Source: Steroidobacteraceae bacterium (lineage in GTDB: Bacteria > Pseudomonadota > Gammaproteobacteria > Steroidobacterales > Steroidobacteraceae). From it: a stretch of 64,000 bases of DNA. Made by a program: the position numbers and the translations under genes. The notes beneath the pieces are model-generated. The model saw nothing but the letters and a program-made list of their open reading frames with translations. It ran no database searches and was not told where the DNA came from. This document shows, piece by piece, positions 1 to 64,000 of the stretch (the first letter of the stretch is position 1; the number at the start of each line of letters is the position of its first letter). The stretch covers positions 31,706 to 95,705 of the forward strand of contig JAWLAE010000006.1 in NCBI GenBank assembly GCA_041395625.1. Reading direction: 5' to 3'.

Positions 1-156
1 TTTGGGCGCCGGAAGCTGGGCGGTCTTGGATGCCAGTCGACGTGCAATTCGCATCTGACGTCATGTTGTACCGTGCAGTAGACTGAAGTGGTTTGAGCAT
101 GGGCTGATGGTATCGCAATGCTGCGGTGCTGCTCGCGTCGTGTGCGAGGTCTGCGG

Positions 157-702
157 ATGATCTATGTGTTGGGCGATAAGCGCGTCGAGACGGCCTCCGC
201 CGACTGGTACGTGGCGCCGAGTGCCGACGTCATTGGGTCGGTACGGTTGGGTCATGAGACGTCGGTGTGGTTCCAGTGTGTGCTGCGCGGCGACTCGGAC
301 TGGATCGAGATCGGCGATGGCACCAATGTGCAGGACGGCACGATCATTCACACCGACCAAGGTTCGCCGACGCGGGTTGGCGCAGGCGTCACGATCGGCC
401 ATCGCGCGTTTCTGCACAGTTGTACGGTGGGGGACGAGTCGATGATCGCCAATGGCGCGATGGTGCTGGATCGGGTGACGATCGGGCGGAACTGTGTCAT
501 TGCCGCTGGTGCCCTGATACCGCCGGACAAGACCATTCCAGACGGCTCGGTCGTCATGGGTGCGCCCGGCAGAATCGTGCGCGAGACCAGCGCGCAGGAC
601 TTGCAAATGATCGCGCGTGCCGGCGCGATTTACCGCCAGCGCGCAAAGGAGTACGTTGCCGCGCTCGGTCGGGACTCGCGCGCTATCGACGCGCAACGCT
701 GA
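157..702 (+). CDS. gamma-class carbonic anhydrase-like / left-handed beta-helix (hexapeptide repeat) protein
   Basis: The translation MIYVLGDKRVE...VWFQCVLRGD...IEIGDGTNVQDGTIIHTD...IGHRAFLHSCTVGDESMIANGAMV is typical of the YrdA/PaaY gamma-CA family. The start was moved to the ATG at 157, which matches the usual family N-terminus. Confidence 0.8.
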   Translation: MIYVLGDKRVETASADWYVAPSADVIGSVRLGHETSVWFQCVLRGDSDWIEIGDGTNVQDGTIIHTDQGSPTRVGAGVTIGHRAFLHSCTVGDESMIANGAMVLDRVTIGRNCVIAAGALIPPDKTIPDGSVVMGAPGRIVRETSAQDLQMIARAGAIYRQRAKEYVAALGRDSRAIDAQR

Positions 703-762
703 CTTGGTGAGTTCGACCTAAAGAGACACAACGAATGTGTCTGAGAAATATGAGTCCAGCGC

Positions 763-1665
763 CTACAGCGTCAGCGTTGTCTCGAAGACAATCTCGGCCT
801 GACCGATGATCAGGACGCTGTCCAGTTTACCATCCACGAGTTTGAGCTCGATCTCCACACGACCGGCGCGTTTGAGATAGTGGCCTTGCGCACCTACGAA
901 TCGCACTGAGTGGTTATCATGCGGCAATAGCTGGTTGGCGACGAGGTAGGCGCCGAGCAGGCCATGCGCATTGCCGCTGACCGGATCCTCGGGAATGCCC
1001 AATGCGGGGCAGAACATCCGCGATTCGATCTGGACATCCGCAACTTTAGGCGCCAGTGTGAACACGAAAAAGCCCGATGCACCCAACTGCGCGGACAGCG
1101 TCGTCAAACGTGCGAAGTCTGGCTTCAATTGTTTCAGCTGGTCCGGCCCACGCACACCAACTAACAACCGAGTGCTGCTGCTGCCAGCGATCCGCAGTGG
1201 GCAACGCGAGTCGAGATCCGCGCTCGACAGCGCCAAGGCGTCGAGCACTGCCATGCGTTCCCGATCGTTCAATTCCCGGCCCAGCGGCGGCGCGGGCTGA
1301 CGAATAGCAATCTGGCGCGCTGCATCCGTGCCACGTACGTCGACGGTGACGATGCCGGATTTCTGTCGCTGCCGGATCGCGTGCCGCGGTCGGCCGTCGC
1401 GCGACAAGACATAGTGGGTGGCAACCGTTGCGTGGCCAACGAAACTGCTCTCGGTGCGCGGGGTGAAAAAACGCACACGCAAATCGTGATCGTCGCCGTC
1501 GGCGGCGAGCACGAACGCCGTATCGGCATTGTTGAGTTCGCGTGCCACAGCCAGCATCTCGGCATCGCTCAGCTGATCGGCATCGAGCACGACGCCGGCT
1601 GGATTGCCGGTGAAGCGCGTACGTGTGAAGGCATCCACCTGGAAAACTTGCATGCTGCGGGTCAC
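763..1665 (-). CDS. PhzF-family isomerase
   Basis: 300 aa. The N-terminus (MQVFQVDAFT..FTGNPAGVVL), the internal ADTAFV motif and the C-terminal PEDPVSGNAHG motif are typical of the PhzF/YddE family. Confidence 0.8.
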   Translation of the reverse strand: MTRSMQVFQVDAFTRTRFTGNPAGVVLDADQLSDAEMLAVARELNNADTAFVLAADGDDHDLRVRFFTPRTESSFVGHATVATHYVLSRDGRPRHAIRQRQKSGIVTVDVRGTDAARQIAIRQPAPPLGRELNDRERMAVLDALALSSADLDSRCPLRIAGSSSTRLLVGVRGPDQLKQLKPDFARLTTLSAQLGASGFFVFTLAPKVADVQIESRMFCPALGIPEDPVSGNAHGLLGAYLVANQLLPHDNHSVRFVGAQGHYLKRAGRVEIELKLVDGKLDSVLIIGQAEIVFETTLTL

Positions 1666-1785
1666 GGCAGTTACTCGCGGGTGACGATCAGAATCGAGGC
1701 GCGCAGTTTAGTCATTTTGAGCCGTCGCACAATGACCGGCGGTATTTCTTCACATCCGGGCCATTTGCGACTACGATGCCGGTAA

Positions 1786-1880
1786 CTCGTCGGGGCGGCC
1801 CCTTGGTGTCAGGGCCTGAGACGTCAGTTTGGCTGACGAACCCGTAGAACCTGATCCGGTTAGTACCGGCGTAGGGATAT
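1786..1880 (+). promoter_or_regulatory. TPP (THI-box) riboswitch in the leader of the TonB-dependent receptor operon
   Basis: The conserved THI-element blocks are visible: ggggcggcc...CTGAGA...ACCC...GAACCTGATCCGGTTAGTACCGGCGTAGGGA. The 3' GTAGGGA block doubles as the Shine-Dalgarno sequence directly before the ATG at 1879, which suggests translational control. Confidence 0.85.
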
Positions 1881-3954
1881 GCAGTCACCCATATTGCAGT
1901 TGTGTTTCATTTCCGCGCTGGCATTCGCGCCGGCGGCCTCCTGCCTTGCCCAGGCTGACCAGACACTGGAGGAAGTGGTGGTAACGGCGCAACTTCGCGA
2001 CCGGCCGGAATCCGCTGTGACGGCGAGCACGACGGTACTGCGGGCAGCAGTACTGCAGAATGCCGGTCAGCAGCACCTCGCCGATGTGCTGGCTTTGGTG
2101 CCGAATTTGAACTGGGCCGCCGGCAGTTCCCGGCCGCGGTATTTTCAGCTGCGTGGTATTGGCGAGCTCGAGCAGTGGCAGGGGGCACCGAACCCCTCGG
2201 TCGGTTTCCTGATCGATGACGTCGATTTTTCTGGCGTCGGCATGCCGGCAACGCTGTTCGATATCGAGCAGGTCGAAGTGCTGCGTGGCCCGCAGGGTGT
2301 GGCGTACGGTGCGAACGCACTGGCGGGACTGATTTCAATCCGCTCACGGGCACCGACCGAGCACTTCGAAGCACGCCTGCAGGCGGATGCGGGTGACTAT
2401 GGCCTCCACGGACTGGGCGGTGTGGTGAGCGGCCCGCTCGGTGAGTCACTCGATGGCGTCTACCGCGTGGCCGCGCAGCGCCAGCGGAGCGACGGATTTC
2501 GTGAGAATGACTATCTCGGCCGCGATGACACCAACGGTTATGATGAAACGACACTCCGTGCGCGCTTGCGGCTGGCGGTCGGCAATGATCTGACGGCCAA
2601 TCTCGCGACGTTCTGGGTCGACACGGATAACGGCTACGATGCATTCTCGATCGACAATTCGCGCACGACGCTGTCCGACCAGCCCGGCCGCGATGCGCAG
2701 CGCTCGCGCGGCGCGGCGTTGCGATTCGACTACGCGGGCTGGCAGTCCGCGGCGTTGCGCGCCGTCAGTGCGGTCGCAGACTCGCGCAGCAACTATTCTT
2801 TCGACGGGGACTGGGGCAACGATCTGAGCTGGGGCGCCAGCGGACCTTATGACTTCACGCAGGCGTTTGCGCGCCAGCGGCTGACAATCAGTCAGGATTT
2901 GCGAATCACGTCGGCCGAGTCCGCGCCGCTCGATTGGACTGTCGGCGTGTATGCACTGCGATTGACAGAAGATGGGACGCAGCTGGACCGCTACAATGGC
3001 ACCACGTTGCGCGACCTGACGAGTGAGTATCGCGCCACCAACGTCGCCTTGTACGGCGAGCTGGCTACCGAGTTGGCGACCGCGACGACCGTATCCGCTG
3101 GCGTGCGCCTCGAGCATCGGGCGGCGAGCTACCATGACAGTGATGGCGAAAGTGTTGCTCCTGATGAGACTCTGTGGGGCGGCAGTCTGACAGTTCGTCG
3201 TCTTCTCAGCACTAACCACTCCGTCTATGCGACCGTTGGCCGCGGCTACAAGGCTGGAGGTTTCAACATCGGCGCCGTCATTCCGGCTGCGCAGCGCCAG
3301 TTTACGGCAGAGTATCTGGACAGCGTCGAGCTCGGGCTGCGAACGCGCAGCGTCGACGGGCGGTTGAGCGGCGCTCTGGCCCTGTTCTCGATGTTGCGTC
3401 GTGATCAGCAGGTCGAGAATTCGACTCAGCTGACTCCGGGCGATCCGCTCACTTTCGTGTACTTCACGGACAACGCAGCGCGCGGTCGCAACCAGGGTCT
3501 GGAGGGATCCTTTGATTGGCGCGTAACACCGCGGTGGTCCATCGATGGGTCGTTAGGGTTGCTGCGGGCGATTTATCGTGAGTATGTCAATGCGGGGCGC
3601 GACCTTGCGGGTCGCGAGCAACCGCATGCACCTGGTTACCAGTATTCGCTCGCCGCAGAGTACCGGCATCCGCATGGCTGGTTCGTGCGTACAGACGTCG
3701 CCGGCCGCGATGCCTTTTATTTCTCCGCGAGCCACGATCAGCGCTCGGAGCCGTATACACTGACGAATCTGAAGCTCGGCTACGCAGGGCTAGCTGCGAC
3801 GGTCGAGTTTTGGGTTCGCAACGTGTTCGACGTGGAATACTCCCAACGCGGCTTTTTCTTCGGCAACGAGCCGCCGGACTTTCCGGAAAAGCGCTATACA
3901 CAAGCTGGCGACCCACGGCAGCTCGGCGTTACTGTTCGTTATGTCTGGCAGTAG
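1879..3954 (+). CDS. TonB-dependent outer-membrane receptor (thiamine-related by context)
   Basis: 691 aa with a signal peptide (..AFAPAASCLAQA), a TonB-box/plug region (EEVVVTAQ..., VEVLRGPQGVAYGANALAGLISI) and a beta-barrel C-terminus ending in an aromatic residue (..RYVWQ). It lies directly downstream of the TPP riboswitch. Confidence 0.9.
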   Translation: MQSPILQLCFISALAFAPAASCLAQADQTLEEVVVTAQLRDRPESAVTASTTVLRAAVLQNAGQQHLADVLALVPNLNWAAGSSRPRYFQLRGIGELEQWQGAPNPSVGFLIDDVDFSGVGMPATLFDIEQVEVLRGPQGVAYGANALAGLISIRSRAPTEHFEARLQADAGDYGLHGLGGVVSGPLGESLDGVYRVAAQRQRSDGFRENDYLGRDDTNGYDETTLRARLRLAVGNDLTANLATFWVDTDNGYDAFSIDNSRTTLSDQPGRDAQRSRGAALRFDYAGWQSAALRAVSAVADSRSNYSFDGDWGNDLSWGASGPYDFTQAFARQRLTISQDLRITSAESAPLDWTVGVYALRLTEDGTQLDRYNGTTLRDLTSEYRATNVALYGELATELATATTVSAGVRLEHRAASYHDSDGESVAPDETLWGGSLTVRRLLSTNHSVYATVGRGYKAGGFNIGAVIPAAQRQFTAEYLDSVELGLRTRSVDGRLSGALALFSMLRRDQQVENSTQLTPGDPLTFVYFTDNAARGRNQGLEGSFDWRVTPRWSIDGSLGLLRAIYREYVNAGRDLAGREQPHAPGYQYSLAAEYRHPHGWFVRTDVAGRDAFYFSASHDQRSEPYTLTNLKLGYAGLAATVEFWVRNVFDVEYSQRGFFFGNEPPDFPEKRYTQAGDPRQLGVTVRYVWQ

Positions 3955-3970
3955 CAGTGAGTGCGACAAG

Positions 3971-4216
3971 ATGGAAATCGGCGTTGAGATCAGTCTCTAT
4001 CCACTCGACCGCGAGTTCATACCGGTAATCACCCGCTTCATCGATCGTCTCAACCAGGACTGCAGGCTCAAAGTCGTGACCACCAGCATGAGTACCCAGA
4101 TCTTTGGTCCCTATGACCTTGTCATGGCGCTACTCACGCAGGAGTTGCGACCGGTGTTCGACCGCGATGGGAAGTCGGTATTCGTGCTGAAGATCCTCGG
4201 CCCGCTGGTGGCGTAA
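3971..4216 (+). CDS. MTH1187/YkoF-family thiamine-binding protein
   Basis: 81 aa (MEIGVEISLYPLDREFIPVITRFIDRL...) resembling the small DUF77/YkoF-type thiamine-binding fold. It is the second gene of the riboswitch operon. The start was set at the internal ATG at 3971. Confidence 0.65.
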   Translation: MEIGVEISLYPLDREFIPVITRFIDRLNQDCRLKVVTTSMSTQIFGPYDLVMALLTQELRPVFDRDGKSVFVLKILGPLVA

Positions 4217-4219
4217 CAA

Positions 4220-4822
4220 ATGCTCGAGGCCGTCCTTGCGGGGCTTGCGGCCAGCTCGCCGCTCGAAGTTCTCGCCTTGATCCTCGGTGTAGCCTATTCG
4301 CTGTTGGCAGTGCGCCGCAATCGGCTGTGCTGGCTAGCCGGCGCGGGCAGTTCGATGTTGCTGGCTGGCCTCGCCGCCAGTCGTCAGTTGCCGATGCAGG
4401 CGCTGCTGCAGATCTACTATGTCTTGATGTCCGCCTACGGCTGGTGGCATTGGACGAAGCAGTCCGGGGCTGCGCAAATCAAGGTGGGGTTCTGGCCGCT
4501 GCGCCGCCATCTTGCCGCGGCGGTCGTGCTCGGCGCGCTGGCTTGGGCGACCTCGAGCTATCTCGCCGCCGAGACCGATGCGGCTTGGCCACGCCTCGAT
4601 TCGGCTGCCACTTGGTTCAGCCTCTATGCGACGCTGTTGGTGGCGCGCGCCAGGATCGAAAACTGGCTGTACTGGATCGTAACCGACACGGTGCTCGTGT
4701 TCTTGTACGCGGCGCAAGGGCTGTATTTTGCGTCACTGCTTTTCGCGCTCTACATCGTCATTGCTTGCATCGGTCTGGCAACCTGGTGGCGGCAGTATCG
4801 GCGGGAGGCGGCGCCAGGGTGA
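4220..4822 (+). CDS. PnuC-family transporter (PnuT-like thiamine/nicotinamide-riboside transporter)
   Basis: 200 aa polytopic membrane protein with the PnuC-type motifs QIYYVLMSAYGWWHW and NWLYWIVTD. It sits in a TPP-riboswitch operon. Confidence 0.8.
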   Translation: MLEAVLAGLAASSPLEVLALILGVAYSLLAVRRNRLCWLAGAGSSMLLAGLAASRQLPMQALLQIYYVLMSAYGWWHWTKQSGAAQIKVGFWPLRRHLAAAVVLGALAWATSSYLAAETDAAWPRLDSAATWFSLYATLLVARARIENWLYWIVTDTVLVFLYAAQGLYFASLLFALYIVIACIGLATWWRQYRREAAPG

Positions 4823-5670
4823 TTCCTTCCGACATTTTGCGGTACGTGCCAGGCTGCGAATCAGGCGAAGCGCCGTTGTCGATCAAGCCGCTGGCCGGTG
4901 GTCTCAGCAATCGAACAGCGCGGGTGCATACACCGTGCGGCCGCTTCGTCGTGCGATTGCACTCGGAGGCTTCGACCAACCCTGCGGTCGATCGGCAACG
5001 TGAACTCGAGCTGCACCAACATGCGGCGGCGGCCGGTTTGGCGCCGAAGATCGTCGCCGCCGATGGCGAGGGTCGGTTCCTGGTCACGGAGTTCATCGAC
5101 GGGCAAGGCTGGAGTGCCGCCAATTTCGCGAACGTCGCCGATCTGCGCGTGCTGGCGCACCGCCTCCGCTTGCTGCATGCACTTCCGGCACCGGGTATAC
5201 CGTGTCACGAGCCGATGGACGTGGTGCATGCCTACGTCGCGACTATCTCGCGGCTTGCGCCAGCCGAGGTGGTTGATCTCGCTGCATTGTCGGAGCGTGG
5301 CGCGCGATTGCTCGACGTTGCAGAGAGTACGTCGCGCGTCAGTTCAATCGTCCACAACGATCTCGACCACCGTAATCTGATCGCCGCAGGGCAACTTTAT
5401 CTGCTCGATTGGGAGTACGCTCGGATCGCCGACCCATTGCTCGATCTGGCCTGTGTGCTGTCCTACTACCCCGAGGCTGTGCGCCACAGCGAGCTGCTGC
5501 TCGATGAGTCCGGATTACGGGTGCAAGGCGCCACGACCGCGATGCTGCTTGCGCTCGCCGACTGGCACTTGTTGGTAAGCTATCTCTGGTATCGCGCGCG
5601 GCGCGCGCGCGGCTATTCGGACGCGGCAAGCCGCGCAGCTGAGGGCTTTATGCGACGGCGCCTGCCGTGA
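4819..5670 (+). CDS. thiamine kinase-like phosphotransferase (APH/choline-kinase fold)
   Basis: A GTG start overlaps the pnuC-like stop (GTGA at 4819-4822). Kinase motifs are present: PLAGGLSNRT, IVHNDLDHRNLI (catalytic loop) and LLDWEYA. The rest of the 447-aa track ORF is an out-of-context upstream extension. Confidence 0.7.
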   Translation: MIPSDILRYVPGCESGEAPLSIKPLAGGLSNRTARVHTPCGRFVVRLHSEASTNPAVDRQRELELHQHAAAAGLAPKIVAADGEGRFLVTEFIDGQGWSAANFANVADLRVLAHRLRLLHALPAPGIPCHEPMDVVHAYVATISRLAPAEVVDLAALSERGARLLDVAESTSRVSSIVHNDLDHRNLIAAGQLYLLDWEYARIADPLLDLACVLSYYPEAVRHSELLLDESGLRVQGATTAMLLALADWHLLVSYLWYRARRARGYSDAASRAAEGFMRRRLP

Positions 5671-5917
5671 TGGGTGCTGCGAACGCACCGATGTATTATT
5701 GGTGATTCCCTACTGGACCCTCTACCAGCGGTCCAAAGAGAATGTCGGTGTCCGCTCTCCGGAGCCACGCTGACCGGTGTCATCGGCGGCTGGCATCCGC
5801 TGCGCGTCGAAGGCAGACTTGCGCAGCTTGAGGAATCGCCTGACTGATGAGTCTCCGTCTTGGTCGATCGCTCGAGAAGAATTATCCCTTAGAAACAGAT
5901 AGTTAACAGGAAACAGA

Positions 5918-6232
5918 ATGACGAAGCTAGTGGTGATCGATCGCGACGGTGCAGAACACGAAGTGGAAGCGAAGAGCGGCCTAAAGATTATGGAAACGTT
6001 GAGGGAGCTGGATTATGGAGTTGCCGCCATATGCGGCGGGATGTGTTCCTGCGCCACGTGCCACGTTTATGTCGATCGCGATTGGGTGGAGCGCCTGCCT
6101 GCGCCGATGTCGGACGAACGCGAGCTCCTCTCGGAGCTGGCGCATTTTCAGGACAATTCACGCCTCTCCTGTCAATTGGAAATGACGGATAGTCTGACTG
6201 GGATACGTGTCACGATCGCACCGGATGAATAA
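5918..6232 (+). CDS. 2Fe-2S ferredoxin (adrenodoxin/putidaredoxin type)
   Basis: 104 aa with the Cys pattern CGGMCSCATCHV...SRLSCQ that is diagnostic for vertebrate-type [2Fe-2S] ferredoxins. Confidence 0.85.
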   Translation: MTKLVVIDRDGAEHEVEAKSGLKIMETLRELDYGVAAICGGMCSCATCHVYVDRDWVERLPAPMSDERELLSELAHFQDNSRLSCQLEMTDSLTGIRVTIAPDE

Positions 6233-6234
6233 TC

Positions 6235-7014
6235 ATGACTGAGAAAACTGTAAGCATCGAAGTACGCGGCGCAATAGCGATCGTTACGCTGAACCGACCC
6301 GAAAGCGCTAACACCCTCAATATGCAGATGGGGCGCGACCTCGCAGCGGCGGCTATTGCCTGCGAGGGCAACGCGGCAGTTCGCGCCGTGGTGCTGACTG
6401 GCGCCGGCAAACATTTCTGCTTCGGCGGTGACTTGCGCGGTATGGTTGCGGGCGGCGAGGCGATCGAGCCCTATCTGCGCGAACTCACGTCGCACCTGCA
6501 TACGGCAATCTCGCACTTCGTGCGCATGGATGCGCCGGTCGTCGCAGCCGTCAATGGCACCGCGGCCGGTGCAGGCGTGGGCCTGGTGGCGATGAGTGAC
6601 ATCGCGCTGGCCGGCGACGGCGCCAAGTTCTCCCTGGCGTACACCGGAGTCGGCTTGACGCCGGACGGTAGTACCTCGTTCTACTTGCCACGCGTCGTCG
6701 GTCTGAAGCGTGCGGTCGAGCTGATCCTCACCAATCGCGTCTTGACAGCCACGGAGGCCGAGCAATGGGGCCTTGTGAATGCCGTGGTGCCTGAGGCCGA
6801 GGTCGTAACGCGCGCGATCGAAATGGCTGAACGGCTGGCGGCCGGACCAACGCATGCGTTCGGTGAATCCAAGCGCCTGCTGGCCCAGTCGATGGGTGCA
6901 CTCGAGTCGCACATGGCGCTCGAGAGCCAGACGATCGCACGTCAGGCGGCGAGCGCCGAGGGGCGCGAGGGCATCGGTGCGTTTCTCGAGAAACGCAAAC
7001 CCAAGTATGGTTGA
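6235..7014 (+). CDS. enoyl-CoA hydratase/isomerase (crotonase) family protein
   Basis: 259 aa with IAIVTLNRPESANTL, LTGAGKHFCFGGDL, VVAAVNGTAAGAGVGL and a C-terminal EGIGAFLEKRKPKY, the crotonase signature. Confidence 0.9.
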   Translation: MTEKTVSIEVRGAIAIVTLNRPESANTLNMQMGRDLAAAAIACEGNAAVRAVVLTGAGKHFCFGGDLRGMVAGGEAIEPYLRELTSHLHTAISHFVRMDAPVVAAVNGTAAGAGVGLVAMSDIALAGDGAKFSLAYTGVGLTPDGSTSFYLPRVVGLKRAVELILTNRVLTATEAEQWGLVNAVVPEAEVVTRAIEMAERLAAGPTHAFGESKRLLAQSMGALESHMALESQTIARQAASAEGREGIGAFLEKRKPKYG

Positions 7015-7020
7015 GTCGCG

Positions 7021-7461
7021 ATGAATCTCGTCTTCCTGCTGTTGTTGTTAGCGGCGGTCGCAACGATCGGACGCATTGTCTGGTCGCTGCGCAAGATTGG
7101 CAAAGTGCGCAACGACAGTTGGGACGAGAAGGTGATCGATCAGCTGCGCAAGAACGGCTCTGATCCGTTCCAGCCGCACAATGTCGACTTCTTCTTTGGT
7201 ATGCCTGACGAGGCCGCCGCGAAAAAAGTGGCCCAGCTATTGACCGCCGAAGGGTTTTCGGCCGACGTCGAGCACAAGAACGAAGACCCCAGTCAGCCGT
7301 ACAGCGTACATGCGTTGATCGCCATGCGACTTTCTGTGCCCGACATGAAGACCAAGAGCCGGCGCTTCACTCAGCTCGCGGAGCAGGTCGGCGGCACGTA
7401 CGATGGCTGGACGGCATCACATGTCGAGCGCAAGGGCGACAACTCAGAGCTGATAGGCTGA
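7021..7461 (+). CDS. RraB-like (ribonuclease E inhibitor B family) domain protein with an N-terminal membrane anchor
   Basis: The hydrophobic N-terminus MNLVFLLLLLAAVATIGRIVW is followed by an RraB-like core (GSDPFQPHNVDFFF...AEGFSADVEH...GGTYDGW). Confidence 0.6.
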   Translation: MNLVFLLLLLAAVATIGRIVWSLRKIGKVRNDSWDEKVIDQLRKNGSDPFQPHNVDFFFGMPDEAAAKKVAQLLTAEGFSADVEHKNEDPSQPYSVHALIAMRLSVPDMKTKSRRFTQLAEQVGGTYDGWTASHVERKGDNSELIG

Positions 7462-7462
7462 A

Positions 7463-8212
7463 CTATTTCTTTTCGGTTTGCCGACGTACCGCCTCGGCGG
7501 CAGCTTTGATCTTGTCCTGATCACCCAGGTAACGGCTCGCGACGGGCTTGAGCTTGGCGTCCAGTTCGTACAATAGCGGGATGCCCGTCGGGATGTTAAG
7601 TTCGACGATGTCCTGTTCCGACACGTTGTCGAGCATCTTCACCAGTGCCCGCAGACTGTTGCCATGCGCAGTCACCAACACGTCTTTGTTGGCAAGTAGC
7701 GTTGGCGCAATCCGTTCGTTCCAATACGGCAGCACCCGTGCCAACGTATCCTTGAGTGATTCGGCGGCCGGCAACAGCGTGCGGTCGACATCCGCGTAAC
7801 GTGGGTCGAAACGCGGATGGCGTTGATCGTCGTCCGCCAATGGTGGTGGCGGGATGTCGTAGCTGCGGCGCCAGATCTTGACCTGTACCTCGCCATGCTT
7901 TGCGACCGTTTGCGCTTTGTTGAGCCCCTGGAGTGCGCCGTAGTGCCGCTCGTTGAGTCGCCACGAGCGCTCGACCGGTAGCCACATCATGTCCAGTTCG
8001 TCCAGCGCGATCCACAGCGTGCGGATCGCACGCTTGAGGACAGACGTGAAGCAGATCTGCGGCTTGAGGCCGGCGCGCTTGATTTCGACTCCGGCCTGGC
8101 GCGCTTCGATCAAGCCCTGCGTCGAAAGATCGACGTCATGCCAGCCGGTGAACAGGTTTTCCAGATTCCAGGTGCTCTGGCCATGTCGCAGGAGAATCAG
8201 TTTGCCGGGCAC
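7463..8212 (-). CDS. gpmA: 2,3-bisphosphoglycerate-dependent phosphoglycerate mutase
   Basis: 249 aa with [44 protein letters not shown] and [11 protein letters not shown], the canonical dPGM motifs. Confidence 0.95.
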
Positions 8213-8242
8213 GCTTCGAACTCCTCAAGCTGTGTGTCGTCG

Positions 8243-9052
8243 TCATGATACCGTTTTGTCGGGCTGATGGCTGTCGAGGCCGCGCGCGCAACGCGTGCTG
8301 CGATTCGCAATTGAGTCTCGCAGGATCTGTTCGTTGGCTGCCCGCCGTGCGCGCGACGCGGGTTCATGATGCAGATGCCATGCGATGCCCGCGAACAGCA
8401 GGGATTGTCTGCGGACGCCCGCCTGCGCTAGACGAGCGGCGAGTTCCTTGTCCTCGGGTCCCCACCCCTCGATCTCCTCATTGAAGCCGTTGACCCGCAG
8501 CAGATCGCTGCGCCAGTACGCCTGATTGCAGCCCTTGATGGCGAGTAGGCCATTCGCCGTGCGCCGTAGCAGGCGCGCCACGCGCGGCGCCCGCATGCCG
8601 TACAAACGCCGCAGGCCCGCACCCCGAGTCGTTGGCTTTGGCGAGCCCGGTTCGTCGGCGGCCAGCACACGCGAAGTAGTGCGAGCGCAGAGCGGGATCC
8701 GCACGCCCTGTGTGAAGAAACCGGCACGCGCAACGGCGAGGTGATCGGCAACGAATTGAGGATGTAACAACATGTCACCATCGACGAAAACGAGATAGTC
8801 ACCCGAGGCAGCGCGTATCGCGAGATTTCGCAAACGAGTGACTCGAAAGCCGCGATGCTCCTGGCGCACATGAATCAACGGGTTTGAGTGCGCGGCGGCA
8901 AACCGCTGCACCACTGCGGTGGTGGACGTGCCGGAGCCATCGTCCGCCACTATTGTTTCGGCTGGGGGAGTTCGCTGACTAGCAACGGATTCGAGCACCA
9001 CCTGCAATGCGTCAGGGCGCTCGTAGGTCGTGATGATCAAGCTGACACCCAT
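8243..9052 (-). CDS. family 2 glycosyltransferase
   Basis: VSLIITTYERPDALQVVLESV...IVADDGS...YLVFVDGDML is the GT-A fold with a DxD motif. The start was set at the internal Met (MGVSLII). Confidence 0.8.
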   Translation of the reverse strand: MGVSLIITTYERPDALQVVLESVASQRTPPAETIVADDGSGTSTTAVVQRFAAAHSNPLIHVRQEHRGFRVTRLRNLAIRAASGDYLVFVDGDMLLHPQFVADHLAVARAGFFTQGVRIPLCARTTSRVLAADEPGSPKPTTRGAGLRRLYGMRAPRVARLLRRTANGLLAIKGCNQAYWRSDLLRVNGFNEEIEGWGPEDKELAARLAQAGVRRQSLLFAGIAWHLHHEPASRARRAANEQILRDSIANRSTRCARGLDSHQPDKTVS

Positions 9053-9089
9053 GGACTTCGACCGGAGGCGTGGGCCAGACAACGTCCAA

Positions 9090-12000
9090 CTAGGTGGTCG
9101 TCAGACTTCTGATGGCTTCCACTCCGACTGATAGCGTTGCGAAGTCAGTGCCACCGCTGGCACGCATATCGACCAGCGTGCGTTTCCAGCTCGTGAGTTC
9201 CTCGCCCATCGAGCTGGACCAGGCTTGGATACGTGCCTGTGCGCCGCGCTGACGACCGTGCTTCAGTGCGCGTGCGGCGATCTCACGATGCGCGCGCCGA
9301 GCGTTGTCCCGCAGAGCTGCGCGCGCGACGGCCTGCCATTGACCGTCGACCGACAGATGATCGATCCGTTCGTGCAACCAGTCGAGACCGATCTCAGCAC
9401 CAATGCCGAAATAGACCAGCGCCGCCTCCCGTACGCCTACTTGCTGGTTGCTGGCCAGGGCGACGATGTCCAGCGAGGGTTCAAGCCATGGCAGGCGTGC
9501 TACCTGGATAGCGATTGCGCTGGGCACACCTTCACCCGTCAACGCCTCTGCACGTGCAGCCAGCCTGCTTCGCTCTTCAGTTCCCAAGGCTTCCTCGAGA
9601 CTGTCGGCAAGATCCGCGACGCCCACGCGCAGATCACGCACCGCGACGTCGACTGCCAGTGGTCGACGACGTTCTCGCAATAGCCAATAGCTCGTATGTC
9701 GCAGCAAACGACTGGCCTCGTACATCATTGCGTACTGCACACGTGCGGGTACACGCGTGTCGAGTGCTTCGATACCCGCCCACAAGTCGCGCATGGCGAA
9801 TGCCTCGCGCGCGATCGTATAGGCGCGCGCAATCCGCGCTGGATCCGCATCCGTATCTTCCTGGGCGCGCAGTACGAACACCGGTCCCATCCTGTTGACG
9901 ATGCTATTGGTGGTGGCGGTCGTGACGATTTCGCGGCGCAGCGGGTGTCGGGAGATATCACGCGGGAGCTTGGTCCGCACGGGTTCCGGGAAGTAGCGCT
10001 CCAGCTCCGTAATGAAATAGGGGTCTTCCGGCAGATCGGATTCGATCAACTGATTGGACAGCCAGATCTTGCTGTACGACAGCGCGATGGCGAGCTCCGG
10101 CCGCGTCAAACCGAGCTTGCGCTTGCGGCGGTCGAGAAACTCGTCCTCGGTCGGCAGGTACTCGATGGACCGGTTCAGATCGCCGGCGCGTTCGAGCGAT
10201 CGGATGAGACTCTGGTACTCGATCAGGCGCTCGGCCGAATGCAGCTCGAGCGTCGAAATCGCCTGGCTCTGCAGGTAGTTGTTACGCAGGACCAGTTCGG
10301 CCACCGCGGTGGTCATGCGTTTGAGCAATGCATCGCGCGCCGTTCGTTTCAGTCGTCCGGCGCTCTCCACTTGCGAGAACAGGATTTTGAGGTTCACCTC
10401 GACGTCCGAGGTATTCACGCCCGCGGAATTGTCGATGAAATCGGTATTGATCCGGCCGCCTGCGAGAGCGTATTCGATACGCCCTCGCTGCGTGCAACCG
10501 AGGTTGCCGCCTTCACCTACTATTCGCGCGCGCAACTCCTTGCCATTCGCACGAATGGCATCGTTGGTTCGGTCGCCGACCTCAGCGTTGCTCTCGTCGG
10601 TCGCCTTGACGTAAGTACCGATGCCGCCGTTCCAGAGCAGATCCACAGGCATGCGGATGATGGCGCGAATCACCTCGGTTGGCGTTGGCGCCGCCGTCTC
10701 GATCCCGAGCAGAGTCCGTGCTTCGGCCGTCAGTGCAATCGTTTTTGCGCTGCGTTCATACACGCCGCCGCCCTTTGAAATAAGCTTGCGATCGTAGTCG
10801 GACCAGCTGGAGCGTGGCAGATCGAACAACCGCTGTCGTTCGCGAAAGCTCACTGCCGCGTCCGGGTCGGGATCGATGAAGATGTGTAGGTGATTGAAGG
10901 CGGCTTGCAGCCTGATGTGTCGAGACAACAGCATGCCGTTGCCGAACACGTCGCCCGACATGTCGCCGATGCCGGCGACCGTGAACTCCTGGCCCTGCGT
11001 GTCGACGCCCAGTTCGCGGAAGTGACGCTTGACGCACTCCCAGGCACCGCGCGCGGTAATGCCCATCTTCTTGTGGTCATAGCCAGCCGAGCCCCCGGAG
11101 GCAAATGCATCGCCAAGCCAGTGGCCGTATTCGATGGAGATCGCATTGGCGATGTCCGAGAACGTAGCCGTGCCTTTGTCCGCCGCTACGACCAGATACG
11201 CATCGTCGCCATCGTGACGCACCAGGCAGTCGCGCGGCACGACCTTGCCGCCCACGATATTGTCGGTGACATCGAGCAGTCCGCGGATGAACGTCCGGTA
11301 GCTTGCAATGACTTCGCGCTGCACGTCATCGCGACTGCCGCCATGCGGCAAGCGCTTCGGAAAGAAGCCACCTTTGGCGCCCACCGGCACGATCAGGGTG
11401 TTCTTGACGTTCTGGGCTTTCATCAGGCCCAGCACTTCAGTGCGGAAGTCCTCGCGGCGGTCGGACCAGCGTATCCCGCCGCGGGCGACAAAGCCCATGC
11501 GCAAATGCACGCCCTCGACCCGCGGACTGTAGACAAAGATCTCGAACTTCGGCCGCGGCAGCGGCAGGTCTGGCAGCCGCTGCGGATCGAACTTGAGTGA
11601 CAGCCATGATTTCAAGCCACCATCGGCCAGTGTCTGGTGGAAGTTAGTGCGTAGTGTCGCCCGGATCGCGCGCAGGTAGGCGCGTAGAATGCGATCGTCG
11701 TCGGCGCTGCGGACGCCCGTGAGCGCCTTGACGATGGCCCGATCGAGCCGCGCCATTTCCTTGTCGCGCGTTTTGGCGCCGATATCGAGCTGGAAGCGCA
11801 CTTGAAAGAGTTGTGCGAGCTGCCGCGTGATGGTCGCGTGATTGGCGAGCACGCGCTCCATCAGCAGTTGACTGAACGGCAAACCAGTCTGCAGCAGGTA
11901 GCGACAGTATGCGCGCAGCACAACGACCTCGCGGAGTTCGAGGCCAGCGGCAAGCAACAGCCGATTGAAGCCATCGTTCTCACTGTCGCCGTTCCAGGTC

Positions 12001-13925
12001 GCGCGAAAGGCAGTCTTGAACATCGGCTCGAGCCGTTCGAGATCGACGTCGCTCGCGTCGTGCATCTCGAGTTCCAGGTCTTGGACGCTGGCGAGTTCGC
12101 CGTCTTGCAGCAGGACTTCGTAAGGATGCTCGGCCAGCACTCGCAAGCCGAAGTTCTCGAGCATCGGCAGCACGTCCGAGATGGGTATCGAGGAGCCGCT
12201 CTTGATGATCTTCAGATTGAGTAGCCTCCCGTTCTTGGCGCGCTGCTTGAGATCCGGGAAGTAGAGATTGAGCCGCAACCGCCCCGCATCGACCGCCAGC
12301 GCTTCGAGATCCTCGATATCCTCGAGCGCGTGCGCCGGCTCGATGTCATCCTGGTACGCCGGCGAAAAGGCGCTGGCATAGCGCTGCGCCAGCTCCAGGC
12401 CACGACTCTCATCGGCGTCCCGCAGCAACGCTGCGCGCAGCCGATCACTCCAGGTGGTGGCGGCTGCGGCAATTTCCTGTTCAATGGCGGCTATGTCCCG
12501 TACTGGCGACGCACCTGGCTTGGTGCGTACCAACAGATGCAGGCGCGCGAGTGCCGATTCGGAAATTTGCACCTGTGACTCGATGTGCGTGCCAGCGAAG
12601 CGCGCGCGCATGATCGCCTCGATGCGTTCGCGAACTTGTGTGTTGTAGCGATCGCGTGGTGCAAATACGAGGCAGGAATAGAATCGCTCGTAGGCGTCGC
12701 GCCGGACGAACAGCCGCACCTGGTGGCGCTCGTACAGATTGACGATACCGCGCAGGATACGGATGAGATCGCTGGTATCCGCCTGGAACAGTTCGTCGCG
12801 TGGATAAGTCTCGATCGCGTTTGCGAGTGCCTTTGCGTCATGGCTGTGCGCTGGCAGACCGAAGTGCGCGATGATCGTCTGCACCTTGTGGCGCAGCAAG
12901 GGGATGTCCCGCGGCGACATGTGGTAGGCGCTCGAGGTCCACAGACCGAGGAACCGATGCTCACCATTGGCGCGCCCGCGCGAGTCGAAGGTCTTGACGC
13001 CCACATAGTCGAGGTAACTGGCGCGATGCACCGTCGAGATAGAATTGGCTTTTGTCAGTACGAGCAGCGATTTCTCACGGGCGCGGTCGCGCAATGTGTT
13101 CGTCAGCACCTTGGAGTCGCGCTTGCGATTGCGAACTCGCGAGGGGCGCAAAATGCCGAGGCCGCTCTCGCGGTCGCGAACCAGCGTGTCGGACTTGGCG
13201 CCGCGCCGTAGTCGATAGTAACGATAGCCGAGAAAGACGAAGTGACGTTCTTCCATCCACGTGAGCAAGGCTCGCGCTTCAGCGACGTCCGAGCGCGCCA
13301 CCGGTAGTGCTGATGCATCGAGCTCACGTGCGACGCGCAGGGTTTGCTCGCGCAGCGCGTCGAAGTCCTTGACGGCCGCATGCACGTCCGCGAGCGTCGA
13401 CCGAATCCGACGCACGAGCTCCGCGGCAGCAACATCGTCGCGCGGTCGGTCGATTTCGATCAATTGCCACGATTCGACCATCGCATCCGGTCCCGCCGCA
13501 CCGATTGCCAGCAGGCGTCCGGACTTGCCACGTCGAACATCCATTACCGGATGCACGATCAGGTGCACTGCAATATTGAGTTGGTTTAAGACGATGCCCA
13601 GGGAGTCGACCAGGAACGGCATATCGTCTGTAACTATGGCGACCGTGGCGCGATACGGTGAGCCTTCCGGGCGCTCGATACCATCGTCGAGCTGGATGAG
13701 AGTCTGGCCGCGACGGCGTGTACGCCCCAGGTTCAGGTGTTTGAGCGCGGCCGCTGCGAGACTCTCGCGGGTGTGTGCCCGCAGGTCGTGCTCGGACACG
13801 CCGCGAAAGTAATTGCGCAGGTAGTCACGCTCCACGCCGCTCTTCTTGAAGCGGCGCAAGCGTTGGGCGGCTTGGATGATAGCGTCGATTAGTGCGACGC
13901 GTGCGGCGGGGATCTTGCCAAGCAT
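9090..13925 (-). CDS. gdhB: large NAD-specific glutamate dehydrogenase (about 180 kDa class)
   Basis: A single 1611-aa ORF containing the conserved catalytic core of the giant bacterial GDH family: VPVGAKGGFFPKR, GTATFSDIAN, AGYDHKKMGITARGAWE and GDMSGDVFGNGML. Confidence 0.9.
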   Translation of the reverse strand: MLGKIPAARVALIDAIIQAAQRLRRFKKSGVERDYLRNYFRGVSEHDLRAHTRESLAAAALKHLNLGRTRRRGQTLIQLDDGIERPEGSPYRATVAIVTDDMPFLVDSLGIVLNQLNIAVHLIVHPVMDVRRGKSGRLLAIGAAGPDAMVESWQLIEIDRPRDDVAAAELVRRIRSTLADVHAAVKDFDALREQTLRVARELDASALPVARSDVAEARALLTWMEERHFVFLGYRYYRLRRGAKSDTLVRDRESGLGILRPSRVRNRKRDSKVLTNTLRDRAREKSLLVLTKANSISTVHRASYLDYVGVKTFDSRGRANGEHRFLGLWTSSAYHMSPRDIPLLRHKVQTIIAHFGLPAHSHDAKALANAIETYPRDELFQADTSDLIRILRGIVNLYERHQVRLFVRRDAYERFYSCLVFAPRDRYNTQVRERIEAIMRARFAGTHIESQVQISESALARLHLLVRTKPGASPVRDIAAIEQEIAAAATTWSDRLRAALLRDADESRGLELAQRYASAFSPAYQDDIEPAHALEDIEDLEALAVDAGRLRLNLYFPDLKQRAKNGRLLNLKIIKSGSSIPISDVLPMLENFGLRVLAEHPYEVLLQDGELASVQDLELEMHDASDVDLERLEPMFKTAFRATWNGDSENDGFNRLLLAAGLELREVVVLRAYCRYLLQTGLPFSQLLMERVLANHATITRQLAQLFQVRFQLDIGAKTRDKEMARLDRAIVKALTGVRSADDDRILRAYLRAIRATLRTNFHQTLADGGLKSWLSLKFDPQRLPDLPLPRPKFEIFVYSPRVEGVHLRMGFVARGGIRWSDRREDFRTEVLGLMKAQNVKNTLIVPVGAKGGFFPKRLPHGGSRDDVQREVIASYRTFIRGLLDVTDNIVGGKVVPRDCLVRHDGDDAYLVVAADKGTATFSDIANAISIEYGHWLGDAFASGGSAGYDHKKMGITARGAWECVKRHFRELGVDTQGQEFTVAGIGDMSGDVFGNGMLLSRHIRLQAAFNHLHIFIDPDPDAAVSFRERQRLFDLPRSSWSDYDRKLISKGGGVYERSAKTIALTAEARTLLGIETAAPTPTEVIRAIIRMPVDLLWNGGIGTYVKATDESNAEVGDRTNDAIRANGKELRARIVGEGGNLGCTQRGRIEYALAGGRINTDFIDNSAGVNTSDVEVNLKILFSQVESAGRLKRTARDALLKRMTTAVAELVLRNNYLQSQAISTLELHSAERLIEYQSLIRSLERAGDLNRSIEYLPTEDEFLDRRKRKLGLTRPELAIALSYSKIWLSNQLIESDLPEDPYFITELERYFPEPVRTKLPRDISRHPLRREIVTTATTNSIVNRMGPVFVLRAQEDTDADPARIARAYTIAREAFAMRDLWAGIEALDTRVPARVQYAMMYEASRLLRHTSYWLLRERRRPLAVDVAVRDLRVGVADLADSLEEALGTEERSRLAARAEALTGEGVPSAIAIQVARLPWLEPSLDIVALASNQQVGVREAALVYFGIGAEIGLDWLHERIDHLSVDGQWQAVARAALRDNARRAHREIAARALKHGRQRGAQARIQAWSSSMGEELTSWKRTLVDMRASGGTDFATLSVGVEAIRSLTTT

Positions 13926-14041
13926 GGTGGTGAGTCTCCTGACGTCCTGCGTAGTATAGCCGGGAGAGCGCTGGTTCCGACGAAAACCGTCGTCGTTCCA
14001 AAGCTGGTGTTGGATGCCGGATTAGTTACAATCTTCGCCTG

Positions 14042-14689
14042 ATGTTGCAGCTCTATACTTACTGGCGTAGTTCGGCGAGCTTTAGGGTTCGCATTGCCCT
14101 GAATGTGAAGGGCATCGCCTACGAGTCATGCCCAGTCCATCTCATCCGCGACGGTGGCGAGCAGAATCTGCCAGCCTATCGCCAGCTCAACCCGCAGGGC
14201 CGCGTGCCGACACTGGTGCACGATGGCGGGGTGATCAACCAGTCGATGGCGATACTCGAGTACCTCGAGGAGGTCTTTCCGTCGCCTGCATTGTTGCCGG
14301 ACGATCCGGCCGGCAGGGCGCGTGTGCGCGGGTTGGCGCAGATCATCGTGAGCGACATCCAGCCGTTGCAGAATTCCAGCGTCACCCGCTATCTGTCGGG
14401 CACCTTGCAGCTGGACAAGGCTGCGATCAACGCCTGGCTGCATCATTGGATCTCGCGCGGCCTGGAGGCAGTGGAGGCACGGTTGGCGGCGGAGCCTGCA
14501 ACTGGGCGCTACTGCCATGGCGCGGCCGTGTCGCTCGCGGATTGCTGCCTCTATCCACAGGTGTACGCCGCGCGACGCTTTGGAGTCGATCTCGCAGCGT
14601 TCCCGACGATCGCGCGCATTGCCGCGGAGTGCGCCCGAGTGGCGGCCTTTGCGCAGGCGGAACCTGACCAGCAACCTGACCGCGAGTGA
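14042..14689 (+). CDS. maiA: maleylacetoacetate isomerase (zeta-class GST)
   Basis: 215 aa with LYTYWRSSASFRVRIALNVKGI, NPQGRVPTL and SDIQPLQN, the zeta-GST/MaiA motifs. Confidence 0.85.
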   Translation: MLQLYTYWRSSASFRVRIALNVKGIAYESCPVHLIRDGGEQNLPAYRQLNPQGRVPTLVHDGGVINQSMAILEYLEEVFPSPALLPDDPAGRARVRGLAQIIVSDIQPLQNSSVTRYLSGTLQLDKAAINAWLHHWISRGLEAVEARLAAEPATGRYCHGAAVSLADCCLYPQVYAARRFGVDLAAFPTIARIAAECARVAAFAQAEPDQQPDRE

Positions 14690-14708
14690 GGCCGACCCGG
14701 ACTGGTAG

Positions 14709-15824
14709 TCAGCTGGCGACGTGCACTCGTGCCAGGTAGTCGCGACTCTGCATTTCGATCAGCCGGCTGGCCGTACGCTCGAACTCGAACTTCAAGCGGT
14801 CGCCGCGATATAGCTGCTGCGCAGGTGCAGCGGCGGACAAGATCAGGTTGACTCCGCGGTCATAGAACTCGTCGACGAGTGTAATGAAGCGTCGCGCGGC
14901 GTTCTCGTTGCTCAAGTCGAACACCGGCACATTGGAGATCAACACCGACTGGTACTCCCGCGCCAGGTGAATATAGTCCGGCGCACTGCGCGGGCCGTCA
15001 CACAACGCCGCGAACTCGAACCATACGACGTTGTCGCTCTCGCGCAGCACCGGAATCCGGCGGTCGTCTATTTCGATGTAGCCGTCAGTTTCTTCATCAC
15101 CGTCCGCCAAATCGTCGAATAGCGCCGCCAGCGTATCCTTGGCGCCGGGATCGCTGCTCGAGATATACAGCTGCGCGCGCGTGAGTTGTGTCAGGCGATA
15201 GTCGAGCGGTCCCATGAGTTCGACGACCTCAGTGTATTGCTCGAGCAGTGCGATCGCGGGCAGAAAACGCTGCCGCTGCAGGCCACCGTGATAGAGCCTG
15301 TGGGGTGGCACGTTGGACGTGAACACGAGTGCGACATCGTAGCGGATCAGCGCCCCGAACAATCCGCCAAGTATCATGGCGTCTGCGATATCGGCGACGA
15401 ACAACTCGTCGAAGCACAGTACGCGCGTTGCTTTGGCGATGCGCTCTGCGACCATCTCGAGCGGGTCGGATTCACCTTTGAGTGTCTTCAACTCGGCATG
15501 CACCTCATGCATGAAACGGTAGAAGTGACTGCGCCGGCGCTCGCTGAACGCAAGGCTCGTGAAGAACAGGTCCATCAGCCACGTCTTGCCGCGGCCGACA
15601 TCGCCCCACAAGTAGACGCCGCGGGGCGCAGCGGCCGCGCGACGGCCACCCAATGCAGTGCTTAGGCGGCTGGCGAGACTGCGCGGTCGAGTGGCCTTGG
15701 TGAGTTCACGGCGCAACCTCTCGAGCGGTACTAGCGCCGCCAGTTGCGCCGGGTCGGTCTGAAAGCCGCGCTTCACGGCTTCGGCAAAGTAAAGATCCGC
15801 GAGTACAGACTTGCGCTTGGTCAT
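14709..15824 (-). CDS. zapE: AFG1/ZapE-family ATPase
   Basis: 371 aa with the Walker A motif LWGDVGRGKTWLMD, Walker B CFDELFVADI and AFG1-like overall architecture. Confidence 0.85.
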   Translation of the reverse strand: MTKRKSVLADLYFAEAVKRGFQTDPAQLAALVPLERLRRELTKATRPRSLASRLSTALGGRRAAAAPRGVYLWGDVGRGKTWLMDLFFTSLAFSERRRSHFYRFMHEVHAELKTLKGESDPLEMVAERIAKATRVLCFDELFVADIADAMILGGLFGALIRYDVALVFTSNVPPHRLYHGGLQRQRFLPAIALLEQYTEVVELMGPLDYRLTQLTRAQLYISSSDPGAKDTLAALFDDLADGDEETDGYIEIDDRRIPVLRESDNVVWFEFAALCDGPRSAPDYIHLAREYQSVLISNVPVFDLSNENAARRFITLVDEFYDRGVNLILSAAAPAQQLYRGDRLKFEFERTASRLIEMQSRDYLARVHVAS

Positions 15825-17329
15825 GCGCGCTGGCTCAGCAGTTCGATGCCGTCGTGTTCGGTAGTCCTGGCGAGGTCGCCGTGATACCAGGCGTTATCGA
15901 AGCGTTCGAAGTAGGCCGACCGGTAGCGCGTGCGGTCCAGGTCGTTCCAGAACCCGAGCGGCATGGACGGAAATGGCGCCCTGCAAACGAGACTGCCGGC
16001 TTGCCCCCGCACCGGCCGCCCCGACTCGTCGACGACGTCAGTCTGCAAGGCCAAACCACGCGTCTGAAGCTCACCGCGATACACCGGCAGGACGGGGCTG
16101 CTCAGCCAGAAGCCAGCCGCGGCCTCGGCCAGGCCCGCGATCGCTGCCAGCAGCAGGTCTGCCTTTATGTATTGATACACGTAGTCGTAGATTGGCGGCG
16201 GCAGCGCTGGATCGGTGGACAAGATCGTGCGCAAGGTCTTGAGGTCGTGTCGCAAACCAGGCTGCTCGCCCGCTCGCTGCAGTGTCTGCAGGTGGATCGC
16301 GTCAGTGCTCAGGATCGTGATCGCTTCGGCGTCCACCAACCGCCACAGGGCGCTGGCGTCCGGCGAGTCCGGAGCACCGTCGTACTGCACCAAGGTTGCA
16401 CCTATGGCCAGCGCGCTCAGCAGCCAATGCCATTGCGGCGAACCGCAAGCGCTGTTGACTAACAAGCGGTCACCGCGCCGGACGTCGATGTGCAGCAGGT
16501 GCTCTTTCTGCTGCTGCAGCAGTACGCCACCGGCGCCGTGGATGACACTCGAAGTGTGCGCTGTACGAGTGATGTAGAGTGGCTGATCGAAGGGTAGTGA
16601 GGCAAAGTCTATGTCGTGAGCGGCGGTGCCGAACTGTTCGAATGCCACCGCGTCGGGGCCTGCCGGGCCCACGATCAGTTCGACGGATGGCACCCGCTGC
16701 CGTACCTGGGTGAGAATGCCAGGTGCCCCGGCGCCGCGATCGCAACCATCGACAGCAAACAGCACTTTGGGCGCGATCTGTCTGCAGTGGTCGAGCCACT
16801 GTTCGATGCCGTCATCGGGCGCGCAGCCAGACCAGATTGCGCCGATGCTGGCAGTTGCCAGCATGGCGATGGCTGCTTCCGGGACATTGGGCAGCAAGCC
16901 TGCGACCCGATCGCCCGCGACAACTCCGGCAGCCCGCAGGCCCTGAGCGACGCGTGCTACCTCGCCAAAAAGATGTTGGTAGGTGAGCGCACGTCTGTTG
17001 CCGCGCGCATCGACGGCCACCAGCGCTTCACTCGAATCCCGGAACCGCAGCAGGTTGGCGGCGAAGTTGAGCCGTGCGCCTGGAAACCACTTGGCGCCCG
17101 GCAGTCGTGTGCCGTCCACCAGCGCGAGACCCGTGCTCCAGTCGGCGCGCACGTCGGCGAAGTGCGCCAGCTCGATCCAGAACTCCGCAGGGTTCTCGAC
17201 CGACCATTCGTACAGGGCAGCGTAATCGGCAATCTCGGCACTGCGCCGCGCATTGACGCAATCGATGAAACGCGTGACGTTGGCAGCAGCGATGCGCTGC
17301 GGGGCAGGGCGCCACAACGGCTCGCTCAT
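15821..17329 (-). CDS. acetoacetyl-CoA synthetase-like protein, motif-degenerate and lacking the C-terminal subdomain
   Basis: The N-terminal and central regions are colinear with acetoacetate-CoA ligases (LNFAANLL, MLATASIGAIWSGCAPD, FPSMPLGFWND, YFERFDNAWYHGD). The AMP-binding loop is replaced by ITRTAHTSSVIH, and the ORF stops before the C-terminal lid domain. Its stop overlaps the zapE start (ATGA at 15821-15824). Confidence 0.6.
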   Translation of the reverse strand: MSEPLWRPAPQRIAAANVTRFIDCVNARRSAEIADYAALYEWSVENPAEFWIELAHFADVRADWSTGLALVDGTRLPGAKWFPGARLNFAANLLRFRDSSEALVAVDARGNRRALTYQHLFGEVARVAQGLRAAGVVAGDRVAGLLPNVPEAAIAMLATASIGAIWSGCAPDDGIEQWLDHCRQIAPKVLFAVDGCDRGAGAPGILTQVRQRVPSVELIVGPAGPDAVAFEQFGTAAHDIDFASLPFDQPLYITRTAHTSSVIHGAGGVLLQQQKEHLLHIDVRRGDRLLVNSACGSPQWHWLLSALAIGATLVQYDGAPDSPDASALWRLVDAEAITILSTDAIHLQTLQRAGEQPGLRHDLKTLRTILSTDPALPPPIYDYVYQYIKADLLLAAIAGLAEAAAGFWLSSPVLPVYRGELQTRGLALQTDVVDESGRPVRGQAGSLVCRAPFPSMPLGFWNDLDRTRYRSAYFERFDNAWYHGDLARTTEHDGIELLSQRA

Positions 17330-17350
17330 CGCCCGTACCTCATCCGTTGC

Positions 17351-18967
17351 TCACAGGGTTTGGTAGTTAGGGCCTGAGCCGCCTTCGGGTGTCACCCAAT
17401 CGATGATTTGATACGGATCCTTGATATCGCAGGCTTTGCAGTGGACGCAATTGGCGGCGTTGATCTGCAGGCGCTTGCCACCATTGTCGTCCGGCACCAT
17501 TTCATAGACGTGTGCCGGACAGAATCGCGTGCACGGATTGTCATACTCTGCCGCGCAGCGAGTTGCGCATATGGTCGTATCCCGCACATGCAAGTGCACC
17601 GGCTGGTTTTCGTCATGGGTCGTCGTGGCGAAGAATACCGATGCGAGCCGGTCGCGCGGTGGCAGCGTGCGATCGCCCCAGCCGCGATCCGGAGACTGAT
17701 ACTCATCCACTCGCTTGATGGCTGCGTAGCTGGCCTGATTCTTCAAAGTCCACGGCAGCTTGCCGGCGGTCACCGTTTCGAGACCCGCGTTCAGCAGCCC
17801 GACCCAGAGGCCGCGCTTGAAGGCCGGCTTCACGTTGCGTACTTTCTTCAACTCGCGTCCGCCAGCCGATGCGCGCCAGCGAGCGTCGAAACCAGCCGGC
17901 TGGCCGGCTTCGACGAAATGCGTGGCCGCCAACGCGCCGCAGCGGATCGCCTGATGTATGCCCTTGATCTTTGGAACGTTGAGTGTCCCTGCAGTATCGC
18001 CCACTAACAAGGCACCCGGCATTTCCATCTGTGGCAGAGACTGCCAGCCGCCCGCGGCGATGCTGCGCGCGCCAGCCGCGACGATCTCGCCGCCGTCGAG
18101 CAGCGGCTTGATTTCGGGATGATTCTTGAACTGTTGAAACGCCTCGAACGGCCTGAAGTTCGGGTCGGCATAGTCGAGGCCGGCGACATAGCCGATGTAT
18201 ACGCGGTCGTTGTCGAGGTGATAGAGAAAGCTGCCACCGTAGGTCTTGGGATCGACGGGCCAGCCGAAAGAGTGTTGGATCAGACCGGTTTCGGTACGAC
18301 CCGGGGGCAATTGCCACAGTTCCTTGAAACCCAGCGCATAGCTCTGCGGATCGCAGTTGGCTTCCAGCTTGAAGCGTGCGATGAGTTGTTTGGTCAGACT
18401 GCCCCGGCAACCCTCGGCCAGGATCGTGAGCTTGGCACGCACCTCGGGTCCAGACGTGAAGTTCGGACCGCGTTCACCGTTCTTCTCGATGCCCATGTCG
18501 CCGATTTGCACGCCTGCTACGGCGCCCGCGTCGTCGTACAGAAGGCTCGCGGCCGCATAGCCGGCGAACACATCGACGCCGAGATTCTCGGCTTGCTGGG
18601 CCAGCCAGATATTGAGCCCACCCAACGAGATGATGAAGTTCCCCTTATTGTGGAGCGACGGCGGAATATACGGCAGCTTGTAACTACCGGTGCGGTTCAG
18701 CAAACGGAACTCGTCGCGTTTCGCAGGCACGCAAATCGGCAAATCGGCTTGCCGCCACGCGGGTAACAACTCGTCCAGCGGGCCCGGTTCCATCACGGCA
18801 CCCGACAGCGAATGCGCACCGATCTGCGAGCCCTTCTCCAGCAAGCAGACATTGAGGTTCGGCTGCAGTTGTTTCAGGCGAATCGCGCTGGCGAGACCCG
18901 CCGGTCCGCCGCCGACCACGATGACGTCGTACTCCATGACGTCACGTTCGATCGCCTCGTTTGTCAT
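17351..18967 (-). CDS. electron-transfer flavoprotein:ubiquinone oxidoreductase
   Basis: FAD-binding YDVIVVGGGPAGL, a C-terminal 4Fe-4S region (CPAHVYE...CVHCKACDIKDP) and the ending GGSGPNYQTL. The start was set at MTNEAIERD. Confidence 0.9.
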   Translation of the reverse strand: MTNEAIERDVMEYDVIVVGGGPAGLASAIRLKQLQPNLNVCLLEKGSQIGAHSLSGAVMEPGPLDELLPAWRQADLPICVPAKRDEFRLLNRTGSYKLPYIPPSLHNKGNFIISLGGLNIWLAQQAENLGVDVFAGYAAASLLYDDAGAVAGVQIGDMGIEKNGERGPNFTSGPEVRAKLTILAEGCRGSLTKQLIARFKLEANCDPQSYALGFKELWQLPPGRTETGLIQHSFGWPVDPKTYGGSFLYHLDNDRVYIGYVAGLDYADPNFRPFEAFQQFKNHPEIKPLLDGGEIVAAGARSIAAGGWQSLPQMEMPGALLVGDTAGTLNVPKIKGIHQAIRCGALAATHFVEAGQPAGFDARWRASAGGRELKKVRNVKPAFKRGLWVGLLNAGLETVTAGKLPWTLKNQASYAAIKRVDEYQSPDRGWGDRTLPPRDRLASVFFATTTHDENQPVHLHVRDTTICATRCAAEYDNPCTRFCPAHVYEMVPDDNGGKRLQINAANCVHCKACDIKDPYQIIDWVTPEGGSGPNYQTL

Positions 18968-18989
18968 CGTTGGTTCCTCACGACTGCGG

Positions 18990-19757
18990 CTATTTCGGTT
19001 GCATCCGAATGGCGCCATCCAGCCGGATGGTTTCGCCATTCAACATTGCGATCTCGACGATAGTCTGCACCAGCTGCGCGAACTCCTCGGGCTTGCCGAG
19101 GCGCGGTGGGAATGGCACTTGTTTGCCGAGGGAGTCCTGCGCCTCTTGCGGCAGTCCAGCGACCATCGGCGTGCGAAAAATGCCTGGTGCGATCGCACAG
19201 ACGCGAATGCCGAACTGCGCGAACTCACGCGCAAGCGGCAGCACCATGCCCATTACGCCGGCTTTGGTCGCTGAGTAGGCGGCCTGGCCGATCTGGCCTT
19301 CGAATGCGGCTACCGATGAGGTGTGGATCAGCACGCCCCGTTCGCCATCAGCATTCGGTGTGTTGTGCTGCATGATCGCCGCGGCGGCCTTGTCGCACAG
19401 AAAAGTGCCGATCAGGTTGATATGGATCACCTTGGTGAAGAACTCGGCTGCCATCGGCCCGTTCTTGCCGAGCACGCGCCCGGCACCAATCACGCCAGCG
19501 CAATTGACCAGCAGATTGATGCCTCCCATGCGCGCGCGAGCGGTCTCCATCGCCGCATTGACTTCGGTTTCCGACGTCACGTCGCACTTGACGAAGCTGG
19601 CAGCGGTGCCCAAAGCCTTGGCCGCTGCCTGCCCAGGGCCTTCCTGTACATCGAGCAACGCGACCTTCGCGCCCTGCGCGACCAGATGTTGGGCAACGGC
19701 GTTGCCCAAGCCGGAAGCGCCACCTGAAATAACGGCCCGAATTTCTTTGATGTTCAT
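18990..19757 (-). CDS. short-chain dehydrogenase, 3-hydroxyacyl-CoA dehydrogenase type-2-like
   Basis: ISGGASGLG (NAD-binding), NCAG and YSATKAG (catalytic YxxxK). The start was set at MNIKEIRAV. Confidence 0.85.
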   Translation of the reverse strand: MNIKEIRAVISGGASGLGNAVAQHLVAQGAKVALLDVQEGPGQAAAKALGTAASFVKCDVTSETEVNAAMETARARMGGINLLVNCAGVIGAGRVLGKNGPMAAEFFTKVIHINLIGTFLCDKAAAAIMQHNTPNADGERGVLIHTSSVAAFEGQIGQAAYSATKAGVMGMVLPLAREFAQFGIRVCAIAPGIFRTPMVAGLPQEAQDSLGKQVPFPPRLGKPEEFAQLVQTIVEIAMLNGETIRLDGAIRMQPK

Positions 19758-19770
19758 CGTGTGTTCCTGC

Positions 19771-20949
19771 TCAGATGATTTCGAGCGCCAGCGCGGTCGC
19801 TTCGCCACCGCCAATGCAAAGCGACGCCAGCCCGCGCTTGCCTCCGCGCTTGCGCAATGCATGCACGAGGGTGGTCACGATGCGCGCGCCCGTGGCGCCG
19901 ATTGGATGCCCGAGCGCACAGGCTCCGCCGTTGACGTTGGTGCGATCATGGGCGAAGCCGATATCCCGCATCGCCGCCATCGTGACCGCCGCGAACGCCT
20001 CGTTGACCTCATAGAGATCCACCTGGTCCGGCTGCCAATCAAGCTTTGCAAGCGTCTTCTTGATAGCGCCCGACGGCGCGGTAGTGAACCACTCTGGCTC
20101 CTGTGCGTGACTGGCGTAGGCGACGACGCGCGCGAGCGGCTTGAGACCCCGGGCCAAGGCGGTCTTTTCGCTCATCAGCACGACGGCCGCCGCGCCGTCA
20201 GAAATGGACGAAGACGACGCCGCTGTCACCGTACCATCTTTGCGGAATGCCGGTTTCAGTTGCGGGATCTTCTTGAGATCGACTGTGTAGGGCGTTTCGT
20301 CCTTGTCGACCACGCTGTCTCCCTTGCGGCCTTTGACCGTGACACTAACGACTTCGTCGGCGAACGCGCCAGATTCCACGGCGCGCACGGCTCGCTGGGT
20401 CGATTCGGTCGCAAACGCATCCTGCTCGGCACGCGTGAACTTGTACTTGTCGGCGGTATTCTCGGCGAAGCAGCCCATCAGCTGGCCATCGAATGGGCTC
20501 TGCAGTCCGTCGTAGAACATATGGTCCAGGACTTCTCCATGCCCCATGCGCATGCCAGCGCGCGCTTTAGGTAGCAGATAGGGTGCGTTGGACATCGACT
20601 CGAGCCCGCCGGCAACCGCAACGTCGATATCGCCCGCACGAATCTGGTCGGCTGCCAGCATGATCGCCTTGAGCCCAGAGCCGCACATCTTATTGATGGT
20701 CGTCGCCGGTGTGCCCACGGGAATGCCCGCCGCGAGCGCAGCCTGGCGTGCAGGTGCCTGGCCAAGCCCGGCGGGCAACACGCAGCCCATGATGACTTCC
20801 TGCACGTCTTTGCCAGCGATGCCAGCGGCATCCAGGGCGCCTTTGATGGCGGCGGCGCCGAGGTCAATGGCGGTAGCGCCAGACAATGCGCCCATGAAGG
20901 CACCGACCGGCGTGCGCTTGGCACTCACGATTACGACTTGATTCGACAT
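19771..20949 (-). CDS. acetyl-CoA C-acetyltransferase (thiolase II)
   Basis: [22 protein letters not shown] (active-site Cys), [15 protein letters not shown] and CIGGGEA. The start was set at MSNQVV. Confidence 0.95.
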
Positions 20950-20968
20950 CTTGTTTACTCTCTCCGGC

Positions 20969-21694
20969 TCACTGACTGAGCCGCTTGGAAGCACCATTGT
21001 ATCGAGCTCGGTGCGCTTTTGGGGTCGGGCCCAGACCGAACAACTCTAGAAATCCGTCTGCCACCTGATCGGCCGTCAGTGCGGCGTCGGGTCGATACCA
21101 GTGCCCCATCCAGTTGAGCGCGCCGGCGAGCGCGAATGCGGCCAGCTTGGGGTCCTGCGCTGCGGCGATGGAACCGTCCGCGCTGCCGGCGCGGATGAGC
21201 CGGCGCAAACCCTGATCGATCTCCGATTTCAGCGCTTTGATCGCCGAACTCATCTCGATGCTGAGATCCTGATCCTCGGCGCGCACCATGCACCAGCCGA
21301 AATCGGAAGCAATGGCGGCGGCGTACTGACGTACCACGATTGCGAGACGCTCGCGTGCCGGGGCGTCGCTGGCGTCAGCCTCGCGTAGGCCGGTGCGTAT
21401 TTGGTCGAGCCCCGTGCGAAAACATTCGAACAGGATTTCCTCTTTGTTGCGTACGTAGTGGTACAGCGTTGGTTTGGTGACGCCGAGTAGGCCCGCGAGA
21501 TCATCGAGTGATGTGTTGTGGTAGCCGCGTTGTTGAAAGGCGCGCGCCGCTGTGAGAATCACTGCGTCGCGCTTGATTTCTCGTTCCTGTGCTCGTCGTC
21601 GAGGTCGGGACCAGGGCGATTCCGGTGGCGCGGCATTGGCCAGCGGCGCGCGCGTACTGCGTCGCTGCTTGGAAGCTGAGGTTTTGCGGGACAA
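20969..21694 (-). CDS. TetR-family transcriptional regulator
   Basis: HTH region ILTAARAFQQRGYHNTSLDDLAGLLGVTKPTLYHYVRNKEEIL. The proposed start is a TTG at 21694 preceded by AAGGAG. The 317-aa track ORF is probably over-extended. Confidence 0.8.
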   Translation of the reverse strand: MSRKTSASKQRRSTRAPLANAAPPESPWSRPRRRAQEREIKRDAVILTAARAFQQRGYHNTSLDDLAGLLGVTKPTLYHYVRNKEEILFECFRTGLDQIRTGLREADASDAPARERLAIVVRQYAAAIASDFGWCMVRAEDQDLSIEMSSAIKALKSEIDQGLRRLIRAGSADGSIAAAQDPKLAAFALAGALNWMGHWYRPDAALTADQVADGFLELFGLGPTPKAHRARYNGASKRLSQ

Positions 21695-21739
21695 GCTCGA
21701 CTCCTTTTGACATCCGACAGCCGTCGTTCGATACTCATC

Positions 21740-21754
21740 GGTAATTATATTACC
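21740..21754. promoter_or_regulatory. candidate TetR operator (GGTAAT-N3-ATTACC) in the divergent tetR/icmF intergenic region
   Basis: A perfect 6-bp inverted repeat with a 3-bp spacer (ggtaattatattacc) in an AT-rich patch between the two divergent genes. Assigning it as an operator is inference only. Confidence 0.3.
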
Positions 21755-21802
21755 ACTCGGTAACTTAGCGCGCCTGCCGTAGCAGTGTTCCAGGAGTGTC
21801 TT

Positions 21803-24800
21803 ATGTCGACAGCGCAGCAGAATGTACGGCGTGCTACGCCGGCGGACCAGGCGGGCGGCGATCCTGCGGTGCAACGGGAAACATTGCGGTTCGTCACCGC
21901 TGCGTCCCTGTTCGATGGCCACGACGCCGCCATCAACATGATCCGACGACTGCTACAGGCTGGCGGCGGCGAGGTCGTGCATCTGGGGCACAATCGCAGT
22001 GTCGCGGACATCGTGCGCGCCGCGATCCAGGAGGACGCGGACGGCATTGCTGTCAGCTCGTATCAGGGCGGACACAACGAGTACTTTGCGTACATGGTCG
22101 ATATGCTGCGCGAACTCGGCAGCGAGCACATTCGGGTGGTGGTCGGTGGGGGCGGCACGATCGCGCCGGACGAGATCGCCGCGCTCGAGCAACATGGCGT
22201 CGAGAAGATCTATACGCCCGAACATGGCCGCACACTCGGCCTCGTCGGAATGATCGATGACGTACTGGCGCGAGTGCGAGCGGCCAGGCGACCGGCGTTC
22301 GAGTTTGGGCCGCTCAATCCGCGCGATCACCGCCAGATCGCGCGCACCATCACGGCGCTGGAAGATGCAACCGACGGCGACCGCTCACGCGACGCGGTTC
22401 TGCGTGCCATTGCCCAGCATCAGGCCAAGCAGCAGGCGACTGGCAGGCGCAAGCAGGTCCCGGTCATCGGCCTGACCGGCACGGGCGGCGCCGGCAAGTC
22501 GAGCCTCAATGACGAGTTGTTACAGCGCTTCGTGCGCTACTTCCCTGACCGGCAGATCGCGGTGGTGGCAGTCGACCCGACTCGACGCCGCACTGGCGGG
22601 GCGTTACTCGGCGACCGGATTCGCATGAATTCGCTGGCAGCCGAGAATATCTTCATGCGCTCGCTCGCCACGCGCCGGCGGAATCTCGCGACCAGCGCGG
22701 CGCTCAAGGATGTCATCGCGCTCTACAAACTGGCGGGCTTCGATCTCATCATCGTCGAGACGGCCGGTATTGGTCAGAGCGACACCGAGATCATCGATCT
22801 CGTCGATTTGTCGCTGTATGTCATGACTAACGAGTACGGCGCGGCCAGTCAGCTCGAGAAGATCGACATGATCGATTTCGCCGACATGATCGTCCTCAAC
22901 AAGTTCGAGAAGCGCGGCGCCGAGGACAGTCTGCGCGACGTGCGCAAGCAGTGGCGCCGCAATCACATCGATCGGCTGAAGATCGCGGATGCCGATACAC
23001 CCGTCTTCCCGACGATTGCCAGCCGGTTCAACGATCCCGGCGTGAATCGACTGTTTGGTGCGATCGTAGCCGCCATCGATGCCAAGAAGATCGGGCCACA
23101 TGCCTGGTCGGCACGCGACGGCGCACCGCTCGATCTGGGCCCAACCGAATTCACGACCCGCGATCCCCTGATTCCGAGCGCGCGGTCCCGCTATCTGGCG
23201 GAGATCGCCCAGGCTGGTAGACGCGCCCACACCGAGATCGAGCGGCGAGCGGGTGCTGCAAGCCGTGCCTATGGTGTTTATCAGGCGCTCAATGCGCTGC
23301 ACGATGCGCCGCTGCCGACGCCGCTGGAGCGCTATCCGGTGGCGTTGACTTCGGTCGACGGCGACCAGGGCGGGGATGCCACGCGCATCGCGCTGCGTGC
23401 GGCGTACAACCAGGCGCTGGACGAGGTTGGGCAGCAGGCGCTCGGCGAGCTGCATCATTGGCCGGCGCGCGTCAAAGCTGTCACCGATCCTGAGTACCGT
23501 TACCGCGTGCGCGATCGGGAGATCACCGGCGCCAACTACAGTGAGACACTGAGCCGGAATCACGTGCCGAAGATCGCTACGCCCAAGTTTCGCGACTGGG
23601 GCGAAATCCTGCGCTTCATCAGCGCCGAGAACCTGCCGGGATCCTATCCGTACACGAGCGGCGTGTATCCCTATCGCCGTGAGCAGGAAGATCCGATCCG
23701 CATGTTCGCGGGCGAGGGACCGCCGGAGCGGACCAATCGACGGTTTCACTATCTCGCGCGCGGCAGCGCGGCCACGCGCTTGTCGACTGCGTTCGATTCC
23801 ACGACGCTGTATGGCGAGGATCCGGATACGCGTCCTGATATCTACGGGCGCACCGGCAATTCGGGCGTCTCGATCGCAACACTCGATGACATGAAAAAGC
23901 TGTACTCGGGTTTCGATTTGTGCGCCGCCAATACCTCGGTGTCCATGACGATCAACGGGCCGGCGCCGATGCTGCTCGCGATGTTCATGAACACGGCCAT
24001 CGATCAACGCGTCGAGCGCATGCTGAAAAAGGAAGGACGCTGGCCCGCGGCAAAGCAGCTGATCGCCAAGCTGCATGCCGGCATTCGTGAGCGCGGTGCA
24101 GCGGTGCCCGTGTACAACGGCGATCTGCCGGAGGGCCATGACGGCTCCGGACTGGCGCTGCTCGGCATCACCGCCCGGCAGCTGGTGGCGCCGGGTGTGC
24201 TGACGCTGGCGGAGTACGAGCGCCTGCGTACCGAAGCCATGTCGCTGGCGCGTGGTACGGTGCAGGCCGACATCCTCAAGGAGGATCAGGCGCAGAACAC
24301 CTGCATTTTCTCGACCGAATTCGCGCTGCGCATGATGGGCGATGTGCAGCAGTTCTTTTCGGACAATGACGTTCGAAATTTCTACTCAGTGTCGATTTCC
24401 GGCTATCACATCGCCGAGGCCGGCGCCAATCCGATCTCGCAACTAGCCTTCACGCTCGCCAATGGCTTCACGATCGTCGAGTACTACCTGGCGCGCGGCA
24501 TGGCGATCGATGACTTCGCTCCCAATCTGTCGTTCTTTTTTTCCAACGGCATGGACCCGGAGTACGCGGTAATCGGGCGCGTGGCGCGCCGCATCTGGGC
24601 ACGAGCCATGCGTGATCGATACGCCGCGAGTGCGCGCAGCCAGATGATGAAGTATCACATCCAGACCTCGGGTCGCTCGCTGCACGCGCGCGAGATCCAG
24701 TTCAACGACATCCGTACGACCTTGCAGGCGATGTATGCGCTGTTCGACAACTGCAACAGCTTGCACACCAATGCCTACGACGAAGCACTGACTACTCCTA

Positions 24801-25354
24801 CGGAGGAGAGCGTGCGCCGCGCGGTGGCCATCCAGATGATCATCAATCGTGAGCTCGGTCTCAACAAGACACAGAATCCCTGGCAAGGCTCGTTCCTGAT
24901 CGAGGAACTGACGGATATGGTGGAGGAGGCGGTCTATAAGGAATTCGAGTCGCTCTCCGAGCGTGGCGGCGTGCTGGGCGCGATGGAGACAATGTACCAG
25001 CGCGGCAAGATCCAGGAGGAGAGCCTTTACTACGAGACCTTGAAACACGACGGCAGCCTACCGATCGTCGGCGTGAATACTTTCCTGTCAGAACATGATG
25101 CTTCGCAGGAGCATCAGGCGGTGGCACTGATTCGCTCGACTGGCCAGGAGAAGGACGATCAGGTGAACGCGGTGCGTGCATTTCAGCAGCGCAACGCGGG
25201 GCGTGCGCCGGATGCGCTACGCGAGCTGCAAAGCGCGGCGGCGACTGGCGGTAACGTCTTCGCAGCTCTCATGGATGCGGTGGCGTGTTGTTCGCTCGGG
25301 CAGATTTCGCACGCGCTCTATCAAGTGGGTGGTCAATATCGGCGCAACATGTAG
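21803..25354 (+). CDS. icmF: fused isobutyryl-CoA mutase (B12-binding domain + MeaB-like G-protein + mutase catalytic domain)
   Basis: About 1180 aa. The N-terminal cobalamin domain has LFDGHDAAINM. The central P-loop GTPase has IGLTGTGGAGKSSL and NKFEKRG. The C-terminal acyl-CoA mutase barrel has YPYTSGVYP and FAGEGPPERTNRRFHYL. Confidence 0.9.
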   Translation: MSTAQQNVRRATPADQAGGDPAVQRETLRFVTAASLFDGHDAAINMIRRLLQAGGGEVVHLGHNRSVADIVRAAIQEDADGIAVSSYQGGHNEYFAYMVDMLRELGSEHIRVVVGGGGTIAPDEIAALEQHGVEKIYTPEHGRTLGLVGMIDDVLARVRAARRPAFEFGPLNPRDHRQIARTITALEDATDGDRSRDAVLRAIAQHQAKQQATGRRKQVPVIGLTGTGGAGKSSLNDELLQRFVRYFPDRQIAVVAVDPTRRRTGGALLGDRIRMNSLAAENIFMRSLATRRRNLATSAALKDVIALYKLAGFDLIIVETAGIGQSDTEIIDLVDLSLYVMTNEYGAASQLEKIDMIDFADMIVLNKFEKRGAEDSLRDVRKQWRRNHIDRLKIADADTPVFPTIASRFNDPGVNRLFGAIVAAIDAKKIGPHAWSARDGAPLDLGPTEFTTRDPLIPSARSRYLAEIAQAGRRAHTEIERRAGAASRAYGVYQALNALHDAPLPTPLERYPVALTSVDGDQGGDATRIALRAAYNQALDEVGQQALGELHHWPARVKAVTDPEYRYRVRDREITGANYSETLSRNHVPKIATPKFRDWGEILRFISAENLPGSYPYTSGVYPYRREQEDPIRMFAGEGPPERTNRRFHYLARGSAATRLSTAFDSTTLYGEDPDTRPDIYGRTGNSGVSIATLDDMKKLYSGFDLCAANTSVSMTINGPAPMLLAMFMNTAIDQRVERMLKKEGRWPAAKQLIAKLHAGIRERGAAVPVYNGDLPEGHDGSGLALLGITARQLVAPGVLTLAEYERLRTEAMSLARGTVQADILKEDQAQNTCIFSTEFALRMMGDVQQFFSDNDVRNFYSVSISGYHIAEAGANPISQLAFTLANGFTIVEYYLARGMAIDDFAPNLSFFFSNGMDPEYAVIGRVARRIWARAMRDRYAASARSQMMKYHIQTSGRSLHAREIQFNDIRTTLQAMYALFDNCNSLHTNAYDEALTTPTEESVRRAVAIQMIINRELGLNKTQNPWQGSFLIEELTDMVEEAVYKEFESLSERGGVLGAMETMYQRGKIQEESLYYETLKHDGSLPIVGVNTFLSEHDASQEHQAVALIRSTGQEKDDQVNAVRAFQQRNAGRAPDALRELQSAAATGGNVFAALMDAVACCSLGQISHALYQVGGQYRRNM

Positions 25355-25357
25355 GTT

Positions 25358-25382
25358 GTGACGTGACGTGACGTGACGTGAC
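25358..25382. repeat. pentanucleotide microsatellite (GTGAC)x5
   Basis: Five perfect tandem GTGAC units are read directly from the sequence, 4 nt after the icmF stop. Confidence 0.95.
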
Positions 25383-25392
25383 AGTGGCGGCC

Positions 25393-25595
25393 GCGGGATG
25401 AGGGGTGGGCGAGCCGCGGCCGGTCGACAGGTAGTCAGGTGGGAATTTGCCGGCGCGCCGTTGAAGAACATAGCCGATGGGAGTGTGGCTCGAGGGCACC
25501 GCTCGAACGGTCGATGCCACGAGCGCGCCGGGTTGATAACCCATTCGGGCGTGCCCTGCTGACAGTGTGCGCGGCTCGCCCACCCCTCATCCCGC
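25393..25595. repeat. 203-bp palindromic (MITE-like) element with 26-bp perfect terminal inverted repeats
   Basis: gcgggatgaggggtgggcgagccgcg (25393-25418) is the exact reverse complement of cgcggctcgcccacccctcatcccgc (25570-25595). The interior shows further partial self-complementarity (shared ccggcgcgc blocks). Confidence 0.7.
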
Positions 25596-25910
25596 ACCCG
25601 CTCATTGTCGCGGAAAGCCACTACTTGAGTTGCGTTTCACCGGACGCTCCAACGTTGTGTGAGCGCACCCGCGGGCCGGGGTGGGTGTGCGAGGGTGGCG
25701 GCGCGAGTGCGCGCCGGTGGTCACGGCACGCCTCGCCGTCGGCGTGCTGAGCCGCGCATTGCGCGCCGCCTTGTTGACCACTCGCCAAAAAGAATCATCG
25801 CTGACAAAATGTTGGTCTACGGCGCGGCGGCAAATGGCGTTGCCGCTGACAGCACGATTCAAGCACTCGCCCCGCCACCCTCGCGCGACCGACCCGGCCC
25901 GCATCTACTT

Positions 25911-26681
25911 TCACGCAGCGTTCGACAAATCCGGTTCGCCGAGCTCGTCCAGGATTCGTCGTCGCGACTGCTCGCGAAGTTCGATCGCGTCGGGCGCGAC
26001 ATCCGCGCTACTGACGATCGGTGTCAGAAACTCGACTTCGATTCGTCCCGGCAGCGGCAGAATGCGAGAACTGGGAAGCGCATGCCGGGTGCCACGAATC
26101 ACAGCCGGCACCACGGGGCAGCGTGCGCGCGCCGCAATGGCGAACGCGCCCGTATGGAATTTCAGCAGCCCTGGCTCGTGCGAGAACGTACCTTCTGGGA
26201 AGAACACGAGGGAGTGCCCATTGGTCGCCGTGCGGAGCACCCGACGTGCATCGCTGGCGCTCTTCCCGCGGTTCGAACGATCCACGAATTCGGACCCGAG
26301 GCGGCGCAGCAGCAGCCCCGCCAGTGGCACCGAATCCATTTCACGCTTGATGACGAAACCAAATCGAGCGGGTAGCACAGCCGTGAACACAATGCCGTCG
26401 AGGTAGCTGGCGTGATTGGCGACGACGACGCATTGGTCGTCTGGTACGAGCGACTGGTGTTTGACCGACACGGGCATGCCGACCAAGAAAAGTGCGGCGC
26501 GCGCGGCGTTGCGTGCTGCAGCGCGGCGCCAGGTGAGCCGTGGCAGCAGCAGAATGCACAGCAGCGCGAGCAGCGCGAGCAGAATGAACGTTGTCACCGC
26601 GTACAGGCCGTACACGAGGCGCAGTGGCGCAAGCCACATGCTGCGCTGCTCGAGTGTGTGTGCTGCCGCTCGTTCGGTCAT
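25911..26681 (-). CDS. lysophospholipid (1-acyl-sn-glycerol-3-phosphate) acyltransferase family protein
   Basis: An N-terminal TM segment followed by the acyltransferase motifs VVANHASYLDG and VFFPEGTFS. Confidence 0.8.
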   Translation of the reverse strand: MTERAAAHTLEQRSMWLAPLRLVYGLYAVTTFILLALLALLCILLLPRLTWRRAAARNAARAALFLVGMPVSVKHQSLVPDDQCVVVANHASYLDGIVFTAVLPARFGFVIKREMDSVPLAGLLLRRLGSEFVDRSNRGKSASDARRVLRTATNGHSLVFFPEGTFSHEPGLLKFHTGAFAIAARARCPVVPAVIRGTRHALPSSRILPLPGRIEVEFLTPIVSSADVAPDAIELREQSRRRILDELGEPDLSNAA

Positions 26682-26825
26682 GGTGAATTGTCGGTTGAGT
26701 CGCCGGGTACCGTGATGTGAACTGGTTCTCTTTATGTTAATGCTTTTCTCGGGCTGTGAAGGTGATCACGCCGGTGGGCGCGCGGCGGTCCGCATACTCC
26801 GCGTCAGGAATTTTCCGCTTTCGAA

Positions 26826-27770
26826 ATGAGTACGGACTTGGCCAAGCACGCCACAGCGACTGCCGAATCGACCACCGCAGCTGCCATCGATCCAACGGTC
26901 TCACAATTTCTCGACGCCGTCTGGATGGAACGAGGCCTGGCCTCGAACACGCTTGCCGCGTATCGCGCCGACCTCACGGCACTGTCTCGCTGGCTGGCTG
27001 ATCGAGACGTCGAGCTGACCCGTACGACACGCGCCGACCTGCTCGCCTTCATTGCATACCGGGTCGAATATGGCGCACGGCCGCGGTCCACCGCACGGCA
27101 GCTGTCCTCATTCCGTCGGTTCTTCCGCTATCTCGTGCGCGAGGGAGTCTTGCGCGATGATCCTACCGCGCAGATTGCGATGCCGAAGATCGGACGCTCG
27201 TTGCCGAAATCGTTGACCGAGGAAGAAGTCGAGTCGCTCCTGAACGCGCCGCTGATCTCTGATCCTCTGGGCCATCGCGATCGCACCATGCTCGAGGTGC
27301 TGTACGCCACGGGTCTGCGCGTCACGGAACTCGTGAATCTCAAGTACAGCCAGATCAACACCAACCAGGGGGTCATCCGCATCGTCGGCAAGGGCAATCG
27401 CGAGCGCCTGATCCCGCTCGGCGAAGAAGCGGTCCGCTGGCTGACGGATTTCGTGCGCGGCCCACGCAACGAGATCCTGCTCGATCGCACCACGGACTTC
27501 CTGTTTCCGACGCGCCGCGGCGATCGCATGACGCGCCAGGCGTTCTGGCACATCATCAAGCGCTATGCACGCAAGGCGCAGATCGACAAGGGTCTGTCAC
27601 CGCACACCATGCGGCATGCCTTCGCGACCCACCTGCTCAATCACGGTGCCGACCTGCGGGTCGTGCAGATGCTGCTCGGGCACAGCGATCTCTCCACCAC
27701 CCAGATCTATACCCACGTCGCACGCGAACGCCTGAAAGACCTGCACCAGCAGCACCACCCCCGCGGGTAG
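26826..27770 (+). CDS. xerD: site-specific tyrosine recombinase XerD
   Basis: 314 aa with FLDAVWMERGLASNTLAAYRADL, ATGLRVTELVNL, the HTMRHAFATHLL...GADLRVVQMLLGHSDLSTTQIYTHV catalytic box and terminal Tyr. The position upstream of dsbC is the conserved arrangement. Confidence 0.9.
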   Translation: MSTDLAKHATATAESTTAAAIDPTVSQFLDAVWMERGLASNTLAAYRADLTALSRWLADRDVELTRTTRADLLAFIAYRVEYGARPRSTARQLSSFRRFFRYLVREGVLRDDPTAQIAMPKIGRSLPKSLTEEEVESLLNAPLISDPLGHRDRTMLEVLYATGLRVTELVNLKYSQINTNQGVIRIVGKGNRERLIPLGEEAVRWLTDFVRGPRNEILLDRTTDFLFPTRRGDRMTRQAFWHIIKRYARKAQIDKGLSPHTMRHAFATHLLNHGADLRVVQMLLGHSDLSTTQIYTHVARERLKDLHQQHHPRG

Positions 27771-27905
27771 GCTGCGCCGCGGCGTGTCCGGCAGGGCACT
27801 CTGCTAGACTCCGCGCCGGGTTCAGGCGCCGAACCTTATGGGCCCGGGGTGGTCCAAATGCCGTTGCCCTTGAATGGGCTCTTCATGGTCTGGCAGATCG
27901 AATCG

Positions 27906-28670
27906 ATGAAGGTGTTGCTGCGTATGGTCAATCTCTGGCGGATCCTCCTGCTCGGTGCGGCGCTCGTTCTCGGGTCGCTCGCGCAAGCTCAGCAGGCTAA
28001 CAGCAGTACAGCCAAAGCCGATCCACGTGTGGCGATCGCGAAGAAGATCGACGGCGTGAAGCCGGAGGACGTGCGCGCTTCGCCTGTGCCGGGCGTGTTC
28101 GAAGTGACGCGCCGCGGCGCGGTGGCCTACGTCGCGAGTGACGCGCGCTATCTGATCGCCGGCGATCTCTACGATCTCGACACCGACGACAACCTCACTG
28201 AGACACGACGGCGCGCGGTGCGCAAGAAGCTGATCGGCGACATTCCGGAAAGCGAGATGATCGTGTTCTCACCCAAGGATCCGAAGTACACGGTGACTGT
28301 CTTCACTGATATCGATTGCGGCTACTGTCAGGAGCTGCATTCCCATATCGCCGACTACAACAAGCGTGGTATCGCGATTCGCTACCTGCTATATCCGCGC
28401 ACTGGGCCGGGGAGCGAGGCGTGGAGCAAAGCGGAAAAGGTCTGGTGTTCCGCCAATCGCAAGGATGCGCTGACGCGTTCCAAGCGTGGTGAGACGATCA
28501 AGGCACCGAAATGCGCGGCCACCGTCGTCGCCCGCGACTACGAGTTGGGCCAGGATCTGGCGCTGCGCGGCACGCCTGCCATCGTGTTCGAGAACGGCGA
28601 CCTGATCCCGGGTTATCTGCCCCCAGCGGGGCTCGCATCGAAGCTGCAAGAGAGTCTGGCGGCGCGCTAG
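27906..28670 (+). CDS. dsbC: thiol:disulfide interchange protein DsbC
   Basis: A signal peptide, then FTDIDCGYCQELH (CxxC thioredoxin motif) and GTPAIVFENGDLIPGY. The exact start (27906 or 27924) is uncertain. Confidence 0.85.
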   Translation: MKVLLRMVNLWRILLLGAALVLGSLAQAQQANSSTAKADPRVAIAKKIDGVKPEDVRASPVPGVFEVTRRGAVAYVASDARYLIAGDLYDLDTDDNLTETRRRAVRKKLIGDIPESEMIVFSPKDPKYTVTVFTDIDCGYCQELHSHIADYNKRGIAIRYLLYPRTGPGSEAWSKAEKVWCSANRKDALTRSKRGETIKAPKCAATVVARDYELGQDLALRGTPAIVFENGDLIPGYLPPAGLASKLQESLAAR

Positions 28671-28673
28671 GCG

Positions 28674-28997
28674 CTATTCTTCCAGCAGCTTGCGTTTGTC
28701 TGGTACGCCTTCCCATTGTTTGGCGTCGGTCGGGGCAGGCTTCATTTCGGTGATCACCGGCCATTTCTTGGCGAGATCCGCATTGATCTGCGTGAATTCC
28801 TTCTGGTCGGCCGGTACCTCGTCCTCAGAGAAGATCGCTTCCACCGGACACTCGGGCTCGCAGAGCGTGCAGTCGATGCACTCGTCGGGGTCGATCACGA
28901 GAAAATTCGGCCCTTCGTGGAAACAGTCCACCGGACACACTTCAACGCAGTCGGTGTATTTGCACTTGATGCAGGCTTCGGTGACGACGAAGGTCAT
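28674..28997 (-). CDS. fdxA: 7Fe ferredoxin (3Fe-4S + 4Fe-4S)
   Basis: 107 aa: [29 protein letters not shown]...[16 protein letters not shown], matching the Azotobacter-type FdxA pattern. The upstream part of the 195-aa track ORF was rejected. Confidence 0.9.
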
Positions 28998-29067
28998 GGA
29001 GCGGTTCCTGTGAATCGATGTTGTGGGGCCGCGAGGCCGGGGCGCATTTTGCCACGCGCGGGCGCAA

Positions 29068-29607
29068 TCAGCTAAAACGCCCGGTAAGCTCGACAAAGTG
29101 GTGTCGTTCTTCGCCCGCTGCGCGGTCTGCGAGATAGCGCCGCAGCGCGAACTCTGTGCTGGGGAACGCCAAATCGTCCCACGGAATATCGTCCAGATCG
29201 ACCAATCTGACTTCCAGACTTTCGGCCGTCGGTCCAAAACGCTCGTGCAGCATGCGCGCACGGAAAAACACGTGCACCTGATGTGCTTGCGTCACGTCCA
29301 CGATAGCAATGAGCGAGCCCATTTCGATGTCGTTCAAGGCCTCCTCGCGCGTTTCGCGCGCTGCGGCCTGCTGGAGCGTCTCACCGTTCTCCAGGAATCC
29401 GGCAGGCACCGTCCAATAGCCCAAACGCGGCTCAATGCCGCGCTTGCACAGCAGGATTCGGCCGTTCCACTCTGGTACGCAGCCTACCACCAACTTGGGG
29501 TTGGCATAGTGGACCGTCCCGCAGCTCGTACAGACATGCCGCGGCAAATTGTCACCCGCAGGAATCTTGTGCTCGACAGGCGAGCCACATTGACTACAGA
29601 ACTTCAT
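29068..29607 (-). CDS. Nudix hydrolase with an N-terminal zinc ribbon
   Basis: [11 protein letters not shown]...CTSCG forms the zinc ribbon. The Nudix box is [28 protein letters not shown]. The track ORF (383 aa) runs on through the tRNA gene and was truncated to the ATG at 29607. Confidence 0.85.
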
Positions 29608-29622
29608 CCGAACTCGAATAAT

Positions 29623-29710
29623 GGTGCCGGGAGAGGGAATCGAACCCACACGCCTTTTTAGGGCAACGGATTTTGAGTCCGCCGCGTCTACCAGTTCCGC
29701 CATCCCGGCG
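29623..29710 (-). tRNA. tRNA-Leu (anticodon CAA), type II with long variable arm, CCA encoded
   Basis: The reverse complement reads GCCGGGATGGCGGAACTGGTAGACGCGGCGGACTCAAAATCCGTTGCCCTAAAAAGGCGTGTGGGTTCGATTCCCTCTCCCGGCACCA. The acceptor stem GCCGGGA/TCCCGGC pairs, the T-loop is GGTTCGATTCC, and the anticodon loop is CT-CAA-AA. Confidence 0.95.
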
Positions 29711-29769
29711 CGGGAGCGGGAGTATAAGGGGATTTGCGACCTTTCTCTAAGGTCCTGCATCTGATCGCT

Positions 29770-30345
29770 ATGGGACGCCTTTCCGAGACCGTCGTCGACC
29801 CCGAGACCGTGGCCGCCGCCCGTGGGGGCGATGCGGCGGCGCGCGAGACGCTGTTCAACGCGGTTGCCGGCAATGCCTTTGGCCTGATTCGTCGGATCGT
29901 GCGGCACAAGGCGCTGGCCGAGGACCTCCTGCAGGACACGCTTATCGCCATGTACGAGCACCTCGAGCAGTTCCGGGACGATGCGCCTTTTGGCGCCTGG
30001 GTGCAGGCGATCGCAGTGCGCCGTTGCCTGATGGCATTGCGTTCGCCATGGAATCGGGCCCGCGTTGCACTCGATGGGTTCGCCAATGCCGAGGCGAACG
30101 AGCCGGCGGCCCGGGACGCGCGCTTGCCGGAGATGATCGACGCCGAGCGGGCACTGGCTGCGTTGGCGCCGCGTGCGCGACTCGTGATCTGGCTGTACGA
30201 GGTCGAGGGTTGGTCGCACGAGGAGATCGCGACATCTTTCGGCCGTTCGGTGAGCTTTTCCAAGTCCGCCGTGGCGCGCGCCAAGGCGCAGCTGGTCGCC
30301 GGGCGGGATCCGCCGGCGGCGTCGAGGCCCCTGTCAATCTACTGA
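29770..30345 (+). CDS. ECF-type RNA polymerase sigma factor
   Basis: Region 2 (LLQDTLIAMYEHLEQFRDDAPFGAWVQAIAVRRC) and region 4 (LVIWLYEVEGWSHEEIATSFGRSVSFSKSAVARA) are both recognisable. Confidence 0.85.
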   Translation: MGRLSETVVDPETVAAARGGDAAARETLFNAVAGNAFGLIRRIVRHKALAEDLLQDTLIAMYEHLEQFRDDAPFGAWVQAIAVRRCLMALRSPWNRARVALDGFANAEANEPAARDARLPEMIDAERALAALAPRARLVIWLYEVEGWSHEEIATSFGRSVSFSKSAVARAKAQLVAGRDPPAASRPLSIY

Positions 30346-30357
30346 AAGAGACTGTTA

Positions 30358-30849
30358 GTGAAACACGAGCAAGTGATCAGCAACTGGCGGGCGATGAGCG
30401 CGACGAGCGCGCCGCCCTACGACTACGATGAGTTCAGCCGCCGTGTACAGCGCAGTACCGAGCACGCCCAGCGGACGCGCCGGATATCGACCACCGTGGC
30501 CGCATGCGCACTCGTGGCAGTTGCTGTCGGCGCCCTGCAGCGCCTGCAGACGAGCGTGAGCATTGCGACATCCGACCCGAATGCTGTTGCAGCAGCCCAG
30601 GCTGATCGGGCGAGCGGGCCGGCAGAGGGCGCAGCCGTGCCGCGACTGGCCGAGGCGGCGGTCGTCAAGGGGGAGTCCTATCTGCTGGCCGCTGCGCTCG
30701 AGGATCGGATGGCGTGGATCGACGATACCTTGAGCGATCCGCAGGTCGCGGGCCAGGCGCAGGTGCCCCAACTCCTGCGGGAGCGGGAGCGTTTACTCAA
30801 ATCCTGGGTGCAGGTGCGCTACGCCGAAGCGCTGGTAGCAAGTCGTTAG
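30358..30849 (+). CDS. putative membrane-anchored anti-sigma factor
   Basis: It lies immediately downstream of the ECF sigma gene, has a single TM segment (TTVAACALVAVAVGAL), and its cytoplasmic and periplasmic parts are not recognisable as any family by eye. The function is assigned from position only. Confidence 0.45.
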   Translation: MKHEQVISNWRAMSATSAPPYDYDEFSRRVQRSTEHAQRTRRISTTVAACALVAVAVGALQRLQTSVSIATSDPNAVAAAQADRASGPAEGAAVPRLAEAAVVKGESYLLAAALEDRMAWIDDTLSDPQVAGQAQVPQLLRERERLLKSWVQVRYAEALVASR

Positions 30850-30857
30850 GAGTGACC

Positions 30858-31838
30858 ATGAAGAGAATCGGAACGTTGTTCTCCACGGTATTGGTAGGTG
30901 GCCTGGCGCTGGCCTGGGCGGTTGCCGCTGTCGCACAGCGCCCACCGCCGGCGGCCGCAGCTGAGCAGCGTGATCGCGAAGTGGAGCGCGAGCTGGAAGC
31001 GGCCCGCGAACGCCTGGAGCGCGCGGCGCAGGACGTTGCGCAGCTGTCCGCGAAAATGAGCGACCGGGTCATGCAGCAAATGATTCCGGTGGATGACCTC
31101 CGCAAGCGCGCCATGCTCGGCGTGCACATCGACGATACACCTGACAAGTCCGGGGCACTCGTCAAGGAAGTCAGTCCCGGTGGACCGGCGAGCGAGGCGG
31201 GCTTGCAGCGTGGCGATCGTATCGTGCGCCTCAATGGCAAGAGCCTGGCTGCCGAAGACGCTGCCCACCTCGAGCTGATGCGGCGCATGCAGGAGGTGAA
31301 GCCGGGCGATGTCGTGCAGCTTGGCGTCATGCGCGATGGCAAGCCGCTCGACCTCAAAGTCACCACCCGTGCAGGCCAGCTGGCGGCTTACATGATGCAT
31401 CTGCCACCGGGTGCACCAGTGCCGCCGGAGGCGCCGCTGCCGCCTGCTTTCCGGGGTGCTGAGCGTGGCTGGGAGTTCGAGTTCCTGACCCGCGGCAGCG
31501 GCGAGCTGGCGCAACTCGAGCTCGCTACGCTCACGCCCAAGCTGGGACGCTACTTTGGGACCGACAGCGGTGTCCTCGTCGTGCGGGCGCCGCCCGATTC
31601 CAGCTACCGACTGGAGGACGGCGATGTGATCCGGTCGATCGGCACGCGCGTGCCGGACTCCGGTACGCATGCGCTTAGGATCCTGCGGTCCTATCAGCCC
31701 GGCGAAAAGCTGACTCTGCGGATACTGCGCCAACGCAAGCCACTGACGCTCGACGTGCAGCTCCCAGCCGTGCCGGCTGGCCGCAGGCAGACCCGATCCG
31801 AGTCCAGCCAGTTGCCGGCCGATCGGCCCGTATCCTAA
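30858..31838 (+). CDS. secreted PDZ-domain protein (coiled-coil N-terminus, two PDZ-like segments)
   Basis: Signal peptide MKRIGTLFSTVLVGGLALAWAVAAVAQ, a charged helical stretch (EQRDREVERELEAARERLERAAQD) and the PDZ motif GALVKEVSPGGPASEAGLQRGDRIVRLNG, plus a second weaker PDZ-like region (GVLVVRAPPDS...GDVIRSIG). Confidence 0.7.
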   Translation: MKRIGTLFSTVLVGGLALAWAVAAVAQRPPPAAAAEQRDREVERELEAARERLERAAQDVAQLSAKMSDRVMQQMIPVDDLRKRAMLGVHIDDTPDKSGALVKEVSPGGPASEAGLQRGDRIVRLNGKSLAAEDAAHLELMRRMQEVKPGDVVQLGVMRDGKPLDLKVTTRAGQLAAYMMHLPPGAPVPPEAPLPPAFRGAERGWEFEFLTRGSGELAQLELATLTPKLGRYFGTDSGVLVVRAPPDSSYRLEDGDVIRSIGTRVPDSGTHALRILRSYQPGEKLTLRILRQRKPLTLDVQLPAVPAGRRQTRSESSQLPADRPVS

Positions 31839-31883
31839 TAGATCGCGACGAACGCGCGGCGCGCGCCTGCTAGCATTCCTTGG

Positions 31884-34069
<2,186 letters not shown>

Positions 34070-34152
34070 TCGCCGGCTATTTCGCCCATGCGCTCGGCGC
34101 CCTGGGCCCGTAATTACCTGATCTACAACGCTTTTCTCTAGGGTGTGATGCT

Positions 34153-34482
34153 ATGAATCCATTTATTTCCGACGCCTACGCACAGGGCGCTGGCGCAGCG
34201 CCCGGTGGCTCCTTCGCACCACTACTGATGATGGTGGTGTTCATTGTCATCTTCTATTTCCTGCTGATTCGGCCGCAACAGAAGAAGGCCAAGGAACACC
34301 AGGCGATGCTAGCGAAGCTCGCGACGGGTGACGAGGTGGTCACTGCTGGTGGCGTGCTCGGCAAGGTCACTGAAGTGGGCGAGCAGTTCATCACAGTCGA
34401 AATCGCCGACGGCGTGCGTATCAAGGTCCAGAGGTTCCAGGTGACCTCGCTCGTGCCCAAGGGCACGCTGAAGAGCGCGTGA
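34153..34482 (+). CDS. yajC: preprotein translocase subunit YajC
   Basis: 109 aa with a single TM segment, the IRPQQKKAKEH motif and GDEVVTAGGVLGKV. It sits in the conserved tgt-yajC-secD-secF order. Confidence 0.95.
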   Translation: MNPFISDAYAQGAGAAPGGSFAPLLMMVVFIVIFYFLLIRPQQKKAKEHQAMLAKLATGDEVVTAGGVLGKVTEVGEQFITVEIADGVRIKVQRFQVTSLVPKGTLKSA

Positions 34483-34494
34483 GGCCAGATCTCG

Positions 34495-36366
<1,872 letters not shown>

Positions 36367-36406
36367 TCGTCATCGCTCTCACCAAATAGTCTAGGGGCCG
36401 ACTCGC

Positions 36407-37345
36407 ATGGAGTTCTTCAGCAAGACGACCAGTTTCGCGTTCATGAAAACGCGCAAGGTCTGGTATGGGATTTCGGTCATCCTGATGGTGGCCTCGCTCA
36501 CGCTGCTCATTACGCGCGGCCTGAATCTGTCGGTCGACTTCACCGGCGGCGTCACGGTCGAAGCGGCGTACCCGGCCGCTGCCGATATCGAGGCGGCGCG
36601 CGCGGCGCTGGCCGCCGCTGGCATCCGCGACGCGCAGGTGCAGAATTTCGGTACGTCGCGTGACATCGTCATTCGCATGCCGCCGCTAGCCGACGGGCAG
36701 TCGGGCGCCGATTTGCGCACGCAGCTCACGGCGGCGCTGCGGACAGTCGAGCCGTCCGTGGAAGTCCGACGCTTCGACGTGGTCGGGCCGCAGGTTGGTA
36801 GTGAGCTGCTGGAGAGCGCCATATGGGCACTGTCGGTCACCATCGTGCTCATCTTCATTTACGTCGCGCTGCGCTTCCATACCTGGCGTTTGTCGGTCGG
36901 TGCCATCGTCGCGGCGATGCATGATCCGCTGATGGTGCTGGGGTTCTTCGCGCTGACGCAGTTGTCGTTCGATCTGTCCGTGATCGCGGCGATCCTCGCG
37001 GTGATCGGTTATTCGCTCAACGACACCGTCGTCGTGTTCGATCGCATCCGTGAGCGCTTCGAGCACAACCAGCGCTCGACACCGGAAGCCGTACTGGACC
37101 AGTCGATCAACCAGACCCTGTCGCGGACGATAATGACCTCCGGCACCACCTTGTTAGTCGTGACCGTGCTGTTCGTGCTGGGTGGTGAGGCATTGAAGGG
37201 CTTCTCGACGGCGCTGATCGTCGGCATCGTGATCGGTACCTACTCCTCGATCTATGTCGCGAGCGCGTTGGCACTCGATCTGGGGTTGAAGGGCGTGCAC
37301 TTGTTCCCGATCGAACGCAAAGATCCGCTCGACGATTTGCCCTGA
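36407..37345 (+). CDS. secF: protein translocase subunit SecF
   Basis: 312 aa with GLNLSVDFTGGV and IGYSLNDTVVVFDRIRE, the SecF signature. Confidence 0.95.
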   Translation: MEFFSKTTSFAFMKTRKVWYGISVILMVASLTLLITRGLNLSVDFTGGVTVEAAYPAAADIEAARAALAAAGIRDAQVQNFGTSRDIVIRMPPLADGQSGADLRTQLTAALRTVEPSVEVRRFDVVGPQVGSELLESAIWALSVTIVLIFIYVALRFHTWRLSVGAIVAAMHDPLMVLGFFALTQLSFDLSVIAAILAVIGYSLNDTVVVFDRIRERFEHNQRSTPEAVLDQSINQTLSRTIMTSGTTLLVVTVLFVLGGEALKGFSTALIVGIVIGTYSSIYVASALALDLGLKGVHLFPIERKDPLDDLP

Positions 37346-37405
37346 GCGGGCACACGCTGCGCGGTGAGCGCGCCGCCTGCTTGTTAGGTTGACGAGGCAC
37401 GACCG

Positions 37406-38158
37406 ATGATCGAGATGCTGAGCGATCCGGGTACCTGGGTAGCCTTTGCAACCCTGTCGGCGCTCGAGATCGTGCTCGGCATCGACAACATCATCTTCAT
37501 CTCGATACTCGTCAGTAGGCTGCCGCCTGAGCGACGGGAAGCCGCGCGCATCACGGGCCTCGCACTGGCGATGTTCACGCGCATCGCTTTGCTGTTCGCG
37601 ATCGTGTGGCTCACCGGCCTGACGGCGCCCTGGTTCAGCGTGCTGGATCAGACGTTTTCCGGCCGCGATGTCATCCTGTTCGTGGGTGGCTTGTTTTTGC
37701 TCGCGAAGAGCGTGCTCGAGATCCATCACACACTCGAAGGCGCTGCGGACGATCGCCGGACACGCGTGTTCGCCAACTTCGTGGCGATCGTCGTGCAGAT
37801 CGCCCTGATCGACATCGTGTTCTCCCTGGATTCGGTGTTCACGGCGGTCGGCCTGGCGCGCCCCGATCAAGTGCCGATCATGGTTGCCGCCATCGTCGTG
37901 GCGATCATGGTGATGATCTGGGTGTCTGGCACGATCAGCGAGTTCGTCGACCGCCACCCGACGATCAAGGTGCTGGCATTGGCCTTCCTGATCCTCGTTG
38001 GTGCGGTGCTCGTGGCCGAGAGTTTCGAGTTCTCGGTACCGAAGGGCTATCTGTATTTCGCCATGGCTTTTGCCGTCGGCGTGGAGATTGTCAATCTCAG
38101 GCTGCGCCAACTGCTGGATGCGCGTCGCGGCGGCGAGGGCGAGGACCAGGGCGGTTAG
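37406..38158 (+). CDS. TerC-family integral membrane protein
   Basis: LEIVLGIDNIIFISIL and DIVFSLDSVFTAVG are the paired TerC-repeat motifs. Confidence 0.85.
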   Translation: MIEMLSDPGTWVAFATLSALEIVLGIDNIIFISILVSRLPPERREAARITGLALAMFTRIALLFAIVWLTGLTAPWFSVLDQTFSGRDVILFVGGLFLLAKSVLEIHHTLEGAADDRRTRVFANFVAIVVQIALIDIVFSLDSVFTAVGLARPDQVPIMVAAIVVAIMVMIWVSGTISEFVDRHPTIKVLALAFLILVGAVLVAESFEFSVPKGYLYFAMAFAVGVEIVNLRLRQLLDARRGGEGEDQGG

Positions 38159-38253
38159 GGCAGGGCGCCCGATCGCTCCGATCGAGGCTGCATTACTGGC
38201 GCGTGATGGTGTCTGGCCCGTATGATCGGCCAAACCGTTCTTCAGGGGGCTCG

Positions 38254-39765
38254 ATGAATTGGCGTACCAAGACTCTCGATCAGATCCTGGCCACGGCGGA
38301 AGCCAAGGGCTTGCACCGCTCGCTCGGCGGCTTTCAGCTCATGATGTTGGGCGTCGGCGCCATCATCGGTACCGGCATTTTCGTGCTGACGGCCGAGGCT
38401 GCGCAGAAGGCCGGCCCCGGCATGATGGTGTCATTCGTCATTGCCGGCGCGGTCTGCGCGGTGACCGCACTGTGCTACGCGGAACTCGCCTCGATGGTGC
38501 CGGTGTCCGGCTCGGCCTATACCTATGCGTATGCGGTGCTCGGTGAGATCGTTGCCTGGGTGGTCGGCTGGGCGCTGATCCTCGAGTACGCCGTGGCCGC
38601 GAGCGCGGTATCGGTCGGTTGGTCTAACTACTTCGTCGGTTCGATCGAGCGCTTCTTCAGTCTCGACTTTCCCGATTTGCTCAGTAAGGGGCCGCACGTC
38701 GGCGGCATCATGAACGTGCCGGCCGCAGTCATCGCGCTGCTCGTGACCGGCCTGCTGATCCTGGGCACCCGCGAAAGCGCGCGGGTCAATGCCGTACTGG
38801 TCAGCATCAAGGTTGTCGCGCTCACCGTGTTCTGCATCCTCGCGATTCCGGTGATCAACGGCGCCAACTTTGAGCCGTTCGCGCCCAATGGCTTCATTGG
38901 CGAGATTTCCGGCATGGGTATCGCCGGGGCTGCTGCCTCGATCTTCTTTGCGTATGTCGGCTTCGATGCCGTCTCGACGGCCGCCGAGGAGACGCGCGAT
39001 CCGCAACGCAACGTGCCTTTCGGCCTGATCGGCAGCCTCGCGATCTGTACGGTGTTCTATGTACTGGTGGCAGCGGGCGCCATTGGTTCGATCGGCGCGC
39101 AACCGATCGTCGACCCGGCGACGGGCCTGGCATTCGAGCCCGGCACGCGCGGTCTGGCAGATGCCTGCACGCTGGCGGAGAACGCCAAACAACTGGCCTG
39201 TAGCGGCGAGCCGCTGGCGCACGTGATGGATGCGATCGGCTGGAAGACCATCTCCGGGCTCATCAGTCTGGCAGCGTTTCTTGCCTTGCCGTCGGTGATC
39301 CTGATGATGCTCTTTGGGCAGACGCGCATATTCTTCGTGATGGCGCGCGACAAACTGCTGCCGTTCAACGATGTGCTGACACGCATCCATCCGAAATTCC
39401 ACACGCCGCACATCGTCACGGCGATCACGGGTCTGGCGGTGACGGTATTCGCTTCGTTCTTCCCGGTTGGTGTGCTGGCGGATATCTCCAACAGTGGCAC
39501 GCTGTTCGCGTTCATGATCGTCGCGCTCGGCGTCTTGATTCTGCGGGTCAAGGATCCAGACCGAAAACGACCGTTCCGCACGCCGATCGTGTGGGTCATG
39601 GCACCGCTGGCACTCGCTGGCTGCGCGTTTCTGTTCTTCTCGTTGCCATTCCGGACGCAGGTGACTTTCTTCGTCTGGGCCGCAGTGGGGCTCGTGATCT
39701 ACTTCCTGTACGGGTATCGGCACAGCCCGGTGGGCCGCGAGGTTGCCCGAGAAGAACCGAAGTAG
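38254..39765 (+). CDS. amino-acid permease (APC superfamily, cationic amino-acid transporter-like)
   Basis: MNWRTKTLDQIL...LHRSLGGFQLMMLGVGAIIGTGIFVLTG-like N-terminus and about 12 TM segments. The upstream 216 codons of the track ORF overlap terC in another frame and were rejected. Confidence 0.85.
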   Translation: MNWRTKTLDQILATAEAKGLHRSLGGFQLMMLGVGAIIGTGIFVLTAEAAQKAGPGMMVSFVIAGAVCAVTALCYAELASMVPVSGSAYTYAYAVLGEIVAWVVGWALILEYAVAASAVSVGWSNYFVGSIERFFSLDFPDLLSKGPHVGGIMNVPAAVIALLVTGLLILGTRESARVNAVLVSIKVVALTVFCILAIPVINGANFEPFAPNGFIGEISGMGIAGAAASIFFAYVGFDAVSTAAEETRDPQRNVPFGLIGSLAICTVFYVLVAAGAIGSIGAQPIVDPATGLAFEPGTRGLADACTLAENAKQLACSGEPLAHVMDAIGWKTISGLISLAAFLALPSVILMMLFGQTRIFFVMARDKLLPFNDVLTRIHPKFHTPHIVTAITGLAVTVFASFFPVGVLADISNSGTLFAFMIVALGVLILRVKDPDRKRPFRTPIVWVMAPLALAGCAFLFFSLPFRTQVTFFVWAAVGLVIYFLYGYRHSPVGREVAREEPK

Positions 39766-39787
39766 CCGCTCAGGTATCTAACAACCC

Positions 39788-41116
39788 ATGTCGGATATCG
39801 ACCCGAAGCTCGCCAACCGTATCCTGATCGGCCTGGCGGTCGGCGCGGTCGCGGGCGTCGTGACGCTCCTGATCGGTGCCGTGGCGCCGCCGGTGCTCGA
39901 CGGCGCGCGCTGGCTGGCGAATTTCGCACTCGATCCGCTGGGGCAGGTATTCCTGCGGTTGCTGTTCTTCGTCGTTATCCCGCTGGTGTTCGCCTCGCTC
40001 GCTGCTGGCGTCGCGCAGCTCGGCGAATTGCGGGACCTGGGGCCGCTGGCGACGCGCACCTTCACGCTGTTCCTCATCAACATGTCGATCGCCGTGTTCC
40101 TCGGCCTGGTGATGATGAATGTGGTACGGCCCGGCGATGCGCTCGACCCCGACACGAAGACTCAGTTGATGCAGGAGTATGGCGGCGCGGCGGCCCAGAC
40201 GGTCGAACGCAGCGCCCAGCGTCCGGCGATGAGTCCGCAGACGATCGTCGACATGTTCATGCCGCGCAACCTGTTCGGCGCGTTCGTCGGCAACGATCGC
40301 AACATGCTGGGCGAAGTGTTGCCGCTGATCCTGTTCGCGATCCTGGTGGGCGCGGCGGCGATCAGGCTGGGCGATACCAAACGCGACGAAGTGGTCGCAG
40401 GACTCGAGCTCGTGACGCGGCTGATGACCGGCATCGTGCAGTTCGCGTTGAAACTCGCACCCTATGCCGTGCCGGCCATGATCTTCAGCGTGATCGTCAA
40501 GGTGGGTTGGGACATCGTCATCGCCCTCGGCGTGTTCGTGATCGCCTGTCTCGCCGTGATGCTGCTGCATCTGTTCGGCACCATGTCGCTGTGGCTGCGC
40601 ATCTGGTCGAAGCGGCGGCCGACGGAGTTCTGGCAGATCGTCAAGCCCGTGCTCATCACCGCGTTCTCGACCAGTTCGAGCAGCGCGACCTTGCCGGCGT
40701 CGCTGGCCGTCACGCGCGAGCAGTTAGGCGTCAAGCCCACGACGGCGGGTTTCGTGCTGCCGCTGGGTGCTACCATGAACATGTCCGGCACGGCACTCTA
40801 CGAAGGCTGTGTCGTGCTGTTCGTCGCGCAGGTTTTTGGCGTGCACCTTGGCTGGGCTGAGCAGGGCACCTTACTGGTGCTCGCGGTGTTGTCAGCCGTG
40901 GCCGTGGCCTCGATTCCAGGTGGCTCGCTGCCACTGATCGCCGGTCTGCTGGTTACTTTCGGAATTCCGGCCGAAGGCATCGGCATCATATTGGGCGCCG
41001 ACCGCCTGCTCGACATGACACGCACGGCCGTCAACGTCGGCTCGGACATCGTTACTGCCGTGATCGTCGATGAACGCACGCCGGCGAAGGCAGTGACGCC
41101 ACCGACACCCGGGTAG
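39788..41116 (+). CDS. dicarboxylate/amino acid:cation symporter (DAACS family)
   Basis: 442 aa with AFSTSSSSATLP and the NMSGTALYEG/DRLLDMTRTAVNVGSD motifs typical of GltP/GltT-type carriers. Confidence 0.9.
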   Translation: MSDIDPKLANRILIGLAVGAVAGVVTLLIGAVAPPVLDGARWLANFALDPLGQVFLRLLFFVVIPLVFASLAAGVAQLGELRDLGPLATRTFTLFLINMSIAVFLGLVMMNVVRPGDALDPDTKTQLMQEYGGAAAQTVERSAQRPAMSPQTIVDMFMPRNLFGAFVGNDRNMLGEVLPLILFAILVGAAAIRLGDTKRDEVVAGLELVTRLMTGIVQFALKLAPYAVPAMIFSVIVKVGWDIVIALGVFVIACLAVMLLHLFGTMSLWLRIWSKRRPTEFWQIVKPVLITAFSTSSSSATLPASLAVTREQLGVKPTTAGFVLPLGATMNMSGTALYEGCVVLFVAQVFGVHLGWAEQGTLLVLAVLSAVAVASIPGGSLPLIAGLLVTFGIPAEGIGIILGADRLLDMTRTAVNVGSDIVTAVIVDERTPAKAVTPPTPG

Positions 41117-41121
41117 TCAGC

Positions 41122-41925
41122 TCAGGCGTGCTGTAGCGCGGCCGGCACGTGCGGTGCCAGCGCCTCGAGCAGCGCTGTGTACACGCGCTGCGTGCCAGCG
41201 ACGATGTTGCCGCCCTGGTTGTAGTCAGCCCCTGTCAGCGTGCCGACGCGCCCGCCGGCCTCGATGACGAGCAGTGTGCCAGCAGCGGTATCCCACGGTT
41301 GCAAGCCCATCTCCCAGAACGCATCGACGCGCCCGGCAGCTACGTAAGCGAGGTCGAGCGCGGCCGCGCCAGGTCGGCGCACACCCGCGGAACTGGTCAT
41401 CACCACCTTGAGCATCGCGAGGTAATTGTCGAGGTGTGGCTCGACCGCGCGATACGGAAAACCGGTAGCGATCAGCGAGCCCTCGAGAGTGCGCTGCTTG
41501 CTGACGCGAATCTTCCTGCCTTCGAGCTGCGCGCCGATGCCGCGTGAGGCGGTGAACATCTCCTGGCGCATCGGATCGAACACCACCGCGTGCTCGAGCC
41601 GCCCGCGAACTTCGCAGGCGATCGAGACGGCGAAGGTCGGGAAGTTGTGCAGGAAGTTGGTGGTGCCGTCGAGCGGATCGATGATCCACCGTACATCGCC
41701 GGGCCGACCGGACGCACCACTTTCTTCCGCCAGGAACGCATGGTCCGGATACAGCCGTCGGATCGTCGCGATGATCTGTTCCTCGGCGGCCCGATCGACT
41801 TCCGACACGTAGTCATGCCGCCCTTTGGTCGACACATCCAGGCTGTCGAGCTTCGGCAGACTGCGGACGATGACATCGCCCGCGCGCCGCGCGGCGCTGA
41901 TCGCGAGATTCAGTAAGGGCTGCAT
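41122..41925 (-). CDS. suhB: inositol monophosphatase family protein
   Basis: MQPLLNLAISAARRAG..., FLAEESG, WIIDPLDGTTNF and WDTAAG. Only the last 267 codons of the 577-aa track ORF are SuhB. Confidence 0.9.
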   Translation of the reverse strand: MQPLLNLAISAARRAGDVIVRSLPKLDSLDVSTKGRHDYVSEVDRAAEEQIIATIRRLYPDHAFLAEESGASGRPGDVRWIIDPLDGTTNFLHNFPTFAVSIACEVRGRLEHAVVFDPMRQEMFTASRGIGAQLEGRKIRVSKQRTLEGSLIATGFPYRAVEPHLDNYLAMLKVVMTSSAGVRRPGAAALDLAYVAAGRVDAFWEMGLQPWDTAAGTLLVIEAGGRVGTLTGADYNQGGNIVAGTQRVYTALLEALAPHVPAALQHA

Positions 41926-41988
41926 ATTCGTAAGTAGCGGCGTGGCGCAAAGGCCTTGCGTATCATACAGGCAGTGCCCGCAAGTTCC

Positions 41989-42729
41989 ATGCAAGCCGCC
42001 AATATTCGCATCGTCCTGGTCGAGACTTCGCATCCGGGCAATATCGGCGCGGCAGCGCGTGCCATGAAGACGATGGCGATCGATCAGCTGGTGCTCGTTC
42101 GGCCGCAATTGTTTCCACATGCCGAAGCAACGGCTCGTGCATCGGGAGCGAACGATGTGCTGCTGAACGCGCGGGTGGTGGGCAGCGTCGAAGAGGCGGT
42201 CGCCGATTGCGGCTTCGTGGCGGCGACGACCTCGCGCGAACGCGAGCACAATTTCCGCGTGCTCGACCTGCGCGAGGCAGTCGCGCGCGCCGTCACTGAA
42301 ATGACGCGCGGCCCCGTTGCGCTGCTGTTCGGCGCGGAGCGCACGGGGCTCACCAACGAGGAGTTGGCGCTGGCGCACGTGCTGGTGCGGATCCCGGCCA
42401 ATCCGGACTATCCCTCGCTCAATCTTGCGATGGCCGTGCAGCTCGCGACCTACGAGCTCTACCGGGCCCGCGGCGCTAACTACGAGCAGCCGCCAGCGGC
42501 TGTACCGCTCGCCAGTGGCGTCGAGATGGAGCGCATGTACGCGCATCTCGAAGCAGTGCTCGAACTGATCGAGTTCCGCGACCGCACACAGAACGGCACG
42601 ATCCTGATGACGCGAATCCGCAAATTCCTGCAGCGCGCCGAGCTCGATGCCAACGAAGTGAACATCCTGCGCGGCATTCTCACTGCCGTCGAGCGCCGCC
42701 GCCGCCGTGCCGGTGATCCGCCGGCGTGA
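41989..42729 (+). CDS. trmJ: tRNA (cytidine/uridine-2'-O)-methyltransferase TrmJ (SpoU class)
   Basis: MQAANIRIVLVETSHPGNIGAAARAMKTM matches the TrmJ N-terminus. SPOUT motifs LLFGAERTGLTNEEL and IPANPDYPSLNLAMAV are present, and the gene is divergent from suhB as in other gammaproteobacteria. Confidence 0.9.
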   Translation: MQAANIRIVLVETSHPGNIGAAARAMKTMAIDQLVLVRPQLFPHAEATARASGANDVLLNARVVGSVEEAVADCGFVAATTSREREHNFRVLDLREAVARAVTEMTRGPVALLFGAERTGLTNEELALAHVLVRIPANPDYPSLNLAMAVQLATYELYRARGANYEQPPAAVPLASGVEMERMYAHLEAVLELIEFRDRTQNGTILMTRIRKFLQRAELDANEVNILRGILTAVERRRRRAGDPPA

Positions 42730-43892
42730 GCGCGTCGCTGCAACCGGTGTATCTCGACTACGCGGCGACCACGCCGGTGGATCCACGTGTCGTCGCCGCG
42801 ATGGCCGAGTGCCTGATGCAGGACGGCGAATTCGGCAACCCGGCCTCGACCACACATGGCTTTGGGCTTGCTGCCGCGGCGCGCGTCGAGCGAGCGCGTG
42901 CTCAGGTGGCTGCGCTGATCGGAGCGGAGCCGCGCGAGATCATCTTCACATCGGGTGCCACCGAGGCTAACAACCTCGCCCTGCTGGGCGTTGCACGCGC
43001 CAATGCCGACCGTGGGCGCCATATCGTGACAGCCCGTACCGAGCACAAAGCCGTGCTCGATCCGGCGCGTCAACTGGAGCGCGAAGGCTTCGTGGTCACC
43101 TATCTCACGCCGGACAGCGATGGCCTGATCGATCCGCTCGCGCTGCGCGCGGCCTTGCGTCCCGACACCCAGCTCGTCAGCCTGATGCATGCGAACAATG
43201 AAACCGGCGTGCTGCAAGAGCTCGAGCCGCTGATCGAGGAGTGTCGCCGCGGCGGTGTGCCTTTCCATACCGACGCCTGTCAGAGCGTGGGCAAAGTGGC
43301 CTTCGATGTCCGGCTATCGCCGCTCGATTTCGCGGCCTTCAGCGGGCACAAGATCTATGGGCCGAAGGGCATCGGCGCGCTGTACGTGCGTGAAGCCGCG
43401 CGGCCGCGCATTGCACCGGTGTCGTTCGGCGGTGGTCATGAACGCGGTTTGCGCAGCGGCACGCTGGCAACGCATCAGATCGTGGGCTTCGGCCTCGCGG
43501 CCGAGCTGATCGCGAGCGACCGCGACCGCGAGCGGGAGCGCTGCACGAGTTTGCGCGAGCAGCTCTGGCGGGAGCTTGAGGCCATCGGCGCCGTCTATCG
43601 CAACGGCCATCCGACGGCGCGCTTGCCGAACCTGCTGAACGTCTCGTTCGACGGCGTAGAGGGCGAGAGCCTGGTGACGGGGCTGGAGGAAATCGCCGTT
43701 TCCACCGGCTCGGCCTGTAGCTCGGCCAGTCGTGAGGCGTCGTATGTGCTACGGGCCGTCGGGCGCAGCACACAACTGGCGCAGAGCTCGTTGCGAATCA
43801 GCTTTGGCCGGTACACGACCGCCGCGAATCTCGAGCTCGCGGCACGTGTGATCCGACGGGAAGTCGAGCGCCTGCGCGCGGTGGCGCCATGA
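42726..43892 (+). CDS. iscS: cysteine desulfurase (IscS/NifS class I)
   Basis: The GTG start overlaps the trmJ stop. YLDYAATTPVDPRV, SGHKIYGPKGIGALYV (PLP Lys) and VSTGSACSSASREASYVLRAVG (catalytic Cys loop). The protein ends roughly 15 aa earlier than I recall E. coli IscS ending. Confidence 0.9.
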   Translation: MSASLQPVYLDYAATTPVDPRVVAAMAECLMQDGEFGNPASTTHGFGLAAAARVERARAQVAALIGAEPREIIFTSGATEANNLALLGVARANADRGRHIVTARTEHKAVLDPARQLEREGFVVTYLTPDSDGLIDPLALRAALRPDTQLVSLMHANNETGVLQELEPLIEECRRGGVPFHTDACQSVGKVAFDVRLSPLDFAAFSGHKIYGPKGIGALYVREAARPRIAPVSFGGGHERGLRSGTLATHQIVGFGLAAELIASDRDRERERCTSLREQLWRELEAIGAVYRNGHPTARLPNLLNVSFDGVEGESLVTGLEEIAVSTGSACSSASREASYVLRAVGRSTQLAQSSLRISFGRYTTAANLELAARVIRREVERLRAVAP

Positions 43893-44269
43893 CCGGCACA
43901 CTGCTCGCCGCCAGCCTGTCGCCGCTGGCAGCGCGCTACTTTCGCGAGCTGCCGGGGGCGGGAGTGCTGCCGGCGGGCGCCACAGCCCATACGGGCGAGG
44001 CCGGTTCTGCGGCAGCCGGGACGCATGTGCGCTTCCATCTGCAGGCGGCTGCCGGGGTTGTGACCGCCGCACGGTTCCAGGCTTACGGCTGCCCGCATAC
44101 TTTGGCCGTGTGCGCCTGGCTCACAGAGGGACTGGTGGGGAGGGCGGCGGCGCCCGGCGGGCCACATGAGTGGGCCCAGGTGTTATCGGTGCCGATCGAG
44201 AAACTCAGTCGGCTGCTCACGGTCGAAGATGCGTTGAATGCAGCGCTATCGAGCGCTCTTTCGGAGTAA
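43889..44269 (+). CDS. IscU/NifU-N-like protein lacking two of the three canonical cluster-ligand cysteines
   Basis: ATGA overlap with iscS. It is colinear with IscU around ARFQAYGCPHTLAVCAW (IscU: ARFKTYGCGSAIAS). The APACGD and HCS cysteines are replaced (AAAGT; LSRLL). Confidence 0.6.
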   Translation: MTGTLLAASLSPLAARYFRELPGAGVLPAGATAHTGEAGSAAAGTHVRFHLQAAAGVVTAARFQAYGCPHTLAVCAWLTEGLVGRAAAPGGPHEWAQVLSVPIEKLSRLLTVEDALNAALSSALSE

Positions 44270-44278
44270 AATCGCTTT

Positions 44279-44602
44279 ATGGCCATACACTTGACCCCAT
44301 CTGCTGCAGACCGAGTCAGGCACTCGCTCGCGAGCCGTGGCACCGGACTCGGGCTGCGACTGGGTGTACGCAAGACTGGTTGTTCCGGGTTCGCTTACGT
44401 CGTCAACTTCGCCGAGGAGCGGCAGGCGACCGATGCGGTGTTCGAGGAACATGGCGTGAAGGTATTCGTCGATCCTGAGAGCCTCAAGCTGATCGAGGGC
44501 ACCACCGTCGACTTCGTCAAGCAGGGCCTCAACGAGGCTTTCCGCTTCCACAATCCCAACATCAAGGGCGAGTGCGGGTGCGGCGAGAGCTTCAACGTCT
44601 AG
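44279..44602 (+). CDS. iscA: iron-sulfur cluster insertion protein (HesB/IscA family)
   Basis: 107 aa with [15 protein letters not shown] and a C-terminal [11 protein letters not shown], the IscA/ErpA signature. Confidence 0.9.
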
Positions 44603-44754
44603 CCTGCACAAAATCCCTTTTCTTACCGATACTTCCGCGCGTTGTTTGATTGCCGCCTAGCGGCATTCATCGGTACAATTGCGGGCTGGATCAGCGGCTG
44701 CCCTGGCAGTACCCCGCTGGCTTGCTTTTTCGTCCCCCTTGCGAGGAAATGACC

Positions 44755-45167
<413 letters not shown>

Positions 45168-45183
<16 letters not shown>

Positions 45184-46268
45184 ATCTGCTCGGCTTGCCG
45201 CAGCCTGAACTGGTCGAGTTCGTCGCCGGACTCGGCAGCAAGCCGTTTCGTGCGCGCCAGTTGATGAGCTGGCTGTACAAGCGTGGTGTCGGCGATTTTG
45301 CCGCGATGACCGATCTGGCCAAAGACTTCCGTGCGCAGCTGGCGGCGCGCGCCGAAGTGCGCGTGCCGGAGATCGTCAGGCGGCAGGACTCGGCCGATGG
45401 CACGCGCAAGTGGCTGTTGTCGGCCGACAGCTCGCAAGCCTTCGAGATGGTCTACATTCCCGAAGAGGATCGCGGCACGCTCTGCATTTCCTCACAGGTA
45501 GGCTGTGTGCTCGACTGCAGCTTCTGCGCTACTGCCCAGCAGGGCTTCAATCGCAATCTCACCGCTGGCGAGATCGTAGGCCAGGTGTGGCTGGCCAATC
45601 AGGAACTTGGCTTCGCGCCCGACGAGCAACGCATCATCACCAATATCGTCTTCATGGGCATGGGCGAACCGCTGGCGAATTTTCGCAACGTGGTGCCTGC
45701 AATCCGCCTGTTTCTCGACGACTTCGGGTTCGATATCTCGCGTCGGCGCGTCACACTGTCCACGTCGGGGCTGGTGCCGCAGATCTACAAGCTGGCGGAA
45801 GAGGTCAATTGCGCACTCGCAGTCTCGCTGCATGCCGCTAACGACCAACTGCGCAACGAGCTGGTGCCGATCAACCGCAAGCACCCGATCGCCGAGCTCC
45901 TCGAAGCGTGCTGGCACTATCTGGACGAACAGAATGGCCGCAGCGTCACGTTCGAGTATGTGATGCTGGCGGGCATCAACGACAGTGCAGCCGATGCGCG
46001 TGCGCTCGCCCTACTGCTGCGCGGCAGGCCTGCGAAGGTCAATCTGATCCCGTTCAATCCGTTTCCGGGAACGCGCTATCATCGTTCGCCGGCGCCCGTG
46101 ATACAGCAGTTTCGCGATACCCTGTTGCAGAGCGGGCTGATCGCCACGATCCGCAAAACACGCGGCCAAGACATCGATGCCGCGTGTGGTCAGCTGGCGG
46201 GACGCGTGCAGGACCGCACCACGATTCGCCTTGGAGCCAAGAGCTTCGGTCTACAGGTGCAGGCATGA
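45168..46268 (+). CDS. rlmN: 23S rRNA/tRNA (adenine-C2)-methyltransferase, radical SAM
   Basis: [13 protein letters not shown], the radical-SAM cluster motif [18 protein letters not shown] and IDAACGQL. The putative TTG start overlaps the ndk 3' end, so the start is uncertain. Confidence 0.9.
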
Positions 46269-47050
46269 AGCGCAAGCCATCTCACCGACTGGTCCAGGCA
46301 TCGATCGTCGGAGTCGCGACGCTGTTGCTGACGGCCTGTGTCAGCGGCTCCGCGCAGCGACCTGAATCGAGTAATGCCGAGAATGCCGCCGAGTTCAATA
46401 TTCAGCTCGGCATCGCCTATCTGCAGCAGGGCAATCTGACGCTGGCGCAGGACAAGCTCGAGCGCGCGCTGGCGCAGAATCCGCGGGACGCGAACGTGCA
46501 CACGGCGCTCGGGCTGCTGAACGATCGGCTGGACAAGCCGCGCGAGGCGGACGATCACTACCGTACGGCGCTGCGGCTGGCACCGCGCGACCCTGACGTG
46601 CTCAACAACTACGCTGTATACCTCTGCAAGCGCGGTCGCCATGAAGAAGGCGTCAAGCGCTTCGAAGAAGTGGCTAACAACCGGCTGTATCGTGCGCCGG
46701 AGGCCGCTTACACCAATGCGGGCGTGTGTTACCAGGCTGCGCAGCGGTTCTCCGAGGCTGAGCGGCTCTACCGGCGCGCGCTCGCCGTGCGCCCGAACTA
46801 CGCCGAGGCGACGCTGCAGCTCGGTAATCTGATGCTCCAGCTCGGACGACCTGCGGATGCCAAGGTGCAGGTGGACGGCTATCTCGCCAGCTTCTCGCCG
46901 ACGGCTGATCTGCTTTTGTTGGGCGTGCGCGCCGCACGCGCCACCGGGGACGTGCGCGCCGAGGAGCGTTTCTCGCGCCGCCTCAAGGTCGATTTCCCGG
47001 ATTCGCCGCAGACGCGGGCGCTCGCAACACTGCCGCGCAGCACCAGCTGA
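46265..47050 (+). CDS. pilF: type IV pilus biogenesis/stability TPR lipoprotein PilF (PilW)
   Basis: Lipobox LLLTAC and TPR repeats ([34 protein letters not shown]...). The position between rlmN and rodZ is the conserved arrangement. Confidence 0.8.
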
Positions 47051-47069
47051 GCGCGAGCGGGACACGACG

Positions 47070-47972
47070 ATGAGTGACAGCGTGCCAGCAGACACGTCGC
47101 CAACGATCGGCCAGCGCCTCGCGGCTGCGCGTGAGCGCCTAGGGCACTCGGTGGTCGCAGCGGCGGACAAGACTCGCCTCGATCCGGCCGTGATCGCCGG
47201 CTTGGAGGCCGATCGCTTCGAGACCCTCGGGCCGCCGGTCTACGTGCGCGGCCATCTGCGCATGTATGCGGAATTCCTCGAGCTGCCGACGGCGGAGTTG
47301 TTAGCAGACTACCAGCAATTGTCGAGCGCCGGCGCGCGGCCCGATCTCACGCGGATCGCCAAGGCGGAACGACAGACCGATCCGCGCAAGTGGCTCGGGC
47401 CAGTGCTGGCCGCGTTGCTGGCCGTGGTGCTCGCGGCTGTCGCCTGGTGGGTATTGCGCAAGCCGGTGGCAGCGCCGGCGGCCGTTGACATGTCGGCGCC
47501 TGTCGTTGCACCAGATATCGGCGTGCCGCTCGAGCAGTTGAACCAGCGCGCGACTGGCAGCGAAGGCCCCGGCAGCGCTGCGGTCGAGCCGGCGCCCGCG
47601 CCACCTGACCCGGTTGTTACGCCTGCTGAGCCAAGTACGTCGGGCACGTCCAATTCGACCGCGAACGCGCCACGCACTGCGCCGCCCGTCGCCGCGCCGG
47701 CGCGCACTACCGAGCTGCGGCTCAGTCTGTCGGCTGACAGTTGGGTCGAGGTCTATGATGCCGGCGGTCGGCGTCTCTACCACGACGTGGCAACCGCGGG
47801 TTCTGTGCAGTCATTTCGCGGTCCCGGTCCGATGCGCATCGTACTGGGCAATGCCGACGCGGCATCATTGGCGGTTGACGGCCGCCCGATCGATATTCCC
47901 GCCGAGCTGCGGCGCGGCAAGCTGGCACGCCTCATGGTCAATCCGTCCGGCACCGTAACCCGCGCGCGCTGA
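47070..47972 (+). CDS. rodZ: RodZ-like cytoskeleton protein (HTH + TM + C-terminal DUF4115-like domain)
   Basis: N-terminal XRE-type HTH (IGQRLAAARERLGHSV...), PVYVRGHLRMYAEFL, a TM segment (WLGPVLAALLAVVLAAVAWWVL), a Pro/Ala-rich linker and a C-terminal SWVEVYDAGG...MRIVLGNA. Confidence 0.8.
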   Translation: MSDSVPADTSPTIGQRLAAARERLGHSVVAAADKTRLDPAVIAGLEADRFETLGPPVYVRGHLRMYAEFLELPTAELLADYQQLSSAGARPDLTRIAKAERQTDPRKWLGPVLAALLAVVLAAVAWWVLRKPVAAPAAVDMSAPVVAPDIGVPLEQLNQRATGSEGPGSAAVEPAPAPPDPVVTPAEPSTSGTSNSTANAPRTAPPVAAPARTTELRLSLSADSWVEVYDAGGRRLYHDVATAGSVQSFRGPGPMRIVLGNADAASLAVDGRPIDIPAELRRGKLARLMVNPSGTVTRAR

Positions 47973-47986
47973 TTCGGCGGCAATGT

Positions 47987-49261
47987 ATGACTAATCAGAT
48001 CCAGCCGGTGCGCGGCATGAACGATGTGCTGACCGATCAAATCGCGGTCTGGCAATTCGTCGAGCAGACCGCCGCGGACCTGCTGACCTCCTACGGCTAT
48101 GAAGAAATGCGCGTGCCGGTGGTGGAGCACACGCAGTTGTTCAAACGCGCGATCGGCGAGTTCACCGATGTCGTCGAGAAAGAGATGTATACGTTCACCG
48201 ATCTCGGTGGCGACAGTCTGACGTTACGGCCCGAGGCGACCGCGGGCATGGTGCGGGCTGCGATTTCCAATGGTCTGCTGCGCGGTGCGCGCCTCAAAGT
48301 ATGGTGTGTCGGACCGATGTTCCGCCACGAGAAGCCGCAGAAAGGCCGCTACCGCCAGTTCCATCAGGTCGACGTCGAAGCTATCGGTTTTCCCGGCCCC
48401 GACGTCGACATCGAGCTGATCGCGCTCACTGCGCGGCTCTGGCGCCGCCTCGGCGTCGCGCGCGTCAAGCTGCAGATCAATTCGCTCGGTACGGCCGAGT
48501 CGCGCCGGCAGTATCGCGAGCTGCTGCAAGCCTATTTTCGTGGCCATCTCGCAGTGCTGGATGCCGATAGCCAACGCCGGCTGGATGGCAATCCGTTGCG
48601 CATTCTCGACAGCAAGAATCCAGAGATGCAGGCAGTCATAGCCGGCGCGCCACTGCTGACCGAACACCTGGACGCCGAGTCGGCGGCACATTTCGTCGCG
48701 CTGCGTGCTGGCCTCGACGCCTTGTCGATCCCCTACACAATCAATCCGCGTTTGGTGCGCGGCCTCGACTACTATTCACGTACGGTTTTCGAATGGACCA
48801 CCGATGCACTGGGTTCGCAGGATGCGGTGTGCTCCGGGGGGCGCTATGACGGGCTGATCAATCAGCTCGGCGGGGACGCGACGCCGGCTATCGGTTTTGC
48901 GATGGGCGTCGAGCGCGTGGTCGAGCTGGTGCGCCTGGCGGGCGCCGCGCCTGCTGGCAGGCCGCCGGACGTGTACGTGATCGCGCAGGGCGATGCCGCA
49001 ACACGCGCCGCGCTGGTGGCCGCCGAGCAGCTGCGCAGTGCCTTGCCACAGCGCTCGGTGCACGTGAATCTGGGCGGTGGCAATTTCAAGGCGCAGTTCC
49101 GCCGCGCCGACAAGAGTGGTGCGGCATTCGCGTTGATCATCGGCGATGATGAGATTGCGCGCGGAGTCGCCGCCTGGAAACCGCTCCGCGGCGACGGCGC
49201 CCAGTTGGATATGTCCTTGGCAGAGCTGCCGGCGCAAGTGCGGGCGGCGCTGACGAATTGA
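47987..49261 (+). CDS. hisS: histidine--tRNA ligase
   Basis: 424 aa with PVRGMNDVL, LTLRPEATAGMVRA, FRHEKPQKGRYRQFHQ and GGRYDGL, the class IIa HisRS motifs. Confidence 0.95.
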   Translation: MTNQIQPVRGMNDVLTDQIAVWQFVEQTAADLLTSYGYEEMRVPVVEHTQLFKRAIGEFTDVVEKEMYTFTDLGGDSLTLRPEATAGMVRAAISNGLLRGARLKVWCVGPMFRHEKPQKGRYRQFHQVDVEAIGFPGPDVDIELIALTARLWRRLGVARVKLQINSLGTAESRRQYRELLQAYFRGHLAVLDADSQRRLDGNPLRILDSKNPEMQAVIAGAPLLTEHLDAESAAHFVALRAGLDALSIPYTINPRLVRGLDYYSRTVFEWTTDALGSQDAVCSGGRYDGLINQLGGDATPAIGFAMGVERVVELVRLAGAAPAGRPPDVYVIAQGDAATRAALVAAEQLRSALPQRSVHVNLGGGNFKAQFRRADKSGAAFALIIGDDEIARGVAAWKPLRGDGAQLDMSLAELPAQVRAALTN

Positions 49262-49274
49262 AAGAGAGGCAGAT

Positions 49275-49958
49275 GTGAGCGATTTAGACGATCAGGAACA
49301 ATGGGAAGCCGTCAAAGCCTGGCTGCGACAGAATCTGCCGTGGATCCTGGCCGGTGTGGCCATCGGCATCGGCGGCCTCATTGGCTGGCGGAGCTGGGAG
49401 GCGCGCCAGGTGCGTCTGGCCGAAGAAGCCGGTACCCGCTTCGAGCAGGCGGTCGACGCGTTCAATCGCGCCGACCGTACGCGCGCCTTTACGCTGGTCG
49501 ACGAATTGACGCGTGATTACGCCAATACGCCGTACGCGGATCTGGCTGTGCTGGTCGCAGCCCGGTCGCATGTCGAATCGAATGAACTAGACAAGGCGGT
49601 CGAGCGTCTCACTGCAGTGATGAACAATTCCAAGGATCCCGAACTGCGGCTCGTGGCTCGCCTCCGACTGGCCCGTGTGCAATCTGCGCTGGGCAAGCAC
49701 GATGAAGCGCTCACCACGTTGGCAGCGGGCCAGCCCGGCAAGTTCGAGCCGCGCTATGCGGAAGCGCGCGGGGATATCCTGTTTGCAAAAGGGGATCCAA
49801 GCGGGGCGCTCAAGGCCTATCAGGAAGCCCGTCGTACCGGTGACGAGGCCGTCGTCGATCTGGAACTGCTCGATCTCAAGATTCGCGACCTGGGTGGCAG
49901 CCCGACGGTCGCGCAGCAGCCTGCGCCGGCCGAATCCGCCGCTGCACCCGCGCCGTGA
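49275..49958 (+). CDS. yfgM: YfgM-family (TPR-like) ancillary SecYEG subunit
   Basis: GTG start. N-terminal EQWEAVKAWLRQN followed by a single TM segment, then a TPR-like periplasmic domain. It sits between hisS and bamB as in other gammaproteobacteria. Confidence 0.8.
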   Translation: MSDLDDQEQWEAVKAWLRQNLPWILAGVAIGIGGLIGWRSWEARQVRLAEEAGTRFEQAVDAFNRADRTRAFTLVDELTRDYANTPYADLAVLVAARSHVESNELDKAVERLTAVMNNSKDPELRLVARLRLARVQSALGKHDEALTTLAAGQPGKFEPRYAEARGDILFAKGDPSGALKAYQEARRTGDEAVVDLELLDLKIRDLGGSPTVAQQPAPAESAAAPAP

Positions 49959-49984
49959 AGCGCTCGTTAATGAGGCATTGGTCG

Positions 49985-51133
49985 ATGAACAAACTGACGG
50001 CGCTCGCTGCGCTCATGTTGTTAGCAGCCTGTTCCAAGGAGAAGCCGGTCGATCTGCCATCCGAACTGGTGGATTTCGGCCAGTCGGCCAAGGTCACGCG
50101 GCTGTGGAGCGCCAGTGTTGGCGGCAGCGACGAAGTTCTGCGCCTGGGGCTGGGAATCGCGGTGCAGGGTGAGCGGCTCTATGCCGCGGGCCACAGCGGC
50201 GAAGTCGCGGCCTTCGAGCTCGCGACCGGTCGTTCGGTCTGGCGGACGCGCACCAAAGCGGATCTGGCTGGCGCGACCGGTGCCAATGCCGATCTGGTCG
50301 TGGTCGGCTCCAGCGAGGGCGAAGTCATCGCACTGGCCGCTGCCGACGGCGCCATTCGCTGGCGCACGAAAGTGCGCGGCGAGATTCTGGCGGCACCGGC
50401 TGTGGGAGCCGAGACAGTCGTGGTGCGCACGGTTGACGGTCGCCTGCGTGGCCTCTCGGCCAGCGACGGTGCTCAGATCTGGGAGACTGAAGAGCAGGTT
50501 CCGCGCCTGTCACTGCGCGGCACGGCACCGCCGACGCTCGCCAGAGACCTCGTGATCGCGGGATTCGACAACGGCAAGGTGCTCGCGGTGGGTCTCGCGG
50601 ATGGCGACACGATCTGGGAAACGCCGGTCAGCGCGCCGACCGGCCGCACCGAACTGGAGCGGCTGGTCGATATCGACGCCGCCGCGAAGGTGGCAGACGA
50701 CGACGTATTCGTCGCCGGCTTTCAGGGTCGGGCAGCGATGCTGGCGCTCGACTCGGGGCAGATCTGGTGGACGCGGGATGTGTCCAGCTATCGTGGTGTC
50801 GATATAGATGACAATGCGATGTACGTCGCGGCTGCCAACGGCGAGCTGTTGGCGCTGCAGCGGCGCACGGGTGTCGAGCTCTGGCGCCAGGATATGCTGA
50901 AGTTCCGGCGCCTCTCCGCGCCAGTCGTCGTAGGCGAATTCGTCGCGGTTGCCGATCTCGACGGTTACATGCATTGGTTCGACCGGGCGACCGGGGCGCC
51001 CGCCGCACGCATCGGCGGCATTGGCGGTCGAGTGTCGACGCCGCCGGTCGCGGTCGACGGCGTCGTCTATGTCATTTCGGACAATGGTCGTATCAGCGCG
51101 CTGCGCGCCACACGCAACGCAGCCGCAAACTAA
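49985..51133 (+). CDS. bamB: outer-membrane protein assembly factor BamB
   Basis: Lipobox LMLLAACS and repeated PQQ-like beta-propeller blades (GEVIALAAADGAIRW, VRTVDGRLRGLSASDGAQIW, ANGELLALQRRTGVELW). The ORF could also start at 49955. Confidence 0.9.
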   Translation: MNKLTALAALMLLAACSKEKPVDLPSELVDFGQSAKVTRLWSASVGGSDEVLRLGLGIAVQGERLYAAGHSGEVAAFELATGRSVWRTRTKADLAGATGANADLVVVGSSEGEVIALAAADGAIRWRTKVRGEILAAPAVGAETVVVRTVDGRLRGLSASDGAQIWETEEQVPRLSLRGTAPPTLARDLVIAGFDNGKVLAVGLADGDTIWETPVSAPTGRTELERLVDIDAAAKVADDDVFVAGFQGRAAMLALDSGQIWWTRDVSSYRGVDIDDNAMYVAAANGELLALQRRTGVELWRQDMLKFRRLSAPVVVGEFVAVADLDGYMHWFDRATGAPAARIGGIGGRVSTPPVAVDGVVYVISDNGRISALRATRNAAAN

Positions 51134-51168
51134 CGACTCGCGCTGCCGCGAGTCATGAGGGGAACAGC

Positions 51169-52578
51169 ATGCTGCCGGTCGTAGCCCTCGTCGGGCGGCC
51201 GAACGTCGGCAAATCCACGCTTTTCAATACGCTCACGGGCACTCAGGACGCGATCGTCGCCGACGTGCCGGGCGTCACGCGCGACCGGCAATATGGCTAT
51301 GGCAAGCTCGGCCCGGTGCCCTATGTCGTGATCGATACGGGCGGACTCGTGGAGCAGCCGTCGGGTATGGATGCGCTGATGCGCATTCAAACCGAGCGCG
51401 CTGTAGCAGAGGCCGACCGGGTCGTTTTCATCACCGATGCCCGCGCCGGCGTGACGCCGCAGGATCATGTTTTCGCGCGCGAATTGCGTAAGTCGGGCAA
51501 GCCCGTGCTGCTCGCGGTCAACAAAGCCGAGGGCATGGATGTTGCCATCGCTGGCGCCGACTTCTACTCACTGGGCCTGGGCGATCCATGGGGAATCTCG
51601 GCGACGCGCGGCCAGGGCTGTCTGAAGTTAATGGACACGGTGTTGGCGGGCTTTGATCCCCCGCCGGCGAGCGAACCCGAAGAAGATGGTGCCATCCGCA
51701 TCGCTATTATTGGACGCCCGAACGTGGGCAAGTCGACGCTGGTGAATCGCTTGTTGGGCGAGGAGCGTGTCATCGCGAGTGAGCTGCCCGGTACGACCCG
51801 CGACAGTATCCTCGTGCCGTTCAAGCGTGATGAGCGTGATTTTCTGTTGATCGACACGGCGGGTGTGCGCCGCCGTGCCAAAGTCGAAGACGAGGTCGAA
51901 CTCGCGAGTGTCGCCGCGACGCTGCAGGCGATCGACTATGCGCACGTCGTTGTGCTGGTGGTCGACGCGCATGACGCCATCGGTGTGCAGGATGCCAGCG
52001 TGCTCGGGCTGGCGCTGCAGCGGGGCCGCGCGCTGATCATTGCGGTCAATAAATGGGATCACATCGAAGCCGAGCAGCGCGAGGAGATCCGCCGACAGCT
52101 GGAACTGAAGCTCGACTTCGTGCCGTATTCGCCGGTGTTCTTCATCTCCGCTCTGCATGGCACGGCAGTCGGCGATCTGATGGTGGCCGTGGTGCGAGCC
52201 TACGAAGGGGCCATGCGCCAGATCCCGACGCCGCAATTGACACGTGCACTCGAGGCGGCGGTGACGCGCAACGCACCGCCAATCGTACGCGGCCGGCGCA
52301 TCAAGCTGCGCTATGCGCACCAGGGCGGCCGCAACCCGCCGCGCATTGTCGTGCATGGCAGCCAGGCCGGCTCGGTACCCGAGGCCTACAAGCGCTATCT
52401 CGCGAACCTGTTCCGCGAACAGTTCGATTTGTATGCGACGCCCGTAGCCGTGGAATTCCGCAGCGACGCCAATCCGTTCCTGCGCGACAAGCCCAAGGAG
52501 AAACGCGGTACGCGCACCTTCAACATGGAACGGCGCGAACGCCGCATCAAGAAGACCCGCGAGAGCCGCGACAAATAA
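51169..52578 (+). CDS. der: ribosome-associated GTPase Der/EngA
   Basis: Two tandem G domains (VALVGRPNVGKSTLFN; IAIIGRPNVGKSTLVN) plus a KH-like C-terminus with a basic tail. Confidence 0.95.
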   Translation: MLPVVALVGRPNVGKSTLFNTLTGTQDAIVADVPGVTRDRQYGYGKLGPVPYVVIDTGGLVEQPSGMDALMRIQTERAVAEADRVVFITDARAGVTPQDHVFARELRKSGKPVLLAVNKAEGMDVAIAGADFYSLGLGDPWGISATRGQGCLKLMDTVLAGFDPPPASEPEEDGAIRIAIIGRPNVGKSTLVNRLLGEERVIASELPGTTRDSILVPFKRDERDFLLIDTAGVRRRAKVEDEVELASVAATLQAIDYAHVVVLVVDAHDAIGVQDASVLGLALQRGRALIIAVNKWDHIEAEQREEIRRQLELKLDFVPYSPVFFISALHGTAVGDLMVAVVRAYEGAMRQIPTPQLTRALEAAVTRNAPPIVRGRRIKLRYAHQGGRNPPRIVVHGSQAGSVPEAYKRYLANLFREQFDLYATPVAVEFRSDANPFLRDKPKEKRGTRTFNMERRERRIKKTRESRDK

Positions 52579-52644
52579 GCCGACACCCGGCGTTATGCTC
52601 AGTCGCGCGGCACGGTGCGGCCAATCCGCGTAAAGTTTGGTCCC

Positions 52645-54453
52645 ATGGCCTCGCGCTACCGACCATTGGCTCTCTACGCGCTGCTGCTCGCGGGCGGCGC
52701 GGGCGTGTGGCTGCTGCTGGGACTGCGCGCGAGCGGCGACTTTCCGGCAGCGTGGGTCGTGCTGGCCTGCGTTGCAGCGAACCTCTTCATCTGGCAGTTC
52801 GGGCTGCCCGCCCCGCGGGTCGGGCTGATTTCACTCGAGCGCCTGCTGCACGTCGGTTTGCTGCTGGTGTATACGGCGCCGGTCGCTGCCGCGATCTGCG
52901 CGCTCGCGTCACTGCTCTGGCCGCTCGTCAACCGAGCTTACAGCCACGGCTCGTGGCGGGCTGCGGTGCTGCGTGGCTTGCACAATGCCGGCATGACCGC
53001 GGTGATGCTGCTCGCAGCTGGCGCGGTGTATCATGCATTGGGCGGACGGCATCCTATCGAGGCGCTGGCGCTCACCGATGTCGTGCCGCTGTTGGCCATG
53101 GCGGTGGTCATGCAGGTGATCAACGTCGTGCTCATCACGCTCTATTTCTACCTCGATGGTCGCGCTATCCGCCGCATCGTCACACCGTTCTACGCGCTGT
53201 CCGATCTGATCTTCGTGCCCGCAGGCGTACTTGCCGCCGTGTTGTTCAACTCCGGTGGTGTCGCGACCTTCGGGTTGTTCCTGGCCTTGATGATCGTGTT
53301 CGTCCTCAGCTTCAATGGCATCGGCCGATCGTTGTCGGTGGCTGCGACTCAACGCGGCTCGCTCGCGCGGCTCGTGCAAACGCGACGTGCACTGCAGGGC
53401 GCGCGTCGCATCGATGATCTCGGCGCGCGTATTCTCGCCGAGGCGCGTTCGCTCTTGCGCTTCGATGAGTTCCAGTTGGCACTGGTCGAGCCGCAGCAGC
53501 AAGTGCTCGATATTCGCGTGCACGAGCGTCAGTTGGCGGGCTTGCCGCGCCGCCAGCAGCCGCTCACGGCGGGCCTGCTTGGTTGGGTAGTTGAACAGGG
53601 AAGGCCGGTCTTGATCGAGCGCTGGGCGGATGCACCGGCTGGCCTGCGCTCGAGATTGGAGTCGCCCGACGCCGCGGTCGGCTCGTTGATCATGGTGCCG
53701 CTGCTGTACGACGGCAACGTGATTGGCGTGCTAGGGGTGCAGCATTCGCGCCCCGGCAGGTATGCCGAGGCGGATCTGCATTTGTTCGAACAGCTGGCCG
53801 AACAGGCCAGCGTGGCGTTGGCCGATGCCCGCGCCTTCGAGGACCAGGATGACTACCGTCGGCGCCTCGAGGAGAAGGTCGCCGAACGAACGGCGGAGCT
53901 GCAGCGCGCCAATCGCGAGAAAGAGCAGCTGATCGCGGCGCTCGGCGAGCGCAGCTTGAAGCTCGAGCGCCAGGCGGAGGAAGACCCGCTCACCGGCATC
54001 GCCAATCGAAGACGGTTCGAGCGACGCCTGCTGGCGGAAATCGACGTCGCCCGCACGGCCGGTCTACCACTGACGCTCGCGATCGCCGACCTGGATCGAT
54101 TCAAGATCGTCAACGACCGACTAGGCCACACCGTCGGCGACGAAGTGCTGCGGCAAAGTGCTGCGCTCATGATGAACACCTGCCGGACGACAGATCTGGT
54201 CGCCCGCATCGGTGGCGAGGAATTTGCCATTATTCTGCCGGCTACCAGTCGGGCGGATGCCGTCGATTTCTGTGATGCACTTCGTCGGACGGTCGAGCAC
54301 CACCGCTGGTCGGCATTGCATCCGCATCTGCGCGTGACGCTCAGCGTCGGTCTGGCGGAGTGGCACGAGGCACTCGATGCCGTCGCGCTGCAGCAGCTGG
54401 CCGACCAGCAACTCTATGAGGCCAAACGGGCGGGCAGGAATCGCGTCGCCTGA
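52645..54453 (+). CDS. membrane-bound GAF-GGDEF diguanylate cyclase
   Basis: An N-terminal polytopic membrane region, a central GAF-like segment (GSLIMVPLLYDGNVIGVLGVQH), a coiled coil, and a GGDEF domain with the active site RIGGEEFAII and an upstream RTTD I-site-like motif. Confidence 0.85.
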   Translation: MASRYRPLALYALLLAGGAGVWLLLGLRASGDFPAAWVVLACVAANLFIWQFGLPAPRVGLISLERLLHVGLLLVYTAPVAAAICALASLLWPLVNRAYSHGSWRAAVLRGLHNAGMTAVMLLAAGAVYHALGGRHPIEALALTDVVPLLAMAVVMQVINVVLITLYFYLDGRAIRRIVTPFYALSDLIFVPAGVLAAVLFNSGGVATFGLFLALMIVFVLSFNGIGRSLSVAATQRGSLARLVQTRRALQGARRIDDLGARILAEARSLLRFDEFQLALVEPQQQVLDIRVHERQLAGLPRRQQPLTAGLLGWVVEQGRPVLIERWADAPAGLRSRLESPDAAVGSLIMVPLLYDGNVIGVLGVQHSRPGRYAEADLHLFEQLAEQASVALADARAFEDQDDYRRRLEEKVAERTAELQRANREKEQLIAALGERSLKLERQAEEDPLTGIANRRRFERRLLAEIDVARTAGLPLTLAIADLDRFKIVNDRLGHTVGDEVLRQSAALMMNTCRTTDLVARIGGEEFAIILPATSRADAVDFCDALRRTVEHHRWSALHPHLRVTLSVGLAEWHEALDAVALQQLADQQLYEAKRAGRNRVA

Positions 54454-54458
54454 GCGCG

Positions 54459-55313
54459 TCAGTTGGCGAGGAACAGCAACGGTTCGACCATCGCTCGATT
54501 GAGCGACACGCCGAAATGCAGGTGCGGGCCGGTCGCGCGCCCGGTGGCGCCGACCGCGCCGATCGCCTGACCGGTCGAGATTTCATCGCCCGGCTGCACG
54601 CCGATTTTCGAGAGGTGGCAGTACATCGTCACGATGCCCTGGCCATGATCGATGAAGATCGTCTTGCCGTTGAAGAAATAATCGCCGGTCGCGACGACAA
54701 CGCCGGCAGCCGGCGCCTTGACGGGCGTGCCGGTCGGTGCCGCGATGTCGAGCCCCGAGTGCGGATTACGGGCCTGATCGTTGAAGTAGCGCCGAAAGCC
54801 GAACGGGCTCGACAGCCGGCCGCGCAGCGGCCACTCGAACACCAGCGTCACCGGCACGCGGGGTGAGAAAGTGGCAAGCGCATCGGCTTGTAGCTGGCGC
54901 TCGCGCTCGAAGCGAGCCAGATCCTCGGGCGAGAGATCGACCTGGCTGGGTGCCACCTTGAGGCGCTGCGCAGGGTAGTCCTTGCCGGTGACGGCAAAGT
55001 GCAGCGTTCCGGTCGTGGCCTGCTGGCCTGTGCCCGGGCGTTCGACTAACAGCTCGTGTTGGCCCGGCTTGGCGCTGAGTGGAATGCCGATCACCGCTTG
55101 CCATTGATCGCCAACGCGGGTGACGAACGCCGGGTTGCCGTCGTAACGCACTTGCGGCGCGGCCGCGGCTGGACCGAGTGGCACGATGACGACACCACCG
55201 GGGACGGCGAGCTGGCGGGGCAGGGTATCGCTGGCAAGCCCGCGGACTGGCGTCGCCAGGCAGAGCAGCGCGATCGAGAGGCAGAGTGCCAGACTAAGTT
55301 TCATGCGCTGCAT
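54459..55313 (-). CDS. M23-family metallopeptidase
   Basis: A signal peptide, then HSGLDIAAPTGTPV and ATGPHLHFGV (LytM/M23 motifs). The start is uncertain (55304 or 55313) and overlaps the xseA 3' end. Confidence 0.85.
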   Translation of the reverse strand: MQRMKLSLALCLSIALLCLATPVRGLASDTLPRQLAVPGGVVIVPLGPAAAAPQVRYDGNPAFVTRVGDQWQAVIGIPLSAKPGQHELLVERPGTGQQATTGTLHFAVTGKDYPAQRLKVAPSQVDLSPEDLARFERERQLQADALATFSPRVPVTLVFEWPLRGRLSSPFGFRRYFNDQARNPHSGLDIAAPTGTPVKAPAAGVVVATGDYFFNGKTIFIDHGQGIVTMYCHLSKIGVQPGDEISTGQAIGAVGATGRATGPHLHFGVSLNRAMVEPLLFLAN

Positions 55314-56700
55314 TTTTGTGGGTAGCGGTAACGGTGGCTGTAATGCGGCCGTGCGCAAGGCGTGCGTCGATCGCCTCGCCCACTGCCACGGAGTCTGCGC
55401 TCGCGACGAGGCGTCCGTCGGTGGCCCGTGTCACGATGGCGAAGCCGCGCTGCAGCGTGGCCAGGGGGCTTACAGTATCGAGCGCGCGACCTGCGAGTGT
55501 CAGACGTTGTGCTAGGTTCGTGACTCGAATGCGCATCGCATGCACCAAGCCCAGTTCGAGCGCCGCGCGCCGTGCTTCGAGCGCGCTCAGCCGATGCGTG
55601 GGATTGTTGGCGGCGAACCGCGCCGCGATCCGTGAGTAGCGGTCCCGCGCCTGCAGCCATGCGCTGCGTTGCGCTGCCACCAGTCGTTGCTCGAGATCGT
55701 CGAGGCGTTGCACATGCTGTGCGAGACGTGCGCCCGGGTGCGAGACGGACAGGCGCCGACGCAGATTCAGCAGTCGCTCCGTGTCGGTGCGCAAGGCGCG
55801 GCGCATGCAGCGCGCGAGTTGCAGTTCAGTCTGCTCGAGCGAGGCCAGCCAGCTACGTCCGTCCGGCACTACCAACTGTGCCGCAGCCGACGGCGTCGGC
55901 GCGCGCACGTCTGCCACGAAATCGGCAATGGTCACATCCACTTCGTGACCGACGCCACTAACGACCGGAATCGGACAGGCGGCAATGGCGCGCGCGACCC
56001 GCTCGTCATTGAAGCACCAGAGATCTTCCAGCGAGCCGCCGCCGCGCGCGACGATCAGCACGTCGCATTCGGCCCGTCGTCCGGCCGTCTCGATCGCGGC
56101 GACAATCTCGGTCGCTGCCGCCGCGCCTTGCACGGCGGTTGGGTAGATCAGCACCGGAATCGCGGCAAAGCGCCGCGCCAGCACATGCAGGATGTCGCGT
56201 ATCGCGGCGCCCGACGGCGACGTCACCACGCCTATACGGCGCGGCACCTCGGGCAGCGGCCGCTTGCGTTCCGCGGCGAACAGGCCTTCGGCGGCCAGCT
56301 TGTTCTTGAGTTGCTCGAACTGGCGCTTGAGCGCGCCGAGGCCGGCTTCCTCCAGATGCTCGACGATCAGTTGGAAGTCGCCGCGCGGCTCGTACAGGCC
56401 GACACGGGCCCGTGCCAGCACCTGCTGCCCGTCGCGCGGCCGGAATGCGACACCAGCATTGCGCGTCTTCCACATCGCACAGCGCACCTGCGCCGAGCCA
56501 TCTTTCAAGGAGAAATACCAGTGGCCGGACGCGGGTACCGAGAGATTGGACAGTTCGGCCTCGATCCAGATCACTGGCATGCCCGATTCGAGCAGCAGCC
56601 GTACTTCGCGATTGAGCCGTGAGACCGAATAGACATCGCGCTCGGACGGCGGCCCGGCGAGGCCGCGGCGCGAGGGCGGCGTGCGCACGGAAAAACTCAT
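55294..56700 (-). CDS. xseA: exodeoxyribonuclease VII large subunit
   Basis: [15 protein letters not shown], an OB-fold N-terminus ([10 protein letters not shown]...[10 protein letters not shown]), [14 protein letters not shown] and [18 protein letters not shown]. It is divergent from guaB as in many proteobacteria. Confidence 0.95.
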
Positions 56701-56821
56701 TTTACTAGTGTATAGCGAATGCATGGCCTATGCATGGCGTGCGGACAGCCGGCAGTGTCGAGGTTTACCGCTGCGGGCAAGGGCCGTACAATCTCGCACC
56801 GCCAGCCACCCCGACTGCCGC

Positions 56822-58285
56822 ATGCGTATTCTCGAAGAAGCATTGACCTTCGACGATGTCCTATTAGTCCCAGCTTACTCGGAGGTGCTGCCACGCGAGG
56901 TCGACCTCGCGACGCGCCTCACGCGCGGCATCACCCTCAACCTGCCGGTCGTGTCGGCCGCCATGGATACGGTGACCGAGGCACGCCTCGCCATCACCAT
57001 CGCGCAGGAAGGCGGCATTGGCATCGTGCACAAGAGCCTGACGATCGAAGGTCAGGCCCGCGAAGTGGCGCGCGTCAAGAAGTTCGAGAGCGGGGTGATC
57101 AAGGACCCGATCACCGTGCCGCCCGAGACGACGATCCGCCAAGTGCTCGATCTCACCAAGGCGCGTGGTATCTCCGGTGTGCCGGTCGTGCAGGGCAGGC
57201 AGGTGGTCGGCATCGTCACGCATCGCGATCTGCGTTTCGAGGAACAACTCGACGCCCCGGTGTCGACGGTGATGACACCGAAAGAGCGCTTGATCACCGT
57301 GCTCGAGAATGCCCCCAAAGAAGAAGTCCTGCTGCTGCTGCACAAACACCGCATCGAGAAGGTGTTAGTGATCAGAGGCGACATGGAGTTGATGGGCATG
57401 ATCACCGTCAAGGATTTCCAGAAAGCGAAGGAATTTCCGCGTGCCTGCAAAGACCCCTCTGGCCGGCTGCGCGTCGGTGCGGCCGTCGGCACGACGCCTG
57501 ATACCCTCGACCGGGTTGCCGCGCTGCGCGACGCGGGAGTCGATGTCGTGGTGGTCGATACCGCCCATGGTCATTCCCGCGGCGTGCTCGAAACGGTGGC
57601 GCGCATCAAGGCCAGGTACTCGGATCTGCAGGTGATCGGCGGCAATATCGCGACCGCCGAGGCGGCGCGCGATCTCGTCAAGGCCGGCGCCGATGCCGTC
57701 AAGGTGGGTATTGGTCCGGGTTCGATCTGCACCACCCGCATCGTCGCCGGTGTCGGCGTGCCGCAGATCTCCGCCGTTGCCAATGTGGCGGAAGCTATCC
57801 GCGATGAGATTCCGGTGATCGCCGACGGCGGTATACGTTTCTCGGGCGATCTGGCCAAAGCCATCGTCGCCGGTGCCAACGCCGTCATGATCGGCAGCAT
57901 GTTCGCCGGCACCGAGGAGTCGCCGGGCAAGGTCGAGCTGTATCAGGGTGCGTCGTACAAGGCCTATCGCGGAATGGGCTCGTTGGGCGCCATGGGCGAG
58001 CGGCATGGTTCGGCCGATCGTTACTTCCAGGACGCTGCCACCGAACTCGAGAAACTGGTGCCGGAAGGCGTCGAAGGGCGCGTGCCCTATAAAGGCAGTC
58101 TGGTGTCCATCCTGCATCAGCTGGCCGGCGGCTTGCGCGCCGCGATGGGCTACACCGGCAGCAACAGCATCGAGCAGATGCGCAAGCGGCCGCAGTTCGT
58201 TCGCGTGACGAGCGCTGGCATGCGCGAAAGCCACGTCCACGATGTGGCGATCACCAAGGAAGCGCCTAACTACCGCGTCTCATGA
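56822..58285 (+). CDS. guaB: IMP dehydrogenase
   Basis: [20 protein letters not shown], a CBS pair, [11 protein letters not shown] (catalytic Cys loop) and GGIRFSGD. Confidence 0.97.
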
Positions 58286-59871
58286 GTGGTGTGCCGCAAG
58301 CAGACATACACGCCGACCGGATCCTGATACTCGATTTCGGCGCGCAGTACACGCAGTTGATCGCCCGGCGCGTGCGTGAGAGCGGCGTCTACTGCGAGAT
58401 CCACCCCTGGGACATCAGTGACGCAGACGTGCGGGCATTCAAGCCACGCGGCATCGTCCTGTCCGGCGGACCCGAGTCCGTCAACGCCGCCGCGCCGCCG
58501 CGGGCGCCCGAATTGGTGTTTGCGCTGGGCGTGCCCGTGCTCGGCATCTGCTATGGCATGCAAACCATGGCGCAGCAATTGGGTGGTCAGGTGGAGGCGG
58601 CCGAGCACCGCGAGTTCGGCTACGCCGAGGTATCGCTGCAGGGTGCCTGCCGGTTGTTCGACGGCCTGGCCGATCGTCGCGACGCGGCAGGCCGTGCCGT
58701 GCTCGACGTGTGGATGAGTCATGGCGACCGCGTCGCGCAGTTGCCGCAAGGTTTCATTGCCGTCGGTGCCAGCAGCAATGCGCCCCTCGCAGCGATCGCC
58801 GACGAAGCGCGTCGTTTCTACGCCGTGCAGTTCCATCCCGAAGTGACGCACACGCTGCAGGGCGCGCGCCTGCTCGAGCGCTTCGTGCGCGAGATCTGCG
58901 GTTGTGCGGCCCTCTGGAGTGTCGGCAACATCATCGACGACGCGATCGCGCGGGTGCGGGCTCAAGTTGGCACCGGGCGCGTGTTGTTAGGTTTGTCGGG
59001 CGGCGTCGATTCGTCGGTGGTCGCGGCGCTCCTGCATCGGGCCATCGGTGATCAGTTGGTCTGCGTGTTCGTCGATCACGGGCTGTTGCGCCTGGGCGAG
59101 GGCGATCAGGTGATGCGGACCTTCGCCGACAACCTCGGCGTGCGAGTGATTCGGGTCGATGCCGAACAGCGCTGCCTGGCTGCGCTCGGCGGCGTGGCCG
59201 ACCCCGAGCAGAAGCGCAAGATCATCGGCAAACTTTTCATCGAGGTGTTCGACGAGGAGTCCGGCAAGCTGCAGGGGATCGACTACCTCGCGCAGGGCAC
59301 CATCTACCCCGATGTCATCGAGTCTGCCGGCAGCAAGACCGGCAAAGCGCATGTCATCAAGTCGCATCACAACGTCGGTGGGCTGCCGGCCAACATGCGC
59401 ATGCAGTTGGTCGAGCCGCTACGCGAGTTGTTCAAGGACGAGGTGCGCAAGCTCGGCGTCGAGCTCGGACTACCGCGCGAGATGGTTTATCGGCATCCGT
59501 TTCCGGGCCCCGGACTCGGGGTGCGGATCCTGGGTGAAGTACGCAAAGAGTTCGCCGATCTGCTGCGCCGTGCCGACGCGATATTCATCGAGGAGCTGCG
59601 CCGCCACGAGCTCTACGACAAGACCAGCCAGGCTTTCGCCGTGTTCCTGCCCGTGCGCTCGGTCGGCGTGATGGGCGATGGTCGACGATACGATTACGTG
59701 GTCGCGTTGCGCGCGGTGGAGACCATCGACTTCATGACAGCCCACTGGGCGCGCTTGCCGTACGATTTCCTCGATCTCGTCTCACGCCGGATCGTCAACG
59801 AGATCGATGGCGTGTCGCGCGTGGTATATGACGTGTCGGGCAAGCCGCCAGCGACGATTGAGTGGGAGTGA
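58282..59871 (+). CDS. guaA: GMP synthase (glutamine-hydrolysing)
   Basis: The GATase domain has [20 protein letters not shown] and GICYGMQ. The ATP-PPase has [11 protein letters not shown]. The C-terminal dimerisation domain ends KPPATIEWE. Confidence 0.97.
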
Positions 59872-59880
59872 TTAGGGGTG

Positions 59881-59908
59881 TTTCGCGGTCTATCGGCACC
59901 CCGCGAAA
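59881..59908 (+). terminator. hairpin downstream of guaA (tttcgcgg-N12-ccgcgaaa), possible terminator and/or part of the att region
   Basis: An 8-bp perfect inverted repeat 10 nt after the guaA stop with no clear U-tract, so the terminator assignment is weak. Confidence 0.3.
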
Positions 59909-59986
59909 TCAGAGCCTAACTCACTGAATAAAAACAAATAAGCTCTCCGAACCTTTCGCCATCTATCGGCCTCAAGCGGGACACTC

Positions 59987-60158
59987 TGACGGTAAAACTG
60001 ACGGTATGGGTTTCCTGCACCCCAAGAGACCCCGATTGTTACCGTCATAAAGTCGACGGTAATGCAGACAAGAAAACTGTGGAATTGCAGGGGAAAAATA
60101 GCAGAAACCCCTGATTTCCGCGGTGAGGATTGAGGGAATTGGGCTTCTGACGGTAAAA
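59987..60158. repeat. five copies of a GACGGTA(A) motif (four direct, one inverted) upstream of int; candidate integrase arm-type sites
   Basis: tgacggtaaaac (59987), tgacggtatggg (59999), ttaccgtcat (60039, inverted), cgacggtaatg (60054) and tgacggtaaaatt (60148), all read directly from the sequence. Confidence 0.5.
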
Positions 60159-60187
60159 TTGGGGCCGCGCCAGAACGGGGGCCCGCC

Positions 60188-61444
60188 ATGCTTACCGACA
60201 TCGCCCTGAAGAAGCTCAAGCCCCGGGAAAAGCCGTACAAAGTGACGGACCGGGATGGGATGTACGTGACGGTCTCGCCGGCCGGGACGATCACGTTCCG
60301 GTTCGACTACCGGATCAGCAACAGGCGCGAGACCCTCACCCTGGGGCGCTACGGCCCGGCGGGGCTATCCCTGTCCGCCGCCCGCGAGAAGTGCATCGCT
60401 GCCCGGAACACGCTCGCCCAGGGGCACTCACCGGCCCGGGTGAAGCAGCGGGAGAAGCGCCAGCTGGCAGCCGCCGAGACCCTGGGCCAGTTCGCCACGA
60501 AGTGGCTGGACGAGGGCCCGATGGCGGAGAGCACCCGCACCATGCGCAAGGGCATCTACCGGCGAGAGGTCGAACCCGAACTCTCGAACCGCCTTCTGCC
60601 GGAGGTGTCGTCGGACGACGTGCGCATCCTGTGCCTCAAGATCAAGAACCGGGGGTCGCCCGCGACGGCCATCCACGTCCGGGACATCGTGAAGGGCATC
60701 TACAACTTCGCGAACCTGCACGGGCACAAGGTCCCGAACCCGGCCAACGAGGTGGCGCCGACATCCATTGCCACGTTCAAGCCGCGCGAACGGGCGCTCA
60801 GCCCCGAGGAGATCCGGATCGCGTTCACGCTGATCGACAAGGTGTCGTTCGCCCATATCCACCGCCTGGCGCTGCGGATGATCCTGCTGACGCTCGTGCG
60901 CAAAAGCGAACTGGCGAAGGCGATGTGGAGCGAGATCGACTTCGACAAGGGCGTCTGGACGATCCCGAAGGAGCGCATGAAGGCACGCCGGCCGCACAGC
61001 GTCTATCTGTCGCGCCAGGCGCTGGAGATCTTCACCGCGCTGAAGCTGATGGCCGGAAGCTCGCCCTACGTATTCCCTTCCCGCTATGACGCCGATGTTC
61101 ACATCGCGGCGAGCACGCTCAACCGGGTCACGTCGCAGATCGCCGAGAAGGCCAAGGCGGAGAATCTGCCGCTGGAGATGTTCACGGTTCACGACCTGCG
61201 CCGCACCGGGTCGACGATCCTCAACGAGATGGGCTTCAACCGCGACTGGATCGAGAAGGCGCTTGCGCACGAGCGCAATGAGTCTTCGCGGGGCACGTAC
61301 AACCGCGCCCAGTACGCCGAGCAGCGGCGGCACATGCTTCAGGAATGGGCGGACATGATCGACGCGTGGGTGGCGGGCAAGACGCACACGCCAGTACTGC
61401 TGCCGTCGTCGATGAAGGTGATCGCAGCGCAGGCGCTAACCTGA
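60188..61444 (+). CDS. int: tyrosine-type site-specific integrase (P4-like, N-terminal arm-binding DUF4102-type domain)
   Basis: MLTDIALKKLKPREKPYKVTDRDGMYVTVSPAGTITFRFDYR matches the P4-integrase N-terminal domain. The catalytic domain carries LTLVRKSEL (Arg), HDLRRTGST (HxxR) and HERNESSRGTYNRAQY (His...Tyr). Confidence 0.9.
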   Translation: MLTDIALKKLKPREKPYKVTDRDGMYVTVSPAGTITFRFDYRISNRRETLTLGRYGPAGLSLSAAREKCIAARNTLAQGHSPARVKQREKRQLAAAETLGQFATKWLDEGPMAESTRTMRKGIYRREVEPELSNRLLPEVSSDDVRILCLKIKNRGSPATAIHVRDIVKGIYNFANLHGHKVPNPANEVAPTSIATFKPRERALSPEEIRIAFTLIDKVSFAHIHRLALRMILLTLVRKSELAKAMWSEIDFDKGVWTIPKERMKARRPHSVYLSRQALEIFTALKLMAGSSPYVFPSRYDADVHIAASTLNRVTSQIAEKAKAENLPLEMFTVHDLRRTGSTILNEMGFNRDWIEKALAHERNESSRGTYNRAQYAEQRRHMLQEWADMIDAWVAGKTHTPVLLPSSMKVIAAQALT

Positions 61445-61449
61445 CTACC

Positions 61450-61833
61450 TCATACGAAATGATTGAAGCTCGGTCGTCGCCCCGAATCCTCGCACCACAC
61501 GACGTGGCCCTTCTTAATCCAGAAGTGCGCGTAAGTTCCTGCGGTTTGGCGAACCGACGGATGCACGGTTGGGCGTCCTAGAATATCGCGTGAGATGGCC
61601 CAGCGCGGACGGTGATTCGCCTGAAGCGACAACTGGATGAGTTCGCGGGCGTCGCTCGGACACAGGAAATACGCCCACTTCTGGAAACCCGGCCCGCCGA
61701 CAACATAAATGATTCCCGGAGCCATATCGGCTTGCAGTGGATGGTCCGCGACGACGCGCATGTAGAAGTCTGGCTTCTCAGCAACGCCAAGCCAAACAAA
61801 AAGCGCCCGAACAGCTGAACGAATCTCATCCAT
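61450..61833 (-). CDS. DUF6527-like small protein, last gene of the Ubl/E2/E1 operon
   Basis: 127 aa from the ATG at 61833, 2 nt after the E1 stop. The core ...KWAYFLCPSDARELIQLSL...RPRWAIS...GRPTVHPSVRQ...YAHFWIKKGHVVW resembles the DUF6527 pattern as I recall it (CxCGCG...W.l...PSI...C.SH.WI..G.v.W), but most of the Cys positions are substituted. Confidence 0.55.
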   Translation of the reverse strand: MDEIRSAVRALFVWLGVAEKPDFYMRVVADHPLQADMAPGIIYVVGGPGFQKWAYFLCPSDARELIQLSLQANHRPRWAISRDILGRPTVHPSVRQTAGTYAHFWIKKGHVVWCEDSGRRPSFNHFV

Positions 61834-61835
61834 CC

Positions 61836-63257
61836 CTAGTCCATCCTGCCTAGGAACGGATCTACGTCTCCGGCACCCCATAGCGCACTGGAACCACAAA
61901 TCTGACAGCTTGCCCTGGACGTGTGCCCTGGTCGCCGGTCCTCTCCGTAGTGGAATTTCCGCACGCGGTTGGCTGAGGCTCCCTCCGGGCCCCTGAAACC
62001 TTGCAGGCGGTGAATCAGCTCATTCACCGCCATGCAGGCGGTCTCCGTTGTGAAGGTCACCACCGCGGGGCTCGGATTGCCTGCGCCGACAACGTACGAC
62101 TCGGATTTCCGACGTTCATATTCCTCAGGATTCTTTCGACGCATTGTCTCGGAGCGGGCTGCTTCCGGATCTATGACATCCCGGCAAAGCAGGCAAGTGT
62201 GGTTCGGACCCAAGACGGTGACGCGCCCATCGAGGGCTCGGATTGTCTGTGACCCCTCCGGCGCAGGCTCTATGGCCAGGCCGATGTCGAAAACAGGAGT
62301 GAGGTAGTAGTACGCGAAGCGGTTCAGAAAGAGTCGTCCCTCATGATCATCTGTGCAGCCGAAGATGACATCAGAGGCTCGAAGTACGTCTCGGCACGCC
62401 GGATCTGCGACCCACGCTTCGATCGGCACAACCCGGGAGCCCAGTCCCAATTCTGTTATCGAGCGCGCTACCACCTCGACCTTCGGGCGCATTGCGTCAG
62501 CGTCCGCTTGGCGGGAGCCGTGAAGCCGATTCAGATTTGTTACATCAACAACATCGTTGTCGATGAGCGAGATTTGGCCAACGCCGAGCCGTGCAAGCAG
62601 CATCGCAACCGCGCTTCCAGTGCCGCCGCATCCCACGATGGCCACGCGTAGCCGACGCAAGTCTTGATTGAGTGCTTGGCCAAACGCCAGAGCCTGCCTA
62701 TGAAAGGCAGGAATGGGGAGTGTGGCGGCGCGGTCAGGGTAGTGCAGGGCTAGACGCTCGCCAGCAACGCGCACCATGCGCAGCGGCGCGGCGCCATTCG
62801 GTAATGGAGTTAGCCAAGTGCGACCTGTGAGGAGACCATCAGCGGTCAGCACAAGGCTGAGCATCTTGGTTCCGACGCCATTGCGGTTTACAGCCAGTTG
62901 TACGAGATCAGGCTCGTTGGCGTCATCCTGCGCTGAGAAGAAGCATTGGCCTGCACCATGGCTATGCACGATTCCTATCTCTTGGCCGTTGGCGTTGGCT
63001 TGCCTCAATGCCGACACGAATGACGCCGTCTGCCATGTGATGAGGTTCGCTGTTCGCTCAATGACATGTTCATCCGGTACAGGGATGATTCGTGAACTAA
63101 GGAACTTGGTGTGCGCTTGGCGATCCCACGGGTCATTGCGAACCACCGCCCGGTTGCAGAGCATGTAGGCGGCATGTTCGCAGCCATCGTCACGAATCAG
63201 GTGAGACTTCAGCTGCTCGAAGTGTTCGTGCTGCAACGTCAAGCTGTAGGTTGTCAT
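61836..63257 (-). CDS. JAB/MPN (JAMM) metalloprotease - E1-like (ThiF/MoeB-family) adenylyltransferase fusion
   Basis: The N-terminal domain has Glu27 (GCEHAAY) and an intact JAMM motif H98-S-H100-x7-S108-x2-D111 (IVHSHGAGQCFFSAQD, nt 62925-62966). The C-terminal domain has the Rossmann nucleotide loop VAIVGCGGTGS, NLNRL, FGCTDD and paired CxxC motifs (C355/C358, C451/C454), as in E1/ThiF enzymes. Confidence 0.85.
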   Translation of the reverse strand: MTTYSLTLQHEHFEQLKSHLIRDDGCEHAAYMLCNRAVVRNDPWDRQAHTKFLSSRIIPVPDEHVIERTANLITWQTASFVSALRQANANGQEIGIVHSHGAGQCFFSAQDDANEPDLVQLAVNRNGVGTKMLSLVLTADGLLTGRTWLTPLPNGAAPLRMVRVAGERLALHYPDRAATLPIPAFHRQALAFGQALNQDLRRLRVAIVGCGGTGSAVAMLLARLGVGQISLIDNDVVDVTNLNRLHGSRQADADAMRPKVEVVARSITELGLGSRVVPIEAWVADPACRDVLRASDVIFGCTDDHEGRLFLNRFAYYYLTPVFDIGLAIEPAPEGSQTIRALDGRVTVLGPNHTCLLCRDVIDPEAARSETMRRKNPEEYERRKSESYVVGAGNPSPAVVTFTTETACMAVNELIHRLQGFRGPEGASANRVRKFHYGEDRRPGHTSRASCQICGSSALWGAGDVDPFLGRMD

Positions 63258-63637
63258 GCGGCAGCCTTCTCAAGGGCTTCTTCGACGCGCTTGATCATTG
63301 TCCAGATGCCGTCTGTTCCGGGGCGCCACTCCGGGTTGTGACGTGACCATCGCTGCCAACGCCGGCCGCCGAATTCCAGTGGCTGGTCAGCCGCTCGGGG
63401 ATATGTGTTGGTGGTAGTCAGCCGTACCCAGGGTTCGAGATAGAACATGTCCGGGGCGATATCGGGATATCCGCCGGGGAGCAGGATCAGGACGTCCGCG
63501 GAAGTGGCGTCAAACCGGCCACATGGCAGCGGCCGGCCCCTGAGGATGATGGCTTTGCTCCCATTCTCCTCAGTGGCTTCGAATGCAATGCCCTTCGAAG
63601 CAAGGTAGTCGCGATCTGCAGGCGGAAGAGTGATCAT
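63254..63637 (-). CDS. E2/UBC-like protein lacking a cysteine at the expected catalytic position
   Basis: 127 aa. The layout is UBC-like: a beta-meander, then LLPGGYPDIAPDMFY (equivalent to the FPxxYPxxPP flap), then a C-terminal W-x-P...helix (EWRPGTDGIWTMIKRVEEAL). The only Cys (C39) is in the N-terminal sheet. The stop overlaps the E1 start (ATGA at 63254-63257). Confidence 0.65.
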   Translation of the reverse strand: MITLPPADRDYLASKGIAFEATEENGSKAIILRGRPLPCGRFDATSADVLILLPGGYPDIAPDMFYLEPWVRLTTTNTYPRAADQPLEFGGRRWQRWSRHNPEWRPGTDGIWTMIKRVEEALEKAAA

Positions 63638-63641
63638 GTGG

Positions 63642-63902
63642 TTACCCTTCAGTCGTCGTCTTCTTCCCCGTGAAGAACCGTTCCGTCCCCTTCTCGGTGA
63701 CATCAATCTGGTCATCGTCTTTCACGAGGCGATCTTCCGGACCGCGGACATCCTGCCATGCGTCGTAGGCAGCACGATCAACTCCGGCAAGCGACTTGAT
63801 CTCAAGGCCGGTGATGGTCGCCTTGGGCCAGTCGTGCGGTTTTTGGTCGACGATGATTTTGTACGTCGTGTGATGGGGCTGCTTCTGCTGTTCGTCACTC
63901 AT
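63642..63902 (-). CDS. small ubiquitin-like (multiubiquitin-family beta-grasp) protein ending in a free C-terminal glycine
   Basis: 86 aa from the ATG at 63902, preceded by AAGGAG at 8-nt spacing. YKIIVDQKPHDWPKATITGLEIKSLAG... resembles the prokaryotic multiubiquitin domain. The C-terminus is ...KKTTTEG followed by the stop. It is the first gene of the operon, 4 nt upstream of the E2-like gene. Confidence 0.65.
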   Translation of the reverse strand: MSDEQQKQPHHTTYKIIVDQKPHDWPKATITGLEIKSLAGVDRAAYDAWQDVRGPEDRLVKDDDQIDVTEKGTERFFTGKKTTTEG

Positions 63903-64000
63903 TCGAGTCACTCCTTGCCGGGTGGATTCAAAGCCGACCGGCGGAACGCCAATCCGCCGATCCGCTAAAAAGCGTATCGCAGGCCGCAGGTAGTTGCAAG

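Follow-up and report, generated by a model that had tools for sequence, protein, structure and literature searches.

A probable split-gene Type I Bub operon on an integrase-bearing element at the 3′ end of guaA in a Steroidobacteraceae bacterium

Bub pathways, formerly 6E.1/DUF6527, are ubiquitination-like cascades of current interest in which every intermediate is an oxyester and none a thioester. Ye, Gong, Chambers and Corbett established this cysteine-free chemistry between 2024 and 2026 (bioRxiv 10.1101/2024.11.21.623953; NSMB 2026). In the Citrobacter system, the E2 uses a Ser/His/Asp oxyester mechanism (D299/S333/H335), and BubE carries a C4 zinc site (C57/C59/C61/C99) that was reported to support activity (Ye et al., bioRxiv 10.1101/2024.11.21.623953). 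Pre-protein processing has been proposed as the main or sole role of the JAMM domain. Although every Type I operon is a BubAB fusion according to the main text of Ye et al., their Table S1 contains 31 split operons, with separate Ubl and E2 genes, among 139 of Type I. Table S1 and a companion paper also catalogue single β-grasp Ubls and the association of CapH+CapP with Bub.

We analyzed a 64,000-nucleotide stretch of DNA from a Steroidobacteraceae bacterium (the window), to which all positions refer. It contains four tightly packed genes, all on the minus strand, and each ORF was present where the initial annotation had placed it:

63911..63916, minus strand: bubA Shine-Dalgarno sequence AAGGAG, 8 nt upstream of the Ubl ATG, read from the sequence
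63642..63902, minus strand: bubA, 86-aa single β-grasp Ubl (Pfam Multi_ubiq 8.7e-21)
63254..63637, minus strand: bubB, 127-aa non-canonical E2 that starts at an internal ATG of a longer ORF (Pfam Prok-E2_E 1.2e-47)
61836..63257, minus strand: bubCD, 473-aa fusion of a JAB/JAMM peptidase and a ThiF-type E1 (Pfam Prok-JAB 6.5e-09, ThiF 1.1e-41)
61450..61833, minus strand: bubE, 127-aa DUF6527 predicted serine protease (Pfam DUF6527 1e-17)

Counting amino-acid codons only, the four ORFs span 63645-63902 (bubA), 63257-63637 (bubB), 61839-63257 (bubCD) and 61453-61833 (bubE). All four Pfam families pass their thresholds, with scores far outside what chance would give; the matches agree with domain calls that had been made by eye and bear out the proposed link to the multiubiquitin-E2-JAB-E1 neighborhood of Iyer, Burroughs and Aravind. 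The junctions, read directly from the sequence, are a 4-nt gap between bubA and bubB (TAA-ccac-ATG), a 4-nt ATGA overlap between bubB and bubCD (gcATGAca) and a 2-nt gap between bubCD and bubE (TAG-gg-ATG), exactly as first noted. The locus has the features of Type I Bub: a Multi_ubiq Ubl with a C-terminal Gly, an E2 with Ser, a JAB-E1 with Tyr and a BubE with a Ser-His dyad. The published catalytic residues show no variation among 19 related loci, apart from one alignment gap, or among 102 BubE sequences, and 144 of 150 family representatives likewise keep them. These comparisons indicate that the locus is very probably a Type I Bub operon of the split bubA/bubB subtype, carried as cargo of an integrase-bearing element at the guaA 3′ end. 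The operon adds a further instance of a system already described, not a new kind.

The two conjugation enzymes have direct counterparts among solved structures. In a PDB sequence search, BubCD matched the crystal structure of Citrobacter BubCD (9ea4) over residues 7-423 (E 2.4e-44). Its JAMM motif consists of E27, H98-S-H100, S108 and D111, and its E1 part has a nucleotide loop (G209-S215), adenylation Arg244, crossover-loop Tyr388 and a CxxC...CxxC motif at 355/358/451/454. E27, H98, H100, S108, D111, R244 and Y388 are invariant across the 19 related loci, in which the crossover loop contains no Cys beyond the CxxC pair. BubB matched Citrobacter BubB (9eae_C) with an E value of 5.9e-10 in the same type of search. 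Its DMFY and WSRH motifs align with the published D299/S333/H335, giving Asp63, Ser98 and His100; Ser98 and His100 are invariant in 20 of 20 sequences and Asp63 in 19, with an alignment gap in locus L010. The absence of a catalytic Cys from a UBC-type E2, which had been noticed at the outset, was confirmed, as the sole Cys of BubB, C39, is non-conserved. Because the oxyester residues are conserved, BubB is not expected to be dead for want of that Cys; by homology, it is an E2 predicted to work through a serine oxyester.

The DUF6527 protein is, by the same comparisons, the predicted Ser-His serine protease BubE, a name that PF20137 also carries in the contig annotation. Its Ser93/His103 dyad is invariant in 102 sequences. 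The protein is Cys-depleted, as first described, with just two Cys. Both of these, C58 and C114, are near-invariant, and positions 60, 62 and 100 are not Cys. Only C58 of the C4 zinc site is therefore kept, the other positions being S60, A62 and T100, and the same holds across the close clade. About 10% of BubE family representatives show this pattern without the C4 zinc cysteines; the zinc site is a variable feature of BubE, not a defining one. Its absence from BubE in this clade is a small new point. The AF2 model of BubE (pLDDT 87) has an N-terminal amphipathic helix (2-15) and eight strands. A sequence search of BubE against the PDB gave no match, and the confident model gave no fold match against the PDB in Foldseek (best E 1.2), in agreement with the published statement that this fold has no known relatives.

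In a rival reading, which follows the initial annotation in taking the operon for a variant not yet characterized, the locus would be a genuinely new form of Ubl conjugation with undescribed chemistry, and the Cys-less E2 an inactive scaffold. Three observations could be taken to favor this reading: in the main text of the Bub paper every Type I operon is a BubAB fusion, the C4 zinc site is missing from the window BubE, and the family is not represented among the PADLOC models. However, the split form occurs in Table S1 of that very paper (31 operons), no catalytic residue of the oxyester pathway varies, and BubCD and BubB directly match solved sequences, which makes a new variant very improbable. 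The statement that the operon is no well-characterized variant was accordingly overturned by the Citrobacter BubCD and BubB structures. It had also been called related in logic to Bub; the relation is real, but 'merely related' understates it, as the operon itself falls within Type I Bub. Its chemistry, which had been described as open, is that expected from the conserved published oxyester residues. The suggested profile searches succeeded for all four proteins in Pfam and failed in PADLOC, which returned partial Cap2-like matches here and detected capH and capP in contig L001 (see below). Neither PADLOC 2.0.0 nor NCBIfam has a model for the Bub family, and no automatic defense call was made.

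Separate Ubl and E2 genes are a catalogued minority form that is conserved in >100 relatives. The JAB-released Ubl-E2 fusion (BubAB) is absent from the window operon, bubA and bubB are likewise split in 15 of the 19 related loci, and among the 120 best E2 homologues, 117 are encoded on their own, with lengths of 124-138 aa. With 31 split operons listed as Type I in Table S1, the BubAB fusion is no true defining feature of that type. A decaying operon, in which a nonsense or frameshift mutation had split BubAB and left it non-functional, would account for the Ubl stop lying exactly where fused relatives, which have the same TTEG at the fusion point, read on (TTEG/NS...) and for the E2 lying in another frame. 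Yet >100 protein clusters (60-99% identity), from alpha-, gamma-, cyanobacterial and Bacteroidota genomes, show this split with an identical ...TTEG stop and a separate start codon; moreover, no active site has been lost, and the tight coupling (4-nt gap, ATGA overlap) is intact. We thus find decay extremely unlikely.

The Ubl itself had been described as a single-domain β-grasp protein with an exposed Gly, and this description stands. BubA ends in ...KKTTTEG, with TAA directly after Gly86, and matched the solved bacterial multi-ubiquitin proteins 8u38, 9d5b and 9cd2 at the sequence level (E 2e-11 to 3e-12). Its AF2 model (pLDDT 82) matches 8u38, 9d5b and 9cd2 as well as Citrobacter BubA (9ea8_B/9d59) with TM scores of 0.70-0.76. 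Together with the Multi_ubiq and Prok-E2_E assignments and the PDB matches, this Ubl fold argues against the possibility, raised initially, that the small proteins are neither β-grasp nor UBC folds. As the sequence shows, BubA is translated with Gly86 already exposed and needs no processing. Ubl homologue clusters are Gly-terminal in 111 of 120 cases. Since the Ubl of the split subtype is born mature and the JAMM residues are nevertheless invariant, the JAMM domain may have a job other than pre-protein processing. Conservation of the JAMM active site alongside a Ubl that is born mature is another small new point.

Upstream of bubA, we predict the following elements:

63952..63999, minus strand: predicted bub promoter/operator
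63999-63994, minus strand: predicted -35, TTGCAA
63976-63971, minus strand: predicted -10, TACGCT
63976-63961, minus strand: putative operator, a 16-bp imperfect palindrome, TACGCTTTTTAGCGGA, overlapping the -10
within 63952..63999, minus strand: repeated half-site GATCGGCGGAT of the predicted promoter/operator region

The operator motif is found, identically spaced, in 12 related alpha- and gammaproteobacterial loci, and it occurs again at the capH promoter. Its pattern occurs once in the 64-kb window and had no matches in 100 shuffles. This conserved putative operator upstream of bub is a third small new point. An inverted repeat at 63966-63932, downstream of the -10, may be an RNA hairpin or an operator.

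Over a length of 2655 nt, contig L001 has 100% identity with the window, and it continues past the window end. Just beyond that end, L001 has alpA-capH-capP directly upstream of bub. The CapH protein matches PADLOC capH (2.9e-8) and Pfam HTH_3, and CapP matches PADLOC capP (3.5e-9) and Pfam Peptidase_M78. In L001, genes for an HTH repressor and an ImmA/IrrE-type metallopeptidase thus stand immediately upstream of bub, the gene arrangement of CapH+CapP-regulated operons. The order capH-capP-ubl-E2-JAB/E1-bubE was found in 10 of the 11 closest loci.

On its other side, the operon adjoins an integrase and guaA:

60188..61444, plus strand: P4-type tyrosine integrase (Pfam Arm-DNA-bind_3, Phage_int_M, Phage_integrase)
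58282..59871, plus strand: intact guaA (GMP synthase), an ORF with the C-terminus ...ATIEWE

The integrase is convergent with bubE, with 5 nt between their stop codons, and lies 316 nt downstream of guaA. Neither a tRNA nor an Rfam RNA was found in or beside the bub locus. Integration at the guaA 3′ end is documented for other islands and ICEs (PMC9376610, PMC7775301), and the same site is likely used by the bub-carrying element. The int-bub arrangement adjoining guaA is also present in L022-L027. AbiEi/AbiEii and T4SS genes accompany the cassette in close relatives, and bub relatives were found on 124 plasmids. The mobile or defense context postulated initially is thus well founded. Because none of the 19 more distant bub loci has an integrase homologue within 10 kb, the integrase link is a trait of this island lineage, not of the operon type. 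No bub homologues were found among 50,697 phage records, and the best hit in a scan of the genome collection was 78% identical.

In a further explanation, the E1 would activate a sulfur carrier of the ThiS/MoaD type, and the system would serve the biosynthesis of cofactors or thionucleosides instead of conjugating proteins. ThiF and MoeB models do score on the E1, which retains a CxxC...CxxC of the MoeB/ThiF kind, and the small protein is Gly-terminal. However, the NCBIfam ThiF/MoeB scores are 3 to 10 times below the cut-offs (e.g., 77 versus 275 bits), neither a rhodanese domain nor a thi, moa or sulfurtransferase neighbor is present, and E2, JAMM and BubE genes are always co-encoded. The neighbors are capH/capP, integrase, AbiE and plasmids, not the sulfur-carrier settings that the initial annotation had held out as a counter-indication, and we give this explanation hardly any weight. 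An assignment to Bil, Type II CBASS Cap2/Cap3, 6A-MBL or Type II Bub is similarly implausible: PADLOC E1-E2 (Cap2-like) and NCBIfam 6A-MBL cap2_3 models do match the E1, but only over ~50-120 residues and far below threshold; there is no CD-NTase gene, separate JAB gene, IAD-AAD-CYS type E1 or E2-E1 fusion, and the window E2 is a Prok-E2_E protein with Ser, not Cys. A Cap2-like or ThiF-like family label was rejected, as the PADLOC and NCBIfam matches are partial and limited to the adenylation fold.

Under the Type I Bub assignment, a mechanism can be carried over by homology from the Citrobacter system, which is 30-40% identical and has a fused BubAB. CapH, the HTH repressor, would keep the operon off at the predicted TACGCT-N4-AGCGGA operator over the -10, and DNA damage or ssDNA would activate CapP, the ImmA/IrrE-type metallopeptidase, to cleave CapH. 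Counting against this proposed switch, capH and capP are codirectional with bub here and the putative operator overlaps the -10, whereas the sole mapped CapH site, found in a CBASS system, precedes the -35 of a promoter that is divergent. BubA, made with Gly86 exposed, would enter the pathway unprocessed. The E1 of BubCD would adenylate Gly86, using Arg244 and the Gly-rich loop, and Tyr388 would take the Ubl as a tyrosine oxyester. The Ubl would then pass to Ser98 of BubB as a serine oxyester, with His100 and Asp63 assisting, and on to a target lysine. ATP-dependent conjugation through Tyr and Ser oxyesters at the window operon is consistent with the conservation of these residues. BubE would strip the Ubl from conjugates through Ser93/His103; the loss of three of the four Cys of its activity-supporting zinc site counts against carrying the mechanism over. 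Because there is no pre-protein to cut and its active site is invariant, the JAMM domain is probably a second deconjugating or editing peptidase.

The main value of the bub locus is correct annotation, which withdraws the initial label of a novel system. It is also a clean case of the split-gene subtype, the less studied of the two forms: its Ubl is minimal, at 86 aa, and requires no processing, and it comes with CapH/CapP genes of its own, an integrative element and, in relatives, AbiE. The operon therefore suits three questions: the role of JAMM without processing, the dispensability of the BubE zinc site, and induction by DNA damage. A joint reading, in which JAMM has a non-processing job (e.g., editing off-target or self-conjugates), BubE works without the zinc site and the CapH operator doubles as the -10, is possible although somewhat doubtful as a whole. 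If true, ICEs and plasmids would be carrying a Bub subtype that is distinct in function.

Among known systems, Bil (BilABCD) and Type II CBASS Cap2/Cap3 share the E1-E2-Ubl/JAB logic and the location on mobile or defense islands, in some cases under the control of CapH+CapP or CapW. They use cysteine thioesters, whereas the window E1 and E2 have no conserved catalytic Cys. In Bil, the E1 is of the tandem IAD-AAD-CYS type and JAB is a protein of its own; in CBASS, the conjugation substrate is a CD-NTase, for which no gene lies in the neighborhood of the bub locus. Anti-phage activity has been demonstrated for Bil and Type II CBASS but for no Bub operon. Type II Bub (E. coli ZDHYS365: BubA, BubBD, BubE) shares the multi-ubiquitin Ubl (9cd2, E 2e-11), the oxyester chemistry and the BubE protease. 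It has an E2-E1 fusion and no JAB domain, whereas the window E2 is separate and JAB is fused to E1, and it places Lys and His beside the E2 Ser where the window and Type I have His and Asp.

The Type I Bub system of Citrobacter sp. RHBSTW-00271 (BubAB, BubCD, BubE; PDB 9ea4, 9eae, 9eav) shows these four domains in an identical order. It shares JAB-E1 homology over 417 residues (E 2e-44) and E2 homology (E 6e-10), the JAMM motif, adenylation Arg, crossover-loop Tyr and E2 Asp/Ser/His, as well as a BubE Ser/His pair with the same 10-residue spacing. It is likewise on a mobile element, although at a tRNA gene rather than guaA. In Citrobacter, Ubl and E2 are fused (BubAB), whereas the window has separate genes and a Ubl that is born Gly-exposed. 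The Citrobacter Ubl has three β-grasp domains and forms filaments; that of the window has one. The E1 CxxC...CxxC motif is missing in Citrobacter BubCD and kept in the window protein; conversely, the window BubE lacks three of the four zinc-site Cys found in Citrobacter BubE. The split operons of Table S1 (e.g., Rhizobium phaseoli plasmids, Hyphomicrobium denitrificans, Mesorhizobium, Bradyrhizobium, Sphingopyxis) are annotated in RefSeq as multiubiquitin / E2/UBC / ThiF / DUF6527. In many of them, a DUF2188 gene also stands between capP and the gene for the Ubl; the window lineage lacks it. They otherwise show the identical Ubl, E2, DUB-E1, DUF6527 architecture, often with CapH+CapP upstream, and the Rhizobium phaseoli BubCD is 67% identical to that of the window.

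The bub locus consists of four co-directional genes packed against an integrase gene. The initial annotation had guessed at a Ubl, a UBC-like protein, a JAMM-ThiF fusion and a DUF6527 protein beside an integrase, and Pfam profile searches confirmed these assignments.

63645-63902, minus strand: bubA, Ubl, 86 aa (ORF; Pfam Multi_ubiq, 8.7e-21)
63257-63637, minus strand: bubB, E2, 127 aa (ORF; Pfam Prok-E2_E, 1.2e-47)
61839-63257, minus strand: bubCD, JAB-E1, 473 aa (ORF; Pfam Prok-JAB, 6.5e-09, and ThiF, 1.1e-41)
61453-61833, minus strand: bubE, DUF6527, 127 aa (ORF; Pfam DUF6527, 1e-17)
60188-61444, plus strand: P4-type tyrosine integrase (Pfam), convergent with bubE

Reading the sequence bore out the described junctions: bubA ends in ACT GAA GGG TAA and is followed by a 4-nt gap (ccac) and the bubB ATG, the bubB stop and bubCD start have ATGA in common, and gg separates the bubCD stop TAG from the bubE ATG. 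An AAGGAG ribosome-binding site lies 5′ of bubA, the first gene of the operon.

The DUF6527 literature led to two Corbett laboratory preprints, since published (Ye et al., Nat Struct Mol Biol 2026; Gong et al., Structure 2025), in which the "6E/DUF6527" operons of Iyer, Burroughs and Aravind and of Millman et al. were renamed Bub, for bacterial ubiquitination-like. According to these studies, neither the E1 nor the E2 has a catalytic cysteine, and the Ubl is carried in oxyester linkage, on a Tyr of the crossover loop in the E1 (Ubl~Tyr) and on a Ser in the E2 (Ubl~Ser). The BubAB fusion is cleaved after a conserved Gly by the N-terminal JAB domain of BubCD, and BubE (DUF6527), a serine protease, strips conjugates by means of a Ser-His dyad. 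The defining feature is a JAB-E1 fusion in Type I Bub and, in Type II, an E2-E1 fusion that lacks a JAB domain. The window JAB-E1 matched BubCD of the Type I operon of Citrobacter sp. RHBSTW-00271 (9ea4; E 2.4e-44, residues 7-423) and the E2 matched its BubB (9eae_C; E 5.9e-10), which identifies both by alignment as directly homologous to Citrobacter proteins of solved structure. The Ubl had sequence matches to solved bacterial multi-ubiquitin proteins, and its AlphaFold model (pLDDT 82) resembled these and Citrobacter BubA (TM 0.70-0.76). Judged by sequence, the locus belongs to the split-gene subtype of Type I Bub operons, and the earlier view that it was not a well-characterised variant did not hold; the split form is already listed in Table S1 of Ye et al. 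No phage protection by any Bub operon had been reported as of mid-2026.

Published catalytic residues of the Citrobacter proteins were mapped onto the window proteins via alignments.

Catalytic residues in the Citrobacter and window proteins
BubCD, JAMM: Citrobacter E28/H91/H93/D104; window E27/H98/H100/D111
BubCD, E1 adenylation Arg: Citrobacter R227; window R244
BubCD, E1 crossover-loop Tyr: Citrobacter Y370; window Y388
BubB: Citrobacter D299/S333/H335; window D63/S98/H100
BubE, dyad: Citrobacter S92/H102; window S93/H103 (10-residue spacing in both)

Across 19 related genome loci, these residues were conserved wherever aligned (E2 D63 falls in an alignment gap in one locus), and the single E2 cysteine, C39, was not conserved. 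The E1 crossover loop contains no cysteine besides a CxxC pair at its start. The initial annotation was thus correct that the E2 lacks a catalytic Cys, but not that the chemistry is open, since oxyester chemistry has been solved for the Bub family and all its residues, including D63/S98/H100 of the E2, are present in the window proteins. Because the oxyester residues are conserved and C39 is not, the Cys-less E2 appears to be a hallmark of Bub chemistry and not a dead enzyme.

The window ends before the regulator genes of the operon, which were recovered from a metagenomic contig (L001) that matches window 61346-64000 at 100% identity and extends 1355 nt further.

L001:11-1316 (window-equivalent 64040-65346, past the window end), strand of bubA, directly upstream: alpA-like gene, capH (HTH, 106 aa) and capP (HExxH M78 peptidase, 236 aa)
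63976-63961, minus strand: palindrome overlapping the bub -10

The HTH protein matched PADLOC capH (2.9e-8) and Pfam HTH_3, and the metallopeptidase matched PADLOC capP (3.5e-9) and Pfam Peptidase_M78. Of all Bub operons, 31% have CapH and CapP alongside, a pair known to lift the repression of adjoining operons after DNA damage. The order capH-capP-bubA-bubB-bubCD-bubE was found in 10 of the 11 closest genome loci. When the capP-bubA spacers of relatives were aligned by anchoring on a common TACGCT hexamer, a conserved -35 (TTGCAA, TTGACT and variants) lay 17 nt upstream of it, and the hexamer formed the left half of a 16-bp imperfect palindrome, TACGCT-N4-AGCG(G/T)A, as well as the -10 of the bub promoter. 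The palindrome occurs once in the window, compared with 0 in 100 shuffles. It recurs at the capH promoter (L001:223-242 and alpha- and gammaproteobacterial relatives L003-L013 and L022-L028), where it is perfect in some genomes (TACGCTGATCAGCGTA), and is likely to be the CapH operator.

The bubA leader also contains an inverted repeat, AGCGGATCGGCGGA / TCCGCCGGTCGGCT (63932-63966, minus strand), which may be a second operator or a 5′-UTR hairpin; relatives keep complementary arms of other sequence, such as ATCGGCT...AGCCGAT in L005. Many split-type relatives (L004, L005, L006, L008, L010, L011, L013 and L028) carry an extra DUF2188 gene of ~75 aa (Pfam 7e-27) between capP and bubA, the first after the promoter; the window lineage has no such gene, nor do L003 and L012. 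DUF2188 has already been linked to CapH/CapP (Lau et al. 2022).

The integrase starts 316 nt past the stop of an intact guaA. In close relatives (L022-L027; 97% identity in the E2 and roughly 87-90% to the window at the nucleotide level), guaB-guaA is followed by the integrase, bubE to capH, alpA, AbiEii/AbiEi and then TrbC/VirB3/VirB4-type (T4SS) genes, and two different contexts (xseA or msrA-like) occur beyond guaB. The guaA 3′ end is a documented integration hotspot (PMC9376610, PMC7775301). With AbiE and then T4SS genes past alpA, the island is probably an integrative conjugative element; the proposed insertion at guaA stands insofar as the integrase adjoins this gene and the relatives' layout is consistent with an element targeting its 3′ end. 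BubCD relatives were found on plasmids (124 records, of which 58 are conjugative) and in 0 of 50,697 phage records, and no integrase was found within 10 kb of the more distant loci. The suggested survey of homologue neighbourhoods turned up AbiEii/AbiEi, secretion genes and plasmids. The guaA-integrase spacer (59872-60187), presumed to be the attL region, is locally AT-rich (e.g. AATAAAAACAAATAAG) against a window GC of ~65% and contains no tRNA. In L022 (GCA_964268935.1), no bubE was called between bubCD and the integrase (11802-12194) although the spacing is unchanged, which may reflect a frameshift or a gene-calling miss.

The main text of Ye et al. states that every Type I operon encodes a BubAB fusion, whereas the Ubl and E2 are separate in the window. 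Among the best 120 E2 homologue clusters, 117 were standalone (124-138 aa) and 3 were fusions; the 19 genome loci comprised 15 split, 3 fused and 1 truncated at a contig end. Standalone Ubls end exactly at ...TTEG, and aligned fused relatives run on from TTEG through NS..FLPAKDREYL into the E2. The C-terminus was Gly in 111 of 120 standalone Ubl clusters, with tails of 2-9 residues in the other 9; in the window the stop codon directly follows GGG, confirming the predicted pre-exposed Gly of the single-domain Ubl. A lesion was rejected as the origin of the split because standalone E2s and Ubls are conserved. The homologue counts and TTEG alignment indicate instead an old, conserved form, with the break precisely at the processing site. 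It is not new to the literature: the 139 Type I operons in Table S1 comprise 106 Ub+E2 fusions, 2 without a Ubl and 31 with separate Ubl and E2, the last including Rhizobium phaseoli, Hyphomicrobium, Mesorhizobium, Bradyrhizobium and Sphingopyxis. The R. phaseoli plasmid copy, whose BubCD is 67% identical to that of the window, is annotated in RefSeq as HTH / ImmA-IrrE / DUF2188 / multiubiquitin / E2-UBC / ThiF / DUF6527. Single beta-grasp Ubls account for 40% of Bub operons (companion paper).

In Citrobacter the JAB domain cuts BubAB; in contrast, the window BubA is born mature, leaving the JAMM domain no precursor to process. Even so, every split locus retains the JAMM active site unchanged, which argues for a second JAMM role and against the suggestion in the Bub paper that the JAB domain serves "primarily or solely" for processing. 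The DUF6527 partner is Cys-depleted, as initially described: three of the four zinc-site cysteines are gone in the window clade, which keeps only the first (C58; S60, A62, T100). Another cysteine, C114, is near-invariant in the clade and also present in most C4-type relatives. Among 150 BubE-family representatives, 82 were C4, about 34 CxCC, and about 14 had one Cys or none. In line with the published description, the confident BubE model (pLDDT 87) shows eight strands and an amphipathic helix at the N-terminus; no fold relative was found for it in the PDB. The window E1 has a MoeB/ThiF-like CxxC...CxxC (C355/C358/C451/C454) that may form a structural zinc site; the proteobacterial and cyanobacterial clade conserves this motif, which is absent from Citrobacter BubCD and Bacteroidota relatives. 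These departures are clade-level variations within the Bub family, and the JAMM domain and zinc-less BubE of the split subtype may work in other ways than the Citrobacter model describes.

Follow-up and report, generated by a model that had tools for sequence, protein, structure and literature searches.

How can a protein with the layout of a ubiquitin-conjugating enzyme (UBC, E2) work when it has no cysteine where the catalytic residue is expected? This question is raised by a short gene on the reverse strand (63254..63637) of the stretch of Steroidobacteraceae DNA analysed here (GenBank assembly GCA_041395625.1, contig JAWLAE010000006.1, positions 31,706 to 95,705; 64,000 nucleotides, hereafter the window). 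An initial annotation, made from the letters alone, had offered three explanations for its product of 127 amino acids (MITLPP...EKAAA): a UEV-like non-catalytic adaptor, an enzyme with Ser/Thr (oxyester) chemistry, or a fold that repositions the only cysteine, C39, in three dimensions. The missing cysteine is real and is already explained by the known Bub family ("bacterial ubiquitination-like", earlier named the "6E" or DUF6527 operon). The protein is very probably the BubB of a Type I Bub operon, an E2-like carrier that acts by a seryl oxyester mechanism.

Identification of the E2-like protein

The product of the gene matches the Pfam family Prok-E2_E (PF14462) end to end (E 1.2e-47; 161.2 bits at a cut-off of 25), its residues 4-125 covering positions 1-123 of the 123 in the profile. 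A sequence search found the BubB chains of Citrobacter (9eae_C/9eav_D) at E 6e-10, and with the family profile the match to 9eae_C reached E 1e-31. The AF2 model (pLDDT 89) was superposed by Foldseek on the same chain over 126 columns with a TM of 0.91 and an rmsd of 1.3 A (E 3e-9). The next Foldseek matches are eukaryotic E2s. The comparison of a predicted structure with E2 folds, as proposed by the initial annotation, gave an uneven picture, being strong for BubB and loose for canonical E2s (TM 0.4-0.5, probability up to 0.87). Likewise, UQ_con was not matched at E <= 0.01 in the Pfam search, and in an hhalign comparison of alignment A2 of the family to human UBE2D2, nothing but the beta3-beta4/YP flap was matched (query 42-66 to UBE2D2 45-69), at a probability of 0.8%. 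We interpret the profile and model matches as strong support for an E2-like protein by way of BubB, while the similarity to canonical E2s is weak. The BubB fold itself has been reported to be nearest, among non-Bub proteins, to the E2 domain of Cap2 (PMC11601596).

Residue counts agree with most of the layout first read by eye. The flap is present as Y57-P58-x3-P62-D63-M64-F65, although the range of 56-65 given for it exceeds this by one residue. W104-R105-P106 is found as well, but the model has one C-terminal helix (111-126) rather than the several helices proposed, in agreement with the published description of BubB as lacking the last two UBC helices (PMC11601596). C39 (codon TGT, 63521..63523, reverse strand) is the sole cysteine of the protein, and residues 66-103, including the expected active-site segment W70..H100, contain none. 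A cysteine-free run of 31 residues is not improbable by chance; the absence is informative because the protein is truly E2-like.

An incorrectly placed start or frame that masks a conserved cysteine, or a chance or decayed reading frame, would remove the question altogether. A longer reading of 153 amino acids does exist in the same frame, beginning at 63715, and lends this idea some initial appeal, but its extra 26 residues overlap the upstream gene bubA in another frame and are free of cysteine. Homologues are 126-127 amino acids long and share the start methionine, and the profile is covered from residue 4 onwards. The start at 63637 is, as judged from these alignments, the correct one, and we consider an annotation error of this kind extremely improbable.

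Conservation of the active site

For the conservation analysis, the protein was aligned with 110 diverse relatives (111 sequences, representatives clustered at 50% identity). Three translations from the representative search were left out as assembly or gene-calling artefacts, namely P0147, an 840-aa tandem-repeat translation, and the frameshifted read-throughs P0163 and P0221. All 111 sequences carry S98, H100 and W104; D63 is found in 110. The column of S98 always holds serine and never Thr, Ala or Cys, and no column of the family holds a conserved cysteine; the alignments A1 and A2 both repeat this pattern. The initial annotation had recommended a homologue alignment for finding an invariant Ser, Thr or Cys, and S98 is such a residue. 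That annotation did not name S98, which lies inside the segment it quoted (..RWQRWSRH).

On the reverse strand, the codons of S98-R99-H100 (63338..63346) fall within the invariant motif WQRWSRH. The predicted catalytic serine S98 is encoded by TCA (63344-63346) and its predicted partner histidine H100 by CAC (63338-63340). D63 (GAC, 63449..63451) lies in the PDMF flap and corresponds to the third member of the cluster at the active site of Type I Bub. Serine, histidine and aspartate together are a classical arrangement for acyl transfer.

The position of C39 displays the opposite pattern. Were C39 the true nucleophile, brought into place by the three-dimensional fold, the pathway would be an ordinary thioester one, and its being the only cysteine of the protein speaks for this reading. 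However, a cysteine occurs in this column in only 1 of the 111 sequences, the query itself, and the others have P, A, E, N, G, D and further residues. The column is variable even among relatives 60-97% identical, and at 70-75% identity it already holds N, A, T or G. In the model, C39 is located in the hairpin loop that joins the second strand to the third (27-36 and 46-53) and not in the segment that follows the flap. It aligns with D276 of Citrobacter BubB, which is functional without a cysteine there. A catalytic C39 is accordingly extremely improbable.

D63, S98 and H100 align with D299, S333 and H335 of Citrobacter BubB, although sequence identity between the two proteins is as low as about 25-30%. 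Ye, Gong, Chambers & Corbett (2024 preprint, PMC11601596) described the Bub family as conjugating a ubiquitin-like protein (Ubl) without cysteines, by means of a tyrosine on the E1 and a Ser/His/Asp cluster on the E2. In their crystal structure, S333 takes the place that the catalytic cysteine has in other E2s, opposite the tyrosine of the E1, and the invariant D299 is juxtaposed to S333/H335 (PMC11601596). It is through this structure that S98 is equated with the catalytic cysteine, C85 in UBE2D2. ATP-dependent conjugation that needs the E1 tyrosine and the E2 Ser/His was shown for the Citrobacter and E. coli systems: Y370F and S333A/H335A abolish Citrobacter conjugates in vitro and in E. coli, and S106A and Y342F likewise abolish conjugation in the Type II system (PMC11601596). 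The oxyester option of the initial annotation is thus supported, because S98, H100 and D63 match a family in which Ser/His are needed for conjugation.

The same residues bear on the suggestion that BubB is a UEV-like pseudo-E2, i.e., an adaptor that has lost its catalytic chemistry and serves to bind the Ubl or a partner. UBC folds without cysteine are known from UEV proteins, the active-site position of BubB has none, and the UEV domain of Tsg101 is found among the weak Foldseek matches (rank 46, E about 1). Nevertheless, BubB is matched far more strongly than any UEV, and the Ser/His/Asp cluster is invariant at the active site. The loss of Citrobacter conjugation upon mutation of the homologous Ser/His (PMC11601596) also argues against an inert protein. 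Moreover, neither the operon nor the sister contigs hold a second E2, so that a pseudo-E2 would leave a conjugation pathway with its E1, Ubl and peptidase but devoid of an E2. We regard the adaptor as very unlikely, and retain BubB as the catalytic E2-like carrier. The lack of a cysteine at the active site of the E2 is the hallmark of Bub pathways, and the window adds no new chemistry to them.

The Bub operon

By its gene content, the locus is a complete Bub operon of BubA (Ubl), BubB (E2), BubCD (JAB-E1) and BubE (DUF6527). The genes bubA, bubB, bubCD and bubE are adjacent on the reverse strand and tightly packed: the ATG of bubB lies 4 nt past the bubA stop, the TGA of bubB overlaps the ATG of bubCD (ATGA), and bubE starts 2 nt past the bubCD stop. 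A scan of 61300-64000 for promoters and terminators yielded background levels only, and a Shine-Dalgarno sequence, AAGGAG, is located 8 nt upstream of the bubA ATG at 63902. PADLOC has no models for BubA, BubB and BubE and assigned the E1 only to generic CBASS "E1-E2" models by way of its ThiF core. Among the related loci, the E1 is present in 86 of 86 and BubE in 82.

The Ubl gene bubA (63642..63902, reverse strand) encodes 86 amino acids with one Multi_ubiq beta-grasp domain (Pfam PF14452, E 9.6e-21), and gene callers report the same length in sister contigs. In sequence searches it matches the Bil/Bub multi-ubiquitin proteins 8u38, 9d5b and 9cd2 of the PDB at E about 1e-12. The C-terminus of BubA reads ...KKTTTEG and is directly followed by the TAA stop, and therefore its mature C-terminal glycine would be exposed from synthesis. 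The TEG* ending is kept in most loci with split bubA and bubB.

[quoted passage not shown] It matches the BubCD of Citrobacter (9ea4/9ea5/9eav) over residues 7-423 at E 2e-44. The JAB catalytic residues E27, H98, H100 and D111, the adenylation arginine R244 and the crossover-loop tyrosine Y388 map to E28, H91, H93, D104, R227 and Y370 of Citrobacter, respectively. The tyrosine (codon 62094-62096) is conserved. No cysteine occurs in the crossover loop (residues 362-395), and this loop is likewise free of cysteine in 85 of 86 related E1s.

BubE (61450..61833, reverse strand) is a DUF6527 serine protease of 127 amino acids with a Ser-His dyad, S93/H103 (Pfam PF20137, E 2e-19; DUF6527 has been renamed BubE in newer Pfam). 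Its length is called identically in sister contigs and the dyad is conserved across relatives, whereas the C4 zinc cluster is mostly lost: C58 is kept, but A62 and T100 stand where most relatives have cysteine. The loss of zinc cysteines is shared by the nearest BubE relatives. The cluster has been described as conserved, not as a defining feature (PMC11601596), and published work on the systems of Citrobacter and E. coli attributes protease activity to BubE.

Proposed mechanism

By analogy with the characterised systems, we propose the following pathway. BubA would be translated with a free C-terminal glycine, which the E1 domain of BubCD would adenylate. Y388 of the crossover loop would then accept the Ubl as a tyrosyl oxyester and hand it on to BubB, where it would form a seryl oxyester with S98, the neighbouring H100 and D63 raising the reactivity of the serine. 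BubB would finally pass the Ubl to a lysine of the target protein, with no E3 encoded. Removal of the Ubl may be accomplished by BubE (protease dyad Ser93/His103), possibly also by the JAB domain. The operon of the window is presumably active, and covalent oxyester intermediates presumably form.

We also have to consider that BubB may be catalytic without ever carrying the Ubl covalently. In such a scheme, S98, H100 and D63 would bind and orient the Ubl on the E1, present there as a Tyr ester or an adenylate, and would deprotonate the incoming lysine, the Ubl would pass directly from E1 to target, and BubB would act more like an E3 or cofactor. Several statements of the preprint leave room for this: the oxyester intermediates were inferred from mutagenesis, structure and the absence of cysteine; its text describes neither a test of sensitivity to hydroxylamine or base nor any chemical detection or mass-spectrometric mapping of a Ser-linked intermediate; the one adduct seen between BubA and BubB was an isopeptide to K358; and oxyesters are, according to its authors, far less reactive than thioesters (PMC11601596). 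The location of S333 at the catalytic-cysteine position, opposite the E1 tyrosine, points the other way. So does the strict invariance of the serine, which is more to be expected of a nucleophile than of a residue with a positioning role, in company with the His and Asp of a typical acyl-transfer set. We consider a BubB that never bears the Ubl covalently improbable, if less so than the alternatives discussed above, and favour transfer through the seryl oxyester on S98.

Separate bubA and bubB genes

[quoted passage not shown] The locus in the window departs from this architecture. We file it as Type I-like by its enzymes, and as an unfused variant of the published arrangement, because the JAB-E1 and the Ser/His/Asp cluster are found in the predicted proteins and the Ubl-E2 fusion is not. 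The unfused state is not confined to the window: of 80 related genomes, 59 have the two genes apart and 20 have them fused.

With no pre-protein to cut, an intact JAB domain would need another role. It is possible, though we hold it to be doubtful, that unfused Bub operons represent a functionally distinct subtype in which the intact JAB serves such a role. If so, the JAB could remove BubA from targets or from BubB alongside the zinc-less BubE, and this would contradict the view of the JAB as mainly or solely cleaving BubAB. Three Sphingomonas loci, in which the operon is split and all four JAB catalytic residues are lost, would then be the exception, showing what follows where the second role is dispensable.

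The modest comparative value of the window lies in the invariance of S98 and H100 and the near-invariance of D63, in the split Ubl and E2 with an intact JAB, which is the majority state, and in a BubE subclade without the zinc site. The split architecture and the zinc loss bear on the roles of JAB and BubE and on the definition of Type I Bub.

Genomic setting

A tyrosine integrase with Arm-DNA-bind_3 and Phage_integrase domains (Pfam; 60188..61444, forward strand) sits between guaA (58282..59871) and the Bub operon, and marks the edge of the mobile element carrying the operon. The same arrangement of guaA, integrase and Bub operon is found in the sister contigs L001-L006, which past the end of the window also contain capH/capP-like regulators (identified by PADLOC match), AbiEi/AbiEii and a VirB-type T4SS. 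The element abuts guaA rather than a tRNA: a tRNA scan of the window for an attachment site found a sole tRNA, a tRNA-Leu at 29622-29709, far from the island.

The integrative element and, in the sister contigs, the CapH/CapP and AbiE neighbours fit the proposed role in stress or phage defence. By analogy, the Bub operon may be a stress or anti-phage module under the control of the CapH/CapP pair seen upstream in the sister contigs. Protection from phage by Bub was sought by the preprint authors, who found none (PMC11601596). Our search of the literature for further work on Bub, including a peer-reviewed successor of the preprint, returned only the two 2024 preprints and passing mentions.

Comparison with known systems

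The closest known counterpart is the Type I Bub system of Citrobacter sp. RHBSTW-00271 (PDB 9EAE, 9EAV). Both systems share the Prok-E2_E family and fold, the Ser/His/Asp cluster, and the same partners, i.e., a JAB-E1 fusion with a crossover-loop tyrosine, a protease of the DUF6527 family and a Multi_ubiq Ubl with a terminal glycine. Like the operon of the window, that of Citrobacter is carried by a mobile element, and its association with CapH/CapP recurs in the sister contigs. The two systems also differ. BubAB is fused in Citrobacter, whereas bubA and bubB are separate in the window, where BubA already ends at the mature glycine and JAB processing would thus not be needed. Citrobacter BubA has three beta-grasp domains against one here, and the BubE of the window is without three of the zinc-binding cysteines, unlike its Citrobacter counterpart. 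The E1 of the window has a CxxC...CxxC motif that is absent at the aligned positions of Citrobacter BubCD.

The Type II Bub system (E. coli ZDHYS365 BubBD) shares the cysteine-free route from E1 tyrosine to E2 serine, the DUF6527 protease and the Multi_ubiq Ubl. It differs in that its E2 and E1 are fused, a JAB is lacking and the serine is accompanied by Lys and His, in contrast to the free E2, the JAB on the E1 and the Ser with His and Asp of the window.

Bil Type I/II and CBASS Cap2 are likewise bacterial conjugation modules with Ubl, E1, E2 and JAB on defence islands, and the BubA of the window matches Ubl structures of Type II Bil. Both nonetheless work through thioesters on catalytic cysteines, and neither includes a DUF6527 protein. 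To our knowledge, Bub pathways are the only Ubl conjugation systems reported to use Tyr and Ser oxyesters.

Canonical E2s (UBE2D2, UBE2N, Ubc9, Cdc34) and UEV domains share with BubB the N-terminal helix, the four-strand sheet, the YP..P flap, the active-site loop, W-x-P and the next helix. In canonical E2s an HPN motif is present and the catalytic cysteine lies about 8 residues before W-x-P; BubB of the window has neither, and has a single C-terminal helix and an additional beta hairpin (86-97) ahead of the nucleophile. From UEVs it is set apart by the invariance of Ser/His/Asp and by the lack of a separate active E2. Ester chemistry in ubiquitin transfer is also known from UBE2J2/Ubc6 and from Cys-to-Ser mutants of E2s. 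However, UBE2J2/Ubc6 keep a cysteine thioester of their own and form esters only on substrates, and the Cys-to-Ser mutants are engineered traps, whereas in BubB the serine is natural.

Operon layout and protein family

Four tightly packed genes occupy positions 61450..63902 of the minus strand. The first, bubA (63642..63902; 86 aa), encodes a ubiquitin-like protein (Ubl) that ends in ...KKTTTEG directly before a TAA stop and matches the Pfam profile Multi_ubiq (E 9.6e-21). The E2-like gene bubB (63254..63637; 127 aa) has its ATG at 63637, 4 nt past the bubA stop, and its product covers the whole Prok-E2_E profile (E 1.2e-47). The TGA that ends bubB overlaps the start codon of bubCD (61836..63257; 473 aa), a JAB peptidase-E1 fusion (Prok-JAB, E 6.5e-9; ThiF, E 1.1e-41), and bubE (61450..61833; 127 aa; DUF6527, E 2e-19) starts 2 nt past the bubCD stop. 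A longer in-frame reading of bubB, 153 aa from 63715, was rejected: it runs over bubA in a different frame and finds no support in the Pfam profile or among the homologues.

Such "6E/DUF6527" operons were named Bub by Ye, Gong, Chambers and Corbett (bioRxiv 2024, PMC11601596), and solved structures were released in 2025. Among PDB entries, the E2-like protein matches only the Type I BubB of Citrobacter sp. RHBSTW-00271 (9eae_C, 9eav_D; E 6e-10 alone, 1e-31 with the family profile). BubCD matches Citrobacter BubCD (E 2e-44, residues 7-423), and the Ubl matches Bil/Bub multi-ubiquitin proteins. The locus is a new, uncharacterised Bub member, and its BubB shares about 25-30% identity with the Citrobacter protein that was studied.

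The E2-like fold and its active site

The initial annotation had read by eye a UBC layout lacking the catalytic cysteine, and its residue positions, counted in the translated ORF, are correct within one residue. The flap reads Y57-P58-D-I-A-P62-D63-M64-F65, W104-R-P106 is also present, the segment W70..H100 contains no Cys, and C39 is the sole cysteine. The AlphaFold2 model (mean pLDDT 89, pTM 0.84) shows a beta sheet, a single helix at each end of the chain and an additional hairpin at residues 86-97. In Foldseek it superposes on 9eae_C with a TM of 0.91 and an rmsd of 1.3 A, while the next matches, eukaryotic E2s including UBE2N, Cdc34 and Ubc9, are far weaker (TM 0.4-0.5, E at least 0.09). 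A profile comparison of the BubB family with UBE2D2 aligned the YP flap alone, at 0.8% probability. The UBC layout is thus real but remote, the best structural match being BubB with the eukaryotic E2s far behind.

Residues D63, S98 and H100 fall exactly on D299, S333 and H335 of Citrobacter BubB in the HMMER alignment. In BubCD, E27, H98, H100 and D111 correspond to the JAB zinc site and catalytic Glu, R244 to the adenylation Arg and Y388 to Citrobacter Y370; the crossover loop (362-395) contains no Cys. Conservation in BubB was checked at two levels of divergence. PDMF and the whole of WQRWSRH are invariant in 30 relatives that are 60-97% identical, and position 39 already varies among these (N, A, T, G, E, D, Q, V, P or L). 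When 110 full-length representatives of a library clustered at 50% identity were aligned with the query, no column of the 111 sequences held a conserved Cys, and the query alone had Cys in column 39. The residue that proved invariant among the Ser, Thr and Cys positions is S98 (111/111), as are H100 and W104, with D63 in 110/111. K124 (codon region 63254-63265) aligns with Citrobacter K358, the lysine auto-modified by BubA in vitro according to the preprint (PMC11601596); its column is poorly conserved (K in 24/111).

Chemistry of the Bub pathway

The preprint describes BubCD and BubB as lacking catalytic cysteines. An invariant Ser (S333 of Citrobacter BubB) takes the structural position of the cysteine of other E2s; in Type I operons an invariant His (H335) and an invariant Asp (D299) lie on either side of it, and in crystal structures the invariant Tyr Y370 of the E1 crossover loop faces this cluster. 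BubA conjugation is abolished by Y370F or S333A/H335A, in vitro and in E. coli, and BubE acts as a weak Ser-His protease, taking conjugates off. The authors conclude that the pathway runs via Tyr and Ser oxyesters (PMC11601596).

Of the explanations initially offered for the missing cysteine, Ser-oxyester chemistry is the one supported for the window BubB, both by its membership of the family in which this chemistry was put forward and by the exact conservation of the catalytic residues. A UEV-like non-catalytic adaptor is not supported, since no second E2 is encoded in the operon, the active-site cluster does not vary and mutating it in the homologue kills conjugation. Nor is a repositioned C39, as this residue is unique to the query sequence. 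It is improbable that BubB catalyses transfer yet never becomes acylated, but this reading keeps some weight because the preprint text offers no direct chemical demonstration of acylated BubB. Nor does that text show the oxyester intermediates by hydroxylamine, base or mass spectrometry, so the oxyester step remains an inference from mutagenesis and structure (PMC11601596). The central observation, that the E2 lacks a catalytic Cys, is the hallmark of Bub pathways, already published, and would not surprise a specialist; variation in gene fusion, JAB and BubE is perhaps of mild interest.

Variation in BubE and in the E1 cysteines

BubE of the window and its nearest relatives (loci L007-L011, L013, L021, L032, L057 and L073 of other genomes) keep the S93/H103 dyad and lack the CPxGCG...CxxH zinc-binding cysteines that most relatives carry; residues 58-62 and the region of 100 read CPSDAR and GTYAH versus CPGGCG and CxCH. 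They appear to make up a subclade of BubE without zinc. C355, C358, C451 and C454 of the E1 form a CxxC...CxxC pair, as in the structural zinc site of the MoeB/ThiF type, which is conserved in nearly all related E1s. The pair flanks the crossover loop and lies outside it. Citrobacter BubCD has none at the aligned positions (GGSTLSDR there). Three database proteins listed as homologues are artefacts and are best excluded from family alignments: P0147, an 840-aa perfect tandem-repeat translation, and P0163 and P0221, apparent frameshift read-throughs joining Ubl, E2 and JAB-E1 in one ORF.

Mobile-element context

The island edge is marked by a tyrosine integrase (60188..61444, plus strand) that starts 316 nt past the guaA stop; no tRNA lies near this guaA-integrase stretch (58282-61444). 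The same operon, with an E2 97% identical, lies beside the same integrase and guaA in six near-identical sister contigs (L001-L006), which reach past position 64000, where the window stops within the bubA-capP intergenic region and cuts off the regulators. In these contigs an HTH_3 gene and a Peptidase_M78/IrrE-like gene, matching PADLOC capH and capP, lie directly upstream of bubA on the same strand (e.g. L002:8559-9598), followed by AbiEi/AbiEii and a VirB-type type IV secretion cluster (VirB3/VirB4/TrbC). The operon therefore occupies the integrase-side end of an element that is integrative, probably also conjugative, and has inserted beside guaA. The DNA-damage-responsive CapH/CapP pair adjoins 31% of Bub operons in the preprint (PMC11601596), and the sister contigs indicate that the window operon is likewise under such a putative regulator pair. 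Chromosomal genes past guaB vary by contig (xseA and an M23 peptidase, also in the window, versus PMSR/SDR), consistent with mobility of the island; its constant place by guaA despite these differences suggests a mobile element targeting the guaA region.

Split bubA and bubB compared with Type I operons

According to the preprint, all Type I operons have BubA fused to BubB, and JAB cleavage is required (PMC11601596). By contrast, bubA and bubB of the window are separate genes (63637-63645: ...TTEG, TAA, 4 nt, ATG), and BubA already ends at the mature glycine. Among 80 species-representative genomes with the closest relatives, spanning alpha-, beta- and gammaproteobacteria, cyanobacteria, a Leptospira, Myxococcota and a planctomycete, the two genes are separate at 59 loci and fused at 20, and one locus runs off its contig; E1 is present in all, BubE in nearly all. 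In most split loci the reactive Gly is the last residue of the Ubl (...TEG-stop) and the E2 gene starts 0-6 nt further on; a few carry 2-8 extra residues. In the 50%-clustered library, 73/110 full-length E2 domains belong to proteins no longer than 160 aa.

These split loci offer a natural experiment on whether JAB has any role beyond pre-protein cleavage, and the evidence points both ways. JAB catalytic residues are intact in 50/59, the window among them, and all four are lost in Sphingomonas palmae, S. solaris and Sphingomonas sp. UV9 (L025, L042 and L074), where GRQI or SRQE replaces E/H/H/D, the E1 Arg and Tyr are kept and the Ubl ends TEG-stop. Absent from the preprint's description of Bub operons, the unfused arrangement is common in genomes.

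What the first reader, a model, noticed from the sequence alone, without database searches (positions are those of the whole stretch)
61836..63257. JAB-E1 fusion with an intact JAMM site but no cysteine in the E1 crossover-loop region
The full E...HxH-x7-S-xxD JAMM signature is present, so the protease half should be active. However, the Ubl already ends in Gly, so processing may not be needed and the JAB domain may instead act as a deconjugase or editing domain. In the E1 half, residues 305-354 contain no Cys. This is the stretch between the TDD motif and the first CxxC zinc motif, where ThiF/MoeB/E1 enzymes carry the loop cysteine. That suggests an adenylation-only or non-thioester mechanism, consistent with the Cys-less E2.
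Basis: partly seen in the sequence, partly recalled or inferred. Interest (0 to 1): 0.65.

Follow-up and report, generated by a model that had tools for sequence, protein, structure and literature searches.

The report
Type I Bub ubiquitin-like conjugation operon
This gene encodes the peptidase-E1 fusion (BubCD) of a bacterial ubiquitin-like "Bub" operon, a recently described system that works through a tyrosine and a serine instead of cysteines, so the missing cysteine is real but is already explained.

Summary
The ORF 61836..63257 (-) is real. It is the third of four tightly coupled genes: Ubl (Multi_ubiq), E2 (Prok-E2_E), JAB-E1 fusion and DUF6527/BubE. They sit on an integrase-bearing island next to guaA, and capH/capP regulators lie just past the window end. 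This is a Type I Bub (6E.1) operon, as characterised by Ye, Gong, Chambers and Corbett (bioRxiv 10.1101/2024.11.21.623953; PDB 9ea4).

The JAMM site (E27, H98, H100, S108, D111) is present and invariant in relatives. Residues 305-354 do lack Cys, but they are not the crossover loop. They form a helix and a beta-hairpin. The true loop lies after the first CxxC, at about 362-395. It also lacks Cys and carries an invariant Tyr388, which aligns with the Citrobacter residue Y370. C301 matches the non-catalytic Cys of the MoeB/ThiF 'DCTDN' motif. The E2 has Ser98/His100 at the catalytic position.

The likely mechanism is therefore oxyester relay (Tyr to Ser to Lys), not adenylation only.

One open point remains. 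Here the Ubl and E2 are unfused and the Ubl ends natively in Gly, as in 53 of 79 classifiable related loci. The JAB catalytic residues are nevertheless fully conserved, so the domain probably does more than pre-processing.

Verdict: a new member of a known kind, of low to moderate interest.

The parts
63642..63902 (-). bubA: ubiquitin-like protein of 86 aa with a single beta-grasp domain. It ends natively in ...KKTTTEG, followed by a TAA stop. An AAGGAG Shine-Dalgarno sequence lies upstream of the ATG.
   Evidence: Pfam Multi_ubiq 9.6e-21. Junction sequence read directly. The gene call on the identical contig L001 is 86 aa. PDB hits to solved multi-ubiquitin beta-grasp proteins 8u38, 9d5b and 9cd2.
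63254..63637 (-). bubB: E2-like protein of 127 aa. It starts 4 nt after the bubA stop, in a different reading frame, so it is not a Ubl-E2 fusion. Catalytic-position Ser98 with His100 (the WSRH motif, 63338..63346) and Asp63.
   Evidence: Pfam Prok-E2_E 2.2e-47. PDB 9eae Citrobacter BubB 5.9e-10, with WSRH aligned to S333/H335. S98 and H100 are invariant in 81/81 and D63 in 77/81.
61836..63257 (-). bubCD: JAB/JAMM peptidase fused to an E1 adenylation domain, 473 aa. This is the gene of the finding. Its ATG overlaps the bubB stop codon (ATGA).
   Evidence: Pfam Prok-JAB + ThiF. PDB 9ea4 Citrobacter BubCD 2.4e-44 over residues 7-423. AF2 model with pLDDT 83 and pTM 0.87; best fold match 9ea4, TM 0.79/0.83.
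62748..63257 (-). JAB/JAMM peptidase domain (residues about 1-170). Catalytic residues: E27 (63177..63179) and H98-S-H100-x7-S108-x2-D111 (62925..62966).
   Evidence: Motif read directly. These residues align with Citrobacter E28/H91/H93/D104. They are invariant in 120 homologues and in 80-81 of 81 sequences.
61839..62705 (-). E1 adenylation domain (residues 185-473). It contains the GCGGTGS nucleotide loop (209-215), R244 (equivalent to Citrobacter R227) and C301-T-D-D304, which carries the Mg-binding Asp.
   Evidence: Alignments to BubCD, MoeB and ThiF. R244, T302, D303 and D304 are invariant in 81/81.
62073..62174 (-). Crossover loop (residues about 362-395). It has no Cys. Tyr388 (62094..62096) is invariant and is the predicted E1 nucleophile.
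   Evidence: Aligned to Citrobacter crossover loop 347-377. Y388 aligns with Y370 and with the Phe of the Y370F mutant chain 9eav. Y388 is present in 120/120 and 81/81 sequences. In the model, two short helices are followed by a low-pLDDT coil at 386-394.
62184..62195 (-). First CxxC (C355/C358) of a ThiF/MoeB-type four-Cys zinc site. The second CxxC (C451/C454) is at 61896..61907.
   Evidence: All four Cys are invariant in 80-81 of 81 sequences. Citrobacter BubCD has T and D at the first pair.
61450..61833 (-). bubE: DUF6527 serine peptidase of 127 aa. It starts 2 nt after the bubCD stop. The dyad is Ser93 (61555..61557) and His103 (61525..61527). Only 2 of the 4 usual zinc-finger Cys are kept.
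   Evidence: Pfam DUF6527 2e-19; the family is named BubE. S93 and H103 are present in 78/79 and match the spacing of Citrobacter S92/H102.
60188..61444 (+). P4-type tyrosine integrase marking the edge of the island, directly downstream of guaA (58282..59871).
   Evidence: Pfam Phage_integrase, Arm-DNA-bind_3 and Phage_int_M. NCBIfam PRK09692 2.1e-43. No tRNA gene nearby.

Best explanation
The gene is bubCD of a Type I Bub (bacterial ubiquitination-like, formerly '6E.1/DUF6527') operon. The operon is carried on an integrase-bearing island inserted beside guaA and is preceded by the DNA-damage-responsive regulators CapH and CapP.

Proposed mechanism, by homology to the characterised Citrobacter system:
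1. The E1 half adenylates the C-terminal Gly86 of the Ubl BubA, using ATP, R244 and D303/D304.
2. Tyr388 on the flexible crossover loop attacks the acyl-adenylate to give a Ubl~Tyr oxyester.
3. The Ubl passes to Ser98 of the E2 BubB, assisted by His100 and Asp63, as a Ubl~Ser oxyester.
4. The Ubl is then transferred to lysines of target proteins.
5. BubE (Ser93/His103 dyad) removes the Ubl again.

Shown here: gene content, domain identities, operon coupling, and presence and conservation of every catalytic residue.
Inferred from the published homologue: the chemistry.

The JAB half cleaves Ubl-E2 pre-proteins after the TTEG motif in fused relatives. In this operon the Ubl is made mature, so I infer that the conserved JAMM site acts on something else with the same Ubl tail, such as conjugates, auto-conjugates or rare tailed forms.
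For: - All four Pfam families of the Bub operon are present in the published order. Junctions are 4 nt, an ATGA overlap and 2 nt.
- The best solved relatives are Citrobacter BubCD (9ea4, E 2.4e-44, full length) and BubB (9eae, 5.9e-10). The AF2 model matches 9ea4 at TM 0.79/0.83.
- Y388 aligns with Y370, and with the Phe of the Y370F chain 9eav. It is invariant in 120 homologues and in all 81 sequences (window plus 80 genome loci) spanning 45-78% identity.
- Only 2 of 81 sequences have any Cys in the loop.
- E2 S98/H100 are invariant in 81/81, and BubE S93/H103 in 78/79.
- In the paper, Y370F, S333A/H335A and R227A abolish or reduce conjugation, and BubE S92A/H102A restore conjugates.
- capH (PADLOC 2.9e-8) and capP (3.5e-9) lie upstream on contig L001, which is 100% identical to the window over 2655 nt. 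The paper reports this association for 31% of Bub operons.
- The paper's Table S1 lists about 31 Type I operons with separate Ubl and E2 genes, for example in Tistrella mobilis. A Tistrella mobilis E1 is a 66%-identical homologue here.
Against: - No biochemistry exists for this protein or its clade. It shares only about 27% (structure-based) identity with the characterised Citrobacter enzyme.
- In the paper a covalent Ubl~Tyr intermediate was not trapped directly. A BubA-BubCD adduct still formed with Y370F, so a nucleophilic role for the Tyr is inferred from loss of product.
- The paper's text defines Type I by a Ubl-E2 fusion, which this operon lacks.
- This BubE lacks two of the four zinc-finger Cys.
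- No antiphage phenotype has yet been found for any Bub operon.
Confidence: 0.8

Rival explanations
1. Adenylation-only E1. BubCD only makes Ubl-AMP. The E2 Ser98, or a target amine, attacks the adenylate directly. Tyr388 has a gating or positioning role and forms no covalent intermediate.
For: - There is no Cys in the loop.
- The published work did not trap a Ubl~Tyr species, and a BubA-BubCD adduct persisted with Y370F.
- ThiF/MoeB-type relatives can work from the adenylate (established knowledge of MoeB).
Against: - Tyr388 is invariant across 45-100% identity.
- Y370F abolishes product in vitro and in cells, whereas the adenylation mutant R227A only reduces it.
- Crystal structures place Y370 next to the E2 Ser/His, and AF2 places it 3.7 A from the AMP phosphate.
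Confidence: 0.13
2. In this native-Gly, unfused clade the JAB domain is a catalytic leftover or a purely structural Ubl-docking module with no substrate.
For: - The Ubl needs no C-terminal trimming here.
- The paper suggests the JAB domain may act 'primarily or solely' in pre-protein cleavage, and conjugates accumulate despite a wild-type JAB domain.
Against: - The E/H/H/S/D residues are intact in 52 of 53 native-Gly loci and in 120 of 120 close homologues.
- The JAB:E1 identity ratio is the same in native-Gly (48/65%), tailed (40/60%) and fused (44/59%) classes. dN is 0.18-0.39 against saturated dS, so there is no sign of relaxed constraint.
- The general-base Glu is not needed for folding.
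Confidence: 0.2
3. A hidden catalytic cysteine elsewhere (C301, C408 or a CxxC Cys) forms a conventional thioester.
For: C301 is invariant (81/81), and C408 is fairly common (109/120 among close homologues).
Against: - C301 aligns with the Cys of MoeB/ThiF 'DCTDN', a buried strand residue just before the Mg-binding Asp, and with Citrobacter 'CCVD'.
- C408 falls to 46/81 in the wider set and is Ser in Citrobacter.
- C355, C358, C451 and C454 form the classical ThiF/MoeB zinc site.
Confidence: 0.02
4. A sulfur-carrier (ThiS/MoaD-type) cofactor pathway rather than protein conjugation.
For: The NCBIfam hits are to ThiF/MoeB models. JGI annotates homologues as 'molybdopterin/thiamine biosynthesis adenylyltransferase'.
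Against: - All those hits fall far below the curated cut-offs (77 vs 275 bits and similar).
- The operon also has an E2, a JAB domain and a DUF6527 peptidase, lies on a mobile island and has CapH/CapP regulators.
- No sulfurtransferase or rhodanese domain is present.
Confidence: 0.02

Closest known systems
Citrobacter sp. RHBSTW-00271 Type I Bub operon (BubAB, BubCD, BubE; PDB 9ea4, 9ea5, 9ea8, 9eae, 9eav; Ye et al., bioRxiv 10.1101/2024.11.21.623953)
   Same: - Same JAB-E1 fusion architecture and fold (TM 0.79/0.83).
- Same JAMM residues.
- Same Cys-free crossover loop with the conserved Tyr.
- Same E2 Ser/His/Asp.
- Same DUF6527 Ser/His dyad.
- Same gene order, and located on a mobile island.
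   Different: - Here the Ubl and E2 are separate genes, and the Ubl ends natively in Gly.
- The Ubl has one beta-grasp domain (86 aa) rather than three.
- The E1 keeps a four-Cys zinc site that Citrobacter lacks at the first CxxC.
- BubE has lost two of the four zinc-finger Cys.
- Sequence identity is only about 27-35%.
Unfused Type I Bub operons listed in Table S1 of the same paper (e.g. Tistrella mobilis, Hyphomicrobium denitrificans, Rhizobium phaseoli; 'DUB+E1 fusion' only)
   Same: Identical four-gene layout (Ubl, E2, JAB-E1, DUF6527), often with CapH/CapP. A Tistrella mobilis E1 is 66% identical to the window protein.
   Different: None in architecture. These operons were catalogued but not studied biochemically, and the role of the JAB domain in them was not discussed.
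Type II Bub (6E.2): BubA, BubBD (E2-E1 fusion), BubE
   Same: Cys-free E1 loop with a conserved Tyr, an E2 Ser, and a DUF6527 peptidase.
   Different: Type II has the E2 fused to the E1, no JAB domain, and a Lys+His (not His+Asp) partner for the E2 Ser.
Bil (BilABCD) and CBASS Cap2/Cap3 bacterial conjugation systems
   Same: E1/E2/JAB logic, placement in defence islands, and a Ubl or substrate C-terminal Gly.
   Different: Those systems use catalytic cysteines and thioesters. Bil E1 has IAD-AAD-CYS domains. Cap2 is an E2-E1 fusion with a separate JAB protein (Cap3). PADLOC E1-E2 models match only the Rossmann segment here.
ThiF / MoeB
   Same: Homodimer-type adenylation fold, the CTDD/CTDN motif and a four-Cys zinc site.
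   Different: They have no JAB domain, no E2 partner and no conserved loop Tyr. Scores are far below the equivalog cut-offs.

Membership tests
Type I Bub (6E.1) operon | JAB/JAMM peptidase fused N-terminally to an E1 adenylation domain (BubCD) | tested here: met
   Pfam Prok-JAB + ThiF in one 473-aa ORF. Full-length match to PDB 9ea4.
Type I Bub (6E.1) operon | E1 crossover loop without Cys and with an invariant Tyr (Citrobacter Y370) | tested here: met
   Loop 362-395 has no Cys. Y388 aligns with Y370 and is present in 81/81 and 120/120 sequences.
Type I Bub (6E.1) operon | E2 (Prok-E2_E fold) with Ser in place of the catalytic Cys, accompanied by His and Asp | tested here: met
   S98/H100 align with S333/H335. 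D63 lies in the DMFY motif. Conservation is 81/81, 81/81 and 77/81.
Type I Bub (6E.1) operon | DUF6527 (BubE) gene with a Ser-His dyad | tested here: met
   PF20137 2e-19. S93/H103 have the same +10 spacing as S92/H102 and are present in 78/79.
Type I Bub (6E.1) operon | BubE C4 zinc finger (Citrobacter C57/C59/C61/C99) | tested here: not met
   The window BubE has only C58 and C114. Positions 62 and 100 are Ala and Thr, where most relatives have Cys. The paper describes this as a conserved feature, not as a defining one.
Type I Bub (6E.1) operon | Ubl encoded as a fusion to the E2 (BubAB), as stated in the paper's text | tested here: not met
   A TAA stop follows Gly86, then 4 nt and a frame change before the E2 ATG. 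However, the paper's own Table S1 files about 31 unfused operons under Type I, and 68 of 79 classifiable related loci are unfused.
Type I Bub (6E.1) operon | Ubl beta-grasp with a conserved C-terminal Gly | tested here: met
   Multi_ubiq 9.6e-21. The TTEG end is shared by 114/120 homologues and is also the junction motif in fused forms.
Type I Bub (6E.1) operon | ATP-dependent Ubl-target conjugation through oxyester intermediates | not testable with these tools
   Needs biochemistry. Known only for the Citrobacter and E. coli ZDHYS365 systems.
Canonical thioester E1 (UBA1/UBA5/ThiF-type loop Cys) | Conserved Cys in the crossover loop or in a CYS domain inserted in it | tested here: not met
   No Cys in 359-405 of the window. 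Only 2/81 and 3/120 relatives have one, at non-homologous positions.
ThiF/MoeB sulfur-carrier adenylyltransferases | Score above the NCBIfam equivalog cut-off | tested here: not met
   The best hit is 77 bits against a cut-off of 275 for TIGR02356. MoeB models score 58-68 bits against cut-offs of 266-449.

The most novel reading that the evidence does not exclude
In the large unfused clade, whose Ubl is translated already ending in Gly, the fully conserved JAMM site of BubCD is not a maturation protease. It is instead a second, E1-tethered deconjugase or editing peptidase, for example one that clears Ubl auto-conjugates from BubB/BubCD or mis-targeted conjugates. This would contradict the published suggestion that the Bub JAB domain acts 'primarily or solely' in pre-protein cleavage. 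It may also compensate for a BubE that has lost its zinc finger in this sub-clade.
Probability: 0.35. Interest if true: 0.4.

Novelty: new member of a known kind. Interest (0 to 1): 0.25.

Why it matters
The cysteine-free E1/E2 pair is biologically remarkable, but it was published in 2024 with crystal structures and mutants. This locus mainly confirms how widespread and conserved the Tyr/Ser chemistry is. It is seen across Proteobacteria, Cyanobacteria, Bacteroidota, Chloroflexota, Planctomycetota and other phyla, in loci with 45-78% E1 identity.

The useful residue is evolutionary. Most relatives of this E1 have an unfused Ubl that needs no processing, yet they keep a perfect JAMM site. This makes the second function of the JAB domain directly testable with this operon, whose Ubl is small and has a single domain.

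Tried and rejected
- PADLOC (2023) has no Bub models. It gave only weak Cap2-type 'E1-E2' hits on the Rossmann segment.
- NCBIfam gave only sub-threshold ThiF/MoeB hits, and nothing for the Ubl, E2 or BubE.
- Sequence alignments to MoeB and ThiF stop at residue 329 or earlier (MoeB 329; ThiF 322-323), even with a 43-sequence profile. The position of the loop relative to MoeB C187 and ThiF C184 therefore rests on the BubCD alignment, the model and textbook knowledge.
- dN/dS could not be computed properly because dS is saturated. Only dN and the domain identity ratios were usable.
- No tRNA gene lies at the integrase, so a tRNA-targeted island was rejected.
- The sigma-70 scan found no convincing promoter between capP and bubA. 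The only hit is upstream of capH, and the count is no better than in shuffled sequence.
- No solved structure matches BubE.
- C301, C408 and the CxxC cysteines were considered as hidden nucleophiles and rejected.
- A frameshifted or pseudogenised BubAB fusion was considered and rejected, because most relatives show the same native stop after TTEG.
Full report
**What is there**

The ORF at 61836..63257 on the minus strand is real and encodes 473 aa. Pfam finds a Prok-JAB domain (residues 11-119, 6.5e-9) and a ThiF domain (186-440, 1.1e-41).

It is the third gene of a compact minus-strand operon:
- bubA, a Multi_ubiq ubiquitin-like protein (63642..63902, 86 aa).
- bubB, a Prok-E2_E protein (63254..63637, 127 aa).
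- The JAB-E1 fusion (61836..63257).
- A DUF6527 protein (61450..61833, 127 aa).

The junctions are a 4-nt gap, an ATGA overlap and a 2-nt gap. This indicates translational coupling. Gene calls on a 100% identical metagenome contig (L001) give the same four products.

**Context**

A P4-type tyrosine integrase (60188..61444, +) lies between the operon and guaA (58282..59871). No tRNA gene is nearby.

Contig L001 is identical to the window over 2655 nt and continues past the window end. It carries an HTH protein (PADLOC capH 2.9e-8), a Peptidase_M78 protein with an HEYGH motif (PADLOC capP 3.5e-9) and an AlpA-like fragment.

The sequence occurs in wastewater and activated-sludge metagenomes.

**Identity**

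This gene set is the 'Bub' (bacterial ubiquitination-like; earlier '6E' or 'DUF6527') operon described by Ye, Gong, Chambers and Corbett (bioRxiv 10.1101/2024.11.21.623953).
- The best solved relative of the finding's protein is Citrobacter BubCD (PDB 9ea4, E 2.4e-44, residues 7-423 aligned).
- The best solved relative of the E2 is Citrobacter BubB (9eae, 5.9e-10).
- An AlphaFold2 model built on 43 homologues (pLDDT 83, pTM 0.87) matches 9ea4 best, at TM 0.79/0.83 over the full length. ThiF, MoeB, MccB and UBA5 follow for the E1 half only.

**Checking the observation**

These residues align with the Citrobacter catalytic residues E28, H91, H93 and D104.

Residues 305-354 do contain no cysteine. 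They are not the crossover loop, however.
- In the model they form a helix (305-317) and a beta-hairpin (322-331, 339-349). This probably corresponds to the hairpin that buttresses the Ubl in the Citrobacter structure; that correspondence was not shown by alignment.
- From established knowledge of these structures, the loop cysteine of ThiF (C184) and MoeB (C187) lies about twelve residues after the first zinc CxxC, not before it.
- By alignment to the Citrobacter crossover loop (347-377), the window's loop is about 362-395, directly after C355-L-L-C358.
- In the model this stretch forms two short helices followed by a low-confidence coil at 386-394. The paper describes the Citrobacter loop in the same way.
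- The loop also has no cysteine.

**The residue that replaces the cysteine**

Tyr388 (in SESYVVG) aligns with Citrobacter Y370. It also aligns with the phenylalanine in the Y370F mutant chain 9eav, which fixes the register.

Conservation was measured in the 120 closest database homologues (63-100% identity) and in 81 sequences: the window plus 80 genome loci from many phyla (45-78% identity).
- Y388 is invariant.
- R244 (equivalent to Citrobacter R227), T302-D303-D304 and the four zinc cysteines are invariant.
- The JAMM residues are invariant apart from one Glu-to-Lys change.
- Only 2 of the 81 sequences, and 3 of 120 homologues, have any cysteine in the loop, at non-homologous positions.

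It aligns with the cysteine of the MoeB/ThiF 'DCTDN' strand just before the Mg-binding Asp, which is a non-catalytic position. C408 is Ser in Citrobacter and is present in only 46 of the 81 sequences.

**The partner proteins**

- The E2 has one non-conserved cysteine (C39). It carries Ser98 and His100 (WSRH) at the positions of Citrobacter S333 and H335, plus Asp63. Conservation is 81/81, 81/81 and 77/81.
- BubE keeps Ser93 and His103 (78/79), with the same spacing as the published S92/H102 dyad.

**Mechanism**

By homology, the most likely mechanism is the published oxyester relay:
1. The E1 half adenylates Ubl Gly86.
2. The Ubl is transferred to Tyr388.
3. It is then transferred to E2 Ser98.
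4. It is then transferred to target lysines.
5. BubE reverses the conjugation.

In the Citrobacter system, Y370F and S333A/H335A abolish conjugation, R227A reduces it, and BubE S92A/H102A restore conjugates.

The chemistry is inferred here, not shown. Even in the paper the Tyr ester was not trapped directly, and an E1-Ubl adduct persisted with Y370F. An 'adenylation-only' model with a non-covalent role for the Tyr therefore keeps some probability, which I put at about 0.13.

**Where this locus differs from the characterised example**

[quoted passage not shown] Here the Ubl stops at TTEG-TAA, and the E2 starts 4 nt later in another frame.

This is not an error or a pseudogene.
- 114 of 120 Ubl homologues end in ...TEG.
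- Of the 79 related loci that could be classified, 53 have a native Gly end, 15 have a short 2-7-residue tail after TEG, and 11 are fused with a TTEG|xxxxLP junction.
- The paper's own Table S1 lists about 31 unfused operons as Type I.

The architecture is therefore already catalogued.

**The open point: what the JAB domain does here**

The paper does not address what the JAB domain does when there is nothing to mature.
- The five JAMM residues are intact in 52 of 53 native-Gly loci.
- The JAB:E1 identity ratio is the same in the native-Gly, tailed and fused classes (48/65, 40/60 and 44/59%).
- dN of the JAB domain is 0.18-0.39 against saturated dS.

There is thus no sign of decay. It sits awkwardly with the paper's suggestion that the domain acts 'primarily or solely' in pre-protein cleavage. 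The point is untested.

**Other differences**

- The E1 keeps a four-Cys zinc site that Citrobacter lacks at the first CxxC.
- The Ubl has a single beta-grasp domain.
- The window's BubE has lost two of the four cysteines that most relatives conserve. Among the 78 classified loci with a BubE hit, the C58/C62/C100/C114 pattern is CCCC in 53. The window has C, A, T, C.

**Verdict**

The ORF, the JAMM site and the Gly end are right. The loop was misplaced, but the true loop is also Cys-free.
'Non-thioester' is right; 'adenylation-only' is unlikely.
- The feature is the hallmark of a published family, so this is a new member of a known kind.
- Interest is low to moderate. It rests on the unresolved role of the JAB domain in the native-Gly clade.

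Noticed in passing
61450..61833 (-): The BubE (DUF6527) protein keeps the Ser93/His103 dyad but has only two (C58, C114) of the four Cys that are conserved in most relatives. C62 is Ala and C100 is Thr. About 20 related loci show the same loss, and all belong to the clade closest to the window. The published C4 zinc finger is therefore probably absent here.
   Followed up: partly
61896..61907 and 62184..62195 (-): The E1 half keeps a ThiF/MoeB-type four-Cys site (C355/C358/C451/C454). The four Cys are invariant or nearly so in all 81 sequences (C454 in 80 of 81). The crystallised Citrobacter BubCD has Thr and Asp at the first pair.
   Followed up: partly
59872..61444; L001:1-1316: The operon sits on an island whose P4-type integrase directly follows guaA, with no tRNA gene. 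The identical contig L001 shows capP, capH and an AlpA-like fragment just beyond the window end. The far end of the island and its att repeats were not seen.
   Followed up: partly
63903..64000 (-); L001:1317-1453: The 137-nt leader between capP and bubA contains a short inverted repeat (GGCGGA...TCCGCC) upstream of the AAGGAG ribosome-binding site. The consensus scan found no convincing sigma-70 promoter there. The only promoter-like site lies upstream of capH, so capH-capP-bubABCDE may be one transcript.
   Followed up: partly
L058:3384-4700; L019, L020, L078: Some related loci look damaged. In L058 the E1 is truncated and runs into the BubE C-terminus. In L019 and L020 BubE is fragmentary. 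L078 gave no Ubl or BubE hit.
   Followed up: no
63254..63715 (-): The mechanical ORF list gives a 153-aa E2 that starts inside bubA. The real start is the ATG at 63637 (127 aa), as in all homologue gene calls. Likewise, bubA starts at the ATG at 63902, not at the listed GTG at 63911.
   Followed up: yes
61450..63911: The operon sequence is found nearly word for word in many wastewater, sludge and biofilter metagenome runs from 2014 to 2024. The host is therefore a common treatment-plant bacterium. The closest genome locus is a Gammaproteobacteria MAG with 78% E1 identity.
   Followed up: partly
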